Positions 1 to 64,000 of a stretch of DNA of 64,000 bases are shown here, in pieces. The notes below the pieces were generated by a model, which did not search any database, had not been told where the DNA came from, and saw nothing but the letters and a program-made list of their open reading frames with translations. The DNA comes from Candidatus Bathyarchaeota archaeon (GTDB lineage Archaea > Thermoproteota > Bathyarchaeia > Bathyarchaeales > Bathycorpusculaceae). Numbering within the stretch: position 1 is the first letter of the stretch; each line of letters begins with the position of its first letter. The translations under genes were made by a program, and so were the position numbers. The stretch is taken from NCBI GenBank assembly GCA_963828195.1, contig CAWHDT010000009.1:117819-181818 (forward strand). The letters are read 5' to 3'.

Positions 1-466
1 TAACGCCAGTCCAGATGTAAGTTTTTAGTCCTGTAGTGGGAAGTTTTCTCTTAATTATCTGCTTCACATCGTTCAATTCATTTAAGTCCCTTAAAGTTGC
101 AATTGCCCTCACATTGTAAACACTGTTATACTGGCGGTAGGCACGTATCTCCGTTATTTTCTCTATAAACTCCATAACTTGATCTATTTGCTGAGCATCA
201 ATACTGATGAGCAGAGTTGCAAGCGCGGCATTTCCGAAATGGCCAAAATTCATCTGAATTGTTGCCCCGTTAATTATGCCTTTTTTTTCCATTGCCCTGA
301 AACGTTTCCAAACTTTGTTTTCCGAGACTTCGCATTCTCTGGCTATTTCACCAAAACCTACCCGACCATCTTGTAATAGTTTTTTCAGTATTTTAGAATT
401 AAGCTCATCGATTTTAAACACGTTATTTTCTCTAAGTTCTTCACTTTTTCGGGTTTTGGGATTCAA
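1..466 (-). CDS. Lrp/AsnC-family transcriptional regulator (partial, runs off the window start)
   Basis: Not in the ORF track. Manual translation from TTG at 466 gives ...KIDELNSKILKKLLQDGRVGFGEIARECEVSENKVWKRFRAMEKKGIINGATIQMN, a typical AsnC HTH. Paralogous to the neighbouring gene. Confidence 0.85.
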   Translation of the reverse strand, partial: MNPKTRKSEELRENNVFKIDELNSKILKKLLQDGRVGFGEIARECEVSENKVWKRFRAMEKKGIINGATIQMNFGHFGNAALATLLISIDAQQIDQVMEFIEKITEIRAYRQYNSVYNVRAIATLRDLNELNDVKQIIKRKLPTTGLKTYIWTGV

Positions 467-545
467 AATTTCTTATTTCCTTGCAGAATTTTAAAGAAAA
501 TTGCAAATTTATCGTTTTTGGCTAATTTAACGTCTGCGGCTTTGT

Positions 546-1526
546 TTAGAAAGTCGATATATATTGGCGCGGTGATGGCCATTTGTCTCGTACTCTTACT
601 ACTTCCATATCAATTTTTATTATTTCTTGAATTTTCCCAAGTTCTTCTTGAATTGAAAGTAACTGCTCTAAGTCCCGTATCATTGCCCAAATTTGCAAAT
701 CGTAGTCTCCAGTTGTTTTCATGATGCTTATAATATCAGGGATTTTACTGATTTTCTTAATAATTACTGAGTTTTCCTGTGAGGTAGCGGTGAAAAAAAT
801 GCATATAGCTTTGTATCCGATTTTTTTAGGATTTATTTGAATTGTAGCTTTCAATACACCGTTTTTCTTTAGTTTTTCGTACCGCCTTTTAACGGTATCA
901 GCTGCGATTCCTATTTCTGTAGCAAGTGCCTCAATGGGCATCCGTCCGTTCTCAGAAAGTTTGTCAGCTATTTTCTGATCAATTTGGTCGATGACTAAGG
1001 TTTGAGCGCTGCTCTTTTTTTTAGAACTTGACTGGAAAGTGCTTGTATCCTCTATATTTTTTATCTCATCTGGAATTATTGCCAAGTTATAATTCATTTC
1101 TTTTACATCTGTCCAGATTCCAGTTCTCATTTCGAAAACGGAAAAATGATTTTTGATGTCGTCTTTGATTTCGTTTAATTCTTCAAGCGTTCTTAGAGTT
1201 ACGACAACATCTATATTTCCTTTGATTTGCCTGCTGTAGAAGGAAAAAACTCCTGGCATTTTTTGCAGGTACTCTATAAGTTGCTTTTCTTGCCGTGAGT
1301 CAAAATTGATTAGAATATGCGCGACTGCCTTGTAGCCAAAGCTCTTATAATTAATGTGTATTGTCGCACCTATGATTATGCCAGCTTGTTCCATTTGGGC
1401 ACGATTTTTCTGAACAATTTCTTCAGTTGTTCCTATTTTTTCCGCAATTTCGCTGTCGCTTTTGCGTCCATCGGATAATAAACTTTTGAGAATTTTTGCT
1501 TGAACTGCACTAATTTGCTCGGTTAA
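546..1526 (-). CDS. Double-domain Lrp/AsnC-family regulator
   Basis: ORF 546..1394 contains a RAM domain and a second HTH (IDQIDQKIADKLSENGRMPIEALA). The frame stays open to about 1526 and encodes the first HTH (QAKILKSLLSDGRKSDSEIAEKIG). The start codon is uncertain. Confidence 0.88.
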   Translation of the reverse strand, partial: LTEQISAVQAKILKSLLSDGRKSDSEIAEKIGTTEEIVQKNRAQMEQAGIIIGATIHINYKSFGYKAVAHILINFDSRQEKQLIEYLQKMPGVFSFYSRQIKGNIDVVVTLRTLEELNEIKDDIKNHFSVFEMRTGIWTDVKEMNYNLAIIPDEIKNIEDTSTFQSSSKKKSSAQTLVIDQIDQKIADKLSENGRMPIEALATEIGIAADTVKRRYEKLKKNGVLKATIQINPKKIGYKAICIFFTATSQENSVIIKKISKIPDIISIMKTTGDYDLQIWAMIRDLEQLLSIQEELGKIQEIIKIDMEVVRVRDKWPSPRQYISTF

Positions 1527-1772
1527 GACCTTTTATCCCTCGTAGAGATTCTTGGTACTTTGTCTTTATATTTAAATTCATCGCACATTTCGCATTTCCC
1601 GTCCTTTTACCGTCTGCATTCGCAGATTCTGGCTTTGTAATCCGAGCTCCTATTATTTTCCTTTTATTGTCGAAAATGGCAATTTTATCCGATTTTATTT
1701 AAGGTTTTAAAAACGTTTAAATGTACACAACGGAAAAAGTCTAGTCACAAAATAAAAAGGAGAAAAAGAAAA

Positions 1773-4649
1773 ATGCAAATTGTTAAAAACAAAATCGCAG
1801 CAATTGTGATTGCTATATTCTTAACACTTTCAATAGGGGCTTCAATAATGCTTATTCCAACTGCTAGTGCACATAACCCTCCGATTACAATTCCAACCTA
1901 CGCCTACATATCGGCGTCGCCTAATCCGGTAGGTGTCGGCCAGCAAGTGACCATTTATATGTGGCTTAACCAGGTTTTCGGCTATTATGCTGCTGCAGGA
2001 GCCACAACAACAGCCGACTATGCACAGGTAACAAATAATTACAGATTCCAAAACTACAATCTGACTATCATAGCACCTGACGGTACAACAAACTCAACGA
2101 TTTTCAGTTATATTGCTGATCCAACATCAGACCAGTACCTATTATACACCCCAACCCAGACTGGAACATATCAACTCATCTTTACCTTCCCAGGACAAGC
2201 CTACAATCAAACCACCCCAGGCGGTAGCGGCACTTATGACCCAGCTTCAGTGTTGATTGGCGACACTTATGCGCCAAGCTCAGCAAACACAACGATGACT
2301 GTGCAGCAAGCACCAATTCCCGCAGCTACAGGCAGCTCCCCGCTTCCAACACAATACTGGACATATCCAATATACGGTGAGAACACCTACTGGTACACGA
2401 TTTCGTCAAACTGGCTCGGTTCAGGTTCTCCAGTCAGTTCTGCAACGGGCTATGGCGGTCTTTCCTTTGCCACTGCTTACCCAACATCATCAGCAATCCA
2501 AGCGTATCCCGGAGATGCCGTTGGACCACTAACTAGCCATGTTATGTGGACGTATCCAGTTGAAGAAGGCGGAGTTGTCGGAGGAAACGAATTTACCAGC
2601 GGCGGTTCCTATCCAGGCAATCCTCAGGGAGTCGGATACTTTGAAGGATCAGCTTACAACAACCGATATATAAATCCAATAATATTGGACGGCAACATAT
2701 ACTACACAGAACCAGTAACATTAACAGGCCCTTCCAGCGGACCAACTGTTTGCCAAAGCCTACAAACAGGACAAATAATTTGGAGCAGTACACAGATACC
2801 CGCGCTATCATTCGGCTACATATACAACGTATGGTCCGTTGACCAACATGGAGTTTATCCAGCAATCTTATTCACAGCCAACTTTGCCCGTGCTTTTGAC
2901 GCATTCACAGGGGATCCACTATTCAACGTAACTGGCGTTCCATCAGGCACAATAGCCCAAGGACCAAGTGGGGAACAGTTAAGATACGTCCTAACGAACG
3001 ACGGCACCACCGCCTCACCAGCCTATTATTTAGGCGAGTGGAACTCATCTAGGCTTTGGGAGACAGTTGAGAATCCATGGAGCCTTGCGGTTGTCGATAA
3101 CCCAACGCTCTACAACGACTCTACAAGTTCTGGCGCTGCTTTAACCACAGGCCAATCACAGGAGGCAAACGTGACAGAACCTGCTCTAGGAGCTGTTGCC
3201 GGTAACAACAATAACGAACCTGCCACCTCCAATTACGTTGTCTACGGAAACGTCGTAAATGTCAGCAACGCACTATACAGTTATGACTGGAACGTTTCGA
3301 CACCAGCGCTCAACACCATGACCACCGCACCTACAATACTTGCAGCTCTAGCCGGAAACGTGCTGCTTTGCAAGAACGGCACTTATCCGGTTGCCACCGC
3401 AACAAGCGTTACAGGCGCATTCAGCTCAACCCCCTACACATACTTCGCAGTCAACCTCAACGCAACTAGAGGCCCAATCGGCGAAATTCTATGGTGGAAC
3501 ACAATTACGCCATCAGGCACCGTGTCAGTCTCATTTGGCGGAGTTAACCCGACAGTTAACGTCTTCGTTGAAGCATACAGAGAAACCACACAATTTGTCG
3601 GATACAGTCTGACAACAGGACAGGAAATATGGGGTCCAACTGCACCTCAAGCAGCCTTTGACTACTACGGCAGCCCAGGAGCAGGAACAATAGTCAGCCA
3701 ACTAGCTTACGGGAAACTCTACAGCAGCGCTTTCGCAGGAATACTCTACTGCTATGATTTAACTAATGGAAACCTACTTTGGACCTACGGCAACGGCGGC
3801 GAAGGTAACAGCACTAACGCAGGCTTAAATACGCCCTACGGCGATTACCCAACCTTCATAAACGCAGTCGGCAACGGAGTAATATACACCGTGACTACTG
3901 AACACACCATCATCGACCCAATTTACAAGGGCGCACTGGCACGTGCCATCAATGCCACAACCGGAGCAGAAATCTGGACCTTATCGGACTACACAGGCGA
4001 ATTCACACAAACAAGTTATGCCATTGCTAATGGGTATGCAACATTCTTCAACGGCTACGATGACCAAGTTTACAGTGTGGGCCAAGGACCAAGCGCAACC
4101 ACGGTAACAGCGCCACAGACTGCTGTCACAGCAGGCGCTAATGTAGTTATCCAGGGTACAGTGATGGATATTTCAGCGGGCACACAGCAAACACAGCAGA
4201 AAGCGGACTTTCCAAACGGCGTTCCGTGCGCATCTGACGCAAGCATGAGCGCTTGGATGAGCTACGTATATCAGCAACAACCAATGCCAACCAACTTCAC
4301 CGGCGTTACAGTTTCAATAGACGCAACTGACCCTAACGGCAACTTTGTCCACCTCGGCGACGCTACAACCGACGCTAAAGGCTTATTCACTTTCACTTGG
4401 ACACCTCCAAGCGTTCCAGGCAGCTACCTAGTCACAGCAACATTCGCTGGCACCAACGGCTACTGGGGCTCAAGCGCAGAAACCGGCATGACCGTACAAA
4501 ACGCAGCAGCAACACCTGCACCGACAGCGACACCTGCATCAAACCTCGCAACATCATCAGAACTAACACTTGGAATCGCAGCAGCAGTAATCGCTATAAT
4601 CATCGCAATCGCAATAGTCGGCTTGCTCTTACTAAGAAAAAAGCCATAA
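1773..4649 (+). CDS. Large secreted, membrane-anchored PQQ-like beta-propeller surface protein
   Basis: Signal peptide, propeller-type repeats (YCYDLTNGNLLWTY, AINATTGAEIWT), many N-x-S/T sequons, Ig-like C-terminal region, P/T linker, TM helix and basic tail (LLRKKP). Confidence 0.8.
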   Translation: MQIVKNKIAAIVIAIFLTLSIGASIMLIPTASAHNPPITIPTYAYISASPNPVGVGQQVTIYMWLNQVFGYYAAAGATTTADYAQVTNNYRFQNYNLTIIAPDGTTNSTIFSYIADPTSDQYLLYTPTQTGTYQLIFTFPGQAYNQTTPGGSGTYDPASVLIGDTYAPSSANTTMTVQQAPIPAATGSSPLPTQYWTYPIYGENTYWYTISSNWLGSGSPVSSATGYGGLSFATAYPTSSAIQAYPGDAVGPLTSHVMWTYPVEEGGVVGGNEFTSGGSYPGNPQGVGYFEGSAYNNRYINPIILDGNIYYTEPVTLTGPSSGPTVCQSLQTGQIIWSSTQIPALSFGYIYNVWSVDQHGVYPAILFTANFARAFDAFTGDPLFNVTGVPSGTIAQGPSGEQLRYVLTNDGTTASPAYYLGEWNSSRLWETVENPWSLAVVDNPTLYNDSTSSGAALTTGQSQEANVTEPALGAVAGNNNNEPATSNYVVYGNVVNVSNALYSYDWNVSTPALNTMTTAPTILAALAGNVLLCKNGTYPVATATSVTGAFSSTPYTYFAVNLNATRGPIGEILWWNTITPSGTVSVSFGGVNPTVNVFVEAYRETTQFVGYSLTTGQEIWGPTAPQAAFDYYGSPGAGTIVSQLAYGKLYSSAFAGILYCYDLTNGNLLWTYGNGGEGNSTNAGLNTPYGDYPTFINAVGNGVIYTVTTEHTIIDPIYKGALARAINATTGAEIWTLSDYTGEFTQTSYAIANGYATFFNGYDDQVYSVGQGPSATTVTAPQTAVTAGANVVIQGTVMDISAGTQQTQQKADFPNGVPCASDASMSAWMSYVYQQQPMPTNFTGVTVSIDATDPNGNFVHLGDATTDAKGLFTFTWTPPSVPGSYLVTATFAGTNGYWGSSAETGMTVQNAAATPAPTATPASNLATSSELTLGIAAAVIAIIIAIAIVGLLLLRKKP

Positions 4650-4708
4650 AACAAAAAACAGTAAAAAACCACAATCTATCTTTCCCTTTTTTAGTCCTAA
4701 AAAGCAAC

Positions 4709-4822
4709 GGAGAAAAGAATAGGGGCTGAGAAGGCTCTGGGTGAATTAACAAAGAGCAATTGCCTTTAGCAAGCAATTCATCTTTTCTCCTTTAAATTTT
4801 TCCCAGAGCCTCAGCAAACCCC
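4709..4822. repeat. Nested inverted-repeat (structured) intergenic element
   Basis: GGGGCTGAG-AA-GGCTCTGGG (4722-4741) pairs with CCCAGAGCC-TCAGC-AAA-CCCC (4802-4822). GGAGAAAAGA (4709-4718) is perfectly complementary to TCTTTTCTCC (4781-4790). Confidence 0.7.
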
Positions 4823-5033
4823 ACTTTTATATTTCGTTTTTAATCACCCAATTGTTTTTTTGGAAAACATAGCTTAGTTTTGTCAACCTGCCTTATGCAT
4901 TGAACCTTGTTACCGCTTTTCTTTCTCATTCAAATGTTGCTCGCTTGAATAGAGCTCAGAGAAGCAAAAAGGAATAGAAAAAAAGATTAGTAAGAGCAAT
5001 GCACGTATAAACATTGAACAGTGAAGGAATTTA

Positions 5034-6791
5034 ATGGAAAAAAGGCTTTTTCAGGTTTGCTTTTTCTTGGCGCTCTTCAGTTTGCTGCTTATCGCGCCGA
5101 TTGGGAGAGTTTCAGCCCAAACAGTGTGGAATCTAGAGGTATCTGACTTGTCAAACAACACGGTTACCTATAGTTACAGTCAGATTTTGGCGATGCCGCA
5201 AACCAGCATAGACTCACCTGAGTACTGTTACGGTACCTTGGTAACCAGCGGCGTCTGGACCGGAGTAAGCATGAGCTACTTGCTCCAACAAAGCGGATTA
5301 ACGTCAGCGGTCGCATCAGTAAACTTCATGGCAACGGACGGATACACAGTAAGCCTCCCGTTAACCGAAGTCACCCAGCCAGACGATATCATAGCCTACC
5401 AATCAAACGGCGCATCCCTAACGGAAACACTGCGTTTGGTGATTCCTGAAGACAACGGCAACGAGTGGATCGCAATGCTCACTTCAATAAGCATGAGCAC
5501 AGCCATAGTTTCACCTGGGCTTCCCGCTGGAACAGGAGGAGGGTCATTCCCATTGCCTTCAACGATGCCCACTCCAATATTTTCACCTACTCCAGCGCCA
5601 ACAACGACACCCACATCAACACCGTCTCCTAGCCCATCACCTATGCCCAGCCCATCGACAAGTCCTTCAACAAGCCCCAGCCATCTCCTAATTTGGAACT
5701 ACACCACAGGAAACGCAGTTGAGTCATCTCCTAATGTTGTCGGCGGCGTCGTCTACGTTGGGTCACAGGACGACGAGGTTTATGCTTTGAATGCGGCAAA
5801 CGGGGTGCAAATCTGGAATTTCACCACTGGCGGCTACGTGTTTTCTTCGCCTGATGTAGTTGGAGGCGTCGTTTACGTCGGTTCATATGACCACAGAGTT
5901 TATGCGTTAAACGCCACCAACGGAGCCCAAATCTGGAACTATACTACGGGAGGCTATGTATCTTCTTCGCCAGATGTCGTCGGCGGAGTAGTCTACGTTG
6001 GCTCGTACGACGATAAAGTCTACGCTTTAAACGCAACGGACGGAGTTCAAATCTGGAGTTACACCACAGAAGACCTCGTGCGTTCTTCCCCCACAGTCGT
6101 CAACGGGGTCGTCTACACAGGCTCAAGCGACACTTACCTATACGCATTAAACGCCGCCAACGGAGCCCAAATTTGGAACTACACCACGGGAAGCGCGGTG
6201 GTTTCGTCTCCAACTGTTGTTGACGGCGTCGTCTACGTCGGGTCAGAACACTCAAACCTCTACGCTATAAACGCAGCAGACGGAGCCAAACTCTGGAACT
6301 ACACTACGGGAAACTCTGTAGAGTCATCTCCAGCAGTTGTCGGCGGAATCGTTTATGTTGGCTCTGAGGACGCTAAGGTTTACGCTTTAAACGCCACGAC
6401 CGGAGTCCAAATTTGGAACTACACTACAGGAAGCGGGGTGGTTTCATCTCCCAATGTGGCTGGCGGCGTTGTTTACATCGGATCAAGCGATGGTAAAATA
6501 TATGCATTAAACGCTGCGAGTGGCGAGCAAATCTGGAACTTCACCACTGGAAACGCTGTGGTTTCGTCTGCTGATGTAATTAGCGGCGTTGTCTATGTTG
6601 GCTCAGGTGACGGCAACCTTTACGCTTTGAGAGCTCGCCCGATAACAAGCTCTGAAGTTCCAACAACTTATATTATCATCTCGGTAGCAGTGATAATAAT
6701 TGTAATCGCGATGTCTGCATTAGCGCTTAGAAAAAGAAAAATAAGCGCAAACAACCCCAATTCGCTCGATATAGCTCAAAATTTCATCTAG
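5034..6791 (+). CDS. Secreted molybdopterin-binding oxidoreductase-like domain fused to a PQQ/BamB-type beta-propeller
   Basis: N-terminal sulfite-oxidase-like motifs (YCYG...WTGVSM, ATDGYTVSLP, LRLVIP...GNEW), a Pro/Ser/Thr linker, eight ~40-aa repeats (WNYTTG..V.SSP.VVGGVVYVGS.D..VYALNA) and a C-terminal TM helix. Confidence 0.8.
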   Translation: MEKRLFQVCFFLALFSLLLIAPIGRVSAQTVWNLEVSDLSNNTVTYSYSQILAMPQTSIDSPEYCYGTLVTSGVWTGVSMSYLLQQSGLTSAVASVNFMATDGYTVSLPLTEVTQPDDIIAYQSNGASLTETLRLVIPEDNGNEWIAMLTSISMSTAIVSPGLPAGTGGGSFPLPSTMPTPIFSPTPAPTTTPTSTPSPSPSPMPSPSTSPSTSPSHLLIWNYTTGNAVESSPNVVGGVVYVGSQDDEVYALNAANGVQIWNFTTGGYVFSSPDVVGGVVYVGSYDHRVYALNATNGAQIWNYTTGGYVSSSPDVVGGVVYVGSYDDKVYALNATDGVQIWSYTTEDLVRSSPTVVNGVVYTGSSDTYLYALNAANGAQIWNYTTGSAVVSSPTVVDGVVYVGSEHSNLYAINAADGAKLWNYTTGNSVESSPAVVGGIVYVGSEDAKVYALNATTGVQIWNYTTGSGVVSSPNVAGGVVYIGSSDGKIYALNAASGEQIWNFTTGNAVVSSADVISGVVYVGSGDGNLYALRARPITSSEVPTTYIIISVAVIIIVIAMSALALRKRKISANNPNSLDIAQNFI

Positions 6792-7125
6792 TTGTCGGCG
6801 TTGCCTTGCGAGGTAAATGCTATTTTTTTTGTCTTTGTAGGTCAGCACAGCTCTTACTTTTTTGTGGCTAGTTGACCCAGTATGGAGTTAAACGATACTG
6901 GTCCCTTAACAGCATACAGGACCGACATCCCATTGCATAAACGATATTATTTTTAGTAGAGTAGCAACTCAGCGAATGGAAACGCCAGCACTAAGACCAC
7001 CAAGTGCTTCCATCTGCTCCCTCTAATTTGGCGAAAGCAATATAAAGCTAAATTGGTTAAGGGTGAGGAAGCGAACGAGAAAATTAAGTTTCTTGCTCGA
7101 TAAAAAATTTGAAGGAAAATAAAAA

Positions 7126-9990
7126 ATGCAAAATCTAAAAAAGAAATCAATGGCTATTTTGATCGCTTTAGTTCTAACAATCTCTATAGGAGCTTCAATG
7201 GTATTAATGCCTAATGCTAGCGCACACAGTCCACCTTGGAACATTACAGATGCGGCGTTTCTACAAGCTGCACCCAACCCAATCGGTGTGGGGCAAACTC
7301 TCGTAGTGACTTTTTGGACAGCCCAACCTGTGCCTAACGCACTCATCACCAACAACATAAGAAAAGGAAACTACACCCTTGCTGTCACATTACCTGACGG
7401 AACAACTGCAACCCTATGGACACCTAGCGAAATCGTTTCCAACACCGGCGGCGAACAAACCATAACGTACATACCTACAGAAACAGGCCAATACCAGTTC
7501 AACTTCCTCTTCGGAGGAATGACATACCCAACTCTGGCACAAGTAACGTCAACCGTACCCCTCACAGCAGCAACAAATGCATCAATCAACGCTCTTGCAG
7601 GAGACATTTACGAGCCTGAAACCGCAAGCTTAAATGTCACCGTACAGCAACAACCCCTAACTCAAACTTTCTATCCGCTTCCAACAGCCTACTGGACTCG
7701 CCCAATAGAAGGTGAAAACATCTACTGGTACACGGTTGCATCAAACTGGCTCGGACCATCTTCTGGACAATTAGGCACTGACAACGTTGGTGGCTTTAAT
7801 AATTACCAGACTTCTGGTACAGCGCCAACTTCAGGTCACATAATGTGGACAATGCCCATTGAGTTCGGAGGAGTCGTCGGCGGAACCAACACAGCTGTTC
7901 CTGGAGCAACATACTACTCAGGCAGTTCATATGAACCAAGATTCTACAACGCATTAATTCTGAATGGAAATCTATACTTCAAGATGCCTATTGGCGATTA
8001 TGGTACGATGACCGCTGTAAACGGCGTTTACTATGGCGGAGATTTCGTTGACATAAGCTTAGCTACTGGAAAAGTTGTATGGGCAAATGCTAGTCCAACA
8101 TACGATCCAACATGGGGTCAACTATTCAACTGCGTTAACCCGAACCAATCCGGAGTTACTGGCGGATACCTATATCAAAGCTGGACCGTAGCTGGAGCTG
8201 TCAGCAATGCTGCAGGCAGCACGGTTACACCTGCTAACGTAACTTGGATAGCTTACGACGCATTCACAGGCGACTGGATGTTTAACATAACCAACATTCC
8301 ACAAAGCCAAACCGTTTACCAAACAAGCAGCAACGGAATATTAAGCGGCTCAATGCTAAGCGAAGTAACATCAGCTGCAGGCATGGGTCCAAGCGGTGAA
8401 CTGCTAAAACTATTCCTTGGCTACAATACTGCAACCCAAACTGGATGGATAGCTCAATGGAACACTACTGATATACTCGAAAACCCACTCATTGAAATGA
8501 GCGAATACAGACCTGTCGGCACAATAGTTAACGGCGGAACTTCAGGAGCATACGACTGGAACATGACAATAAGCGGCGGTGCTTTAGACGGATTAGCTGT
8601 CAACGCAACTGCTCCGAATGGAGTTTCTCTAACCGGTCCAACAATCAACACATACATTCCTGGCGACATTTTGGTTGGAACAAGCAGTGGACTATCACAA
8701 GGTGTCGGTCCTCAATACACTCCAAACCCATTCACAATGTGGGCAATTAACCTCAACGCAACAGTGGGTCCAGTAGGAAAGGTATTGTGGGTCCAAAACT
8801 ACACTGCGCCAAACTTAATGAACGGCAACTCGTACTTAGGCAGCTACACTCAGAGATTCGGACAGGTAGATCCAGTAAACAATGTCATCACGATGCAGAT
8901 CGGTGAAACAATGGAGTGGATGGGCTACAGTTTAACCACCGGAAACTATATGTGGGGTCCAACAACCACAGCGTTCCCAGATGGCTACCAATACTTCGGC
9001 AGTGGACTAGGTATCGGACAATGCGCGACTACTGCTTACGGCAACATCTACGTTCAAGGCTACGGCGGAACTATTCAATGCTATAACACAGCCACCGGCG
9101 TTCTAACCTGGATATGGGGTAACGGCGGCGAAGGCAACAGCACCAACGACGGAATCAACTCACCTTGGGGTCTATTACCCACCATGATTACTGATGTCTG
9201 CAACGGAATGGTCTACGGCTATACTACTCAGCACGGAAACGGCGCTCAATCACCTTACTATGTCAACGAATTTGAATTCTGCCTCAACGCAACCACAGGA
9301 CAACAAATCTGGGCTATGAACGGTCAATCTCCAAACGATGGAGGCGGAGGATATCCACAAAACATCATTGCAGACGGACAAATGCTCTACTACAACATGT
9401 ACGACAACCAAATCTACGATATCGGACAAGGACCAAGCTCAACTACCGTTACAGCACCTGATGTCGGCGTGACAACTGCCACACCAATAACAATCACAGG
9501 CACAGTGACGGATGTTTCACCAGGCACACAACAAACAGAGCAAAAAGCAGACTTTCCAAACGGCGTTCCATGCGTATCTGACGCAAGCCAAAGCCAATGG
9601 ATGGAATACGTATACATGCAAAAGCCAGAGCCAACCAATGTAACCGGAGTTCCAGTGACAATATCAGTCGTTGACTCGAACGGCAACAGCAGAGTTATAG
9701 GCACAACAACAACTGATGCAAGCGGCACCTACAGCTTAGGATGGACACCTGACATCACCGGCGCATACACTGTAATAGCTTCTTTCGCAGGATCAAACTC
9801 GTATTGGGGATCATCCGCTGAAGCACACTTCGACGCCGCCGCGGCACCAGCAACACCCGCACCATCCGCTACACCAGTATCAGGGCTAGCATCGACAAGT
9901 ACCGTAGAGTTAGGAATAGCAGCAGTAATAATTGTGATAATCATAATTGGCGCAGTACTTGCACTGTTGCTTCTCAGAAAACGACCATAA
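7126..9990 (+). CDS. Large secreted PQQ-like beta-propeller surface protein (paralog of 1773..4649)
   Basis: Same architecture and shared motifs (PNPIGVGQ, LPTAYWTRPI, GNGGEGNSTN, QKADFPNGVPCVSDAS, LLRKRP). Confidence 0.8.
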   Translation: MQNLKKKSMAILIALVLTISIGASMVLMPNASAHSPPWNITDAAFLQAAPNPIGVGQTLVVTFWTAQPVPNALITNNIRKGNYTLAVTLPDGTTATLWTPSEIVSNTGGEQTITYIPTETGQYQFNFLFGGMTYPTLAQVTSTVPLTAATNASINALAGDIYEPETASLNVTVQQQPLTQTFYPLPTAYWTRPIEGENIYWYTVASNWLGPSSGQLGTDNVGGFNNYQTSGTAPTSGHIMWTMPIEFGGVVGGTNTAVPGATYYSGSSYEPRFYNALILNGNLYFKMPIGDYGTMTAVNGVYYGGDFVDISLATGKVVWANASPTYDPTWGQLFNCVNPNQSGVTGGYLYQSWTVAGAVSNAAGSTVTPANVTWIAYDAFTGDWMFNITNIPQSQTVYQTSSNGILSGSMLSEVTSAAGMGPSGELLKLFLGYNTATQTGWIAQWNTTDILENPLIEMSEYRPVGTIVNGGTSGAYDWNMTISGGALDGLAVNATAPNGVSLTGPTINTYIPGDILVGTSSGLSQGVGPQYTPNPFTMWAINLNATVGPVGKVLWVQNYTAPNLMNGNSYLGSYTQRFGQVDPVNNVITMQIGETMEWMGYSLTTGNYMWGPTTTAFPDGYQYFGSGLGIGQCATTAYGNIYVQGYGGTIQCYNTATGVLTWIWGNGGEGNSTNDGINSPWGLLPTMITDVCNGMVYGYTTQHGNGAQSPYYVNEFEFCLNATTGQQIWAMNGQSPNDGGGGYPQNIIADGQMLYYNMYDNQIYDIGQGPSSTTVTAPDVGVTTATPITITGTVTDVSPGTQQTEQKADFPNGVPCVSDASQSQWMEYVYMQKPEPTNVTGVPVTISVVDSNGNSRVIGTTTTDASGTYSLGWTPDITGAYTVIASFAGSNSYWGSSAEAHFDAAAAPATPAPSATPVSGLASTSTVELGIAAVIIVIIIIGAVLALLLLRKRP

Positions 9991-10191
9991 AAGCCATAAA
10001 ACAAAAACATAATAAAACCTCTTTTCTTTTTTTTATATTGCTTCTAAATCAAGTTTGTTGATAAGTATTATTACTTTAAAATTATGGGCCTAACAGCATG
10101 CTTGCATGTGCTTGGAATAAAAGTTCAACCGTGACCCATAGGGATAAATCAAGCGGTAACAGGAGGGCTTTCTTTATTCGAAGTAAAAAGC

Positions 10192-10875
10192 ATGAACAAG
10201 AAAACGAAGTTACTGGCGATAACTATTGCAGTCGTCATCATTGTCTCACCTCTAGCTGTTTTCAACTTCGTTAAATCACAAAATATCAACTCTCAAACGT
10301 ATTTCCCCAATTATCCTATCCGCGTCGCATGCGTTGGAGACAGCATCACCCAAAACAGCGGGTACCCTTCCGACCTACAATCAATGCTTGGAAATAACTA
10401 CACGGTAGGTAACTTTGGCGTCAGCGGGTCAACCGTGCTGCTTAATTCTTGGGAACCCTACATGAACCAGACTCAATTCCAAGACGCCAAAGCATTCGAG
10501 CCCAACATCGTCGTTATTATGCTTGGAACTAACGATGATCTTATGGATCTTCACCCATATAATGAAAGTTTCGAAAGTGATTACGCTGAACTGGTAACCT
10601 CATTTCAGCAGCTCCAAAGCAAACCACATATCTGGATTGTAACGTCGCCGTCGATTTTCAGCAACAGTTCAGATTTAAGTCCCTCATACTTGACGGATAC
10701 AATTATTCCGAAAACCGAGGATTTGGCAAACAAAATGAATTTGCCTATAATTGATGTTAACAGCGCTTTTGGCAACAGCAGTGACCTCTTCATAGATGGA
10801 GTGCACCCGAACAGTCAAGGAGCAACCCTGATTGCAACCGAAGTGTACGATTCCATAAATTCCACTTATAACTAG
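10192..10875 (+). CDS. SGNH/GDSL-family esterase
   Basis: Blocks CVGDSIT, NFGVSG, MLGTND and DGVHPN, with an N-terminal anchor. Confidence 0.9.
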   Translation: MNKKTKLLAITIAVVIIVSPLAVFNFVKSQNINSQTYFPNYPIRVACVGDSITQNSGYPSDLQSMLGNNYTVGNFGVSGSTVLLNSWEPYMNQTQFQDAKAFEPNIVVIMLGTNDDLMDLHPYNESFESDYAELVTSFQQLQSKPHIWIVTSPSIFSNSSDLSPSYLTDTIIPKTEDLANKMNLPIIDVNSAFGNSSDLFIDGVHPNSQGATLIATEVYDSINSTYN

Positions 10876-10950
10876 GCCAAACTTACTGGCACTAAAGAAA
10901 TTAAATAAAAAAGCACATTTGAGATATCAAGCCGTAAGTATTTGCGTTTT

Positions 10951-11697
10951 TTATTTTGCTGGCTTGAGTTTGCTTAAGAATATTTGGTAAACGACGATGG
11001 CTGCGTAGAAGCCGTATGAAAGTATAAGTTTTGGGCGGTGAACGGCGTACTTTAGGTCGCTGACCATTAATTCGACGTGTTTTCGGGTTGTCCATACTTC
11101 TTCGGGACGAAAATGAATGCAGTACGGTACGTAAACCCCTAAAACCTTGTAGCCTTTTTTTTCAATCCAATCTTTGATGTAACCGTCCTCGTAAGTATGC
11201 AGTTGATAGGGTATTTTGATGTCTTCAACTGTTTTACGCCGAATCAGCGTGTCGTGGGTTCCGCCTCTTTTATCAAATATTTTTATTGTAACCCTTTCAA
11301 ACAGATATAGCAATTTTTTCGATTCTCTTAGCACCGACCAAATTTCGATTCCCCAAACGGCGCCTACATTATCTTTAACTAGTTTTTCCGCCTCAGCAAA
11401 CCAGTTTTTAGACAAGATAACGTCGCTGTCAACGAACATGAACCAATCGCTCTTCACCATTCTGATTGCAGTCTGCCTAGCGGTGCCTCTTGTTCCTTTT
11501 TCTTGAACAAAGCTAACGTTCCCGTATTTTTCTTGGAACTCTTTCACTATATCAGCGGTTTTATCAGTGGAGAAGCCGTCGACAACAATGAGGCGGTTAA
11601 CTGGAACGTTCCTGTAAACAGAATTAATACACTGCTTCAACATGTGATCGCTGTTCATTGTGAGAATGGCAACATCTATTGGCTCCATCATAATCAA
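10951..11697 (-). CDS. Glycosyltransferase family 2
   Basis: IVVDGFSTDKT and FVDSD motifs. Confidence 0.9.
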   Translation of the reverse strand: MIMMEPIDVAILTMNSDHMLKQCINSVYRNVPVNRLIVVDGFSTDKTADIVKEFQEKYGNVSFVQEKGTRGTARQTAIRMVKSDWFMFVDSDVILSKNWFAEAEKLVKDNVGAVWGIEIWSVLRESKKLLYLFERVTIKIFDKRGGTHDTLIRRKTVEDIKIPYQLHTYEDGYIKDWIEKKGYKVLGVYVPYCIHFRPEEVWTTRKHVELMVSDLKYAVHRPKLILSYGFYAAIVVYQIFLSKLKPAK

Positions 11698-11819
11698 CCT
11701 ACTTTTTTATAAATAACCTTTTTATCTTTACCTGAAAAGAAAGTTTTCGGTTGCTTGCTATCATCTTCTTCGGCTGCTGGTCTATCAAATTTGTTATCCT
11801 CTTTGGCGCGAAAACATTT

Positions 11820-12989
11820 TTAATAACCCATTAAGCCACAGCATCGGGAGCATATTGGAAAAACTCCATTGTCGCAGCTTCTCAGGGCGCGTCTAAATTT
11901 GCGGTGTTTTTCATTATTGTATATTTCAAGGATGCTTGATTCCATAATGTTTCCTGTAACAAAATCTGGAAAATCTCTACATGTTACGGTGTCTCCGTTT
12001 GGCATTACATCTAACTGGAACCACGGTGAAACACATTTTTTGTATCCGAAGAAGTTTTCGGGTTCGGTATAGTAGGTTCGAATCTCCTCTGGTTTGAGGT
12101 CAGGCACAAACAGAATTGGCATCTTAGTTTTTGTAGATTTTATTTGTTGTACTTGCTCAGCGATTTTGTCTATGTTCAGTTTTGTGGTGTCGCGTACGTA
12201 GCCTTTCCATGCGAACGGTGTTACGCCTAACTTTTCCTCCGCTATTTTTGTGTGTTTCTGCCCTATCCATTCTTTAGTGAACCAAGAGTAGTAAATCGTC
12301 ATACCGTCAGGGCTTAGTTTTTCAGCCTCTTTCACAGTGTCAACTAAAGTGGATTCGTTGTTCTTGGAAATTGTTGTGATAATAAAAATGCCGGGTTTCG
12401 TCTTTTTCTTCTGTTTCTTTATTTTTTGAATAGCCAATATTCCTTTTTTTGCTGTATCTAACGCGCCTGGGACGCCTCGGCATTTATCGTGGATCTCTCT
12501 TGGGCCATCAAAGGAGACGCAAATCATGTCCCACCCGTTGTCAACAATTGTTTCAGCGTTTCTTTCTAATCCAACCCCGTTTGTAACAACTTGTACTGTT
12601 AAGCCTTTTTGTTTCATGTAGTTGACAAGGGGAACCAGTGGTTCGTAGAGAAAAGGTTCTCCGCCCGTTATGTAAACGTGAACTTTTTTTGGAGCAACTT
12701 CGTCTATTACTTTTTTGTAAATTTCAACTGGGACTTCCCCTGTGACTTTTGGTGTGTCGTCCCTTGCGTTGTATCCGGCTTGACCCCATTGTGCACAGAT
12801 TGCGCATCTGTGATTGCAACGATGGGTAATTCTTAGGCTCAGCAACCCAAGGGAAGAGCTGGCTCCATCTTCATTTCGGTAGTCTATTCTTGATTTAACC
12901 ATCCCTCTGTATGAGACTCTAGCAAGGCTCATCAGGAGTTGGGGGTTTCTGCACATCGGAGTCATGAACTGTGTTGGGATTCGTCTCAT
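11820..12989 (-). CDS. Radical SAM protein with SPASM/twitch domain
   Basis: CNHRCAIC, TGGEP and a C-terminal C..PW...PNGD..C...GNI...C..CC. Confidence 0.9.
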   Translation of the reverse strand: MRRIPTQFMTPMCRNPQLLMSLARVSYRGMVKSRIDYRNEDGASSSLGLLSLRITHRCNHRCAICAQWGQAGYNARDDTPKVTGEVPVEIYKKVIDEVAPKKVHVYITGGEPFLYEPLVPLVNYMKQKGLTVQVVTNGVGLERNAETIVDNGWDMICVSFDGPREIHDKCRGVPGALDTAKKGILAIQKIKKQKKKTKPGIFIITTISKNNESTLVDTVKEAEKLSPDGMTIYYSWFTKEWIGQKHTKIAEEKLGVTPFAWKGYVRDTTKLNIDKIAEQVQQIKSTKTKMPILFVPDLKPEEIRTYYTEPENFFGYKKCVSPWFQLDVMPNGDTVTCRDFPDFVTGNIMESSILEIYNNEKHRKFRRALRSCDNGVFPICSRCCGLMGY

Positions 12990-13063
12990 GAATACTACTC
13001 GTTGCTCTACCTTTTAGGAGGGTGTACAATTTAAATTTGACCCATAAGCATTAAAATTTAACG

Positions 13064-13213
13064 TTACTTAAGCCTCAAACCAATTGTGTATCGAAGTGTT
13101 TCAGGCCAATTGTTTCCTCGATTTTTTGTAACGTAGTTAAACATCGGAAGAAAGACTGCTTCATAAGCCTCACCTAAAGTCTTCATCAACTTCATATTCT
13201 CTCTCACAGTCAT
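13064..13213 (-). CDS. Small 49-aa protein (unannotated)
   Basis: GGAGG SD before ATG. Encodes MTVRENMKLMKTLGEAYEAVFLPMFNYVTKNRGNNWPETLRYTIGLRLK. Confidence 0.5.
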   Translation of the reverse strand: MTVRENMKLMKTLGEAYEAVFLPMFNYVTKNRGNNWPETLRYTIGLRLK

Positions 13214-13434
13214 CAAAATAACCTCCATCTTCTGCTTTTTTAATTGGATGATTCAATCAGTTGAAATTTATAATTTAGATAATTTCGTAGAAACATAATT
13301 TCTTCGAAGTTTATCAAAAGTTTTTTGGAAAAATTTGTTTTTCGATCGCCTCTTTTAGCTTTTAAGCATAATTTTATTAACGATTAACAACAAAGGTTCT
13401 GTAGTTAGACTACCTTAAACAAGAGGTATTTTTC

Positions 13435-13815
13435 TTGGATAACGAAAACGAAATTTTGGAAGAGCTAAAGAAAATTAGGGAAGCACTTGAAAAAGCTCCA
13501 CCGCCAACACCCCCAAAAGGATTATGGAACGAATTCAAAGATTTTCTAAAATCCTACAAAGTTCTTGGCTTAGCTGTTGCATTCGTTTTAGGCTTATACC
13601 TCGGCGCCTTGGTTCAAGCAGTAGTTAAAGACTTTATTATTCCGCTCTTAGGCTTAGCGATTCCAGGTTTGACAAACTTAGCTACCTACGTGGTTGCGGT
13701 TGGGAAGCAGTCATTTGGCATCGGCGACTTCTTAATAGCTCTAATTACCTTCATCTTTGTGGCACTTATCGTGTTCCTCATAGTGAAGGTTGCCAAAAGA
13801 TGGAGGATAGATTAA
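13435..13815 (+). CDS. mscL: Large-conductance mechanosensitive channel family protein
   Basis: EFKDFL...VLGLAVAFVLG...LVQAVVKDFIIP...GDFLIALITF, the MscL TM1/TM2 pattern. Confidence 0.88.
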   Translation: MDNENEILEELKKIREALEKAPPPTPPKGLWNEFKDFLKSYKVLGLAVAFVLGLYLGALVQAVVKDFIIPLLGLAIPGLTNLATYVVAVGKQSFGIGDFLIALITFIFVALIVFLIVKVAKRWRID

Positions 13816-14020
13816 ACTTTCCCTCTTTTTCTTTTTTAAGAACTCTTTTTTTTTAAAAATAATAACCATGTATCATTTTATCAGTTGAATAGATCAGAAA
13901 ACACTTTTTGATTTAAGTTAAGATGGCAAAATATAATTCTCAGAAACAAACGAAGACATCAATAAACAATTGAAAATTTATTTAAAACAAAAAATAGAAA
14001 AATAGATGTCTCTTATTTAA

Positions 14021-14584
14021 TTGTCTGCGGTGATGAGTTTGGCGTTGGATTGTTTTCTTCCCGGGAAGACGATTTTGATAGATGCTTCAGGATGGAGTGA
14101 TCTTTTATTGGGTGTAGTGGTCGGAGCGCTCAAGCCTCCTAATCCTATGGTGATGGAGAGGAGAATCCCCACTTCTTCTTTTCAGCCGCCGAACTTTAAG
14201 AATAGAAAATATCTGGATGACGCCGTAAAGATTGCCGACGAGATTGTTACGGTTATGCAGCCTGACAGTGAAACCTGTTTTAAGGTTTGTTCAGAATATG
14301 TGCTTTCCAATTTAGCTGTGTATTTACTTAGCTTAGGGTTCAAAGTTCAAAGAGTCGAATCCACGGGTGAGCTTAAGCAGTTAGTTGAAAAAGGATATGT
14401 GAGATGGTGTGTTGAAAAAGGAGTGCCTGAGGAAGTGCTCAAAGACCAACGACGCTTCTGGACATTTCTAGAGTGGGTTTCAGAAAAGCCTCACTTGAGA
14501 GAAAGCCTTGTGAAGACTGGCTGGGCAAGTTGGGAGCAAAAATGGAGAGAAGAAATATTCAAAAAACCTCTTAAACCCACCTGA
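14021..14584 (+). CDS. Hypothetical protein (possible RNase H-like fold)
   Basis: 187-aa ORF. ILIDASGWSDLLLGVVVG loosely resembles the RNase HII first motif. Confidence 0.55.
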   Translation: MSAVMSLALDCFLPGKTILIDASGWSDLLLGVVVGALKPPNPMVMERRIPTSSFQPPNFKNRKYLDDAVKIADEIVTVMQPDSETCFKVCSEYVLSNLAVYLLSLGFKVQRVESTGELKQLVEKGYVRWCVEKGVPEEVLKDQRRFWTFLEWVSEKPHLRESLVKTGWASWEQKWREEIFKKPLKPT

Positions 14585-15389
14585 CAAAATTGTTCATCAT
14601 CTCAGAGGAAAAAAAGACGAGCTATTTTTTAAAAAAATATGAAAATATTAAAAGGTCAACCCGCCGAAACACTTTTTTTTATCTGCGAATCAGAAGAGCC
14701 ATTGTCGTTTTAATTAATGAGAAAAACAGGTTGGGTCTGAGCCTTAAACATGTCCGCGGTCCATTGAGGCGATGTCTTAGTCGCTTCATGGTCTTTCACC
14801 GTTTTGACCACGTCGCTCGTCACCTCACTGCACATTGCATGTCCAGCCCATTGAAGCAAAGTCTTTGTCGCGCATCAATTTTCCGCTGTTTTAATTGACG
14901 CGTTCCTTGCTTCAACACATTGCGTCTAAAGCGTGCTCCCCGACCTGCAAAATACTAATAGGTGAAGGTTTGATTTAACGTATCTTGAACAAAAGCACAG
15001 CAATAGACCTGTACGTTAAGCCGATAAAAACCTCCTTTCTATCTAAACTCTCTTTCAACAGCCGAAACTATCTTCAAGAGCCGGAATAAACCGATTACGT
15101 TTTTGACATAAACTACGCAATTTGACATGAACAGCGCAATTTTTCCTGAAACTAGCGAAACCGACTGTTCACCCAAATTAAGGGACACTTATTTGTAACG
15201 CGTGCGATAGCCCTTTAACGTTCATTATGTGGGGCGTTTATGGGCTGCGTTTTTTCTTTTTGTTTCATTTTGCAAAACCCTTAGAATTGTAGTTTTCATT
15301 CAATTAATGTTAGAAGAAAACCGGGAACTTTAATCGATAAACTATTTATGGCACACCTGACACACCAGATAAAACTTTAGTGGAAACTG

Positions 15390-17070
15390 ATGGTTGAGTA
15401 CAAGTGGGTTGCGCTTTCGAATACTACGATAGGTATGCTGATGGCTTCAATAGACAGCACCATCGTTTTGATAGCTTTACCCGCAATTTTCAGGGGAATT
15501 AACCTCAACCCATTTACCTCTTTTCAATATCTGCTCTGGCTATTGTTCGGCTACAGCATCGTAACCGCCACCCTGCTGGTTACCTTCGGCAGAATATCTG
15601 ACATGTTTGGGCGAGTAAGACTCTACAATTTAGGTTTCGCAATCTTCACGGTCGGCTCGGTGCTGTGCTCCATAACTCCCAGCATGGGCACTTTGGGCGC
15701 AACTGAACTTATAGTTTTCAGGATAATCCAAGGAGTCGGCGGAGCTTTCCTCTTCGCAAACGGCGCCGCAATTATAACCGACGCGTTTCCTCCTAACGAA
15801 CGTGGAAAAGCGCTGGGGATAAGTCAGGTAGCTTTCTTGGCAGGTTCGTTGATTGGCTTGGTTCTTGGGGGAGTTCTGGCTGTTTATGATTGGCGACTCG
15901 TGTTCATTGTGAGCGTTCCGGTTGGCGTGGTCGGTACTGTTTGGTCTTATTGGAAACTTAAGGAGCTTGGCACTATCAGGAGGAATCAGAAACTTGATGT
16001 TTGGGGCAACGTAACTTTCGGCGCTGGTTTAACCCTTGTTTTAGTTGGGATCACATATGGTTTGATTCCGTACGGCTCCTCGTCGATGGGGTGGAGTAGC
16101 CCATGGGTAGTCGCTTCTCTTGCGGCTGGAGTTGGGCTTCTTGTTGCGTTCCCATTCGTTGAACAGCACGTGTCTGATCCGATGTTCAGGCTTGAACTTT
16201 TCAAAATAAGGATATTTAGCGCTGGAAATCTCGCTTCGTTTTTAGGATCCCTAGCAAGAGGCGGCGTGATGATTATGCTTATAATCTTGCTTCAGGGTAT
16301 TTGGCTTCCGTTGCATGGGTATAGCTATGAGTCCACTCCATTCTGGGCAGGTATATTCATGATACCGCTGTCAATTGGCTTTGTGATTTCTGGTCCGATC
16401 AGCGGTTGGCTGTCCGATAAGCATGGTTCAAAATTGCTCGCTACGATGGGTATGGTCGTAGCTGGAATTGCGTTTCTGGCTTTTGCGTTGTTTCAAGCGA
16501 ATTTTGAGTATGTCCCATTCGCTATCGTGCTTCTTATAATGGGAATTGGTAACGGTCTGTTCGCTTCCCCCAACATAGCCTCGATAATGAATTCTGTTCC
16601 GCCAGAACACAGAGGAGCCGCATCTGGAATGCGCGCAGCAATTCAGAACAGTGCATCGACGATAAGCATAGCGATATTTTTCACTATAATTATCGTTTCG
16701 CTTAGCGGCAGTCTCCCCGGAGCCTTAAGCTCCGCCGTTATAAGCGCGGGAGCACCACAGCAGCTTGCGCACACCTTCAGCTCAACTCCTGCGTCAGGTG
16801 CACTGTTCGGTGCGTTTCTAGGCTACAACCCCGTCCAGACAATACTAAATACGCTGCCGTCGTCGGTGGTGAGCTCCATCCCCAATGCTACGGTTCAGTT
16901 CCCTCATAGGAAAAACATTCTTTCCTAACGCGATCTCAGCTCCCTTCATGTCAGCGTTAAGAGTAGCCTTCATTGTCGGCGCACTAATGTGCTTTGCAGC
17001 CGCAATCTGCTCTGTCCTCAGAGGCAACAAATACGTTCATGGACAACCAACGGGCGACGCTAAAAGATGA
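15390..17070 (+). CDS. MFS drug-resistance-type transporter (DHA2-like), frameshifted near 16900
   Basis: GRISDMFGR motif A and many TM helices. The last TM helix continues in ORF 16885..17070 after a single-base indel. Confidence 0.9.
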
Positions 17071-17224
17071 GCCATTCAAAGGACGCTAAAGTCTAAAATT
17101 CTGGAGCAAAAAATAGTTTTTTGTCAGCATCGACTCAATTAGCTTCTTGTCTGTCCATCTAAATAAAGTAATAAAAATTTGTCTCCAACATTCTTTATTA
17201 GGCTCGTTTTTCTTAACAGAATCT

Positions 17225-17653
17225 ATGCCGAAAATCAAAGATATCATGACTAAGACTGTTGTTTCAGCCTTTGTTAGTAACAGCGTTTTTGAAGCGGCTG
17301 AGCTTATGAGTTACAAAAGAGTGAGTTGCTTGGTTATCATGGACAGCGAAGCGCCCATTGGAATAGTTACTGAAAGAGATATCGTCAGAAGGGTCGTGGC
17401 GAAAAAATTACCGCTGGACACCAAGGTTTCGGAGATTATGTCTAAGTCTCTTATTACAGTTGATCCTGAAGCTTCAATTAAGAAGGCTGCTAGGCTGATG
17501 TCAAGCAACAAAATTCGAAGACTTCCAGTGTTAGAGCAAAACAGATTAGTCGGGATAGTTGTGGCTGCTGATTTTGTGCGGAATCTCGGGAAAAAGACAA
17601 TCTCTGAAGAAATAATAGAAGCTATGGGCCGCTACCCAGCCACTTTTCCATAA
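17225..17653 (+). CDS. CBS-domain pair protein
   Basis: KIKDIMTK...GIVTERDIV...VSEIMSK...RRLPV...GIV. Confidence 0.9.
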   Translation: MPKIKDIMTKTVVSAFVSNSVFEAAELMSYKRVSCLVIMDSEAPIGIVTERDIVRRVVAKKLPLDTKVSEIMSKSLITVDPEASIKKAARLMSSNKIRRLPVLEQNRLVGIVVAADFVRNLGKKTISEEIIEAMGRYPATFP

Positions 17654-17789
17654 AGATGTTCTTGCTGATCAAGTTACAAAATCTGTGGTCTGCATATGAA
17701 GCACTACATGCATGGAAAGCGAAATCTGCCAATAGTTTTTCGGTTGAATGGCGCACTCAAGAAAACCGGCGCTTTCGTAGTTCTAAGTC

Positions 17790-18656
17790 CTAAAAATCTA
17801 ATTGTATTTGCGGCGGATTTGGCGGCGGCTGTGTTTCAGGCGGGGGTTCAGGGGAAACTTCGGGTTTAGGTTTTTTGCTCATGGAGATTTTTTTGGGGAG
17901 GTAAACTGCTGCAAAACCTAAGCCGACAAATATCATCGCGAGTTGTGCGGCTTGGCCAATTTGGTTTGTGGTGGCTACTCCTAGAAAATCAGTGGCGTCA
18001 AATAAGCCGTGGATTAGTGCAAGTACCAAAATGTTTCCTCCTGACCAATAATACGCGATGCACATGGCTAAACCGAAAGTTATTAATTCTATAAACGGCA
18101 GGACGCTTGCGATGCCATAAGTGAATGCGTAGTAAGCATGAACAGAGGCAAACATTACACTCGAAACAATCGCCAACGGAATCCAGTATCTGCCTTTAGA
18201 GATGCTGAGTAATCCGCCGTAGATGAAGCCGCGGAAAAGGTACTCTTCAGCTGGACCGACCACAAGTATGGAGACAGGGATCATTAGCCATGCAACGTTT
18301 GACGGTACGTTAAGTACGGGATTCGGCTTGTTTAGCAGGCTTGCAGCGTGTGGGGCAAAATGCGTTATTATAGTCAAGGCTATTATGGAGAGTAAAAGGC
18401 CGATTACGGTTAAAACGCCGAATAGTGATAAGCCGAATTTGGCGGCTTCTTTATTGTTTTTGCCCGCTCGATTGAGCAGTTGCCTGCCGAAGAGGAGGCT
18501 GACAACGAGAGCGGGTATTCCATAGACGACCAGGTAGCCCGTTATTGATCCATAACGTATGAAATATTGGGAGTAGACAGCAATGTAAATGACTGCTAAG
18601 CCTATGAGATAGAATTTCTTTGGTAGAGAGTTGGTGGGAAACATCTTTGCATACAC
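17790..18656 (-). CDS. CPBP (CAAX/Abi) intramembrane metalloprotease
   Basis: EEYLFRG, FASVH and HGLFD motifs. Confidence 0.9.
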   Translation of the reverse strand: MYAKMFPTNSLPKKFYLIGLAVIYIAVYSQYFIRYGSITGYLVVYGIPALVVSLLFGRQLLNRAGKNNKEAAKFGLSLFGVLTVIGLLLSIIALTIITHFAPHAASLLNKPNPVLNVPSNVAWLMIPVSILVVGPAEEYLFRGFIYGGLLSISKGRYWIPLAIVSSVMFASVHAYYAFTYGIASVLPFIELITFGLAMCIAYYWSGGNILVLALIHGLFDATDFLGVATTNQIGQAAQLAMIFVGLGFAAVYLPKKISMSKKPKPEVSPEPPPETQPPPNPPQIQLDF

Positions 18657-18958
18657 ACAAACAACAAATTAATGCGGTTGCCAAATGAGGTTTCAATCCT
18701 CTTTGTAAACATTGCGTTTTAAAAAATTGAAGAAGCCAAAAGATTCTTTTTAACCAATCTTATGAGATTCAAGCCGGAACTGCCCTTCAGATAAAGTCGG
18801 TTACCTCTCAGTTAGGAAGGAATATTGAAGATTTTTGCGAGGAGTTGCAAAAAATATTGAAAGAGAGTTCCTAAACAAACGGGCGATTAGTCGCCTTCTC
18901 ACAGGGAAGAAAGTTACCTGTAAAGTAAAATGTAATTTTTTACTTTTGTTTAAAGCAA

Positions 18959-19072
18959 TTATTTCTTTCCTTTAGCAGGAAGCTGCTGTCTCATCTGTTT
19001 CTTTTTTGCGTCCTTCTCTCGCTGAGCTTTCTTTTGCTGTTCAAGCTGTGTATTCTTCTTTTTCCTTTTCAT
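18959..19072 (-). CDS. Small basic 37-aa protein
   Basis: MKRKKKNTQLEQQKKAQREKDAKKKQMRQQLPAKGKK with an upstream GGTGA. Confidence 0.35.
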   Translation of the reverse strand: MKRKKKNTQLEQQKKAQREKDAKKKQMRQQLPAKGKK

Positions 19073-19620
19073 AACACTCATATAGTCACCCCTCACCAAG
19101 CAAACAAACGCATCCACATTCTAAAACGTTACCCTTTACCTTCCCATTTCTAGAAGAAAACTTGGAAACTTGCACAATATTTTATTAATTAATTCAAGAA
19201 ACGCCAAATTTTTTTCGAGCCAGAAAAAGCTTTCTGAATCTGAATATCAAAAATCAGTTATTTATCTTGCTTAAAGTCAAAAACTTGTAGCGATTAAAGT
19301 TCTGAGAGAAATCATTATGAACACTGACGATTATTATATTCATTGGAACCGGTAATCACGCTTTGGGCTGTGTCAATCTTTGACGATCAAGACTTTGCTT
19401 TGCGGATGCGTTTACGAAGAGAAAGATTGGATGCTTGTGAGAATAAAAGAGTGCGAAAGGCATCATAAGCAGCGAACAAGGAAGCGCGAATACAGGCCAA
19501 AAGCCGAATGTAACAGAAATGATACAAAAGGCGAATAAACCTTTAAACGTTGAAAATTGAACAAAAAAGAATAAAGCACTCAAGGCACATTCTTTCTCGT
19601 AAGTTAGAGCGATGTAACCT

Positions 19621-20409
19621 ATGTCCGAACATAAATCCGAATGGCCTGAATCCGGCGATCTCGTAATCGCCACAATAGAGAGCGTGATGGATTATGGAGC
19701 CTACGCTAACCTCGATGAATACAGTAAACGTGGGTTCCTTCATATCTCCGAAATTTCCAGCGCCAGAATAAGAAACGTCCACGACTACGTTCGTGAAAAA
19801 CAAAAAATGGTTCTGAAAGTTCTCCATGTAAACCTTGAGAAAGGCCACATTGACTTATCTCTCAGACGCGTTACAAAACGTGAAAGGATTGAAAAAATCA
19901 AAGCTTGGAAAAGAGATCGCAAGGGCGAAGTCCTTCTGCGTGCTGTTTCAGAAAAAGTTGGGTTGCCGGTTCATGAAGTTTACCAGAAAGCAGGTATTAT
20001 TCTTGAAGAAAGCGTCGGTTTATATGATGGCTTTGAAAAAGCTCTCAAAGACGGCGCAGAAGCCCTAACTAAACTGGGCGTACCTGAAGATATCGCCAAA
20101 GCTTTTGTTCAAGTTGCCGAAGAACGCATCCATATCAAAATGGTGAAAGTCAGAGGCACACTTGAAATTCGATGCATGAAACCCAACGGCGTTAAATGCA
20201 TTCAATCAGCATTCATCGATGCAAAGAAAGCGCAAAAAGCTAAAGACGCTAAAATCGAATTTTGCGTGATTGCCGCTCCTAGATATAGCGTGGAAGTCTC
20301 GGCTGATAACTGGAAACGCGCTGAAGATCTTCTGGATGAAGTAAGCCAAGGCGTAGTCTCCAACATCACTAAGGCAGGCGGACACGGTTCCTTTAAACGA
20401 GAGAAATAG
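19621..20409 (+). CDS. eif2a: Translation initiation factor aIF2 alpha subunit
   Basis: S1 domain (WPESGDLVIAT...GFLHISEIS...GHIDLSLRRV) and C-terminal AAPRY. Confidence 0.95.
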   Translation: MSEHKSEWPESGDLVIATIESVMDYGAYANLDEYSKRGFLHISEISSARIRNVHDYVREKQKMVLKVLHVNLEKGHIDLSLRRVTKRERIEKIKAWKRDRKGEVLLRAVSEKVGLPVHEVYQKAGIILEESVGLYDGFEKALKDGAEALTKLGVPEDIAKAFVQVAEERIHIKMVKVRGTLEIRCMKPNGVKCIQSAFIDAKKAQKAKDAKIEFCVIAAPRYSVEVSADNWKRAEDLLDEVSQGVVSNITKAGGHGSFKREK

Positions 20410-20417
20410 GTGAATAA

Positions 20418-20756
20418 ATGAGAGAACCAATTGACAAAGTAATTTGGGGTCACGTAGAAAAACTTGGCAGAGGCACCCGAGCAAACTATGAACCTGGCAA
20501 AAAAACCATTACTTTCTGCTTCAAGAGAGGCGAAGAGACTTCAAGTGAGCAACTAAGGAAATTACGCGAACAACTTATGGATGAATTAAAACAACTAGGC
20601 TACGCTAGCCACATGAAATACAACGGGGAAGTAATTGCGGAAAACATAGAAGAACAAGATGTAGTTCTAACCAGAAAAAATCACCAGCTCTCAATTCGCC
20701 TAAGCAAGAAGGGTTCTGGAGAAAAAGAAAAGGACGTTTCAGAGCAGCCGACTTAA
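20418..20756 (+). CDS. Hypothetical protein
   Basis: 112-aa ORF with a GGTGA SD directly after aIF2-alpha. Confidence 0.6.
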   Translation: MREPIDKVIWGHVEKLGRGTRANYEPGKKTITFCFKRGEETSSEQLRKLREQLMDELKQLGYASHMKYNGEVIAENIEEQDVVLTRKNHQLSIRLSKKGSGEKEKDVSEQPT

Positions 20757-20986
20757 CTTTTCCCATAGGGAACAACTTTAGGAACGAAAGCTTTGACGAC
20801 GAGACCTTAGCCAGCGCAGGCTTAATATGCAGCTTTTGTATGGCTAAATATGGTGCAGATAAGAGTTTTCATTGAAATCCACGGTGAATATAACTGTTAA
20901 CTATTACCCAACTTAGGAAGCATGAAGAAGGAAGATGGCAATCCGATACGTTAGAGTCTCTGCCAGAGAAGATTAGTGAAGGTTCT

Positions 20987-21901
20987 GTGTTGTGGGTTGA
21001 TGTTGAGGACCCGTCGGACGCAGAAATCAATGCTCTCCAAAGCAATTTCAAGTTAGATGAACTATGTATTAAGGAATTGACTGCAGAAGGACAAAGATCG
21101 AGCATTGAGGAGCAAGAGAGCCATGTAGCCTGCCTTCTTAATTTTCCTAAAAGAGACGGCTTTGTTTCCGATGGGAAAATGGAAAGTCTCGCGTTATTGG
21201 TGGGCAAAAAGTGGATTATCACGGTTCACAATGGTTACTCAGATATAACATGTGCCGTTTACAAAAAAATTAGCACACATGGTTATTTTGCACTTTCACT
21301 TGCGCCTTCCACCGATATCCTGTTATATATATTCTTAGATTTAACCACAAATGAGTACTTTTTGATCTCTGATTTAATCCATGAAAAACTGCTGAATCTG
21401 ACTAAAAAGGCAGGAGCACTCTTTAGGGAAAGACCGAGAACGTTGGATACAAGCTTCGGAGCAGAAATCACGAAGTCAAGAGACCGAGTGTTGACCCTGA
21501 GGCAATCCATAGGCCCAATGCGTGAAATAATGGGAAAAATAACTAGGGGCGAGTTTGCCCTTGTTTCCAGCAATTCAATGCCCCGTTTTGAGGATCTGTA
21601 CGATAGAACAATCTCCCTGATTGAGGTGGTGGATAACCATCGTGAAGAACTTAGGGATATAACTGATACCTTGATTAATGTTCAAACCTTAACCACCAAC
21701 AACATAGTCAGAGTCCTCACCATTATTTCAGCGATTTTTCTTCCCTTAGCCTTGATTGCCGAGATATACGGGACCAACTTCGGAAGAGGATATCTTGTGC
21801 CCGGCAGCAGTAGCTCGTCTGGCTTCTATATTATGGTCGCAATAATGATAAGCGTGGCAGTAACCCTTATTGTGACTTTCAGAAGAAGAGGCTGGCTATA
21901 A
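20987..21901 (+). CDS. corA: CorA-family Mg/Co transporter
   Basis: LWVDVEDP and two C-terminal TM helices with YGTNF (a GMN-like motif). The frame is open upstream to CTG at 20894. Confidence 0.88.
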   Translation: MLWVDVEDPSDAEINALQSNFKLDELCIKELTAEGQRSSIEEQESHVACLLNFPKRDGFVSDGKMESLALLVGKKWIITVHNGYSDITCAVYKKISTHGYFALSLAPSTDILLYIFLDLTTNEYFLISDLIHEKLLNLTKKAGALFRERPRTLDTSFGAEITKSRDRVLTLRQSIGPMREIMGKITRGEFALVSSNSMPRFEDLYDRTISLIEVVDNHREELRDITDTLINVQTLTTNNIVRVLTIISAIFLPLALIAEIYGTNFGRGYLVPGSSSSSGFYIMVAIMISVAVTLIVTFRRRGWL

Positions 21902-22296
21902 AATCGGCTCTAAAGCTCAATATCCAATCTCGAGTTTTTAAGATACTCTATCACGTTAAACAAGCGACGTGTACGTCAAATGCTCAAAGGCGCTCACGGT
22001 ATGAATAGTCTGCCTGCAGACTTCGCCGTCAATATTACATTCGCGTTGCGCTTTCCACAATCGGCATTTGTGCTCTCATGGGGATTCCTCTCCATGTAAC
22101 CAAACGATACAGCAAAAACCAGAAGCTAAATCCAGTCTTCGCCACACTTTTCTTTATTGAAAAGTGAGCCTGCTCTCCAGCTAGTTCAAATCCGCTGGTC
22201 TGCTTCAAAAAATTAGTGCGCAAGGTTCAATTGTGTAAGATTTAAATGACTTCTCATTGTTACTTGCTTTCATTAAATATTCCCTGAGAGCTCTTC

Positions 22297-22995
22297 ATGT
22301 CATTGATACCTGCAATCTCTAATCCGTTTCTGGGGGCATTCGCCGGCGGGTTATTATACGGATTGGCAGTTTGCACCGCTGCATGCGTACCCTACATTGC
22401 AAGTTATATTGCAGGGATAGGCGCTGGGTTCCGCAAAGGCGTTGTTGTTACAATGATTTTTAATTCCGGGCGGATAGCAGCTTACGCCTTAATCGGCTGT
22501 TTGGTCGGTTTGTTTAGCGGTTTGTTCAGATTAGCTCTATCTGATACTGCAATTTCGCCGTTTCAAATTTACTCCTCAATTACCTTCAGCGTAGTAACCA
22601 TGGTTATCGGCGTTAGCGTTCTTCTAAAGTTAAGGACACCATGCGAGTGCAAAACACCAAACAGCAAAACCTCATTTGCCCAACGAATGACGGACAGGTA
22701 TGGGTTTGATTTCGGCGCTTTTTCCCTTGGTTTAAGCAGAGGGCTAATCTTGTGTCCACCGTTGGTAGCCCTTTTGGTTTATTCCTTACCTTTCTCAACT
22801 CCAATTGGCAGCGTGAGTTTAGCTGTTTTGTTTGGTTTGGGAACTGCCCTTTCTCCGATGTTACTGTTAGGCGGAGCTACTGGGTGGCTTCTTAACAAGG
22901 CACCCTTGCTGCGGAAATGGATTTCAATAGGCGGCGCTGGACTGCTAATACTTCTTGGAGTCGTCGAATTAATAACGGCATTAACCAAACTCTAA
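22297..22995 (+). CDS. DsbD_2/TauE-like membrane protein
   Basis: C...C in TM1, FNSGRIAAY, GLILCPP and LFGLGT. Confidence 0.75.
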   Translation: MSLIPAISNPFLGAFAGGLLYGLAVCTAACVPYIASYIAGIGAGFRKGVVVTMIFNSGRIAAYALIGCLVGLFSGLFRLALSDTAISPFQIYSSITFSVVTMVIGVSVLLKLRTPCECKTPNSKTSFAQRMTDRYGFDFGAFSLGLSRGLILCPPLVALLVYSLPFSTPIGSVSLAVLFGLGTALSPMLLLGGATGWLLNKAPLLRKWISIGGAGLLILLGVVELITALTKL

Positions 22996-23055
22996 AAGTC
23001 TAAAATATGTCAAAACAGCTCGAAAGAAAGAATTAGGAAAATCAACCACACACCA

Positions 23056-24273
23056 CTAATTTTGTTCTAACCAGTTTCTCGATTTCATCATTGTTTGTCC
23101 TGCAAACTTTATTTCCAATGCATCGTCATATGGACATGCTTCGACGCATCGTGCGCAGAGGATGCATCTGGATTCGGTTACGTCGCCGCCTTTCTTCTCG
23201 AACACGTCGGTTGCTTGGGTTGGGCAGACGCGTTTGCAGACTCCGCATTTGGTGCATTTTTCTTGGTTTTTGGTGAGTTTGGTCATGGCGATTTGCTTGA
23301 AGGGGGTGAAAGTGCTGAATAACGCGGTTAAGCCGCCTAACGGGCAGATTCTGCACCAAAACCGCCTGTAGACAAAAGCTAAAGCCGTCACTGCAATTAA
23401 GACAGATAAATTAATCGACGTAACGTAAAAACCAACAATCCAATCGGGCCCATAGACTATTTTCGAGACGTAGGACCACTTCATTTCGCCTAAAGCGCAC
23501 TCAATTAAAATGCAAAGCGGCCTCATTGGACAAACCAGACAGAACGGCTCGTTAAGGGCGCCGACATTTCCCGCTTCAGTTCCCTCAGGTCCTCCAGGTT
23601 TGGTTCCAGGCACAAGTTGCGTGCCGAAAATGGCGTAGGATGCGAAGATGACGCTTAGAATTAGAAAAATTGCAATTATGACGTATCGTGATTGTGCAAG
23701 TGCTTTATTTGTTTTTGGGGAAAAGCCCAGATGCCGCTGTTTTGTAGCTTTGCGGATTCGGGTTAACACATCCATGTAAAGACCGAAGGGGCATAGCCAA
23801 CCGCAGAAAAACCTTCCCAAAATAATAGCGGCTATGGCGACCAAGGCTATGACTATTCCTATCTTCTCTAAACCCGAAGTAGAGTAGATGACGTTATAGC
23901 CTCTTGGAAAGTTCCAAAAGGGGAAAATGTACGCTTGAAGTTGCCAAATAGGACACGTAACTGTTCGCCCATTAGGATAGTAACATGCTAAAACAGGAAT
24001 CGAGAAACCGTCTGGAAACTGGTTCCCCAAAAAATTTGATCCAACCAGGAGGCTGCGCGGCGAGGGACCCAGTGGCAGAAACAGAGGCGTATCAAAGGGA
24101 CCCAATATTAGCCCCATAAATATTGCGACAACAGCGTTTATTTGAACGAAAACCCTAAGGCTGCTGACTTTGCTGGTCTTATCCTTAGCGAGTTTTAAAA
24201 TGAGGTAAATGCCCACCACTATTATTGCGGCGAAAACGGGTAATACGATGTATGCGGGGTTTGACCACGTCAT
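23056..24273 (-). CDS. Membrane polyferredoxin, NapH/MauN-like 4Fe-4S binding protein
   Basis: GRFFCGWLCPFG, RFWCRICPLG and two CxxCxxCxxxCP motifs. Confidence 0.88.
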   Translation of the reverse strand: MTWSNPAYIVLPVFAAIIVVGIYLILKLAKDKTSKVSSLRVFVQINAVVAIFMGLILGPFDTPLFLPLGPSPRSLLVGSNFLGNQFPDGFSIPVLACYYPNGRTVTCPIWQLQAYIFPFWNFPRGYNVIYSTSGLEKIGIVIALVAIAAIILGRFFCGWLCPFGLYMDVLTRIRKATKQRHLGFSPKTNKALAQSRYVIIAIFLILSVIFASYAIFGTQLVPGTKPGGPEGTEAGNVGALNEPFCLVCPMRPLCILIECALGEMKWSYVSKIVYGPDWIVGFYVTSINLSVLIAVTALAFVYRRFWCRICPLGGLTALFSTFTPFKQIAMTKLTKNQEKCTKCGVCKRVCPTQATDVFEKKGGDVTESRCILCARCVEACPYDDALEIKFAGQTMMKSRNWLEQN

Positions 24274-24309
24274 CTTACTTTTTCCACCTGCTTAATTGCT
24301 CAATCATGG

Positions 24310-25014
24310 TTAATTATCACGCCATTTTTTGCCAGCTGTTTTTACTTTAACCACGACTGCAACCACCACCACTGCGACGAATGCGGCTGCTATTGCAATA
24401 GCTACTGAGTGCTGTTGGTAAAAGGGTACGTTTGAATTGTTCCCAAAATATTCTGTGTGAGCTATGTTTACCGTTCCATTTGCGTCATCGACGGTTATTG
24501 TTCCGTCACGTGAAATAGTCCAGCCCTGCCCTTGAGCCAAAAAGACGTTGTTGTTGACGGTAATGCTCCATTCGGCCCCCGGATCAAATTCTGCTATTTT
24601 GGGGCTCAGGCCAAGGTTTACGGTTTGCGAGCCCTGCCCTACAACTGTATATCTTAGCCTTACACTTGGTGACGCAGCGTTGTTGGTTGCCGTGTATGAG
24701 AATATTGTTACATTTGAGTTTTGAGCAGAAATCTCCAGGACTGCCAGCGGTTGTGATCTGTTCAACCGCAAATTTGCAAAAACCCAAATGTTATTTTCAA
24801 ATGTAGCATTGGAATAGGTGCCATTTACTCCAAAACTGATGCTGCCATTGTACGCGGGAACAAAAAATATTTCTGAATTGTTAAAGGCTGTGTTAGTTTG
24901 CGCTTGAGCGTAGCGGCAAGTTAAGGGAAAAATGACGATAAAAAGAACTAGTAAAATTCCAACCGAAATTTTAATTAGATTAATAGTTGCCAAGCCGCGC
25001 ACACTGTTAAACAT
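24310..25014 (-). CDS. Secreted/membrane-anchored hypothetical protein
   Basis: Signal peptide, sequon-rich body and C-terminal TM helix. Confidence 0.7.
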   Translation of the reverse strand: MFNSVRGLATINLIKISVGILLVLFIVIFPLTCRYAQAQTNTAFNNSEIFFVPAYNGSISFGVNGTYSNATFENNIWVFANLRLNRSQPLAVLEISAQNSNVTIFSYTATNNAASPSVRLRYTVVGQGSQTVNLGLSPKIAEFDPGAEWSITVNNNVFLAQGQGWTISRDGTITVDDANGTVNIAHTEYFGNNSNVPFYQQHSVAIAIAAAFVAVVVVAVVVKVKTAGKKWRDN

Positions 25015-25135
25015 AGTAATCGCAGAGTTTGGCTATTAAGTCTTTTAGTACCAACAGTTTTTGCTTCAGATTCTGTCAGGCATTAAGATGACCTTTTTGA
25101 AACAATACTGGTCTTTAGTAATTGCTAAAGGCCTT

Positions 25136-26035
25136 TCAGACATCGGCTAAGGTTTTGATGGATGGTCTCTTCTTTTTTGCGTTGAGATTGCCTTTGTTCT
25201 TGAAGTAGTTTACCGCGTAATCAATTGTAAGCTTGAGTTTTTCGCAGAAATTTATAATGCAGAACATAAGTAATATGGCGCCTGTCCAAACTAACATTGT
25301 GCCTTGAATAGCGTAGGGTGTTGCAGGGATTGACGGGTCAGGCGACGTGAACTTGGCGGCTGGAAACAAAAGGAACAATCCAGAAATTAAAAGAGCAAAA
25401 GACGCTACGAATAGAGACAATATTGCCAAAGTAGACGGTGCTTTAAGTTTAGCTACGCTGAAGTGACTCCACAGAATGAAGCCTATAATCACCATTGAAA
25501 CTGAAATGTAAAGCAGTTGAGAGTAATTGAGAAATGAGCAGTTGTATTCAGCGCCCATAAATTGTGTGTTGTAGGCGACTCTTTCAGTTCCCCACGCGTA
25601 GGCGCCCCATGGCAGATTCTTTTCCGTAAGGACGTTAATTTGCAGGTAAACAATGACTGCGCATATGGTTCCTGTAACAAGCAATGTGAAACCGGAGGCT
25701 GAAAGAACTGCGCGGCGGCTAACTTTGCCAAAGCTTGAAAGTTTCCAAATAAAAAGACCAGTAAACGCTGAAGCGACTCCAATGTCGAATAGTTGAGTGT
25801 ACTTGAGAAATTGAATTGGCCAGGGCAGATACGTGATATCTCCGTAGACGGCTGTAAACGGTTTTAATTGGAGCCTGTAACCGTTGATGTAATCCCAGAA
25901 AGGATAAGAATTTAAGATTTGTATGAGGAAAAATAAGTATCCTGATAAAACTGAACCAGCTAGAAAAAGTATTTTCCCCAAGAACCCGTATTTTTTTACG
26001 GTTATCTTTCGGGTGTCTTTCCCTATTTTATCCAC
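25136..26035 (-). CDS. Multi-pass membrane hypothetical protein
   Basis: About six hydrophobic segments in two similar halves. Confidence 0.65.
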   Translation of the reverse strand: MDKIGKDTRKITVKKYGFLGKILFLAGSVLSGYLFFLIQILNSYPFWDYINGYRLQLKPFTAVYGDITYLPWPIQFLKYTQLFDIGVASAFTGLFIWKLSSFGKVSRRAVLSASGFTLLVTGTICAVIVYLQINVLTEKNLPWGAYAWGTERVAYNTQFMGAEYNCSFLNYSQLLYISVSMVIIGFILWSHFSVAKLKAPSTLAILSLFVASFALLISGLFLLFPAAKFTSPDPSIPATPYAIQGTMLVWTGAILLMFCIINFCEKLKLTIDYAVNYFKNKGNLNAKKKRPSIKTLADV

Positions 26036-26259
26036 TGATCTTTTTCCCCTTAAATCCGTGATAAAGTCTGTCGTTTGGAATTAACATTTTGGCTATTTCT
26101 GCAACGCAAATTTAAAACTTTGCTGAACCAAAAAAGACCCGAATAAACGCTGAGTCCTATGCAGTTTTTATTTTGCCACAACCAAGTAAAATTAAAGCAT
26201 ATATCCTCAAAAAACAAAGCTAACTCCAGAAAGCCATTGAATGGAGAAGTAGGAAAAAC

Positions 26260-26826
26260 GTGTCACATAAAGGGGAAGCATATTCGGCGTCTGGCGCCAT
26301 TTTTTTAGATAACCCGATAAGACGGTTGATTCAGCCGCCTTCGGAACTCATAGAGAAACTTTCCATAAACGCAAACGATGTCGTCATGGATTTCGGATGT
26401 GGACCAGGCTACTTCACTGTGGAACTTGTAAAAAAAGCCAAATCGGTGATAGCGGTTGACCTCTCGCCTGAGATGCTAAATAAAGCCCGGAACAAAGCGA
26501 AGAAAGCAGGAGCTAACAACATTCAGTTTTTGCAAAGTGACGGCACAATCGTTCTACTTGACGAAAAATCGGTTGACCTGATTCTTCTTGTAACCGTTTA
26601 CCATGAGGTCGGCGAGAGCGAAGCCGTTTTAAAAGAGTTCGGCAGAATTCTCAAGCCCGAAGGCAAACTGGTAATTGTGGAGGTCATAAAGAGGGGAATC
26701 TTTCCTGGCGCACCAGTTCAAAACCCAGAAACGCTAAAGGCGGAGGTTGAATCGTCCAATTTCAAGCTGAAGCAAATGCAACCCTACAAGCGATTCGGGA
26801 TTTTCTTCTTTACCAAAAAATATTGA
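26260..26826 (+). CDS. Class I SAM-dependent methyltransferase
   Basis: MDFGCGPG, AVDLSPEML and RILKPEG. Confidence 0.9.
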   Translation: MSHKGEAYSASGAIFLDNPIRRLIQPPSELIEKLSINANDVVMDFGCGPGYFTVELVKKAKSVIAVDLSPEMLNKARNKAKKAGANNIQFLQSDGTIVLLDEKSVDLILLVTVYHEVGESEAVLKEFGRILKPEGKLVIVEVIKRGIFPGAPVQNPETLKAEVESSNFKLKQMQPYKRFGIFFFTKKY

Positions 26827-26899
26827 TTAGCACTATGCCTGTCTCCGCATGGTATTTGCAGGAAAAAAGAGGAACTCAAATGGTTAGGACTGTGCATGC

Positions 26900-27973
26900 T
26901 CAAAAGCCGAAGCTGTTGATTACTGTGCCGGAGTTTGCGTCGATAACAAGCACGATTTTGTTTCCTTTATGGTCATACTTTGCGAACCATATTGGAACAT
27001 GCATCAGTTCCACGTCGCCGACATCCGAATTGGTATTTATTGACTGGATCATGTGATATTTCGCGTGTGCCTTTTGTGATTGCAGCTGATCTACCAGGGT
27101 CTTTGCTTGAGATTTGGCAACTTCTTCGCTGATGTCGCCGTTAAGGATCTTAATGCCTTTAGGTAATTTCGAAATGTCGAAGATTTCTCTGCCTTCGAGA
27201 TTAAATTGGTAATCCTTTGGCTGATAATCTGTGAGAGCCTTCAGCGCAATTACAGGAAAATTGTAGTTTGCATCCATCTGTTCAGCTTTTTTCATTCCGC
27301 CTCCAGACCCCATTCCCATTCCGTAAAACATTATTCTTATCCGCTTTAAGCCGAGAACGTCGCTAAACGGGTTGCCTATTGCAAATCCGTCTCCAAAAGC
27401 TCGTCTTCGTCCTCCGCCTCCGAAGCCGCCTCGTCCTCCTCCGCCGAAACCGCCGCCCATTCCGCCGAATATCACACCCATCAACGCTGCGGTTGAGGCT
27501 GTCTGGGCAACTTGGGCTGTTTCATTTGTTGCCACGATTTGGGTGCGTGCAGAGACGCTGACGATCCAGTAAGGCACGAAGGTGAGGCTCATTTCTTCTT
27601 GTTTTGAGTCTTCATGAAGGTGTCTATGTAGAAGTCCCTTATCCATTAAGGGCGTTATTATTCCGTTCACCTGGTCAACGGTGGCGACCTTTAAGGGCAA
27701 CATTGTTGATTTCTGTATGTTAGTCCAACCTTGATTCCCTAAAGTAACTGCGCTGCCGCAATATTCGCATGTTATAACCATCTCTCCAAATTTGGGCGCT
27801 ATAGGTGCACCGCAACTTGGGCACTTCAAAGATGTTACTCCAGCCGGCGCAACAACAGGTGCCGATGGGGCTGGCGCTGGTTTAGGCGCTGAAGTTATTC
27901 CGGTGCTTGCTCCACATTTTGGGCAGAATGCTGCATCATCGGGAATCTGAGCACCGCAATTTTGACAAATCAA
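26900..27973 (-). CDS. Zinc-ribbon domain protein with Gly/Arg-rich insert
   Basis: Four CxxC pairs, a GGGGRGG tract and FVPYW...HVPIW motifs. Confidence 0.8.
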   Translation of the reverse strand: MICQNCGAQIPDDAAFCPKCGASTGITSAPKPAPAPSAPVVAPAGVTSLKCPSCGAPIAPKFGEMVITCEYCGSAVTLGNQGWTNIQKSTMLPLKVATVDQVNGIITPLMDKGLLHRHLHEDSKQEEMSLTFVPYWIVSVSARTQIVATNETAQVAQTASTAALMGVIFGGMGGGFGGGGRGGFGGGGRRRAFGDGFAIGNPFSDVLGLKRIRIMFYGMGMGSGGGMKKAEQMDANYNFPVIALKALTDYQPKDYQFNLEGREIFDISKLPKGIKILNGDISEEVAKSQAKTLVDQLQSQKAHAKYHMIQSINTNSDVGDVELMHVPIWFAKYDHKGNKIVLVIDANSGTVINSFGF

Positions 27974-28136
27974 TTTTTCACCAAACTACTAATTTAAGTT
28001 TCCATCTCTTAAATTTTCCTCAAATAACTCGGTAAATAGCCTTGAACAGTTTCGTGTTTCTGCAATTTATCCGCGCCTGATTTTCAATGTTCTTTAGGGA
28101 AAAAAACTAAATACCAGAATATCGCATCATACCCAT

Positions 28137-28829
28137 ATGGCGTTTAAAAAGAAATCTAATAACAAAGTCTATGCCGCCGTCATCCTTCTAGTTATACTGG
28201 CTATTTCAGCCGCCGCTGTAGTCTATGTAGTCAACCAGCATCCCGCTTCTCAACCGGTAAACGTAGGCGTGAAGGTCGGAGACACATTCTATTACAATCT
28301 GACGGGCACCTCAGTTTTGTTTGATACAGAGGCCACAACCCCAGCCTATCTCTATCAATATAACAATACAAACTACTACCAAGTTACCATAACGGGAATT
28401 AACGGCTCCACAGTCGATTTTGATACTTTATGGACATTTACAAATGGTTCAGCACCGATCGCCAACCAAGAATGGGTCAACATAGCGACGGGTGCGAATA
28501 GTGGCGATTTCTGGGCTATCTACCCTGCAAACCTTAATGTAAATAACTTGCTTAGTCCCAAGGGATATGATGGGCTCATCGTTAATAGCACCACCACAGA
28601 AACATACACTGCCTCAACCAGGACAACAAATTTCTGGTCAATAGATAACATTTTTACGGATACGAACGATCCGACAGGCAGCACACAGCAACAAAACTAT
28701 ATACAAGTCTATTTCGACCAGCCAACAGGAATACTCACCAGCCTAACCAACCTAATAGAATACAACAACCCAGCGTACAACTTAGTCATCACATGGCAGC
28801 TTAACAGCACGAACGTTTGGACAGTTTAA
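28137..28829 (+). CDS. Secreted hypothetical glycoprotein
   Basis: N-terminal TM helix, VGVKVGDTFYY and YFDQPTGIL...W.L..TNVW. Confidence 0.7.
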   Translation: MAFKKKSNNKVYAAVILLVILAISAAAVVYVVNQHPASQPVNVGVKVGDTFYYNLTGTSVLFDTEATTPAYLYQYNNTNYYQVTITGINGSTVDFDTLWTFTNGSAPIANQEWVNIATGANSGDFWAIYPANLNVNNLLSPKGYDGLIVNSTTTETYTASTRTTNFWSIDNIFTDTNDPTGSTQQQNYIQVYFDQPTGILTSLTNLIEYNNPAYNLVITWQLNSTNVWTV

Positions 28830-29011
28830 GCCTACTCCATTTTCAAATAACAGGCGCTGCTCGAGAAGATTTTTTTAAATGTAACTCTGCAGTTTTTCTT
28901 TCTTTATAAAGTTGGGCATAAAATTTTGTGTTTCCTGTTGTGTCCTCGTTTTTTAGAAGGAAAAAGAAATAAGCGCCGAGAACTTCAAACTACTAGAGGT
29001 TTTGTTAAGTC

Positions 29012-29419
29012 ATGTACGACGGATATGTGCTTTTCTGCAATAAAGCGTCACAGCAGCAATGTTTAAGTAGAAAACGCTTTACTTGCGCAGAAAAAGAATC
29101 TAAACCTTTAGAAGAACTTAAGGTGGGTACCATAATCTTTCTCTTTAACACCGATGACAAAAGTTTGGTTGGGCCATTCACTACATTGCCTGAAGGAGAC
29201 GAATTAGATGCAGGCGCATGGGTTGAAAATGAAGAACACCAATACCCCTACGATGATATCAAAGTAACCTGGGAGGATCTCCACATCATTCAAAACGCAC
29301 AGGAGAAGCTCCCGTTCCTAACTGACCCCAAAACCTGCAAGCTATCAACTGGTCAAACGCAGCGGATTTTGGATCTGCTAAAAGACGGACCACTTTATCT
29401 CAATGATAAAACAAGATGA
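29012..29419 (+). CDS. DCD (development and cell death)/EVE-like domain protein
   Basis: GYVLFCNK.SQQQCL...F...LKVGTIIFLFNTDDKSLVGPF......LDAGAW follows the DCD consensus (G.IF.CN..T..E.....LFG...I.PG..LFL.N.....L.G.F.A......IDP.AW). Confidence 0.7.
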   Translation: MYDGYVLFCNKASQQQCLSRKRFTCAEKESKPLEELKVGTIIFLFNTDDKSLVGPFTTLPEGDELDAGAWVENEEHQYPYDDIKVTWEDLHIIQNAQEKLPFLTDPKTCKLSTGQTQRILDLLKDGPLYLNDKTR

Positions 29420-29440
29420 TGCAGCTAAAATTTTGTAGTT

Positions 29441-29605
29441 CTAAAATTTCTTGGCGTCCAAGCTGACAATTTTGTGGCAGTTGATGCAACGAGTCAAAGT
29501 CAACTCGAAACCATTGAGAATATCAAATTGCCTATCCGTGTACAATCTTTGATTTTCATGGTCACAAATAACCTCGCCAGTGACAACTAGCTTCTCCTCA
29601 ACCAT
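29441..29605 (-). CDS. Small Cys/His protein
   Basis: MVEEKLVVTGEVICDH...RCINCHK with a purine-rich leader. Confidence 0.5.
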   Translation of the reverse strand: MVEEKLVVTGEVICDHENQRLYTDRQFDILNGFELTLTRCINCHKIVSLDAKKF

Positions 29606-29773
29606 TCTCCTTCCCCAATTATTGTAACTTGAAATAAAGTAATAACTCTTTTGGAATCCAACATTGCAGGATATAATTTGCTTTACTCTTACTCGTTTAA
29701 TTAAACTTGAAAAAAATCGCAAAAGACGTGAAGCGTTAAATAGCATATTTGCTTTGGATTAACAACATATCAC

Positions 29774-30859
29774 ATGGAGAAAGTTAGGTTGAAGAGTAAA
29801 GGTCCCTTGTTTATTGTTCCTTGGAGATGCACTTTTGAGTGCGGCAGCAGTTGCGTTCACTGTACTTCTGCAGGAAAACCCGCTGTTGCAGACGAAGTTG
29901 ATACTGCAGGTGCATTGAAAATTGTCGATGAAGTTTCCGATTTCGGCGCAAGCTTCTTCGGAATTACCGGGGGGCAACCGTTTCTGCGAAAGGATCTTTT
30001 TGAAGTCTTAAGTTATGCCCGAAAGCTTGGTTTGAGCACAAGCATCATAACTGATGGTCGCTTAATAGACCAGAAAACTTTTGAAAACATCGTCAAAAAC
30101 GAAGTTAAAATTTCTGTAAGCATTGACGGTGCAGAGAAAACAAATGATGCTATTCGAGGCAAAGGCGCTTATGCAGCCGCGGTTTCAGCGATAGAGAAGT
30201 TTTCACGTGAGAAACTTTTAAACTGCCTCGTATACACCTTTGCCAACGCCGGCGGCTCTGTGACAAACGCTAACGAGGAAGATATGCGTCACGTCCTTGA
30301 TTTAGCCCGCCGATATGATGCCCGCTGGGTGGTTTTCCACGGGTTTATCCCCTACAGCAAAGACAAAAGCAGCCTCAAAGCTGACCTCACCCCGAAGCAG
30401 TACGAGTGGGTCTGCAACAAACTCTACGATTTGACCTTAGAGTACAAGGGGAAACCTGAAATCAACATCTACATTCCTTTCTACGCTCGAGTTGCAAAGC
30501 AGCGGGGAATGCCTGATTTTGAAAAATGGTACAACAACTTTTTTTTGGGCAGATGCTTCTTCGGCAAATTCATGAGCATCGCAGAAAACGGCGACGCCAT
30601 ACCCTGCAGCTACAACGACGCCTACAGAATCGGCAACATCAAAGACAAATCGTTGAAAGAAATATGGGTTGAAATGCAAGACAGCGAGTTCTTCGCCAAG
30701 ATTAAAGACAAAAACAACATTAAAGGCAAATGCGGCGTCTGCGAATACAAAGACATTTGCGGCGGCTGTCGCTCCGCAGCCCTGTTTTATACAGGAGACA
30801 TTTCAGGTTCAGACCCAAGATGCGCGTATGTCCCCGTGGCTTTGAAACCAAAAGCATAA
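29774..30859 (+). CDS. Radical SAM/SPASM protein (AhbC/D, PqqE-like superfamily)
   Basis: CGSSCVHC, TGGQP and SPASM CGVCEYKDICGGCR...DPRC. Confidence 0.9.
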   Translation: MEKVRLKSKGPLFIVPWRCTFECGSSCVHCTSAGKPAVADEVDTAGALKIVDEVSDFGASFFGITGGQPFLRKDLFEVLSYARKLGLSTSIITDGRLIDQKTFENIVKNEVKISVSIDGAEKTNDAIRGKGAYAAAVSAIEKFSREKLLNCLVYTFANAGGSVTNANEEDMRHVLDLARRYDARWVVFHGFIPYSKDKSSLKADLTPKQYEWVCNKLYDLTLEYKGKPEINIYIPFYARVAKQRGMPDFEKWYNNFFLGRCFFGKFMSIAENGDAIPCSYNDAYRIGNIKDKSLKEIWVEMQDSEFFAKIKDKNNIKGKCGVCEYKDICGGCRSAALFYTGDISGSDPRCAYVPVALKPKA

Positions 30860-31066
30860 GCCTATACTATTTAATCTTCAACAATAGTTTTTGCCAATCG
30901 ACGCTTCCAATTTTTGAGCGACATTGCTGTATCTACGCAGCCTTTATTTTCCAAGAGAAAAAAACAAGTCTCTGACCTGTTGCTTAGGATAAGTAGAGGC
31001 GTGGCGTGTATCCAAAAATGTACGGAAGAGAGAGGGGTAAAGGGAATCTGGATACACGTCACACGT

Positions 31067-31390
31067 TTATGAGCTTCTCAGGTGCTGTCGGAAGAGGGCG
31101 CCGTACTTTTGTCTTGATTTGTTGTAGTTTAGCTGTGCTTTGCTGTTGGGGTGGAGGATTTTTTGTGATTGTTTGCTTGTGATGAAGACTGATCCGCCGT
31201 TTTTGAGGTGTTCTTTGACTTGAAAAAAGTTTACTTGTTTCGACTCTTGAACTTCAACGTCTTCGCTGCTATCGTTGTCCAGCAGTAGAACTTGGAATAG
31301 CGGCGCTTTAGCTTTTTTATTTGAAAAAAGATTACTCAAGAATATTTCCCTTCTTACAGTTTGAGAGTAATTTATATTTAATTTGAACAA
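31067..31390 (-). CDS. Hypothetical protein
   Basis: ORF in the proC/HAD run. The real start is probably the TTG near 31339. Confidence 0.55.
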   Translation of the reverse strand: MFKLNINYSQTVRREIFLSNLFSNKKAKAPLFQVLLLDNDSSEDVEVQESKQVNFFQVKEHLKNGGSVFITSKQSQKILHPNSKAQLNYNKSRQKYGALFRQHLRSS

Positions 31391-31434
31391 TTCTTAAAGC
31401 TATGTGATTGTCAACAGACTACCACAAGGTTATA

Positions 31435-32091
31435 TTACTGCAGAATGAACGAAACGATCCGTTTATCTTTTAACGTTTTCACCGACAAATCAGACTTTTC
31501 TTTCTCAAGTTCCGCCTCAGAATAAACACCTGTTTCAACAGCAACGCAGCTCATACTTGCTGATTTTGCAGCTTTAACACCGAAAATCGAATCCTCAACA
31601 ACCACGCACTTCTCCGGTCTCGCCTTCAGTTTAGATGCAGCTTTTAAGAAAATTTCTGGGCTCGGTTTCGAATGCGAAATTGACTCCGCCGTCAAAACTG
31701 CGTTGAAGCATTTTTCTATGCCTTTGGCTTTAAGCAAGTGAACGATCACTGAGCGGTTATTCATCGATGCCAAACCCATTTTCACTTTGCCAGTTAACTC
31801 TTCAAGCAACTCTCTAGCCCCGGGGAACAGCTTCACCTGGTCAGTTAACTCGATTTCAAGTTCGCTCTTGCGCTCAACTAACTGATGAATCAGTTTTTCG
31901 TCAAACGCCATTTTGGTCGCCTGCAATATGTCTCGAAAGGTGTCAGCTGCGCCTATTCCTATGCGGCGTTCAATGTAGTTGTCGGTTACTGTGCAATTTA
32001 CTTCCCTTAGGGTTTGTTGGAAAGCGATAACGATTACCTTTCGCGTATCGCCTAGGGTTCCGTCCCAGTCAAAAATAACTGCTTCAAACAT
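31435..32091 (-). CDS. HAD-family phosphatase
   Basis: FDWDGTL, KPSPEIF and VVEDS. Confidence 0.92.
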   Translation of the reverse strand: MFEAVIFDWDGTLGDTRKVIVIAFQQTLREVNCTVTDNYIERRIGIGAADTFRDILQATKMAFDEKLIHQLVERKSELEIELTDQVKLFPGARELLEELTGKVKMGLASMNNRSVIVHLLKAKGIEKCFNAVLTAESISHSKPSPEIFLKAASKLKARPEKCVVVEDSIFGVKAAKSASMSCVAVETGVYSEAELEKEKSDLSVKTLKDKRIVSFILQ

Positions 32092-32102
32092 GGCTAATCG
32101 TG

Positions 32103-32909
32103 CTAGTTTAGGTTTAGTTTCTCCCTGATGGCTTGGCTTTTCTTGGTGGCTTCTTCGATTGCCCGCATCATGGCTGGTCTAATTTGGCTTTGTTCAATTT
32201 GATATATGGCTTCGATTGTTGTGCCGCCTGGAGTGGTGGTCATGTCCTTGATTTTGGAGGGGTCAAGATGCAGGTCAACAACAAGTTTGCCTGAACCAAC
32301 AACCGTTTGAGCCGCACAAGTCAACGCGATGTCCCGCGGCAACCCAACCTTCAACCCAGCATAAGTCATAGCCTCAATGATAATTGACATGTACCCTGGT
32401 CCGCTGCCGCTTAGAGCTGTTATGGCATCCATATATTTCTCGTCCATTTCCTCGCAAATCCCCATCATGTTCAGCAGTGTTTTAACTTTTTCTTTGTCTT
32501 GCGCAGTGACGTTTGCTTCACAGCAGTAAGCAGTGTAGGCTGCCTGCACCAGCGCACCCAAGTTAGGCATGATGCGCACTATCTTTGCGTCAGAAGCATT
32601 CTTCTTCAAAAAGCCCAGCGGGACGGTAGCCGCGACAGAGATTAACAGTTTGCCCTTTATTTCCAGGCTGATCTCTTTGAGAACCTTTTCAACATCGCCA
32701 GGCTTAACAATAATGAAAACAATATCGGCGTCATCAGCAGCTTTTTTGTTGTCTGTGGACGTTTTTACGCCGAGGGCTTCAAATTCCCTGAGCTTCTCAA
32801 TAAAGATGTCGACTGCCGTTATTTTGCCTTGATACCCGCCTTTGAGCAGGCTTTTGATGACGGCGCCACCCATCATGCCAGTGCCGATTACTGCAATTTT
32901 ATCATTCAT
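32103..32909 (-). CDS. proC: Pyrroline-5-carboxylate reductase
   Basis: IGTGMMG, RIMPN, ALSGSGPGY and TPGGTT. Confidence 0.95.
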   Translation of the reverse strand: MNDKIAVIGTGMMGGAVIKSLLKGGYQGKITAVDIFIEKLREFEALGVKTSTDNKKAADDADIVFIIVKPGDVEKVLKEISLEIKGKLLISVAATVPLGFLKKNASDAKIVRIMPNLGALVQAAYTAYCCEANVTAQDKEKVKTLLNMMGICEEMDEKYMDAITALSGSGPGYMSIIIEAMTYAGLKVGLPRDIALTCAAQTVVGSGKLVVDLHLDPSKIKDMTTTPGGTTIEAIYQIEQSQIRPAMMRAIEEATKKSQAIREKLNLN

Positions 32910-33124
32910 AACTATCCCTTGTTACTTTAACGACTGGCGACTTTGCTCTTAAACTTTTTTTGTCTGCCGTTCTGCATGCTATATTTACTGCATTTTTTTG
33001 GAGTAAATACTAGACCTCCTCATAGGGTAGGTGGTCAGGTTCAGGGCTTTTTTCACGTTAGTTTTCGTGTTCAGGGCTTAATCTGAGGTTTTCGTCACCA
33101 GCAAAAAACACCAAAAAATTTCAT

Positions 33125-34369
33125 CTAACACGTAGGGTTCGCTTGGTTCGCTTTTTTGTCCGAAGATGCTAATAGTTTTAGTAGTTTGTGAATTGTTGCT
33201 GTCGGCGCATTTGTCCTGATGCCTCGTGTGTTAAAGTGGGTTGGTGCTGCTTGGAAACCGTTTTTTCGGAGGGCATCGAGGAGCGCTTGTATGGCTGGTG
33301 AGGGCAAGCCTAGTTTTCCGCTTAATTTGTCAACTACAAAGTATGTTATGGGGGCTGAGGCTTCATCTTTGGTTAAGTTGAGGAGCTTTGTGATTCTGGC
33401 GCTGTTTCTGAAAGCCACGGCTCTGTTTTCCTTTAACATTAACTCAACGAAAGCCTGGTTAATGATATCTCCGAGCCATAGTGGACCTGCGTAATCCATT
33501 TTTGAGCCGCAACTGGGGCATTGGAGGCTGCTGAAGGGTTGATGCGTGGTTTCTCGGTGAAGGCAATTGTAGCAGTGCAGGATGTACCCGAGGGTTTTGA
33601 TGCTTTCATCTGCTTTCTTTGCGCCGTAAGCGATTTGACTGTAGAGTCGGATGTAGTGTTCGCTGCTGTGGCTGAAGAGGACTTGGATGCCGATGTCATG
33701 CTTCGCCGCCAACGTGGCGGTGCAGCCCGCTAAAAGCCGAACCGCAAGCTCATGGCAATACTCCGTTCGCATGGGTCTGCCACCGTATTTTCGCACGCAA
33801 GCTTTAGCATGTACCCCGCACAGAGGCGCGAGGTCGGTTGCTGTCGAAGCCAATAAACCGTTGTTGCGGATTGCTTGAAGAGCAGAATCCAAGAATGGCG
33901 CTGGAGTTCCAAACGGGTCAACATCCACTAGGTCAAACCTTTTCTTGGGCGAGGCATTGCAGCTTAAAACGCAGTTTGCATCTTTATGCTTGACCGTGAC
34001 CAACTTTTCAAATCCGTTGAGTTGCACGTTGTGCTTTGCAAGCTTGAATGCATGCTCGTTTATGTCGCTGATTAAAACCCGCTTTACGCCTTGGATTTCA
34101 GCGGCGAAGCGGATTCCCCGGATGCCTTGGCTGGTGAAGGGGTCACAGATTGAAATTTCCCTGTTAACCATGCGTTGGTACGCTTGGAACGCTAAAACGG
34201 TGAGATCGCGGTTAAACTCCATAACTGGGTTGTAGAAGACTGGAGCTCTGGACGGCGCATAGTCGGAGGGCACAACTCCGTAGGCTTCCAGTTTGGGCAC
34301 TAACACTTGCACTTTGCCTTCCTTGATTATTTCGCTTGGAAAATCAGCTACGTACCCGTCATCAACCAT
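33125..34369 (-). CDS. trm1: tRNA (guanine-26,N2)-dimethyltransferase
   Basis: VFYNPVMEFNRD, GIRGIR, DVDPFGTP, TATDLAPLCG and a Zn ribbon. Confidence 0.95.
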   Translation of the reverse strand: MVDDGYVADFPSEIIKEGKVQVLVPKLEAYGVVPSDYAPSRAPVFYNPVMEFNRDLTVLAFQAYQRMVNREISICDPFTSQGIRGIRFAAEIQGVKRVLISDINEHAFKLAKHNVQLNGFEKLVTVKHKDANCVLSCNASPKKRFDLVDVDPFGTPAPFLDSALQAIRNNGLLASTATDLAPLCGVHAKACVRKYGGRPMRTEYCHELAVRLLAGCTATLAAKHDIGIQVLFSHSSEHYIRLYSQIAYGAKKADESIKTLGYILHCYNCLHRETTHQPFSSLQCPSCGSKMDYAGPLWLGDIINQAFVELMLKENRAVAFRNSARITKLLNLTKDEASAPITYFVVDKLSGKLGLPSPAIQALLDALRKNGFQAAPTHFNTRGIRTNAPTATIHKLLKLLASSDKKANQANPTC

Positions 34370-34448
34370 GCACGTGTGCTCCAGAGGTTTTGTTTATCAA
34401 AAGAATTTTATCGCCATATTAGACTTCTGGTTAATGCGGTGAGAATCG

Positions 34449-35012
34449 ATGCGGAAGCGAGTTTTGCTCTTGACAGGTGCTCCGGGCGTTGGGAAAACCA
34501 CGGTGCTAATCAAAACTGTGGAGGCTCTCAAAACTGAGGGCGTGAGCGTCGGAGGCATGATAAGCCGTGAAGCAAGAGAAGGCAACGTGCGGGTCGGTTT
34601 TGAAATTATTGATTTAGCCAGCGGCAAGCACGGGTGGCTAGCGCGCGTAGACCAGAAGATTGGTCCTCAAGTCGGCAAGTACCACGTTAACTTAGAAGAC
34701 CTCGAAAAAATCGGGGCAACTGCCATCGCAGAGGCAACCCAAAAATGTGCGGTCGTCGCCATTGACGAGATTGGCCCTATGGAGCTTTTCTCGCAAACGT
34801 TTGGACAAGCTGTAAAGCAAGCGTTAGAAAGCAAAAAACTTGTGTTGGCGGTCGTGCACGCGAAAGCCAGAGATCAACTGATAAGTGAGGTTAAAGGAAG
34901 AGAAGACGCTGAGATTTTTACGGTTGTTTTTGCTAACCGCGAAGGGCTGCCCCAACAGCTAAGTAAGCAAGCGTTAACTTTTCTTTTGTCGGCTAAATCC
35001 AATCGGTTTTAA
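34449..35012 (+). CDS. NTPase (THEP1 family)
   Basis: TGAPGVGKTT, RVGF, VGKY and IDEIGPMEL. Confidence 0.92.
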   Translation: MRKRVLLLTGAPGVGKTTVLIKTVEALKTEGVSVGGMISREAREGNVRVGFEIIDLASGKHGWLARVDQKIGPQVGKYHVNLEDLEKIGATAIAEATQKCAVVAIDEIGPMELFSQTFGQAVKQALESKKLVLAVVHAKARDQLISEVKGREDAEIFTVVFANREGLPQQLSKQALTFLLSAKSNRF

Positions 35013-35379
35013 TTTCTTTTACGGCTTTAAAATGGGGGTCATCCGAAATGCATGGCGCTTTAAGAAATAAGGCTGTTGCCGCTATTATGCTGTCAGCCAT
35101 TGACATCCCGTATTTTATGCCAAGTTCTGCTGATGATCTTGCGATTGTAGCGTCAACTTCTATAATTTTATAGTCCTGTTCCAGAACTGTTGCTCTTAAT
35201 ATCGCCGTTTCCCTGCCTTCTCTTCTAAGTGTCACCTGATATACTTCATGTATAACAACCGCGGAAATGAAATGTTCATTGGTCCTTTTCCACAATTCCC
35301 TTAGCTTTTTTACGGTTGTAGGGTCAGGAGTGTAATAATTTTCTACAAAAAACCTCGTATCATAAACGGCTCTAGACAT
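34993..35379 (-). CDS. vapC: VapC PIN-domain toxin
   Basis: VYDT, IHEV, MADSIIAATA and SDDPHF. Overlaps the antitoxin gene. Confidence 0.9.
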   Translation of the reverse strand: MSRAVYDTRFFVENYYTPDPTTVKKLRELWKRTNEHFISAVVIHEVYQVTLRREGRETAILRATVLEQDYKIIEVDATIARSSAELGIKYGMSMADSIIAATALFLKAPCISDDPHFKAVKEIKTDWI

Positions 35380-35617
35380 CTTGAGCCCTGAGTTCATCAA
35401 GTAGCTTCTTCATTTCTTCTACGGTGGCGTATTTAGCGCCCGACCCAGCAAGATCAAACGTTGTTAATTGCCGTTTAAACAATATTCCATCTTTAGTATC
35501 CAGGACTTCGAGCTTTGTTCCTTCTTCTATGTTGTATTTTCGTCTAAGACGAACAGGAATGGTTGTCTGTCCCTTTCTTGTAACTACCACCACTTCAGGC
35601 TCCAATTCCACTACCAT
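35372..35617 (-). CDS. vapB: AbrB/MazE-type antitoxin
   Basis: VTRKGQTTIPVRLRRKYNIEEG, immediately upstream of the PIN gene. Confidence 0.9.
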   Translation of the reverse strand: MVVELEPEVVVVTRKGQTTIPVRLRRKYNIEEGTKLEVLDTKDGILFKRQLTTFDLAGSGAKYATVEEMKKLLDELRAQDV

Positions 35618-35673
35618 ATGAACCCACATACTACAAACACTTAAGTAGTACTTATAAAAGTTACTACAGCTGC

Positions 35674-36087
35674 TCAGATGTCTTCCGCGCATTTGCTTAT
35701 TTCGCTTATTGCATCCGAGAAATCTTTTTTGGCGGGTTTTATTCCTTTTTTGGACACTGACATAAGGTTCTTGTAGCCTTTTTCAGAAAGTTCCCGCTCT
35801 AAACCCTTTAAGGCGCTACCTTTCGCAATTGCATACGTGCAGAAAAGAATCGTTTTTTTGTTTACGCCCTCTGGCAGTTTTTTTACAAATAAAGAAACTT
35901 CTGGAACCGCTCTTAAACCCATTACGGGTGTGCCGATAATAAGCAAATCGAAGTCAGTTGCCACCGTTGTTTGTACCGATGCGATGTCAAAAAGTGGCGC
36001 TTTCAGCGATTCAGATATTGCCTCTGCAAAACGTTTCGTATTTCCGGTTCTGGAAAAGTAAAAAACTGCCGTTTTCAGGTTTCCCAA
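35674..36087 (-). CDS. Flavodoxin family protein
   Basis: YFSRTGNT and IGTPV. Confidence 0.88.
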   Translation of the reverse strand: MGNLKTAVFYFSRTGNTKRFAEAISESLKAPLFDIASVQTTVATDFDLLIIGTPVMGLRAVPEVSLFVKKLPEGVNKKTILFCTYAIAKGSALKGLERELSEKGYKNLMSVSKKGIKPAKKDFSDAISEISKCAEDI

Positions 36088-36092
36088 CTAAT

Positions 36093-36386
36093 TCACTGTT
36101 TCCTATTTTTTGCCTTAAGTTTTTTTTCTTGCTGTTTTGGCTGTTCATCCCAGTATTTGTCGAATTCTTCTGGATCCATTATGTCGAGGCTTTTTAGTTG
36201 CTGGCTGAAGGCGTCCAGCGCGCAAGGATTGTTGAGGTGTGCATGGTAAACTTCGATTAGAAGGTTTATAGCCATCGACTGGGAAATCGGCTTTTTCGCC
36301 ATAAACGTTAATTCTTCAGCGGTCTTCGCTAAATCTTCGTAGATTTTATCGGGCAAATTAAGTGTTTTAACCATATTTTCCACCAA
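36093..36386 (-). CDS. Hypothetical protein (possible ribbon-helix-helix)
   Basis: KTLNLPDKIYEDL...ISQSMAI, co-oriented between the two flavodoxin genes. Confidence 0.6.
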   Translation of the reverse strand: MVENMVKTLNLPDKIYEDLAKTAEELTFMAKKPISQSMAINLLIEVYHAHLNNPCALDAFSQQLKSLDIMDPEEFDKYWDEQPKQQEKKLKAKNRKQ

Positions 36387-36923
36387 TCACAGTCTCTCTG
36401 CTAATTGCTGCGCGTTATTTTTGATTTTCGACAAAGCCTTAGCCGTCGGTTTTCCCCTGAGGTCTCCAAGCTTGCCTTGAGTGCTTAAATCTTCCCTTCC
36501 GTGAAACTCGCTGGGCACGTACCATTCACCAACCACTTTAAAACCGAAATGCTCAAAGTACTGCCTCACCGTTTTCCCAGCAGGAGTCGCCTCAGCTATG
36601 CCTGTGTGTGGTCCAGAATAAGTACAGAAAACCAGCGCGTTTTTGCCTTCCACTTTTGGGGCACATGGCTTAATTTTTCCTTGGCTTCGGTACAGGTTCA
36701 GTTTGGCTTTTAGTAAGTCAGCGACGGGTTTAGCGGGTTGCCACTCAATTGAGGGAGAGCCAACACAAACCAAATCATAATCAAAAAAATCTGTTCCAAC
36801 GGCTTCTTGAGGCTTTTTCAACTCAACTTTTAAGCCCCCATTTTTTAAGCCTTCTTTGATGGCATAAGCTACTTTTTCGGTGTTTCCCGTGCTGGAAAAG
36901 TAAACTATTAACGCTGACTTCAA
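36387..36923 (-). CDS. Flavodoxin family protein
   Basis: YFSSTGNT, VGSPS and FCTYSGPHTG. Confidence 0.88.
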   Translation of the reverse strand: MKSALIVYFSSTGNTEKVAYAIKEGLKNGGLKVELKKPQEAVGTDFFDYDLVCVGSPSIEWQPAKPVADLLKAKLNLYRSQGKIKPCAPKVEGKNALVFCTYSGPHTGIAEATPAGKTVRQYFEHFGFKVVGEWYVPSEFHGREDLSTQGKLGDLRGKPTAKALSKIKNNAQQLAERL

Positions 36924-37069
36924 ACTTTCACTTCTGACTAACCCATTTCTTCAATGAACGATAAAAACTGTTTTGTATTCTGGATAGGCCTAAGGAATTT
37001 TTTTTGCTCTTGTCTTAAAGGTTTTTTAAACTATAAATACCATGCAAGCCATAATTAAAACAAACGCAG

Positions 37070-38314
37070 GTGACGGTTTTGCGAATTGGCTTTTTCGTGT
37101 ATGAGTATCCGCCTCAAATTGTTGGTGGTTTAGGCACTTACGCTGAATACATCACTCACGAGTACGTTGACATAGGGCATGACGTCTCGGTTTTTACACT
37201 CAATAATGGAGCTTTAAAAACCAGAGAAATCCTCAAAGGCGTTGAAGTCCACAGACCGCTTATAGCTGACGCAAGCAACATCTGGCCATTCTTCGTGGTG
37301 GATGACCTCAAAAAATGGGGTACAAACATCAAATTCTTCAACGACATCTTCATGTATAACGTTCTGAGCGCCACCAAGTTAATCAACGCTTTAATTAAGA
37401 AAGAGAAATACAATTTTGATGTGGTTTGCGTCCATGACTGGTTAAGCAGCATTTCGGGCTTGGTAATTAAGAATGAATCGAAAATACCCGTAGTTTTTCA
37501 TGTGCACAGTACAGAGTGGGGCAGAAGCGGTGGGGCAGGGTCGGAAGTGGTGTCCCATTTAGAGGCAGCCATGGCCCAAAACTCCGACCGCGTAATAACG
37601 GTAAGCTATGCTATGAAAGAAGATCTCATTAAACATGGCTGGCAGTCCTCAAAAATCAGCGTCGCGTGGAACGGCGTGGATCCTGAAATATACGACCCTA
37701 AAAAAGTTCGAAAAGAAGAAGTGGATGCCCTCAGAAAGAGCTATGGCATTCCGGACGGTTGGAACATGCTGCTTTTCGTTGGGCGGCTCACTTGGGTGAA
37801 AGGAGTGGGCAATTTAATGCAGGCGATGCCTCTGGTTCTCAAAGAATACCCCAATACTAAACTTGTCATTTTGGGCAAAGGGGATGAGCAAAGCATCATT
37901 GAAACGGCAGGCAGGCTCAACATCAAAGACAAAATTGTCTGCCGCTTCGAGTTCGTCACCGAAAAAGAAAGAATTCTCCACTACGCCGCCTCTGACGTAT
38001 GTATTTTTCCATCAACTTATGAGCCGTTTGGAATTGTATGTTTAGAAGCTATGGCTATGGAGAAACCTGTAGTGGTAGGCGCGAGAGGCGTAGTTGGCTT
38101 CAAAGAGCAAGTGATAAGTCGTGGCACTGACCAAACTGGCGTACACATCAACGCTGAAGACCCCGCGGATATAGCATGGGGAATCAACCTGACGCTGAGC
38201 AACCCAGAAAAAGCCAAAAACTGGGGCGAAAACGGACGGCGCAGAGTGCTGGAGTATTTCACGTGGCACAAAGTCGCTGAGCAAACAAGCAAAATCTACG
38301 AGTCACTACTTTAA
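37070..38314 (+). CDS. GT4 glycosyltransferase (glycogen/alpha-glucan synthase-like)
   Basis: EYPP..VGGLG, HDW, FVGRL...KG and EPFGIVCLEAMA. Confidence 0.9.
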   Translation: MTVLRIGFFVYEYPPQIVGGLGTYAEYITHEYVDIGHDVSVFTLNNGALKTREILKGVEVHRPLIADASNIWPFFVVDDLKKWGTNIKFFNDIFMYNVLSATKLINALIKKEKYNFDVVCVHDWLSSISGLVIKNESKIPVVFHVHSTEWGRSGGAGSEVVSHLEAAMAQNSDRVITVSYAMKEDLIKHGWQSSKISVAWNGVDPEIYDPKKVRKEEVDALRKSYGIPDGWNMLLFVGRLTWVKGVGNLMQAMPLVLKEYPNTKLVILGKGDEQSIIETAGRLNIKDKIVCRFEFVTEKERILHYAASDVCIFPSTYEPFGIVCLEAMAMEKPVVVGARGVVGFKEQVISRGTDQTGVHINAEDPADIAWGINLTLSNPEKAKNWGENGRRRVLEYFTWHKVAEQTSKIYESLL

Positions 38315-38355
38315 AGATCCAAAAAACGATAGAATTAATAAAAAAGTTAAGGAAT

Positions 38356-39321
38356 TTATGTTGCAAGCATGTCGGCTACTTCGAGCAACCTCAAGTTTAT
38401 CGGCTTTCTGTTTTTAGCGGCTTTTTCAAGCTCAACGCTCACGATTTCACCGCTCTGCAATCCAACCGCCAAGTTGCCCTGTTCTTGGCAAATTAATTCA
38501 ACCGCTTTATTGGCGAATAAACTTGCAAGCAGCCTGCTTCGTGCTGTGGGGCTTCCGCCACGCTGAGCATAACCAAGAATTGACAGCCTGACTTCAGACT
38601 CCGTTTGCAGTTGCATTTCTTTCGCTAATTTATTTGTGTCACTGAAGCCTTCTGCCGCAACTATTATGCCAGCCCTTTTGCCTTTCTTAGCGTTTTCCTC
38701 GATAAGTTTTACAATGTCGTCAATGTTCATCGGGTTCTCTGGAATCAAAATAACTTCGGCACCGACGCATATTCCTACTTCCAGCGCTAAAAATCCTCTT
38801 TTTCGACCCATCACTTCCACAATAAATATTCTTTCATGAGAAATCGCCGTGTCTCTGATTTTGTCAATGGCGCCTACGGCAGTGTTAACTGCGGTGTCAA
38901 AGCCGACTGTTTCATCGGTTCCGTAAACGTCGTTGTCGATTGTGGCGGGTATCCCAACCATTAAAGCATCACTTTCTTTGCTTAGATCTAATCCCCCTCT
39001 GAATGAGCCATCGCCTCCAATGACGACTAACGCATCAACGTTGTTTATTGAAAGTGTTTTTGCTCCTTTTTCAGCTCCGCCTGGTTCCTCAAAATCTATG
39101 CACCGCAAAGTATGCAGAAAGGTGCCTCCTAACTGGATGATGCCGCCGACGCTTCGAGGAGTCAGCTTTCTAAACGAATTAGTTAATAGTCCATCCCACC
39201 CTCTCTCGAAACCTATAATTTGAAAACCCTTCGCGTGCCCTATGCGAGTGACAGCGCGGATTGCGGCGTTCATGCCGGGCGCATCTCCACCCGAAGTAAC
39301 TATTCCAATAGTTTTCGCCAA
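38356..39321 (-). CDS. pfkA: ATP-dependent 6-phosphofructokinase (PfkA family)
   Basis: TSGGDAPGMN, GGDGS, PATIDND, EVMGR and GYAQRGG. Confidence 0.93.
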   Translation of the reverse strand: MAKTIGIVTSGGDAPGMNAAIRAVTRIGHAKGFQIIGFERGWDGLLTNSFRKLTPRSVGGIIQLGGTFLHTLRCIDFEEPGGAEKGAKTLSINNVDALVVIGGDGSFRGGLDLSKESDALMVGIPATIDNDVYGTDETVGFDTAVNTAVGAIDKIRDTAISHERIFIVEVMGRKRGFLALEVGICVGAEVILIPENPMNIDDIVKLIEENAKKGKRAGIIVAAEGFSDTNKLAKEMQLQTESEVRLSILGYAQRGGSPTARSRLLASLFANKAVELICQEQGNLAVGLQSGEIVSVELEKAAKNRKPINLRLLEVADMLAT

Positions 39322-39439
39322 CCAAATTCCTCTTCTTAATCTAAAATCTGGATAAAAGATTAAAATGTTTAGTATGACTGTTAAGGGCGGGAAATGCCAA
39401 AACACATAAATTCTCTACTTTAATCTTTATGGACTTTGT

Positions 39440-39593
39440 CGGGAGGTAGCTCAGCCTGGCAGAGCTCTCGAGCCTGCTAACTTGCTTAGCTGGTGGAGAC
39501 GCTGTAGAGGTCTACCCATGGTGGGCTTCATTCTAGCCTGCACAGGCCACAGAAACCGAGCTGTCGCAGGTTCAAATCCTGCTCTCCCGACCA
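39440..39593 (+). tRNA. tRNA-Tyr(GTA) with two introns (39471-39500 and 39508-39554)
   Basis: C1-G72 pair, A73 and encoded CCA. Splicing gives the anticodon arm CTCGG-CTGTAGA-CCGAG. Both introns form bulge-helix-bulge motifs. Confidence 0.9.
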
Positions 39594-39735
39594 ACTTATT
39601 TCTTGGAAAAAATCGAGTTTTTGATGGACGTACCCTTGGTTTTCAGGCTTGATTTGGCGTGGCGCATTCGTGAGAGTTTGTGAAGCCGATTTGAAACTCT
39701 TATATATTGCAGATGATTATTCACTGTTGAGTGTC

Positions 39736-40044
39736 ATGGCTGAAGTTTGTTCAACATGCGGGCTTCCTAAAGACTTATGCGTTTGTGGAGAAATCGAAAA
39801 AGAGCAGCAGAGAATACGCGTCAGGCTTGAAACTCGGAAATTTGGCAGACCAACCACCGTTATCGACGGCATGGAAGACAAAAACATAAACTTAGCAAAC
39901 ATTGCGCAGAAACTAAAAACATATTGTGCATGCGGCGGAACCAGCAAAAACGGCCAAATCATGTTGCAAGGCGACCACCGAGACAGAATACGCGAATTCT
40001 TAATTAAAATGGGTTACCCCACAGAAAACATCGAAGTCCAATAA
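39736..40044 (+). CDS. sui1: Translation initiation factor aIF1 (SUI1)
   Basis: CGLPKDLCVC, LKTYCACGGT and LQGDHR. Confidence 0.95.
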   Translation: MAEVCSTCGLPKDLCVCGEIEKEQQRIRVRLETRKFGRPTTVIDGMEDKNINLANIAQKLKTYCACGGTSKNGQIMLQGDHRDRIREFLIKMGYPTENIEVQ

Positions 40045-40060
40045 ACGCAAAGTCGAAGCA

Positions 40061-40318
40061 GTGGTGCAAATGGCTAAAAAAGTAGATGGTATTCGCGATG
40101 TATTAAAATCGATTAAGCATCAAAAACGGGGAACGCAGATTTTTTGTCCGAGATGTTGTAGCCCAAAGTTGAAGCTGACAAGCAATCTTTCTGTTTGGTT
40201 AACGGGTGCACAGTATTTATGTGAAGAATGCGGTTACGTTGGGACCGTAGTTATGGTGCTTGAAAAAGAAAAAGAAGAAACTGATGCTTCGTCAGAAGAA
40301 AAGAAAGAAGATGTTTAA
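40061..40318 (+). CDS. Small zinc-ribbon protein
   Basis: FCPRC...YLCEECGY. Confidence 0.75.
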   Translation: MVQMAKKVDGIRDVLKSIKHQKRGTQIFCPRCCSPKLKLTSNLSVWLTGAQYLCEECGYVGTVVMVLEKEKEETDASSEEKKEDV

Positions 40319-41256
40319 TCGGGCAACTCAAGATTCAATTGTTTCTTAAGTGTTTTGTATCGGTTGCGCACGGTTACTTCTGTTACGCCTGCGGCTTCAG
40401 CGATGTCTTTCTGCGTTTTTTTCTCGTTGTTCTGCAAGCATGCAATGTAGAGGGCGGCAGCTGCTAACCCCATCGGGTCTTTCCCGGCGGCAGCACGTTT
40501 ACGTCTTGCATCTCTGAGAATTTGGATGGCGGCACCTTGGGTTTTGCCTGAAATGCCAGTTTTCTCTGCAATTTTAGAGACATATGTGAGTGGGTCAGCA
40601 ATAGGCATATGAACATCAAGTTCACGTAGCAGCAGTCGGTAGCATCTCGCCACGTCTTTCTTATCGACGAGGCTGGCTTCAGCAATTTCTCGCAGTGTTC
40701 GTGGTGTTCCGCTTCCACGGCAAGCAGCGTAAAGCGCGGCTGCAGCAATGGCGGCGATTGATCTGCCTCTGACCAGTCCCTTGTCTAGCGCTTTTCGATA
40801 AACAACGGCGGCTTTTTCTTTGATTGGCGGTGGAATGTACACTTTATCGGATAGACGATCAAGTTCTGCCATGGCTTGAGCCAGGTTTCGATCGACGGAT
40901 GAGTGGACTCGGCTGCGTATTTGCCATTTCCTAAGGCGCCACATTTGCAGTCTTGTGGATAGGGGCAGTTTTCTTCCAAACGCATCTCGGTCTACTTGGC
41001 TGATGGCTGTGGATAATCCTTTGTCATGAACGGAATAAGATGTGGGGACTCCAACTCGGCTTCTTGACGCTTTCTCCTCTTGAGTGAAAGCTCGCCATTC
41101 TGGGCCTTTATCCATCATTTGCTCGTACAAAACTAAGCCGCAGTCGCCGCACACGGTTTCTCCCGTGTCATAATCGTGAACTAGGTTTTCGCTACCGCAC
41201 TCCGCGCACTTGTCAGATAACCGCGCCTGTGGTTTAGTTACTTCTTTTTTGCTCAT
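40315..41256 (-). CDS. tfb: Transcription initiation factor IIB
   Basis: Zn ribbon, GPEWRAF, two cyclin repeats and VTEVTVRNRYK. Confidence 0.97.
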   Translation of the reverse strand: MSKKEVTKPQARLSDKCAECGSENLVHDYDTGETVCGDCGLVLYEQMMDKGPEWRAFTQEEKASRSRVGVPTSYSVHDKGLSTAISQVDRDAFGRKLPLSTRLQMWRLRKWQIRSRVHSSVDRNLAQAMAELDRLSDKVYIPPPIKEKAAVVYRKALDKGLVRGRSIAAIAAAALYAACRGSGTPRTLREIAEASLVDKKDVARCYRLLLRELDVHMPIADPLTYVSKIAEKTGISGKTQGAAIQILRDARRKRAAAGKDPMGLAAAALYIACLQNNEKKTQKDIAEAAGVTEVTVRNRYKTLKKQLNLELPD

Positions 41257-41558
41257 TTTTTTTACTCCTTTTCAACATGCGTAGAACCGTCACTATAGGC
41301 CAATCTGGCGAGAAAACAGTACATTCGGCCCGCGCAAACTAAGCAGATGAACATTAGTAATATTTAAGCTTTGTGGTATTAATAAAGTTATTGCACACTT
41401 TATTCAACAAAATTACACATCACAAAGACAATGTTGATGGAAAACAGCCTAAGAAAAATGTTAACGAAAAACAAAGAAGCAACCTCAACGTTCCATGAAG
41501 AACGCTTATTAGGATAAAAAATGTCCTAAAACTCTAGCACAGCAAAAAGAAGTCATGC

Positions 41559-41634
41559 AGCCCGGTGGTGTAGTGGTCAAGCATAGAGGGCTTTGGACCC
41601 TCCGACGAGAGTTCGAATCTCTCCCGGGCTACCA
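41559..41634 (+). tRNA. tRNA-Gln(TTG)
   Basis: Acceptor stem AGCCCGG/CCGGGCT with A1-U72, anticodon loop CTTTGGA, GTTCGAAT and ACCA. Confidence 0.95.
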
Positions 41635-41801
41635 TCATCTAGAGTGTAATTTATACTTCTTAAAATGGCGAATAGGGGGCTCGCCAATCCCCCATTTTCT
41701 TTTTCTTCACTCTAGAAAGATGGTAAGAGGTTTCTTAGAATGGATAACCATGAGTTAATGATGATTAGGTTTTGGCTTTCGCATTGGGAGGTTTTTGCCT
41801 A

Positions 41802-41957
41802 ATGGACGGAGCCCGATGTATGGATTGCGCAGACTGGTTCGGTTCTTGCCACCGACTACTAAATGGGCGAAGACAGCTCAATCAAATAGCTTCTAGCGAT
41901 GCATGCAGCCGCTTCATACCCAAAAACACAAGAGTTGTTCAGGAGGTCCAGCATTGA
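41802..41957 (+). CDS. Small Cys-rich viral protein
   Basis: GGAGG SD and C..C.....C...C..F pattern. Confidence 0.55.
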   Translation: MDGARCMDCADWFGSCHRLLNGRRQLNQIASSDACSRFIPKNTRVVQEVQH

Positions 41958-42307
41958 GCAATTTACAAATTGATAAGGTAGACGCCATCGATTGGTTGAC
42001 TGATGAGCGATGGATCGCTTTCAGCTTCTATGGCGGCTTCGCACAGTTTTTAGAGCACTATTACTTTATGCCTGGAACACCAAAAAACTCAGAGTTCGAA
42101 GTAATGGTTGCCAGAGTCTCAATCAACGGACTAAACGGTATAGCACCCTTTTACAGAATCCGAGATAGCGTTGAGAATCGTGAATCGCTAAATGCAGCAC
42201 TAGCTGAGTATAATGGGACACCATTGCTGACTCCGGCAAAGCTGGATCAAGAAATTGAAGGTCTAAGGCAGAAAGTTATAGAAGTTGTCTTTCCAGTTCT
42301 GAGGTAA
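41954..42307 (+). CDS. Viral hypothetical protein
   Basis: TTG start after AGGAGG, overlapping the previous stop. Confidence 0.6.
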   Translation: MSNLQIDKVDAIDWLTDERWIAFSFYGGFAQFLEHYYFMPGTPKNSEFEVMVARVSINGLNGIAPFYRIRDSVENRESLNAALAEYNGTPLLTPAKLDQEIEGLRQKVIEVVFPVLR

Positions 42308-42315
42308 ATTTTTTT

Positions 42316-43260
42316 ATGAATCAGGCGGTCGATAGAAGTCAAAATATTTCGCGTTTAAAGTCAAAAGTCAAATTTGACTTCTGTACCGTTCGCACTCGCG
42401 TCATCCCTATCCTCAAAGGCATTGAGGTTAAGATGTATCCTGCGAAGATTGGGCGTGCCCGTGGATGGAAAAAACAACATGTAGCCTACTACGTAAAAAA
42501 GCTGGAGAAAGCAGGGTTAATTCGCAGGTTAAAGCGAAGCAATTTCGTTGACTACGAGCTCACGGAGCAAGGTCAAAACTTTCTCATATCATGTGAGGGA
42601 GTGCTGTTTAGCAGCGGTGTTTTTCGTTTGCACCGTTGTTTTTTCAAGTTTCCCGTGGTGCGCGAAGGTGTTTATCCTGCGGGCGATTTTCGGCGAATCG
42701 AGATGCAGAATTGGACGGCTCTTTTGGGCTTAGAGCAGGGTGTGAAGGTGCGTCATACCACGACATCTTGGATTGTTCATGTCGAGACGCTTTATGGTCG
42801 AAGTCCTGGGGAGCTTGTGACTTTGGCTAAAAACTTGGCTGACCGAGTCGCTAAGGGCTTGATGAGTAAGTACGGCTGCGTGTTGGGTGATGGGCAGATT
42901 AACAAGCGACATGAACTGGGCGTTGATGATCCAGTTGCCAATCTTCTGAATCGCTATTTTTCGGTGAGTACTCCAAAACGGGTTATCGATGACAGCCCTG
43001 GAGAAGATGAGGGCGAGCTTGATCATGTTGGTCGAGATGCGGCAGTTGAGTATTTGCTGATGCCTGAGCGAGTCAAGAAGCTTGAGGGCCAAGTGGACAA
43101 TGTCTTAACTGATTTAGCAAAGATTTCAAGCAGCCTCGAGAAGCTAGAGAAAATGGGTTACAGTTTAGCCAAAGTTGCCGAAGCATTGGGCAAGCTTACC
43201 GATTTTCAAACTAACCAAGAGATACCAAACGGTCCAGGAGGAAAAGAATACATTGCATAA
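42316..43260 (+). CDS. wHTH protein with uncharacterised C-terminal domain (candidate replication initiator)
   Basis: MarR-like HTH (HVAYYVKKLEKAGLI...YELTEQG), then RLH, IDDSPG..GELD and EY motifs and a coiled coil. Confidence 0.65.
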   Translation: MNQAVDRSQNISRLKSKVKFDFCTVRTRVIPILKGIEVKMYPAKIGRARGWKKQHVAYYVKKLEKAGLIRRLKRSNFVDYELTEQGQNFLISCEGVLFSSGVFRLHRCFFKFPVVREGVYPAGDFRRIEMQNWTALLGLEQGVKVRHTTTSWIVHVETLYGRSPGELVTLAKNLADRVAKGLMSKYGCVLGDGQINKRHELGVDDPVANLLNRYFSVSTPKRVIDDSPGEDEGELDHVGRDAAVEYLLMPERVKKLEGQVDNVLTDLAKISSSLEKLEKMGYSLAKVAEALGKLTDFQTNQEIPNGPGGKEYIA

Positions 43261-43445
43261 CCAATCATTTGGGCTTTTAATGTCTGTAAAATGCTGTTCA
43301 AAACCAATTTTTGCGCCTACCTCAGGGCATGGGAAAAGTCCATGCTTTTCACAAGTCACTTTTCTGCAATTAGTTAGTCCTGATTACCCACTATCAATTT
43401 TGCAATGTATTGATGCAGCTGAATTCTTGGAGTGTGCATTCTGAT

Positions 43446-43907
43446 ATGGAAAACGCTGAAAAACCTGTTCAAACTGCTAAAAAGAAGCGTAGTCGCAGCG
43501 ATAAGGTTGGGCGTTTAAAGTATAATCAGCAGCTTCTCAAACAGACTCTCTCTGAGATAGAAGAAGTCAAACTGATGTTGCGCACCATCTTTGCTGGGTT
43601 GAAAGATTCTTTGGTTTTTGAGCGATCACTAATCGAGCGCATAGGCTGCAGAGATGAGGTGGACCGCGAGATTCTTCAGTCGCTGTTTGAAGCTGGTTCG
43701 AAAGGTTTGCTGCCAAAAGACTTAGCCTCAAAATTAGAGAGGTTTAGGGTTACTCGGCATCAGGTCAGCCGCAGGATTCTTAGAATGAATAAGCGGTTGG
43801 AACATGAGTTTGGGCAAAGACTTGTAGAAAAACGTGGTTGGCATTGGGCACTCACCAGCTTTGCAATAAATGCCTATGGCGCCAGTGAAGAGGAGGCAAA
43901 AGCTTGA
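43446..43907 (+). CDS. HTH DNA-binding protein
   Basis: EVDREILQSL...LPKDLASKL...TRHQVSRRI...VEKRGWHWALT. Confidence 0.7.
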   Translation: MENAEKPVQTAKKKRSRSDKVGRLKYNQQLLKQTLSEIEEVKLMLRTIFAGLKDSLVFERSLIERIGCRDEVDREILQSLFEAGSKGLLPKDLASKLERFRVTRHQVSRRILRMNKRLEHEFGQRLVEKRGWHWALTSFAINAYGASEEEAKA

Positions 43908-44098
43908 AGTATGCTGCGGGTTTAACAGATTGCGAAAAGCGATTTTGCACTTGAAGACCCGGGGTCTTTCGGATTATGCGATTGCTCGGAAACTAAAAAT
44001 GCACACTCCCAATGTGACCCGTAGCAGAAAGAACGCTCTCAGAAAGATCGAACGGGCCAAAGCTATTTAGAGTTCATCAATGGACTTAAAGATAAATA
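43904..44098 (+). CDS. Small LuxR/sigma-region-4-like HTH protein, frameshifted
   Basis: TTG-started MKYAAGLTDCEK joins AILHLKTRGLSDYAIARKL...SRKNALRKI if one A is restored near 43935. Confidence 0.55.
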
Positions 44099-44402
44099 GC
44101 AAGAGGCTAAAAACAAGATACGAGGAGTTTACCAAAACTACTCTTACCCGCCTAATCGGCTTTAGAGAAGCTTTGTCTTTACAAAAAGACGCTTTATATT
44201 TGATATTTATCTATTATTGATCGCTTAATTATACGGTTGCCATAGGATAGTTGTTCCGTATAATCTCACGAATAATCTCAAGTTCCCCTACAAATGTTTA
44301 ACAAAATGAGCAGTTGCAGGCAAGAGCAGATTATGCGTTGGTGCTGTAATTTCTTGAGACGCCAGGTTCTTATAACAACCCATATATCGAAATATCACTA
44401 TA

Positions 44403-45464
44403 TTGGTAGCTATGGGCCGTTTAAGTAAGCATTACTTGGTCACTTTTTTTTTAATCTTATTAGCATCGTCAATTACGCTTCAGTTTAACGTAGTAAAAGC
44501 AACAACTGCAAAAGAAATTATAGTGCCCGATGATTTCTCCAGTATTCAAAGCGCCATTAATAGTGCAAAAGCAGGCGACACTATTTTTGTAAGGTCTGGA
44601 AATTATAACATTACAACTGGGAATGATAATCAGATGAGTGGCAATAGTCTATTTATAAATAAATCAATCTCGGTGATTGGTCAGGGTTGTGAGAATACAA
44701 TTATCACAACTACTCAAATTGGTCCTTATGATGTGGGAATAGACATTGCTGCAAATAACGTAACCATCTCTGGATTCACAATAGTAGGAAATGCCAATGT
44801 TATCGTTATTGGAGGGTCAGCAAATACAGTTACAAATAATATCATTAATCTCACTAGTTCGAACGGTGGTAATGCAATAGAAGATGACGGCTCAGAAGAC
44901 AAACTTTTCTCAAACATCCTTAACGGAGCAGGATACGGAACGTCTGGTCTTTTTGGTAACGAAACGACTGGAATATTAGTATTAGGCAATATGACAGCAT
45001 CTAATAACATTATTAGAAATTTTGGAGTGGGCTTATCTATTTCGGCTGAATCGCCGCTCGATTACTCCATTCAAATTGTTAACAATACAATTGATAACAA
45101 TGCTGTAGGGATTTTTCTATTCTCAGTTCCAACAGTGCTTTATGAAAATAATATTATGAACCAATCTAACTATAATATTTATACGGAGATAAGCAACGTT
45201 AATGCTACTTACAATTGGTGGGGGACAAACGATAGCCAAACGATAGCTAACTCGCTGACCAAGAGTAATGATGTTACTTTTGCTCCTTTTCTAAAGGCCT
45301 CAAATCCACAAGCGATGCCTATCGCGAGTCCGTCAACACCGCTTGCAAACACATCACCCGGGCCATCAATTCCCGAATTATTTCCAACAGTAGTAGTAAC
45401 TCTTGCAGTTGTACTTTTAATAAGTACATTAACAATTTTTTTAATAAAAAGAAGAAGCCGATAA
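44403..45464 (+). CDS. Secreted right-handed beta-helix (NosD/pectin-lyase-like) protein, provirus cargo
   Basis: IIVPDDFSSIQSAIN.A..GDTIFVRSGNY, Asn-ladder repeats, NATYNWWG, and a PEF-like IPELFP plus TM helix plus KRRSR. Confidence 0.8.
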   Translation: MVAMGRLSKHYLVTFFLILLASSITLQFNVVKATTAKEIIVPDDFSSIQSAINSAKAGDTIFVRSGNYNITTGNDNQMSGNSLFINKSISVIGQGCENTIITTTQIGPYDVGIDIAANNVTISGFTIVGNANVIVIGGSANTVTNNIINLTSSNGGNAIEDDGSEDKLFSNILNGAGYGTSGLFGNETTGILVLGNMTASNNIIRNFGVGLSISAESPLDYSIQIVNNTIDNNAVGIFLFSVPTVLYENNIMNQSNYNIYTEISNVNATYNWWGTNDSQTIANSLTKSNDVTFAPFLKASNPQAMPIASPSTPLANTSPGPSIPELFPTVVVTLAVVLLISTLTIFLIKRRSR

Positions 45465-45699
45465 ATAGATTCAGACTGCCTCATTGAGGAAATGGTATTT
45501 TGGTTTTGAGAAAGAAAAAGCCGTTTTGACGACATCAGTGGCAATTTAGCTCTTTGCGACATTGGTTGGAATAGGGACCTTATTTAAGCCAATGCCTAAC
45601 CAGGCTTTGGGACAAAAGTTCTTTGAGATATTTTCGTCGTTGCCTCTTGAGTGAATGTTCAGAAAGAAAGATAGGCTTTTTGTAATCTAGAATCAGGAC

Positions 45700-46115
45700 C
45701 AGCAGGATACTGCCATGGCTCTGACATCTATGGTGGTGGGCCACTCTACATCTACTGTGATGACGGTGTAACTGATCCATGGGATTCAAGCTATTGCCCA
45801 TTCAACTATGCTTACACTGACAATTGGAATGGTCAATCGTTTGGAACCTATCAATACAGCAACCCGATAAGCATCATGGTCTACACGTGGGGCAACACTG
45901 AGAACGTCTACTATCAATGGCAAGGATATGGCTATGGAATGGCGTCAGGTACTAGCTCAGCGGCAGGAATAAGTTCAACATTGACACCGCCAATAATTTC
46001 AACTCCAACATCGGAGAGTCTGACATCATACGGAGTCCCAGTGGGAACGCCATATACTTACGACTCGACAACAAACACATACATACCAGTGCCATACAAC
46101 ACAACAGTAGGATAA
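45700..46115 (+). pseudogene. Fragment of a secreted Ser/Thr/Tyr-rich protein gene
   Basis: ORF 45876..46115 has extracellular-type composition but no signal peptide. The upstream frames are broken. Confidence 0.35.
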
Positions 46116-46858
46116 CTTCTACTCCTCTCTTTTTTCCAATTAAGCACTTTTTTAATGCTCGGCGCGAGTTCCTAGTAAGATTTTTTCTGAAAACAGTAAA
46201 ATCGGGCGATTGGACAACAAGTATCTGTAGAAGGGTATAGAATTTATGCTTCTTGGCAGGTTTCAACGCAATAGATTTAGCGCCTAACCTTGAAGTTAGC
46301 TCGCAGTTGCTCTTGTTTGCGATATTATCGTGTAGGCTCTCAGCCATTAATGCTTAGTTTCATGATTGTTTCTTGGCGGTTTAGCGACGGGAAAAATGCT
46401 CAGGTAACAAAAATAAAGAGAATAAAGACTCGATATAATGGACAACCAGACAAAGCGGTAGTTTTTTAAGTTAGATGCTATATCTTCTGCGCAAAAACTC
46501 TTGGCGGGGGAGCACTTGCTCCGGGCTATTCTGAGTTCGCCCCCTTCATCCAAAAGTTGTGGTGAGCGGCTTTCTAGTATGACACATAAACGAGGATTTA
46601 GACGTTCGTCCAAATCATACGAACTACGCCAGCAATGGCACGATGCACAAGGTTTTGTTAGCGGAGAGGCTTTTCGTGACAGGCTAATCAGCGAAACGAT
46701 TTGCTTAACCACTATTGACGAGGTTGTTCAGCATTTGGCAGCAACCTTTGAGCAAGCCGCTCCCGAAGCAGTACCAGAAGTGGAGCCTGGTTTAGTTCTT
46801 CGCAGCCCTCTTGGACAAGGCGCCTTCCAAACCATACAAGCATTCGGAGGAATTTCAA

Positions 46859-47134
46859 CTGGAACCAAATGAAAAAGAAGCTAATCAGCCAGAGATTTGT
46901 CCGGACGCAAACAAAAACCCAGTTTGCCCCTACATCACAGCCATACACACAAACACCGCTCAAGTCAATCGTATAGAAAAAGCGCTAGTTGGCGAGGACC
47001 TGCAGTCAGGCCTTGTTGCTAAAGTTCACCAGCTAGAAATAACCCAAAAAATACTTATAGCCATAGGAAGCACCAGCCTCGTTGGCTTAGTTAGTCTTGC
47101 CGTCATTCTATTTGAAAAGTTGGTTATCCGATAG
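46859..47134 (+). CDS. Small coiled-coil, single-TM viral membrane protein (holin/XhlA-like architecture)
   Basis: VNRIEKALVGEDLQSGLVAKVHQLE plus a C-terminal TM helix. GGAGG precedes CTG at 46859. Confidence 0.55.
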   Translation: MEPNEKEANQPEICPDANKNPVCPYITAIHTNTAQVNRIEKALVGEDLQSGLVAKVHQLEITQKILIAIGSTSLVGLVSLAVILFEKLVIR

Positions 47135-47671
47135 ATGTCAATAGTTATTCCAGCCGCGGAAACCGTAAAGATCAGCGATGTTAAGACTGATGGACAGAAT
47201 CCAAATAAGATGAGCAAAGACCAGCTCGAACGTCTCAAAACTTCAATTAAAAAATGGGGTTTTATCGTTCCAATCATAACCAACAAAGACCTCTTAATCG
47301 CTGACGGAGAACAACGCTACATAGCCGCCAAAGCACTGGGCATGGCTGAAGTCTCAATTATCCGCCTACCCGTAGAAGATGTAGACCGCAGATTACTCAG
47401 GCAGGTTTTAAACAAGCTCAGAGGCAAGCATGACCCTGAACTTGACAGGGCCGAATATGAACGCATCATCGAAGCGGGAAAGGAAGAAGAACTCAATTAT
47501 TTGGTTATGGTTTCCGATGAGAAACTCAAGAATCTTCTGAGCGAAGAAAAAAGCATAACGCTTGCTGCGACTTTTGAGGTTGTACTTGAATGCGAAGATG
47601 AGGTTCACCAACAAGCCATCTTCAACAAACTAACAGGTGAGGGGTACAAGTGCCGTCTTTTGACTTTGTGA
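47135..47671 (+). CDS. ParB/Sulfiredoxin-like domain protein
   Basis: NPNKM...LKTSIKKWGFIVPII....IADGEQR..AA..LG. Confidence 0.85.
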   Translation: MSIVIPAAETVKISDVKTDGQNPNKMSKDQLERLKTSIKKWGFIVPIITNKDLLIADGEQRYIAAKALGMAEVSIIRLPVEDVDRRLLRQVLNKLRGKHDPELDRAEYERIIEAGKEEELNYLVMVSDEKLKNLLSEEKSITLAATFEVVLECEDEVHQQAIFNKLTGEGYKCRLLTL

Positions 47672-48333
47672 GAACCTGGAACAAGCCAAACAGTTTCCGA
47701 GCGCAATCAGTCATCGGCAGCTTTACACTCGTTGATTGCAAGATGGAGAAACACTTCACCGGACAAATTCCCATTGAGGATAACACTTGGCAGATCGGCG
47801 TCATAGTTGGTCGTAGCGGCACTGGTAAAACAAGCATAGCCAAAACTCTCTTCGCCGATAGCTACATCAAAGGCTTTTCCTACACCCATGAATCTATCCT
47901 CGACGATTTTCCAGAAGGACAACAGGTAAACGAGATAACTAAGAACCTGTGCAGCGTAGGTTTTGCTTCACCGCCTGATTGGCTCAAAAACTACGATGCA
48001 CTCAGCCAAGGAGAGAAAATGCGGGTAGACATCGCGAGAGCTCTCAGCCTCGCGCAGCCACAAATCGTATTTGACGAATTCACAAGCGTCGTAGACCGCG
48101 AGATTGCTAAAGTCAGCGCCTACGCCATAAGCAAAGCAGTCCGAAGAACAAACAAGAAATTCATTGCTGTTACATGCCATTATGATGTTATCGATTGGCT
48201 TGATCCCGATTGGGTTTTCTGCACTGACACAATGGAGTTTAGCAGAAAAAAAGATGTCGGCCGCCCGTTGATCTCCAGGTTTATCGGTGCGGCGGTTCCG
48301 TGTGGCAGATGTTTCGGCAGTATCACTATCTAA
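47650..48333 (+). CDS. Soluble ABC-type ATPase
   Basis: Walker A GRSGTGKT, signature LSQGE, Walker B VFDEFTSVVDR and H-loop TCHYD. No permease nearby. Confidence 0.88.
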   Translation: MPSFDFVRTWNKPNSFRAQSVIGSFTLVDCKMEKHFTGQIPIEDNTWQIGVIVGRSGTGKTSIAKTLFADSYIKGFSYTHESILDDFPEGQQVNEITKNLCSVGFASPPDWLKNYDALSQGEKMRVDIARALSLAQPQIVFDEFTSVVDREIAKVSAYAISKAVRRTNKKFIAVTCHYDVIDWLDPDWVFCTDTMEFSRKKDVGRPLISRFIGAAVPCGRCFGSITI

Positions 48334-48734
48334 ACAGTAAGCTAGGCGCCGGAGTCAGATGCTATGCAGCCATGTATAACGAAAAACCCATTGCCTTTAT
48401 CGCTGTAGCACACGTGCGTATGAAAGCAAATTATTATCGGGTTAGCCGTCTTGTGGTTCTACCTGACTATCAAGGAATAGGCGTTGGGAAACGTCTGCTG
48501 AACTTTATCGCGGAGCTCTATACATCCCAAACCAGACTGCCCTTCTATCTAATTACGAGCAACCCGCAGCTGGTACGCGGAGACCTTGGGAACTGGATCA
48601 TTAAACGTGTCGGTCATGGCAGCCACGGCAGAGGCGATACAAGAATAAACCGAGAACTCGTCAGGTCAAACAGCCGCGGTCGCTTAACGGTATCATTAAA
48701 GTATGTGCCTAAGATTCGCAAAATCTGCAGTTGA
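48253..48734 (+). CDS. GNAT-family acetyltransferase (-1 frame continuation of the ATPase)
   Basis: W.MF..YHYL and acetyl-CoA motif RLVVLPDYQGIGVG. The frame is open back to the A7 run (RCRPPVDLQVYRC...). Confidence 0.85.
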
Positions 48735-48735
48735 A

Positions 48736-49263
48736 GTGATTTTATTGGATAAAGATCTGCTTGAAAGACGCCTCTTTGAGCTAAAGCTCGAAGGAGACGG
48801 CTTAACTCTTAAGGAAATTGTTGCAGAAACATCAATCAAATTCTCGTGTCACACCGCGACGGTGTATCGAGAGATGGCTCACAGAGCGTTATGGCAGCCT
48901 CTTCTGCAGGAATTCTCCGAGGCTCTGCTGAAGGCTAAGAACTGTCACGTGCAGCTGTACCGTAAAGCCAGCTTCATGTATAGCCAAGCCAAAAGCGACA
49001 GGGCACGGATCGCAGCTTTGAATCTTATGCGCCAAATCAACATTGACCTTGCGGAGCTTAGCGGCGCAAAACCAGCCGAGCAATCGCAGTCTGAAGAAAT
49101 CAACATCCGATGGGAAGACCCAGAAGTATGCAAAAAACAATACGCATCAGATACAAACCCCATCCAGGACAATGCCAATTCCACTACTGTACCGCAAGGT
49201 TCCGAGTGCTCAACTGCGGGCGACGCTGGGGCAAAACCGTCGCGGGCGCCAATGAATTCATAA
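48736..49263 (+). CDS. Putative terminase small subunit
   Basis: HTH-like N-terminus and helical body, located directly before and overlapping the terminase large subunit gene. Confidence 0.6.
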   Translation: MILLDKDLLERRLFELKLEGDGLTLKEIVAETSIKFSCHTATVYREMAHRALWQPLLQEFSEALLKAKNCHVQLYRKASFMYSQAKSDRARIAALNLMRQINIDLAELSGAKPAEQSQSEEINIRWEDPEVCKKQYASDTNPIQDNANSTTVPQGSECSTAGDAGAKPSRAPMNS

Positions 49264-50384
49264 GGCAAATGTGGCAGCAAGGCGAAGGCAAAGAAAAATT
49301 AGGAATAGTCGGCTTCGCGGTTGCACCAACTTATTGGCATACCCAGCGGCAATGGAGCGAATTCTTCAACTATTGCCCAGCTGAATTAATCGAGGAAATC
49401 CACCGAGCCGACCGCCATGTGATATTTTCGGGCAATCGGCATGTTTGGTTTAAGAGCGCAGACAACCCCGATTCACTTCGTAGCCAAGGCGTAAAAGTTC
49501 TTTGGGTTGACGAAGGCGCCCAAATTGCTGAGGAAGCCTGGACCTTAGCTCTTAGGCCTGCATTGATGGATGAGAAAGGCATCGCCTTCTTCACTGGCAC
49601 ACCCAGAGGGCACAACTGGTATTTCCAGCTTTGGACAAGAGGGCAAGACCCTAAACAGACAGATTACAAAAGCTGGAGCTTCCCAAGTGCAAGCAACCCG
49701 TACTTGGATCCAGCCGAAATTGCCTCATTTGCTCGGGATATGCCTGAGTTGGCTTATCGTCAAGAGGTCTTGGCACAGTTCTTAGAAGATGTCGGCAGCG
49801 TATTCCGAGGAGTGGACCGCATTGTTGAAGGCGGCTTTGAGCTTCCTCAGCCAAAATAAGAAATATGTCATGGGCGCCGACCTTGCAAAGCTCGAGGATT
49901 TCACTGTTCTAATTGTCTTGGATATTGATGGCCACTTGGTGCGCCTTTGACAGATTCAACGAGTTGGATTGGGTATTTCAAAGAAAACGCATCGTTCAAC
50001 TATCCCAGAACTATGATGCCCGTTTGCTAATTGACAGCACCGGAGTTGGCGACCCAATCGAAGACGAACTCTGCCGAGAGAAAGGTGCATGTTGACGGCT
50101 ACAAATTCACCAACGCCACAAAAAAAGACCTCATCGAAAACCTCAGCATAATGATTGAAAACCACCAGCTCACAATCCCGCCGATTCCAGTTTTGATTAA
50201 CGAGCTCAAGCTGTACGGGTACAAGACTACCCGAAGCGGCAACGTGCAGTATGGAGCACCCGAAGGCTACCATGACGACGCCGTTATCGCTCTCGCATTA
50301 GCCGCTTGGCAACTAAAACGCTCACCCTCGCCATCGTCAGGCGTTGGAATTGCGTTCCCGAACCGACATTATGGATGTACTTAG
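49128..50384 (+). CDS. terL: Terminase large subunit (three single-base frameshifts)
   Basis: PHPGQ, GRRWGKT, VDEGA and GTP. Nuclease motifs MGADLA, IDSTGVGD and HDDAVIALALA. Split near 49855, 49932 and 50080. Confidence 0.92.
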
Positions 50385-50409
50385 TAAATGGTAAACTTTA
50401 GATCCGCTT

Positions 50410-51862
50410 TTGGTCAGGTTGCAAGCAAAATACTTCCTGCCCCAACGAACTGATTCGTTGCCAAACCCGATGCGAAATGTGGCAGAGGATACGGCTAAGC
50501 AGCAAATCGAGCAAGAGATCCCGTTTAGGTCCAGTCGAGATGCTGTTCTGCAAGAATACCTCAGCAGGTACACTCTGAAAAGTGCTGGAATAGGCTTTGT
50601 TACTCCGCCTTACAGCAGCCTTTATGATAGAATTTGGGGAATCACGCCAGTTGATGATCTGCCGAAACTGCAAGCCCTCTACGAGTACAATCCGTATATT
50701 GCAGCCTCAGTTGATGTTCGCGTTAACTTGACGGTTAGCAATTGGCTTGAGCTAGAAGGCGGCAACTCCACATTCAACGATTATCTGAGCGAGTGGCTGG
50801 ATTCCCATAACGTTCCCTCTGTCGCCCGAATCCAAGAAAATAATGCTTTGGTTAACGGCTTTAGCGTCACCGAGCTTTGCCGAGATGAAGATAATCAACG
50901 GGTTGAATGGCTAAAGCCTCTGGATCCACTTTATGTCCGGATTCGCCGAGACGCTTACATGAACATTTTCGGCTACATTCAACTTGCTTTCTGTGCCTCC
51001 GGCAATTTTTGAGCCTCAAGACATACTGCGTACACTTCACAATCAAGGTTCAGGTAGGTACAACAGCGCCTACGGCGTAAGCCTGCTAAGAAGCACCCTG
51101 CTGATTCAGGCTCTTACAGACGATTTCCAGCATGACATGGCAACCATAATGAAAATTTACACCAAACCCATCCTTGCCTATCAATGCGGCACAGAAAAGG
51201 CTGAGTGGTCGGACACTAAGCTGCAGGCATTTATCGATGGCATGGCTGAACGCCAACAAGGAACCGACCTCGCATTCAAACACGACGTCAACCCCATACC
51301 TATCGACAGCATGACTCGCGGCTTACGGGTTGAATGGTGGCTAAACTATCTGCTAACTCAACGTAACGCACAGTTAGGCGTTCCCAAGTTGTTTTTAGGA
51401 GAAATTGAAAACGCAAACAGATCAACCGCTGACATAGTTATGCAGGAATTTGTCACTCGCCTTCGCATGCGCCAGGAACACATAAAGTACACTTACGAAA
51501 CTGAATTGTTCCCAGCTATCCTGCAAGGCGACTTTCCAGGATCGTTCATTACTTCGGATAAGATTCCAAAGATAAAGTGGCGACCGATCTGGGAGCCTGC
51601 AGCAGACGTTTTGGTTGACCAACAAATTGCACTCTTCCAAGCAGGCCTAACCGGAGATCTAGAAGCCCGAGCAAAACTTGGTTTGCCTGAAGAAGTCTGG
51701 GGGAACCTGGCAACGATGCGTCAAAGTTACAACCAAGCAATGCCCTCCGACGCCGTCAGCAAAAGCGATGCATCTCAGCCTTCTCCTGAACTAAGGGCTT
51801 CTCAAAGACAGCTAAGCATGAACGGGAAAAGCTATGTTATCTCAGAAATTCCAAGACAATGA
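50410..51862 (+). CDS. Portal protein (frameshift near 50985)
   Basis: Follows terL. LKPLDPLYVRI, AYGVSLL, LGVPKLFLG...NRSTA and EARAKLGL. Confidence 0.85.
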
Positions 51863-52154
51863 CCTGCAAGACGCCCTCAACGCCTTTCTTGCGTTTAAGG
51901 CTTTCAAGGCAGCTGTGGTTAACCCAGCAATCCGTTACACTGTTTGGCGTTATGTAACTGAAGGACTAAAGCCCAGTCCCAATCTATGCCAAAACTGCCA
52001 AGACCACAACAATGACGTGTATGAGCTGCAGGATCCGGACGACCTGAAGGATATGTTTCCTTATGGAGAATGGCTTGATGAAGACACTTTTGCGGTGAAT
52101 TTGCATCCCAATTGCGTTTGCTTAATTACAAGAGACCATGATGTTTATTGGTAA
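51834..52154 (+). CDS. Short MuF/SPP1 gp7-like head morphogenesis protein
   Basis: C..C and HPNCVC motif, after the portal gene. Confidence 0.65.
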   Translation: MLSQKFQDNDLQDALNAFLAFKAFKAAVVNPAIRYTVWRYVTEGLKPSPNLCQNCQDHNNDVYELQDPDDLKDMFPYGEWLDEDTFAVNLHPNCVCLITRDHDVYW

Positions 52155-52163
52155 AAACAGATT

Positions 52164-52703
52164 TTATGTGTAAACGTATTCTGTTACATTCCACTCTTTT
52201 GAGTACACAAGCTGGACATCTATGCCGTTATATCCGTAGACATCAACCCTAACGTCTATTGTTGTTCCATTAAAGACGTAAGGAAGAATTTGAGCATATG
52301 AGTCTGGGTTGTAAGAATAACCTGTTTTTGACCAGGTTGTAAAAGGATAAGGTATTGTGCCTCTGCCAGCAGTGCAATTTGTTATAGTCCAGTTTTCTTC
52401 GCTTTTAAGGCTTGGTAACGGTGCTATAAACCTCATAGAAACCTTATACGATGGGATGTCTCCGCCATTGTATAGTCCTTGAGGAATAATTATTGTGTAG
52501 TTTGTCACCAGAGGAATATTCGAAGGATTATTGGGGTATTCAGGCGGAAAAAAACTAACAGGACTGGGTGTAGTTTGCGGAACAGAATTTTCTGTTGTAT
52601 TCTTAAGGTCTGCATATGTGATATATCCCATAAATATTATGAAAACACCTAACAAGCTTAACAACATGATTTTCTTTTTCGATAGAGCGTGCCCGTCAGG
52701 CAT
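52164..52703 (-). CDS. Membrane-anchored cargo protein (moron) inside the head operon
   Basis: Opposite strand, AT-rich, with an N-terminal TM helix and N-glycosylation sequons. Confidence 0.7.
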   Translation of the reverse strand: MPDGHALSKKKIMLLSLLGVFIIFMGYITYADLKNTTENSVPQTTPSPVSFFPPEYPNNPSNIPLVTNYTIIIPQGLYNGGDIPSYKVSMRFIAPLPSLKSEENWTITNCTAGRGTIPYPFTTWSKTGYSYNPDSYAQILPYVFNGTTIDVRVDVYGYNGIDVQLVYSKEWNVTEYVYT

Positions 52704-52842
52704 TGCTTTCTCTTCTTCCCTTTGTCCTATATTGGTAATTGAGATATTAAACGATAAAAGGTTATTCGTAAAATTTCTTGACTAAGCCTTGACCGAGTTA
52801 GTCAAACTTTCTTAACTTACTGTTAGCAAATGGAGCACTTTC

Positions 52843-53925
52843 ATGAGCCAAGCAAAACCAAATATTCAGCTAGACTACACGGTGCCCGTCACGCTAAAAC
52901 GCAGCGTTGATGGGAAAGTCCTGCTCATTCAAGGAACAGCAATTGATGATACGGTTAACGAGAATAGCTGGCAAGTTCCCGCTGAAGAACTGCCCTATTT
53001 TGTGGCCAGTGGTCAAAATGCGCAGATCCGAGTGGATCATGGCGACCGCGTCGAAGACATCAAAGGCGTCATCAATATTTTGCATTTACCCCAGACATCA
53101 GCTGATGGCAGAATCGTTGTTCCTTTCGAGGGGGAAGTAAGCGGCGATGAAGAACTGCTCGCAAAAATCGAGCGAGAATACGTCAACAGCGTTAGCCCAC
53201 GCATTCTGGGTGAAGCTTACTGCAGTTTATGTGGATCCCGCTCCAGAGACGACCAAATGAATCTGGTCCATATATGCCGTGGCGCTTGGGAAATAATGCG
53301 CAGACCACGCCTTGTCGAGTTAAGCATTGTTTCTATAGGCGCTTATGAACATGCCAAGTTTAAGCCCGTTGGCTTCGCCGCAGCCATGAAAGTAGACCAA
53401 CAGCAAGCCATCAGAAAAGCACTATCGGCAAAGGAGAAAGTTCCATGTGGGCTATGTGCAAGCGCTTTGACCCTGAGTTGTTTAAGTTGTAATTCACAGG
53501 TACACTCCCAAAAGGGAGCTAACCAAAAAAACGAAAATAAAAATTTGGAGGAGAGAAAATTGTCAACAAATCAACCCTTAGATGCAGAAGCCATAAAGGC
53601 CATGATCGAAAAGCACGCAAACAACTTAACAGAAGTATGCAACAAAGCCTCAGCCGAAGCCGTAACCAAAGCTGTCGAAGCCGCAAGAGAAGCAGTCAAA
53701 TTGGAAACCGCCGCGATCGCTGCTAAAGTTGACGAATCCATAAAACAGGCACTAAAGCAACGTACGCCCGGGAAAGGAGTCGCAGGAGTCCTAAACGAAC
53801 ACCTAGAACCACAGAAGACTCAGCCAGGAATGGTGGCAGTTCCGCCTTACTTCAAAGAGCTTGCAGCAGCCGCACAGAAAAAACGAACTTTTGACGCCCA
53901 AGTAACACAAGGAGGCATGCAGTAA
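52843..53925 (+). CDS. HK97-type prohead protease fused to scaffolding domain
   Basis: IQGTA, VDH, SVS and LVELSIVSIGAY, followed by an Ala/Lys/Glu-rich helical C-terminus. Confidence 0.82.
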   Translation: MSQAKPNIQLDYTVPVTLKRSVDGKVLLIQGTAIDDTVNENSWQVPAEELPYFVASGQNAQIRVDHGDRVEDIKGVINILHLPQTSADGRIVVPFEGEVSGDEELLAKIEREYVNSVSPRILGEAYCSLCGSRSRDDQMNLVHICRGAWEIMRRPRLVELSIVSIGAYEHAKFKPVGFAAAMKVDQQQAIRKALSAKEKVPCGLCASALTLSCLSCNSQVHSQKGANQKNENKNLEERKLSTNQPLDAEAIKAMIEKHANNLTEVCNKASAEAVTKAVEAAREAVKLETAAIAAKVDESIKQALKQRTPGKGVAGVLNEHLEPQKTQPGMVAVPPYFKELAAAAQKKRTFDAQVTQGGMQ

Positions 53926-53926
53926 A

Positions 53927-54295
53927 ATGTCCTATGAAAACTCAGGTCCTCTTGTACAGCAACCATCCTCAACTGACCTCTCATTTATCGCGGGCACAGG
54001 CGGCGTCACAGCAGGACAGTTCGTCTACATTAGCGGACCAGGCACGGTTTCCCCAACCACAGGAGCACAAGAGTGGGTAGGCATCGTTAAAGTTGGCGCA
54101 GTGGCAGGCAAAATCTGCACGGTAATGACTGGTAAAGTGAAAGCCAGAATCACAGCCAGCGGCACAATCAACCCAGGAGACCTAGTAGTTTCAGCTGCAG
54201 GCGGAGTCGGAGTTACCAACAACACCCCAACAACCAAACACTGTCTATGCGATACAGGCGCATCTAACGGCGGACAAGCAATAGTAATCCCCTAA
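53927..54295 (+). CDS. Capsid decoration/cement protein
   Basis: Small Gly/Thr-rich beta protein located between the scaffold and capsid genes. Confidence 0.65.
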   Translation: MSYENSGPLVQQPSSTDLSFIAGTGGVTAGQFVYISGPGTVSPTTGAQEWVGIVKVGAVAGKICTVMTGKVKARITASGTINPGDLVVSAAGGVGVTNNTPTTKHCLCDTGASNGGQAIVIP

Positions 54296-54364
54296 CTCCA
54301 ATCTTTCAAGTTTGGACTCGTCAAGTCGAGAAATTCAAGTAAAAAGTAAAGGAGAAAACGAAAA

Positions 54365-55264
54365 ATGAGTTTTGCACCTGATCAAGTAACAATGGATGAT
54401 AGCCCAGCTATTCAATATCCAGAGCTACACCAAAAAATCCTGCAGATGGCAACCAACGCCATGATATTTGCCAAGCTCTTTGTTCCTGACCCAATCATAA
54501 AAGGACGCACTCGAACTTACGTCAAAGAAGCAGGCAACGTCGCAATCGGCATTCAAAGAAAAGGAATCGCAGCACCCGCAGTACTAGATTTCACTCCACT
54601 AACGAGCGTTAGCATAACACCTGATACTTACGGCGAAGAAGTCGAAATCCCAATAGAAATGATAACCGACTTTGAACTCGGAGTGGTCGACACTCAAATG
54701 ATGCGTCTGGCCTTCCGCACGATGTACCAAATAGAGCTCGACAGCTGGACCGCCATAGACGGAGCAGGCGCGACTAACGGCAACTCTTTTGCAGGCACAG
54801 GAAACACAATCAGCGTCACAGGCTCAACGATAACTGTCAGCGGCGGCGTAGGCCTTGAAGACCTCAACAAAATGAACCGGCTCATAAAACAACACAACTT
54901 CATAATGAAATACATCGCAGTCAACCCTATCCAGGAAGAATCCCTACGCAACTTGCCCTACCCTAACTTGTTCCGTGAAGTCACCAACCCATTAACCAAT
55001 GAAGTTGAACAAAAACTCGGCATATGGACACTTTTAGTCAGCAATCTTGTTCCAGCAGGCACAGTTTATGGCATCAGCGATGGCCAGAACCCAAACAACA
55101 ACTACGCACCCATGGGTTTCATGGTAACCAAACAAGAAATCACAACCGACATAGACATCCAAAAGCGTTTACGCAAAATCATCCCCTTCACAAGCTACCG
55201 CAAGACACCTTACGTGGCAAACGGCTTCTGCATATGCAAAACAACGGGCTACTCAACCAGTTAA
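54365..55264 (+). CDS. Major capsid protein (HK97 fold)
   Basis: 299 aa with a strong AAGGAG SD. TYGEEVEIPIEMITD, IAVNP and LVSNLVPAGT. Position in the head module. Confidence 0.85.
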   Translation: MSFAPDQVTMDDSPAIQYPELHQKILQMATNAMIFAKLFVPDPIIKGRTRTYVKEAGNVAIGIQRKGIAAPAVLDFTPLTSVSITPDTYGEEVEIPIEMITDFELGVVDTQMMRLAFRTMYQIELDSWTAIDGAGATNGNSFAGTGNTISVTGSTITVSGGVGLEDLNKMNRLIKQHNFIMKYIAVNPIQEESLRNLPYPNLFREVTNPLTNEVEQKLGIWTLLVSNLVPAGTVYGISDGQNPNNNYAPMGFMVTKQEITTDIDIQKRLRKIIPFTSYRKTPYVANGFCICKTTGYSTS

Positions 55265-55341
55265 GCAATCATTTGCTCCAGTCTTTTGAGTCTGGAACCG
55301 TAAAGCCGGCTTCAAATTAACCAATTTTACGGAGACTTCTC

Positions 55342-55938
55342 ATGTCAACCTATCCAGCCTTTACCTCGCTAGAGGAGGTTATTGGCTTTCTAAATGCTAC
55401 CGGACCTGATAGCAACAGCAATTATACTGTTTACGGACTTTCTGTTTCAGGCAACAGCGTTCAAGCATACGTTGACCACGCGAACACTTACATAGGCAGC
55501 TTCGTGCCCAGTGTAACACCGATGGATCCGCGCTACCCCTTTGCGCAGCTTGCCGCACTTGACCTTGCATGCATGGCCGTTTTAGTTGCGGCAAGCGGAG
55601 GCATGCTTTTGGGCGCGGCAGATTACAAGCTTGGCGACCTATTCGTAACCAAAGGCACCGTTGGAAAATTCTCATTTCAAAACGCAGTACAAAGCTTCCA
55701 AGAAAGCTTTACCCGAAATATCGCGAATCTTTCAACTGGAGCAGTAAGCGCTCAAGCACGCCTGGGAAATGAAGTTCCTCAATGTACTTTGGAAGCCTTG
55801 AAGACAGAAGTTACCAGCATCATCCACTTGCAAGACCCAAACTATGTGGTAACAGGCGAGCCGATTCATAGTAACGCAACCGAAGTAACCCGCGTCATGA
55901 TCAACGTTGACGCTGTGTACTTTAGCATTTCAAGTTAA
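55342..55938 (+). CDS. Head-tail adaptor-like protein (possibly fused by deletion)
   Basis: Follows the capsid gene. Helical N-terminal part with DYKLGDL, and a dissimilar C-terminal 50 aa. Confidence 0.55.
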   Translation: MSTYPAFTSLEEVIGFLNATGPDSNSNYTVYGLSVSGNSVQAYVDHANTYIGSFVPSVTPMDPRYPFAQLAALDLACMAVLVAASGGMLLGAADYKLGDLFVTKGTVGKFSFQNAVQSFQESFTRNIANLSTGAVSAQARLGNEVPQCTLEALKTEVTSIIHLQDPNYVVTGEPIHSNATEVTRVMINVDAVYFSISS

Positions 55939-55954
55939 TAGGCAGGTGAAGTGA

Positions 55955-56074
55955 ATGGCAGAACAAAAAAGGGCGGCAAACCAGAAATTTAAGACCAAAT
56001 TTAGCTCTTGGATTGTGACTTACAAAAACGGTTCCCAGGTTCTAGTAGAGCATAGAGTAACGAAAATAGCTTAG
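55955..56074 (+). CDS. Small 39-aa viral protein
   Basis: AGGTGA SD. Encodes MAEQKRAANQKFKTKFSSWIVTYKNGSQVLVEHRVTKIA. Confidence 0.5.
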   Translation: MAEQKRAANQKFKTKFSSWIVTYKNGSQVLVEHRVTKIA

Positions 56075-56197
56075 CGCTACGGAAGCATCGCTCGAAGCCG
56101 TTAGTCCAGAAAAATGGACTTACCTTCAATTAACTTTTCCACGTGTCTACAAACGAGGCATTAAATAGTTTAGTGGATATGACATGGATAAGACAGC

Positions 56198-57094
56198 TTG
56201 AGGTGGAAAAAAGTGGAAGACGAGAGGCAAATTGAGAGTGATAGGCAACGTGCAGAAGTCTTTGATGCATTGGCCCATCCAACACGCATTGTCATTCTGA
56301 AGGCTCTGAGCGAAGGAGCTCTCGGCTTCGCCGATCTAAAGAAAAAGACCGCCATTGAAAGTAGCGGACACTTGCAACACCACTTAACCAAACTAAACAG
56401 CTTAATAAAAACTGATGAATATGGCAAATACTGCCTTTCAGACCACGGAAAAGATGCTCTTCTGACCGTACAAACGGTGGAAAATGCATCGGCAAAAAGC
56501 AATGAAAAAGAGAAAGCACACAATACACATAGGCAACACTTTAGTGGCAGAGTAGGTTTAAAACCTGTTGTATTTCTGCTTATGGCCCTTCTGATTGCGA
56601 GTTCAGCAATCGCATTATATGAGTACAATCAAACAACAATGACCCCCCAGAACGAAAATGCCTTCATGAAGGCAAATCCAGAAGCCGCCGCTTACTATAT
56701 TGAATTTGGAAACGTAACTCCTATTACGAATGTTAATTCTTCGTTTGCACCGCCAGTTTCAATGTACCAAGCACTCCTAATAGGCTTAAACGCTAACGGT
56801 TGGAACAAGACTTCGCTGCAAGGCATGGTAGTACATATCAGTCTTATGCCATGGCAAACTGTGACCAATTACACCGCTTATGACAGCCAACTAAAATTGC
56901 CACTGAACATGAACATGCCAACCATGACCAGCCCGCCTGCAAACTACTCAGATACTTACGGCAACGGGGTAACTTACGAATTCGCATGGCAAATAGACAT
57001 TGCACAAGCAGGTACACTCAGTTATCCGCCGCCAGGTTTCATCTTGGTTGACGCTTTCAACGGGCAGTTGCTTCCAAATCCTATCGGAACATAG
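56198..57094 (+). CDS. ArsR-type wHTH fused to TM helix and extracellular domain (cargo)
   Basis: EVFDALAHPTRIVILKAL...HLQHHLTKL...YCLSDHGK, a TM helix, and a C-terminal ILVDAFNGQLL (PepSY-like). Confidence 0.82.
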   Translation: MRWKKVEDERQIESDRQRAEVFDALAHPTRIVILKALSEGALGFADLKKKTAIESSGHLQHHLTKLNSLIKTDEYGKYCLSDHGKDALLTVQTVENASAKSNEKEKAHNTHRQHFSGRVGLKPVVFLLMALLIASSAIALYEYNQTTMTPQNENAFMKANPEAAAYYIEFGNVTPITNVNSSFAPPVSMYQALLIGLNANGWNKTSLQGMVVHISLMPWQTVTNYTAYDSQLKLPLNMNMPTMTSPPANYSDTYGNGVTYEFAWQIDIAQAGTLSYPPPGFILVDAFNGQLLPNPIGT

Positions 57095-57289
57095 TTTTCC
57101 ACTCAATTTTACTTCCTCGGGAAGGATAAAATCCTATTTTCTATTGGGTTTGTCTGTTTCACCGAATATCAAATTGATAGAACTTGTTATGAACAAGCAG
57201 AGATACGTTATAAAATATAAAGTTTAAAGAAAAAGACTTAATAAAGCCGATTCAAGTTAGCGGTAAATAAGAATACGGAGGCAAAAGAA

Positions 57290-58673
57290 ACGAAAAAAAT
57301 CTTTGGAATATTGATTGTCACTGTCATGCTTGTAAGCCTGATTTTAATTCCTGGCTTTCAAGTGAAGGCAGAAACCACTACTATAACAAGTGGTGATAAT
57401 GTAAATACTATACCTGGATACACTGCACTGACACAAAGCGAAATTACGAGCGCTTGGCCAAACCTTCCAACCGCACAACAACTATACTACTCAGGTGGTG
57501 CTTATACAATCGACACAAGTACACTTGGTCAAGTAGAATCCGCGAATTTACCAAACACCAGCTTATCAACAGCCGTCAATCTATCCTATATGATAAGCAA
57601 TTGCACTTCAACTGGCATAACATCTTATGGGGTAATTCAAAACGATCCACATATTTGGTTGCAATACAATAGCACCATATGGGTAGAAGTGCCCCTTAGC
57701 TATCTGAATACTACCGTTCAACCATATGCAACAGCAATTCAACAAGCGTATGCAATAGGTTCTGAAGGACCTTACCCTTTTAACGCAACAGCTTCACAAA
57801 ACTCTTCGGCTTCACAAAATACTGTCATTACAGTTAATGCTCCGACATGGGCAATAGGCGAATACGATGACCCTTCAACAATTAGTGGCTCCAGTACAAA
57901 CGTAATGGGAGCCGTTTCATATGGGTATTGGTCGTGCTATCCACCAAACACGCTTTCATACAACTCAGCCCAACCTAATTTCATTATGACAGATATACTG
58001 AGCGCAACAACTGTCGGGGGCATAGGGCTTCAAGTCTTCATGGATATAGCGAATTTTGGTTCAGGTACACAGTGGTACGTATCAGTAAACGTTTGGCAAA
58101 ACGGCGTTTGTTCGCCTGGAATTGAGCTTCAACCCTTGGTCTACTGCGCCTTCAGCTAACACAGCATACAACGAATTCATTGAATACAACTCAAGCCGTT
58201 ATTACACTATGTTCTGGAACTTCGTCAACCTTGGATGGGTTGGACCTATAAGCGGCACATCTTCACAATATTTGCTAACTGGAAACGAACCACACGTAGC
58301 AATTGAATCAGACGACACCGCCTTAGCCGATTTCAATAACCATCAGGACTATTATACAGCTATCGGTGGCGGTCAACAAACGATTGACGGGAATACTGTG
58401 TACGAACCAGCTATAGGCTATCTATATAATGGTAACTGGTATCCAACATTACCAGGACAAACTGCACCTGCCGCATATGTATTTGTCAGCCCAAACGTAG
58501 TGGGACCCAATGACGCAAAAGTTGGCACGGAAGCACTGCCTAGTTGGGGTTCTAGCACGCCTAATGCCGTGGGTTACAGTACTTTTCCCATCGATACATT
58601 TGGCGTCGGTATAGGACAATCTGGTTCAAACTCTGAAAGCAACTTGCTTTGGTCAAAAACCACAGTTCCTTAA
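57290..58673 (+). CDS. Secreted Ser/Thr/Asn-rich protein (cargo), frameshift near 58135
   Basis: Signal peptide. ORFs 57311..58159 and 58122..58673 join if one C is removed from CAACCCTTGG. Confidence 0.7.
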
Positions 58674-59060
58674 GTGAACTGGAACAAACTCCATAACCAC
58701 ATTTTTTTTATTTTGTCAAATAATTTTTTGTAGCCAACTGCCCTATTCCTTGCATTTAGCGGAGCCTTGTTTGTTTGGTTCATGTTTGCGGTGTGACAGT
58801 GTATCCTCTTAAAGCGTGGAAGATTGTCTTTTCCATTAAGAAATACACGTTTAGCAGTTGGCCAAGACATTAGCAATATGCTCTAAATAATATTGTAGTC
58901 AATTTAGTAACTTTTCTGCCATAACATGTATGTGTAACATGATTGCTGAAAATTGTCGAACTCTCAGCTATACTATCAAACGATAGCAAAAATTATAGCC
59001 TTTTAATAGCATTAGATTACACCTTAAGTAGCAAATTGACAGTTTCACGGGAGGTTCGAA

Positions 59061-59122
59061 CAAGAGTTAAACCTATCCCGGACTACCATTCTCTAGAGTG
59101 TAATTTAATTTTGTAAAATGGC
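59061..59122 (+). repeat. Degenerate direct repeat of the tRNA-Gln 3' end and flank (att-like)
   Basis: Aligns to 41606-41669 and includes an exact 16-mer TCTAGAGTGTAATTTA (41638-41653 and 59092-59107). Confidence 0.8.
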
Positions 59123-59198
59123 TTTAAGGTTCTTGTAGAGTAAGGGTAACGAAAAATGCTTAGAATAGATGCAGCGACCTAAACCAAGGTGAAGCCAT

Positions 59199-59561
59199 AT
59201 GAGTATTTCTGTTCGGGTTAATTTATCGAATTTTGATGCAAAAAGGAATTGCTTGAGCTGTCTTTGTGAGCAATACCCGGAGGCCGTGAGGCAGGCAATG
59301 ATGAATGTTGCTCAAGATATTTTGGCTACTGCAAATACGTTAGTTCCCGTAAGAACAGGCTATTTGAAAAGTACCTTGGCCATTGAGCAACCCAGCAATT
59401 TCCAACTTAAAGTGAAAGCGACAGCGCCATATGCGTATTACGTGGAGTTTGGCACCCGGAAGATGTCAGCGAGGCTTTTCCTTACTAACTCGGTTAATCA
59501 GCATTTGCCTGAATTCGCGCCGGAGATTGAGCAGCAAATCCAAGATCTACTGCAAGGTTAA
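59199..59561 (+). CDS. HK97 gp10-like tail completion protein
   Basis: VPVRTGYLKST, APYAYYVEFGTRKMSARLFL. Confidence 0.88.
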   Translation: MSISVRVNLSNFDAKRNCLSCLCEQYPEAVRQAMMNVAQDILATANTLVPVRTGYLKSTLAIEQPSNFQLKVKATAPYAYYVEFGTRKMSARLFLTNSVNQHLPEFAPEIEQQIQDLLQG

Positions 59562-59599
59562 CGTTTTTAAAGTAACCATTGTAATCGAGGTGAAAAATT

Positions 59600-60007
59600 A
59601 TGAGTACATCCACACCAGTCCTAAGTAGGCTAGCAGTCGTTCAAGTAGGCGGGACTGCAATCGGTTTCCTAACTGATTTTACAACTGACATTAAGGCAGA
59701 AGTGATCAAAGAATACGTTTGTCAAACAGCGCCAACACCCGCTTTTTTGGCCAGCGGCAACCAATCCAACACGTTCAAGGCGTCAGCGCTTTTTGTTCCC
59801 TCACTTTATGCAGCATTGCTAAATGACGTTCTAAATGGCACGGTCGTAACAGTTATTTGGGGGCCACAAGGAACAACCACAGGAAACCCGAAAATCACCT
59901 ACAACAACGTTATCTTAACTGCGTACAGCGTAAAGAACGGGCAAAAAGGCACCGTTGCAAACGACATAAGCGGTGAAGCCCAAACGATCACACCAGGTTC
60001 ATTCTAA
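59600..60007 (+). CDS. Major tail tube protein
   Basis: Beta-rich 135-aa protein between the gp10-like gene and the chaperone/tape measure genes. Confidence 0.72.
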   Translation: MSTSTPVLSRLAVVQVGGTAIGFLTDFTTDIKAEVIKEYVCQTAPTPAFLASGNQSNTFKASALFVPSLYAALLNDVLNGTVVTVIWGPQGTTTGNPKITYNNVILTAYSVKNGQKGTVANDISGEAQTITPGSF

Positions 60008-60069
60008 GTTTTTTAATTTTTGGATTTTCTGCAACCGACAATTTGATTATAAAATAATGAGGTGATTCG

Positions 60070-60605
60070 ATGAGTGAAGAAAAATTCGATGTTGAAGGTT
60101 TCGAGAAACTTAAAGCCGCATTTGATGAGTACGAGACAGAGCAAAAGGAGCGTTTCAAAAACTTCAGCGTGGGCTTGCTTAAGAGTAGTAAGGTTCCGCA
60201 GGAGGCTAATGTGCTTGGCGCCGGCTGGGTCAAATTCGTGTTACTCACCCATAACGAGCTGAGCGATTTAGCTAAATTCTACAAGGAAGATCAACGCGAA
60301 TTCGAGTTGCAGGCTCTTCTAAAGATGATGAAGCCCTGCTACCCGGACTTGACAGAGAAGGATTTGCGTGATGCTCCATGGGATTTGGTGCGGGCTCTGG
60401 AGAAGGCTTTGCTTAATGAGGGTTTTTTACCGCGAACGGTGAGGCGGTCAATGACTGGATCTGCTGGAGCAGCGAAGCCCAGCGGATCGCAGCCGTCGTC
60501 AACCTCTACCACTACACCCTAGAATACGCGGCGAGCTTAACCAATTTTCAACTGGAATTCTTAATCCAATCAGCAGTTTGGTACCATAAATTGTCAGAAG
60601 GCTAA
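60070..60605 (+). CDS. Tail assembly chaperone with -1 frameshift extension (gpG/gpGT-like)
   Basis: The zero frame ends at 60522. In-frame T-TTT-TTA at 60423-60429 leads to a -1 frame open to TAA at 60605, just before the tape measure gene. Confidence 0.78.
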
Positions 60606-60610
60606 ACGAA

Positions 60611-62083
60611 GTGAGTGGAGCTCCTGCAGAAATAGACATAGTTGCGGTTGATGATGCTTCGGATGTTTTCCAAGAAGTCAGCAGCAACTTTTCCGATATG
60701 AGCAGCGATGTCAGCGAAGCTTCCGACTCAATGAGCACCAATGTGTCAGATAGTATGCAGAATACGGCGAGCAGCGTAACCAGTATGACGACTACTGTTC
60801 AGGCTGATACTGTTCAGATGCAGGATTCTTTCAATCAAGCAGCTGATTCGGCGCAGGTAAGCATGAATCAAGTTACGGTCAGTACCCAACAGGCAGGGGA
60901 GGCCACTGAGGTTTCCAGCAGCAGCTTTAGCAAAAACGCCATGCAGATGAACATGATGGCGATGAGCGGCGCCGTGCTCTATATGAGCGTAAACAACATT
61001 GAAAATGCACAGACTTCACTTGCCAAGGCGAATTTAACTGAGGAAAAAGCTGCAAACTCCGTTACTTTAGCCCAGCAAGCATACAACAAAGCCGTTGCAG
61101 AATACGGTCCCACAAGCTTGCAAGCACAAGATGCACAAAATAAACTGGCTTTAGCAGAACAAACCCAATCGGTAGACCAGGAACGGGTTTCAGAAGCTCA
61201 GCGAAACTACAACAGCACCTTGATAATGTCTGCGTTAACTGTTATTCCCAGTGTCGTCGGCATTATGACGACATTGAACAGCCTACGGGAAGCCGGGACG
61301 TTAGGCACGATTGCTAGTACCGCAGCGACTGATGCGCAGTCAGCTGCACAGTGGATCCAGGTTGGAGCCACAGAGGCAGCGACGGGCGCCATGGGCTTGT
61401 TCGACGCCGTTTGCGATGCTAACCCAATTATGCTTGTCGTGCTGGTAGTTACAGCGTTAGCAGCCATATTTTATGAAGCGTATGAACACTGCAAACCCTT
61501 CCGCGACGTAATGAATGACCTGGGACATGTGATTGGCGGAGCGCTGCTTTCTGCCTTTGACGATTTGAAAAGCGCAGGAGACGCCCTATGGAATGGGCTT
61601 AACTGGGCTTACACAAATATTCTTTTGCCCGTCGCTAACTTTTTCAAAGAAATTCTTGTTGCAGACTTACAAGTTGCGTTGATTCCGGTGAAGGCTTTTG
61701 AGACGGCGATTAATGCTGTTGCGAACGCGGTGAAGCCACTTAGTAGCGTGATTGGTGATTTGGGTTCAGCGCTTAGTCACTTGTGTTTTGCGCATGCGGC
61801 ACCGGCTGCAGAGGAATTCAACAAACAGGTTACGCAGAGCATCGCACTTAGCGATCAACTTGCACATAAAACTAACACGTTAGGCAGTAGCTTGCAGGGT
61901 CTAGCTGGCAACGTTAACGTTAAGGGCGGTTCTGGAACAAGTAACGTGAATATTTCTTCACCCAACATCACAATTAACGGCGGCATTACAGGTTCAGCTT
62001 CGCTCAAGCAAACACGAGACGCCGTAAGCAAAGGCATCTGCGATGCCATGTACAAGAAAGGACTAATGAACAAGGTGCTGTAA
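60611..62083 (+). CDS. Tape measure protein
   Basis: IDIVAVDDAS start, Ala/Gln-rich helices, ANPIMLVV...Y.HCKPFRD and periodic aromatic residues. Confidence 0.85.
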   Translation: MSGAPAEIDIVAVDDASDVFQEVSSNFSDMSSDVSEASDSMSTNVSDSMQNTASSVTSMTTTVQADTVQMQDSFNQAADSAQVSMNQVTVSTQQAGEATEVSSSSFSKNAMQMNMMAMSGAVLYMSVNNIENAQTSLAKANLTEEKAANSVTLAQQAYNKAVAEYGPTSLQAQDAQNKLALAEQTQSVDQERVSEAQRNYNSTLIMSALTVIPSVVGIMTTLNSLREAGTLGTIASTAATDAQSAAQWIQVGATEAATGAMGLFDAVCDANPIMLVVLVVTALAAIFYEAYEHCKPFRDVMNDLGHVIGGALLSAFDDLKSAGDALWNGLNWAYTNILLPVANFFKEILVADLQVALIPVKAFETAINAVANAVKPLSSVIGDLGSALSHLCFAHAAPAAEEFNKQVTQSIALSDQLAHKTNTLGSSLQGLAGNVNVKGGSGTSNVNISSPNITINGGITGSASLKQTRDAVSKGICDAMYKKGLMNKVL

Positions 62084-62479
62084 ATGAGCTGGCAGATAAC
62101 ACAAGGATCCACCACAGTTACTTTGCCATTAGCTCCGCAGACGGTAACAGATGAAGCCCCAACCGTTGATGATACAACAATTACAGTTCCTGAGCAGGAA
62201 CCCGTCTTAGTTTCTATCGGCAGCGACATTCGGCAGTTAACTTTAGAGGGCGTTCTTAACGTTTCAGGCCAGAACATGGCTTACCTGGATACTAATTATG
62301 TTACGCCTCTGCTTGGTTTTCGAGGCTTAGTTTGCACGTTATCAACGCCCCGATCAAGCCTCAACAGTACCTGGAAGCTGGATAAAGCAACATTCATTCA
62401 AACAAAAGATTACGCGAACAATCCCATTTTGAAGTTCAGTTTAATTTTCAAGCATGCAGCCTTCTATATGGTGCTCTAA
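62084..62479 (+). CDS. Distal tail protein-like
   Basis: Follows the tape measure gene. RQLTLEGVL, beta-rich. Confidence 0.65.
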   Translation: MSWQITQGSTTVTLPLAPQTVTDEAPTVDDTTITVPEQEPVLVSIGSDIRQLTLEGVLNVSGQNMAYLDTNYVTPLLGFRGLVCTLSTPRSSLNSTWKLDKATFIQTKDYANNPILKFSLIFKHAAFYMVL

Positions 62480-62480
62480 A

Positions 62481-64000
62481 ATGACTTTTACATTCCAATA
62501 CTATAACGGGTCTTCATGGGTTAACATAGCGAACGCCGTGCTAAACCAGATCATTGATGAACTCAACGGGCAGCTTGAACTCGATTTTATTATTCCCAAT
62601 ACTTCTGCGAACTTGACTTTTGTGCAGAGTAACCAGCAAGTCCAGCTGCTGTGGGGAAGCACCGTTATTTTCAGTGGTTTGCTTGAGGCTTACACTGCGA
62701 CTTTTTCTCAGATAACCTGCACGGTTTATAACAACACTTTTGAGGTAATGCAGAAGCGCCAAATCACAGGGGCGTACAATAACGTAGCTGCAAACACGGT
62801 CTTAGCTGCGATTTGCGCTTCATCCGGTATGACCGCTGGCTCTTGCCCAACAACAGCCGTAAGTATACAGTTCAATTCAACAGACTGCTTAACCGCCGCT
62901 CAAAACTTAGCCGCCCTTCTAAACCAAAACGTCTACAATTCTGGTTCAACAGTGATAATCGGTGTTAAAGGCAATCAAACGCCAACATCAATAACGGTTG
63001 ATACACAAAGTCAGGTGAATTTTGATCGAAGCAAAACAGGCTATGCAGGCGTAATTATTCGCGGCGTCAGCCCTACCGGACAAGTGATTATCGGTACTGC
63101 GGGAAGTACTGGAGCGGGTAATAACACCATTACGTTAACGAATAATGCTGTTACAAGCCAGGCGTCTTTGAATGCGTTGGCAGCCGCGTACCTGCAGAGT
63201 TTAGCAGAAACCAATAGCGGTTGCCCGCTTGAAGCCGATATCTCGCAGACAGCAGCTTTGAACAGTGGCGATTTGGTCACGATATCAAATGGCGCCGAAC
63301 TTGGCTTAAACGGCAACTATGCGATTTACCGCATTACAAAGAACTTGACAAAAAGCACTTTGGAAATCGTGACTCCCGCAGGCGCTTTTCTCGCATTGAT
63401 CAATGCGACGTCTTCAATTAACGGTGTAGTAGCCTCGCTGGCTAATGCCTCGCTGCATTACAGACCATGCCAGATGGCAGCGATCCAAACACATCTGGTA
63501 TGTACGTAACATTAGCTGATAATTTTGGTGATGTCGCTTCGTTGATGCTGGGCAATAACACGTTGTTGCCTGTGCCTTCTTCTGGGTTTCCAGCGTCATT
63601 TTTGACTTTCAACAGCAGCTATCTCACATATATTATTCCTTCAGTGGCAAACCAAAATGGCTCCGCAGCAACAGCAACAATCACGCCTCAGTCTGGACCA
63701 TCCTACACGGCGCCAATGATCGGCTTAGGCACCTACAAGTACCCGTTTCTTTGGGTTGACCAAGTCTTTTGCTACACTGACTTCCTGAATTCCCTGGAGT
63801 CTTCAGCGATAACTTTGCTGTGCCCCCTAAACACAGGAACAATCGGAAGCGCAACGATCGGCTCAAGCGGACAGGTTTTGCAAAGTCAAGGTTCAGGCGC
63901 CCCGCCTAAATGGGTAACTCTAACGACAACATTAACTCAAATGCCGCTAGGTACAAGCGGCTACTTTTTGGAAGGCCAAGGCAGCTCAGCGCCAACCTAC
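62481..64000 (+). CDS. Tail tip/hub protein continuing into tail-fibre-like repeats (frameshift near 63450, partial)
   Basis: Hub-like N-terminus (LNSGDLVTI...YAIYRI). The shifted frame is open to the window end, with GSSGQVLQSQGSGAPPKW and GTSGYFLEGQGSSAPTY repeats. Confidence 0.72.

What the first reader, a model, noticed from the sequence alone, without database searches (positions are those of the whole stretch)
47135..48734. ParB-like / ABC ATPase / GNAT cassette directly upstream of the terminase: candidate DNA hypermodification system in an archaeal virus
Seen: three overlapping genes (ParB/Srx domain, permease-less ABC ATPase, GNAT with HYL and RLVVLPDYQGIG motifs) run straight into the terminase genes. 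Known: phage Mu Mom is a GNAT-fold DNA-modifying enzyme, and ParB-like proteins often accompany DNA-modification genes next to phage terminases. Inference: this is a packaging-linked base-acylation (anti-restriction) module. I know of no characterised example in archaeal viruses, and the chemistry of the ATPase-coupled type is unknown to me.
Basis: partly seen in the sequence, partly recalled or inferred. Interest (0 to 1): 0.8.

Follow-up and report, generated by a model that had tools for sequence, protein, structure and literature searches.

The report
ParB plus frameshifted ABC-ATPase–GNAT virus module
An archaeal provirus carries, just ahead of its DNA-packaging genes, a ParB-like protein and an ATPase–acetyltransferase that seems to be made by a built-in reading-frame slip; the same untested module is common in bacterial phages and probably marks viral DNA chemically.

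Summary
The three ORFs are real, at the stated coordinates, with the stated domains and motifs. They are better read as two genes. The ATPase and GNAT are one gene joined by a -1 frameshift at A AAA AAA G (48246-48253). That site is present in all 79 archaeal copies aligned. Single-ORF relatives match frame 0 up to the A-run and frame -1 after it.

The module is not specific to archaeal viruses:
- PHROG 11143 covers both halves.
- 80 bacterial phage records hold it.
- 560 protein clusters match at E<=1e-30.
- Some relatives fuse ParB, ATPase and GNAT in one chain.

A 2021 paper cites a 2013 prediction that this ABC-ATPase/GNAT family acylates a DNA base. It was still uncharacterised then.

- No similarity to Mom.
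- The nearest GNAT folds are protein N-acetyltransferases.
- Terminase lies within 3 kb in only 24 of 80 archaeal loci.
- The window's own terminase and portal genes are frameshifted.

New here are the Bathyarchaeia spread and the conserved frameshift.

The parts
47135..47671 (+). ParB-like protein (178 aa). It has an N-terminal ParB/Srx NTP-binding fold with the GxxR motif (D57 G58 R61), a helical linker and a C-terminal mini-domain of about 30 aa (residues 147-178, nt 47573-47668).
   Evidence: Pfam ParB_N 3e-8. phrog_498 and phrog_620. PADLOC MTase_II N-terminus. Invariant residues in 61 archaeal copies. The whole length aligns to the N-termini of the ParB-ATPase-GNAT fusion proteins P0155 and P0211. 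The mini-domain matches stand-alone gp28 of phage phiE255 and phrog_28816.
47650..48333 (+). Frame-0 reading of the ATPase-GNAT gene. It gives an ABC-type ATPase of 227 aa that ends in a 26-aa tail after the slip site. This is the product made when no frameshift occurs.
   Evidence: Pfam ABC_tran. phrog_11143 positions 11-203 of 357, 2.6e-58. Walker A, signature, Walker B-Glu and H-loop residues are invariant in 79 relatives. A length of 221-227 aa is kept in most of the 120 listed homologues.
48246..48252 (+). Slippery heptamer A AAA AAA (frame-0 codons AGA AAA AAA, then GAT). This is the proposed -1 frameshift site. The -1 frame has a TAG at 48240-48242, directly before it.
   Evidence: AAAAAAAG is present in 74 of 79 archaeal copies. 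The other 5 have a run of 9 A. Codon view. Single-ORF relatives switch frame exactly here. P0122 reads ...ARKK/RVMPPVELKVYRCG... in one ORF.
48260..48293 (+). G+C-rich hairpin predicted 7 nt after the heptamer. It is a possible frameshift stimulator.
   Evidence: MFE is -16.7 kcal/mol in the window (z -1.06) and -19.9 in L010 (z -3.2). 81% of cells pair, but the arms are nearly invariant, so there is no covariation. RNAalifold found no consensus. The hairpin is absent in the clade with 9 A. It is unproven.
48252..48734 (+). Frame -1 continuation: linker, GNAT strand beta1 (QVYRC, 48276-48290) and the rest of the GNAT domain. With residues 1-201 of the ATPase it gives a fusion protein of about 361 aa.
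   Evidence: phrog_11143 positions 214-354. Acetyltransf_1. tblastn with phage gp29 and gp2 aligns frame -1 from RCRPPVDLQVYRCG onward. The AlphaFold model of P0122 (pLDDT 92.6) places a strand at KVYRC, upstream of any start codon. Only 5 of 79 loci have a start codon upstream of that strand. H9, Y10, R50, P55, Q58 and G59 are invariant.
48703..49263 (+). 186-aa ORF between the module and the large terminase. By its position it may be a small-terminase candidate. Its function is unverified.
   Evidence: No Pfam, PHROG, NCBIfam or PADLOC hit. Relatives lie either after or before the module in other loci. The atlas search gave only viral or bacterial hypothetical clusters.
49110..50384 (+). Large terminase subunit, broken into four frame segments in the window.
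   Evidence: Terminase_6N, phrog_2 and Terminase_6C. Frame view. It is intact in one frame in L002, L003, L006 and others. There are three 1-nt insertions relative to L006.
50410..51862 (+). Portal protein, broken into two frame segments in the window.
   Evidence: phrog_9232. It lies in a single frame in L006. There are 1-nt insertions at 50446 and 50986 relative to L006.

Best explanation
This is a two-gene viral module.

Gene 1 encodes a short ParB-like NTP-binding protein.

Gene 2 encodes an ABC-type ATPase. At the run A AAA AAA G, a share of ribosomes slips back one base (or the polymerase slips on the A-run). Those ribosomes continue into a GNAT acyltransferase domain. The gene therefore yields an ATPase-only protein (227 aa) and an ATPase-GNAT fusion (about 361 aa).

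The gene structure and the ParB partnership are shown here by comparison.

The function is inferred. The ParB protein brings or activates the ATP-driven ABC dimer on double-stranded viral DNA, probably through its C-terminal mini-domain. The GNAT domain then transfers an acyl group from an acyl-CoA, or less likely from an aminoacyl-tRNA, to a nucleobase late in infection, before packaging. This would protect the packaged genome from host nucleases.

The module belongs to a large, experimentally untouched family shared by bacterial phages and Bathyarchaeia proviruses. That family was already predicted in print to acylate DNA.
For: Gene structure:
- phrog_11143 spans both ORFs.
- The heptamer is present in 79 of 79 copies.
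- Fused phage proteins align to frame 0 before the A-run and to frame -1 after it.
- A natural one-ORF variant, P0122, has exactly the predicted junction.
- GNAT strand beta1 is encoded before any start codon.
- Variation sits at frame-0 third positions upstream of the site (1.31 against 0.46 and 0.47). It sits at frame -1 third positions downstream (1.52).
- RefSeq leaves the GNAT part of phiNIH1.1 unannotated.

Partnership:
- ParB lies directly upstream in nearly all 80 archaeal loci.
- ParB is upstream in 8 of 10 phage loci.
- ParB-ATPase-GNAT single chains exist: P0155, P0211, P0167.

Function, by inference:
- The ParB subfamily is the one fused to DNA methyltransferases.
- Phage ParB-like proteins activate T-dioxygenases on dsDNA (PMC13229309).
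- In Mu-like phiE255 and a Porphyromonas phage the gene sits after the tail genes at the genome end. Mom sits in that position in Mu.
- An ASCH gene follows in two Streptococcus phages.
- ATPase identity between archaeal and Firmicutes-phage copies is 48-54%. This argues for a substrate common to both domains.
- The full model also matches TmcA and Kre33, which are P-loop ATPase plus GNAT cytidine acetyltransferases, over two domains (E 2e-7, TMq 0.30).
- All ATPase and acyl-CoA-loop residues are invariant.
- The published prediction (PMC7824862).
Against: - No experiment bears on the family.
- There is no sequence relation to Mom and no TmcA-type Pfam domain.
- The GNAT-only model is nearest to RimI, Naa50, Naa10 and Ard1 and small-molecule GNATs (Z 12-13, tied; Foldseek).
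- The ATPase domain is nearest to transporter-type nucleotide-binding domains (HlyB, MsbA, MalK, SufC), not to DNA-binding ABC proteins.
- Terminase is within 3 kb in only 24 of 80 archaeal loci and within 8 kb in 29 of 80.
- The abstract of PMC13219725 notes that acyl groups on adenine N6 are unstable.
- The hairpin has no covariation support.
- Slippage by ribosome or by polymerase cannot be told apart. No RNA or protein data cover the site.
Confidence: 0.42

Rival explanations
1. The module acetylates a protein, not DNA. ParB and the ABC ATPase bring the GNAT to a DNA-bound or packaging-related protein, such as a host chromatin or nucleoid protein, terminase, portal or ParB itself. This would clear or regulate DNA before packaging, or redirect host machinery.
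For: The nearest folds of the GNAT are protein N-terminal acetyltransferases: RimI Z 13.0, Naa50 12.5, NatA 12.2, Ard1 12.0. The best NCBIfam hit is rimI, 9e-6, far below its cut-off. Phage GNATs that acetylate host proteins are known (the Rac example in PMC7824862).
Against: The Z rows are tied with small-molecule GNATs, and fold does not fix the substrate. The module keeps 48-54% ATPase identity between archaeal and Firmicutes-phage copies. Those hosts' chromatin and packaging proteins differ, so a shared protein target is hard to name. The ParB subfamily is the one linked to DNA methyltransferases.
Confidence: 0.2
2. The module acetylates RNA (tRNA or rRNA) as TmcA and NAT10 do. This would tune translation of late viral genes or blunt RNA-targeting defences.
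For: The architecture is a P-loop ATPase plus GNAT in one chain. There are two-domain Foldseek matches to TmcA (2zpa_A) and Kre33 (5jpq_i), E about 2e-7. Universal RNA targets would fit the spread across both domains.
Against: The ATPase is ABC-type, not RecD-like. No TmcA Pfam domains and no tRNA-binding domain are present. TMq is only 0.30. The obligatory ParB partner and the position beside packaging genes point to DNA.
Confidence: 0.1
3. The module has no modifying role. It is a packaging, partition or anti-defence accessory. Examples are a ParB-ATPase clamp that marks the pac site or holds the genome, or a decoy or toxin against host immunity. In that case the GNAT would bind a ligand rather than catalyse.
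For: The module sits beside small ORFs that also travel with terminases (o186 family). In about two thirds of archaeal loci it lies in small islands with recombinase-like genes and next to type I R-M genes. PADLOC gave a weak hit of the ATPase to mad3, 1.4e-10.
Against: The GNAT acyl-CoA loop (R..VVLPDYQG.G) and the HY pair are invariant over 79-83 distant relatives. That fits catalysis. The PADLOC hit covers only the generic ABC signature region.
Confidence: 0.12
4. On gene structure only: there is no frameshift. ATPase and GNAT are two overlapping genes translated separately, as the first reader read them.
For: A GTG at 48300 and an ATG at 48309 exist in the window. ATG at the second of these places is found in 59 of 79 loci. 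Most listed homologues are annotated as 227-aa proteins.
Against: - Frame -1 is conserved as protein for 16 codons upstream of 48300. It is homologous there to single-ORF relatives.
- That stretch holds GNAT strand beta1.
- Only 33 of 79 loci have any start codon between the A-run and the conserved Trp, and 5 of 79 have one before beta1.
- The heptamer never varies, though the flanking codons do.
Confidence: 0.1

Closest known systems
Phage ABC-ATPase/GNAT system predicted to acylate a DNA base (Iyer, Zhang, Burroughs & Aravind 2013, as cited in Iyer et al. 2021, PMC7824862; PHROG 11143)
   Same: The two-domain protein is the same. phrog_11143 matches both halves. The paper's example phage, Tenacibaculum pT24, is among my hits (H84). 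The setting is viral and the family is uncharacterised.
   Different: The host is an archaeon (Bathyarchaeia). The gene is split by a conserved -1 frameshift. I could not read the 2013 paper. I therefore cannot say whether it noted ParB, terminase linkage, archaeal members or the frameshift.
Mom of phage Mu (a GNAT-fold enzyme that puts glycine from Gly-tRNA on adenine N6 of dsDNA; PMC13219725, abstract seen)
   Same: Both have a GNAT fold, are viral late genes, and take the same genome-end position in Mu-like relatives. The supposed anti-restriction role is also shared.
   Different: No sequence relation was found. Mom has no ATPase and no ParB partner. The donor and target of the present family are unknown.
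TmcA / NAT10 (Kre33), ATP-dependent cytidine N4-acetyltransferases of RNA
   Same: Both have a P-loop ATPase and a GNAT in one chain. Two-domain structural matches were found.
   Different: The ATPase here is ABC-type, not RecD-like. There is no DUF1726 or tRNA-binding domain. TMq is low, 0.30. The partner here is a DNA-clamp-type ParB.
ParB-dependent phage thymine dioxygenases (PMC13229309)
   Same: A short phage ParB-like protein without an obvious DNA-binding domain is paired with a DNA base-modifying enzyme, often near terminases.
   Different: The enzyme partner there is a dioxygenase and here is an ATPase-GNAT. No activity is shown here.
Programmed -1 frameshift genes: Saccharolobus solfataricus fucA1 (A AAA AAT; PMC8211752, passages seen) and E. 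coli dnaX (recalled)
   Same: There is an A-rich X XXY YYZ heptamer, an ORF overlap of tens of bases, and a possible downstream hairpin. As in dnaX, two products come from one gene.
   Different: Support here is comparative only, from 79 copies and single-ORF relatives. No protein or RNA evidence exists. The setting is viral.

Membership tests
Phage ABC-ATPase/GNAT family (PHROG 11143) | One profile covers the ATPase and the GNAT halves | tested here: met
   ORF2 matches positions 11-203 (2.6e-58). ORF3 matches positions 214-354 (2.1e-25) of the 357-position profile.
Phage ABC-ATPase/GNAT family (PHROG 11143) | Intact ABC motifs and GNAT acyl-CoA loop | tested here: met
   Walker A (S38 G39 G41 K42), signature (L100 S101 G103), D124 E125, H159, H208 Y209, R249 P254 Q257 G258 are invariant in 79 sequences. 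The window has the same residues.
Phage ABC-ATPase/GNAT family (PHROG 11143) | Acyl transfer to a DNA base | not testable with these tools
   This is only a published prediction. No assay exists.
Mom family | Sequence relation to Mu Mom | tested here: not met
   hhalign of the 79-row profile against Mu Mom gave probability 0.5%, E 0.13, and the match lay in the ATPase part. No Mom-named PHROG was among the hits.
Mom family | Structural likeness beyond the common GNAT fold | tested here: inconclusive
   No row naming Mom appears in the top 50. I did not check whether a Mom chain is in the libraries.
TmcA / NAT10 | RecD-like helicase ATPase, TmcA-type GNAT and tRNA-binding domain | tested here: not met
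   Pfam gives ABC_tran and Acetyltransf_1/7/10 only. The two-domain fold match has TMq 0.30.
Canonical partition ParB | ParB_N fold with GxxR motif | tested here: met
   ParB_N 3e-8. D57, G58 and R61 are invariant.
Canonical partition ParB | Full ParB architecture (HTH and dimerisation domain; TIGR00180 above cut-off) | tested here: not met
   TIGR00180 scores 36.3 bits against a cut-off of 58.45. The protein has only 178 aa.
ABC transporter | Membrane permease partner | tested here: not met
   No permease family was found in the 20 neighbouring ORFs scanned. In relatives the partner domains are GNAT and ParB.
Programmed -1 frameshift genes | X XXY YYZ heptamer in frame 0 at the point where homology changes frame | tested here: met
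   A AAA AAA at 48246-48252. It is present in 79 of 79 copies. The frame switch is mapped.
Programmed -1 frameshift genes | Stimulatory RNA structure 5-9 nt downstream | tested here: inconclusive
   A hairpin is predicted. There is no covariation and no RNAalifold consensus.
Programmed -1 frameshift genes | Two protein products observed | not testable with these tools
   No proteomic data exist. RNA contigs do not cover the site.

The most novel reading that the evidence does not exclude
ParB / ABC-ATPase-GNAT is a third, ATP-driven kind of enzymatic DNA base acylation. It would be distinct from Mom and be shared by viruses of Bacteria and Archaea.

In the Bathyarchaeia and Firmicutes-phage branch, the catalytic subunit would be dosed by a conserved programmed -1 frameshift. 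ABC dimers would then carry a set ratio of GNAT-bearing and GNAT-less subunits.

That would give a new modified base. It would also give the second, and by far the best-sampled, case of -1 frameshifting in Archaea.
Probability: 0.25. Interest if true: 0.85.

Novelty: new variant of a known kind. Interest (0 to 1): 0.6.

Why it matters
If the family does acylate DNA, it is a widespread and unexplored route of viral genome protection. It occurs in phages of lactic acid bacteria, streptococci, actinobacteria, Bacteroidota, spirochaetes and soil archaea. It would add a new base and a new ParB-dependent enzyme to the toolbox.

Whatever the function, the frameshift matters for annotation. The GNAT half is missed or mis-started in public records. 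The ATPase is widely mislabelled as a transporter subunit.

A 2021 review counts a single reported case of -1 frameshifting in Archaea (PMC8211752). This gene offers 79 natural replicates to test a second.

Tried and rejected
- **RNA structure.** RNAalifold on 79 copies of the slip region gave no consensus. My hand-drawn stem pairs in 81% of cells, but its arms are invariant, so it is unproven.
- **Complex prediction.** Complex prediction of ParB with ATPase-GNAT gave no verdict (score 0.00). This is neither for nor against binding.
- **Atlas search.** The 186-aa ORF matched only hypothetical clusters.
- **PDB sequence search with P0122.** It matched only the generic ABC signature region.
- **Reads.**
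  - All four runs are held as contigs.
  - No RNA contig covers the A-run. The RNA runs cover only 8 of 30 bins.
  - So expression and slippage could not be tested.
  - Absence of an indel row at the A-run in DNA runs X1 and X2 is only weak support.
  - Whether the window's six 1-nt insertions in terminase and portal are real stays open. Contigs without them are mostly from 90-95% relatives.
- **Literature.**
  - 'COG2401' gave 0 papers. That COG number is my recollection.
  - The Bathyarchaeia virus preprint has no mention of ParB, ABC, GNAT or acetyltransferase. PMC11697101 mentions only a provirus.
  - Searches for a described frameshift in this gene found nothing relevant.
  - Searches found no experimental study of the family.
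  - Iyer 2013 and Krishnan 2020 are not held. What they say beyond the citing sentence in PMC7824862 is unknown to me.
  - I did not ask for supplements. Dataset S10 of PMC13229309 and the supplements of PMC7824862 may list this family.
- **Rejected reading: ABC transporter.** There is no permease, and the partners are GNAT and ParB.
- **Rejected reading: pseudogene or sequencing error at the A-run.** The same 7 A are found in 74 of 79 assemblies from many studies, and the frame-0 stop is at a fixed place.
Full report
**What is there.**

The + strand holds ORFs 47135-47671 (178 aa), 47650-48333 (227 aa) and 48300-48734 (144 aa). They are followed by 48703-49263 (186 aa) and a large-terminase ORF from 49110. 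Pfam gives ParB_N (3e-8), ABC_tran (1.5e-8), Acetyltransf_1 (6e-9) and Terminase_6N (1.4e-15). PHROGs adds a portal at 50984-51862. Further downstream lie a weak capsid match and a tape-measure-like protein.

The host is an archaeon. A TFIIB gene lies at 40315-41256, and the nearest relatives are Bathyarchaeia MAGs.

**The provirus looks damaged.**

- The large terminase runs through four frame segments and the portal through two.
- In relatives both genes are in a single frame. L006 is one example, with 97-99% protein identity.
- Against L006 the window has six 1-nt insertions, at 49851, 49938, 50080, 50386, 50446 and 50986.
- Contigs of two soil DNA runs and one contig from an RNA library lack several of these insertions. 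Most of those contigs come from 90-95% relatives.
- So assembly error and real decay cannot be separated.
- The ParB/ATPase/GNAT stretch shows no such breaks. Each part aligns in one piece to the relatives.

**ATPase and GNAT are one gene read in two frames.**

1. PHROG 11143 has 357 positions and no known function. It matches the ATPase ORF at positions 11-203 and the GNAT ORF at positions 214-354.
2. In 74 of the 80 related loci the GNAT match starts 31 nt before the end of the ATPase match, in frame -1.
3. All 79 copies that could be aligned carry an A-run at the same codon. 74 have AAAAAAAG and 5 have nine A. The flanking codons vary. In most loci frame -1 opens only just before the run.
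4. Single-ORF proteins of Burkholderia phage phiE255 (gp29, 376 aa) and Gordonia phage NHagos (gp2, 399 aa) align to frame 0 up to the A-run. From RCRPPVDLQVYRCG onward they align to frame -1.
5. P0122 is a natural one-ORF protein of the archaeal clade. It reads ...EFARKK RVMPPVELKVYRCG..., exactly the predicted junction.
6. The AlphaFold model of P0122 (pLDDT 92.6, pTM 0.88) has a strand at KVYRC. That is upstream of the first possible start of the 'GNAT ORF'.
7. Only 33 of 79 loci have any ATG, GTG or TTG between the A-run and the conserved Trp. Only 5 have one before that strand.
8. Variation sits at frame-0 third positions before the site (1.31 against 0.46 and 0.47). It sits at frame -1 third positions after the ATPase stop (1.52). 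In the overlap all positions are quiet (0.34, 0.64, 0.65). This suggests that both readings, or an RNA structure, are constrained there.

A G+C-rich hairpin is predicted 7 nt after the run, at -16.7 to -19.9 kcal/mol. It has no covariation support. It is missing in the clade with nine A.

The expected products are a 227-aa ATPase and a fusion of about 361 aa. I cannot tell ribosomal slippage from polymerase slippage.

The same -1 split, with other runs at the junction, occurs in Oenococcus, Lactococcus and Streptococcus phages. Six other phage loci have one ORF. RefSeq leaves the GNAT part of phiNIH1.1 unannotated. A 2021 review states that only one case of -1 frameshifting has been reported in Archaea (passages of PMC8211752).

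**ParB belongs to the unit.**

- ParB lies directly upstream, overlapping the ATPase start, in nearly all 80 loci.
- Of 10 phage loci inspected, 8 have a ParB-like gene directly upstream. Six were found by tblastn and two by annotation.
- Among the 150 best of 3216 relatives, about eleven are 558-623 aa long with the match starting near residue 240-280.
- Three of these were examined: P0155, P0211 and P0167.
  - P0155 aligns over its N-terminus to the whole window ParB, E 7e-13.
  - P0211 does the same, E 9e-10.
  - P0167 has the same layout by eye.
- The ParB keeps the GxxR motif (D57, G58 and R61 are invariant).
- It also ends in a mini-domain of about 30 aa. In phiE255 that mini-domain stands alone as gp28, just before the fused gene (phrog_28816). 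I take it to be the adaptor. This is an inference.
- The complex prediction gave no verdict.

**Spread.**

- The ATPase has 7887 scored homologues in the clustered protein collection. The best 120 are at 70-100% identity, and most are 221-227 aa long.
- 191 stretches in species-representative genomes encode a relative. Of the 80 kept, 76 are labelled Bathyarchaeota or Bathyarchaeia. Two are labelled uncultured archaeon. Two are short contigs binned as Anaerolineaceae.
- Up to five loci come from one MAG.
- The window's own genome has one intact copy and one broken copy.
- 80 phage records hold the ATPase and 56 hold the GNAT. Their hosts are spread over Firmicutes, Actinobacteria, Bacteroidota, Proteobacteria and spirochaetes.
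- 560 clusters at 50% identity match at E<=1e-30.

**Linkage to packaging.**

In the archaeal loci a large terminase of one of three subfamilies lies within 3 kb downstream in 24 of 80. Among the 66 loci with at least 3 kb of room, the figure is 21. It lies within 8 kb in 29 of 80.

The other loci have small conserved ORFs of unknown family in front of the module. These include relatives of the 186-aa ORF. There is often a recombinase-like gene, and host-like genes follow, including type I restriction-modification genes.

In phages:
- Terminase follows within 3.5 kb in 5 of 10 loci: 315.4, P335, NHagos, Pmp13 and LE3.
- In two Mu-like or Mu-positioned cases (phiE255 and a Porphyromonas phage) the gene follows the tail genes at the genome end. 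A formyl-transferase gene is next to it and there is no full ParB.
- Mom holds that position in Mu.

**What it does.**

Nothing is known by experiment. A passage of Iyer et al. [quoted passage not shown] It cites their 2013 paper and names Tenacibaculum phage pT24, which is my hit H84. I could not read the 2013 paper.

- The ParB partner is of the type found on DNA methyltransferases.
- Phage ParB-like proteins are shown to activate thymine dioxygenases on dsDNA (PMC13229309: abstract, sections 12-13).
- The position is Mom-like in Mu-like phages.
- An ASCH gene follows in two Streptococcus phages.
- Conservation across the two domains is high.

Against this:
- There is no relation to Mom.
- No TmcA-type domains are present.
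- The nearest folds of the GNAT are RimI, Naa50, Naa10 and Ard1 and small-molecule GNATs, Z 12-13, all tied.
- The ATPase is nearest to transporter-type domains.
- The full model also matches TmcA and Kre33 over two domains, but weakly (E 2e-7, TMq 0.30).

My odds are:

| Reading | Odds |
|---|---|
| DNA base acylation | about 0.4 |
| Protein acetylation | 0.2 |
| RNA acetylation | 0.1 |
| Non-modifying accessory | about 0.1 |
| Unknown | the rest |

**Verdict.**

- The conserved -1 frameshift.
- The ParB fusions and the mini-domain.
- The large Bathyarchaeia expansion.
- The terminase-less islands.

Noticed in passing
window 49110-51862: Large terminase and portal carry six single-base insertions relative to the 94%-identical locus L006 (49851, 49938, 50080, 50386, 50446, 50986). 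Short-read contigs from two soil runs and one RNA-library contig lack several of them. This is either assembly error or a decaying provirus.
   Followed up: partly
L010, L013, L015, L034, L036, L046, L048, L062, L065, L069 and others (about 50 of 80 loci): The ParB/ATPase-GNAT pair occurs without any terminase within 8 kb. It sits behind small conserved ORFs of unknown family and often a tyrosine-recombinase-like gene. Host-like genes follow, including type I restriction-modification genes. These may be small integrated, satellite-like elements.
   Followed up: partly
window 47573-47668; L083:3804-3968: The last 30 or so residues of the ParB protein form a conserved mini-domain (E148, C153, E156, Q159, L176 and L178 invariant). 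In Burkholderia phage phiE255 it exists as a separate 54-aa protein, gp28, just before the fused ATPase-GNAT.
   Followed up: partly
L083:5083-5697; L089:4601-5074: A short formyl-transferase gene directly follows the fused ATPase-GNAT in phiE255 and in a Porphyromonas phage. Both loci lack a full ParB. This hints at a two-enzyme variant of the pathway.
   Followed up: no
L081:5131-5508; L090:2631-3008: An ASCH-domain gene follows the module in Streptococcus phages 315.4 and phiNIH1.1. By recollection, ASCH proteins bind or hydrolyse N4-acylated cytosine. I did not check this.
   Followed up: no
P0178 (715 aa): One homologue of the ATPase-GNAT carries an intein (Hint plus LAGLIDADG domains) inside the ATPase part.
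   Followed up: no
G000:C6:57202-57907: The window's genome holds a second, broken copy of the ATPase. It has 48-54% identity, a stop inside and two frames.
   Followed up: no
window 41559-41634 and 40315-41256: A tRNA-Gln gene and a TFIIB gene lie just upstream of the virus-like block. The tRNA could be the integration site. Provirus ends were not mapped.
   Followed up: no
window 44403-45464 and cluster c7 in 22 ORFs of the loci: A 353-aa protein with a signal-like N-terminus and a C-terminal hydrophobic stretch has no family hit. Relatives recur at varying places and strands in the related loci.
   Followed up: no
window 49939-50164, 51057-51307, 51652-51807: Contigs from a peat metatranscriptome library cover parts of the terminase and portal genes at 93-99% likeness. 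DNA carry-over cannot be excluded, so expression is not shown.
   Followed up: no
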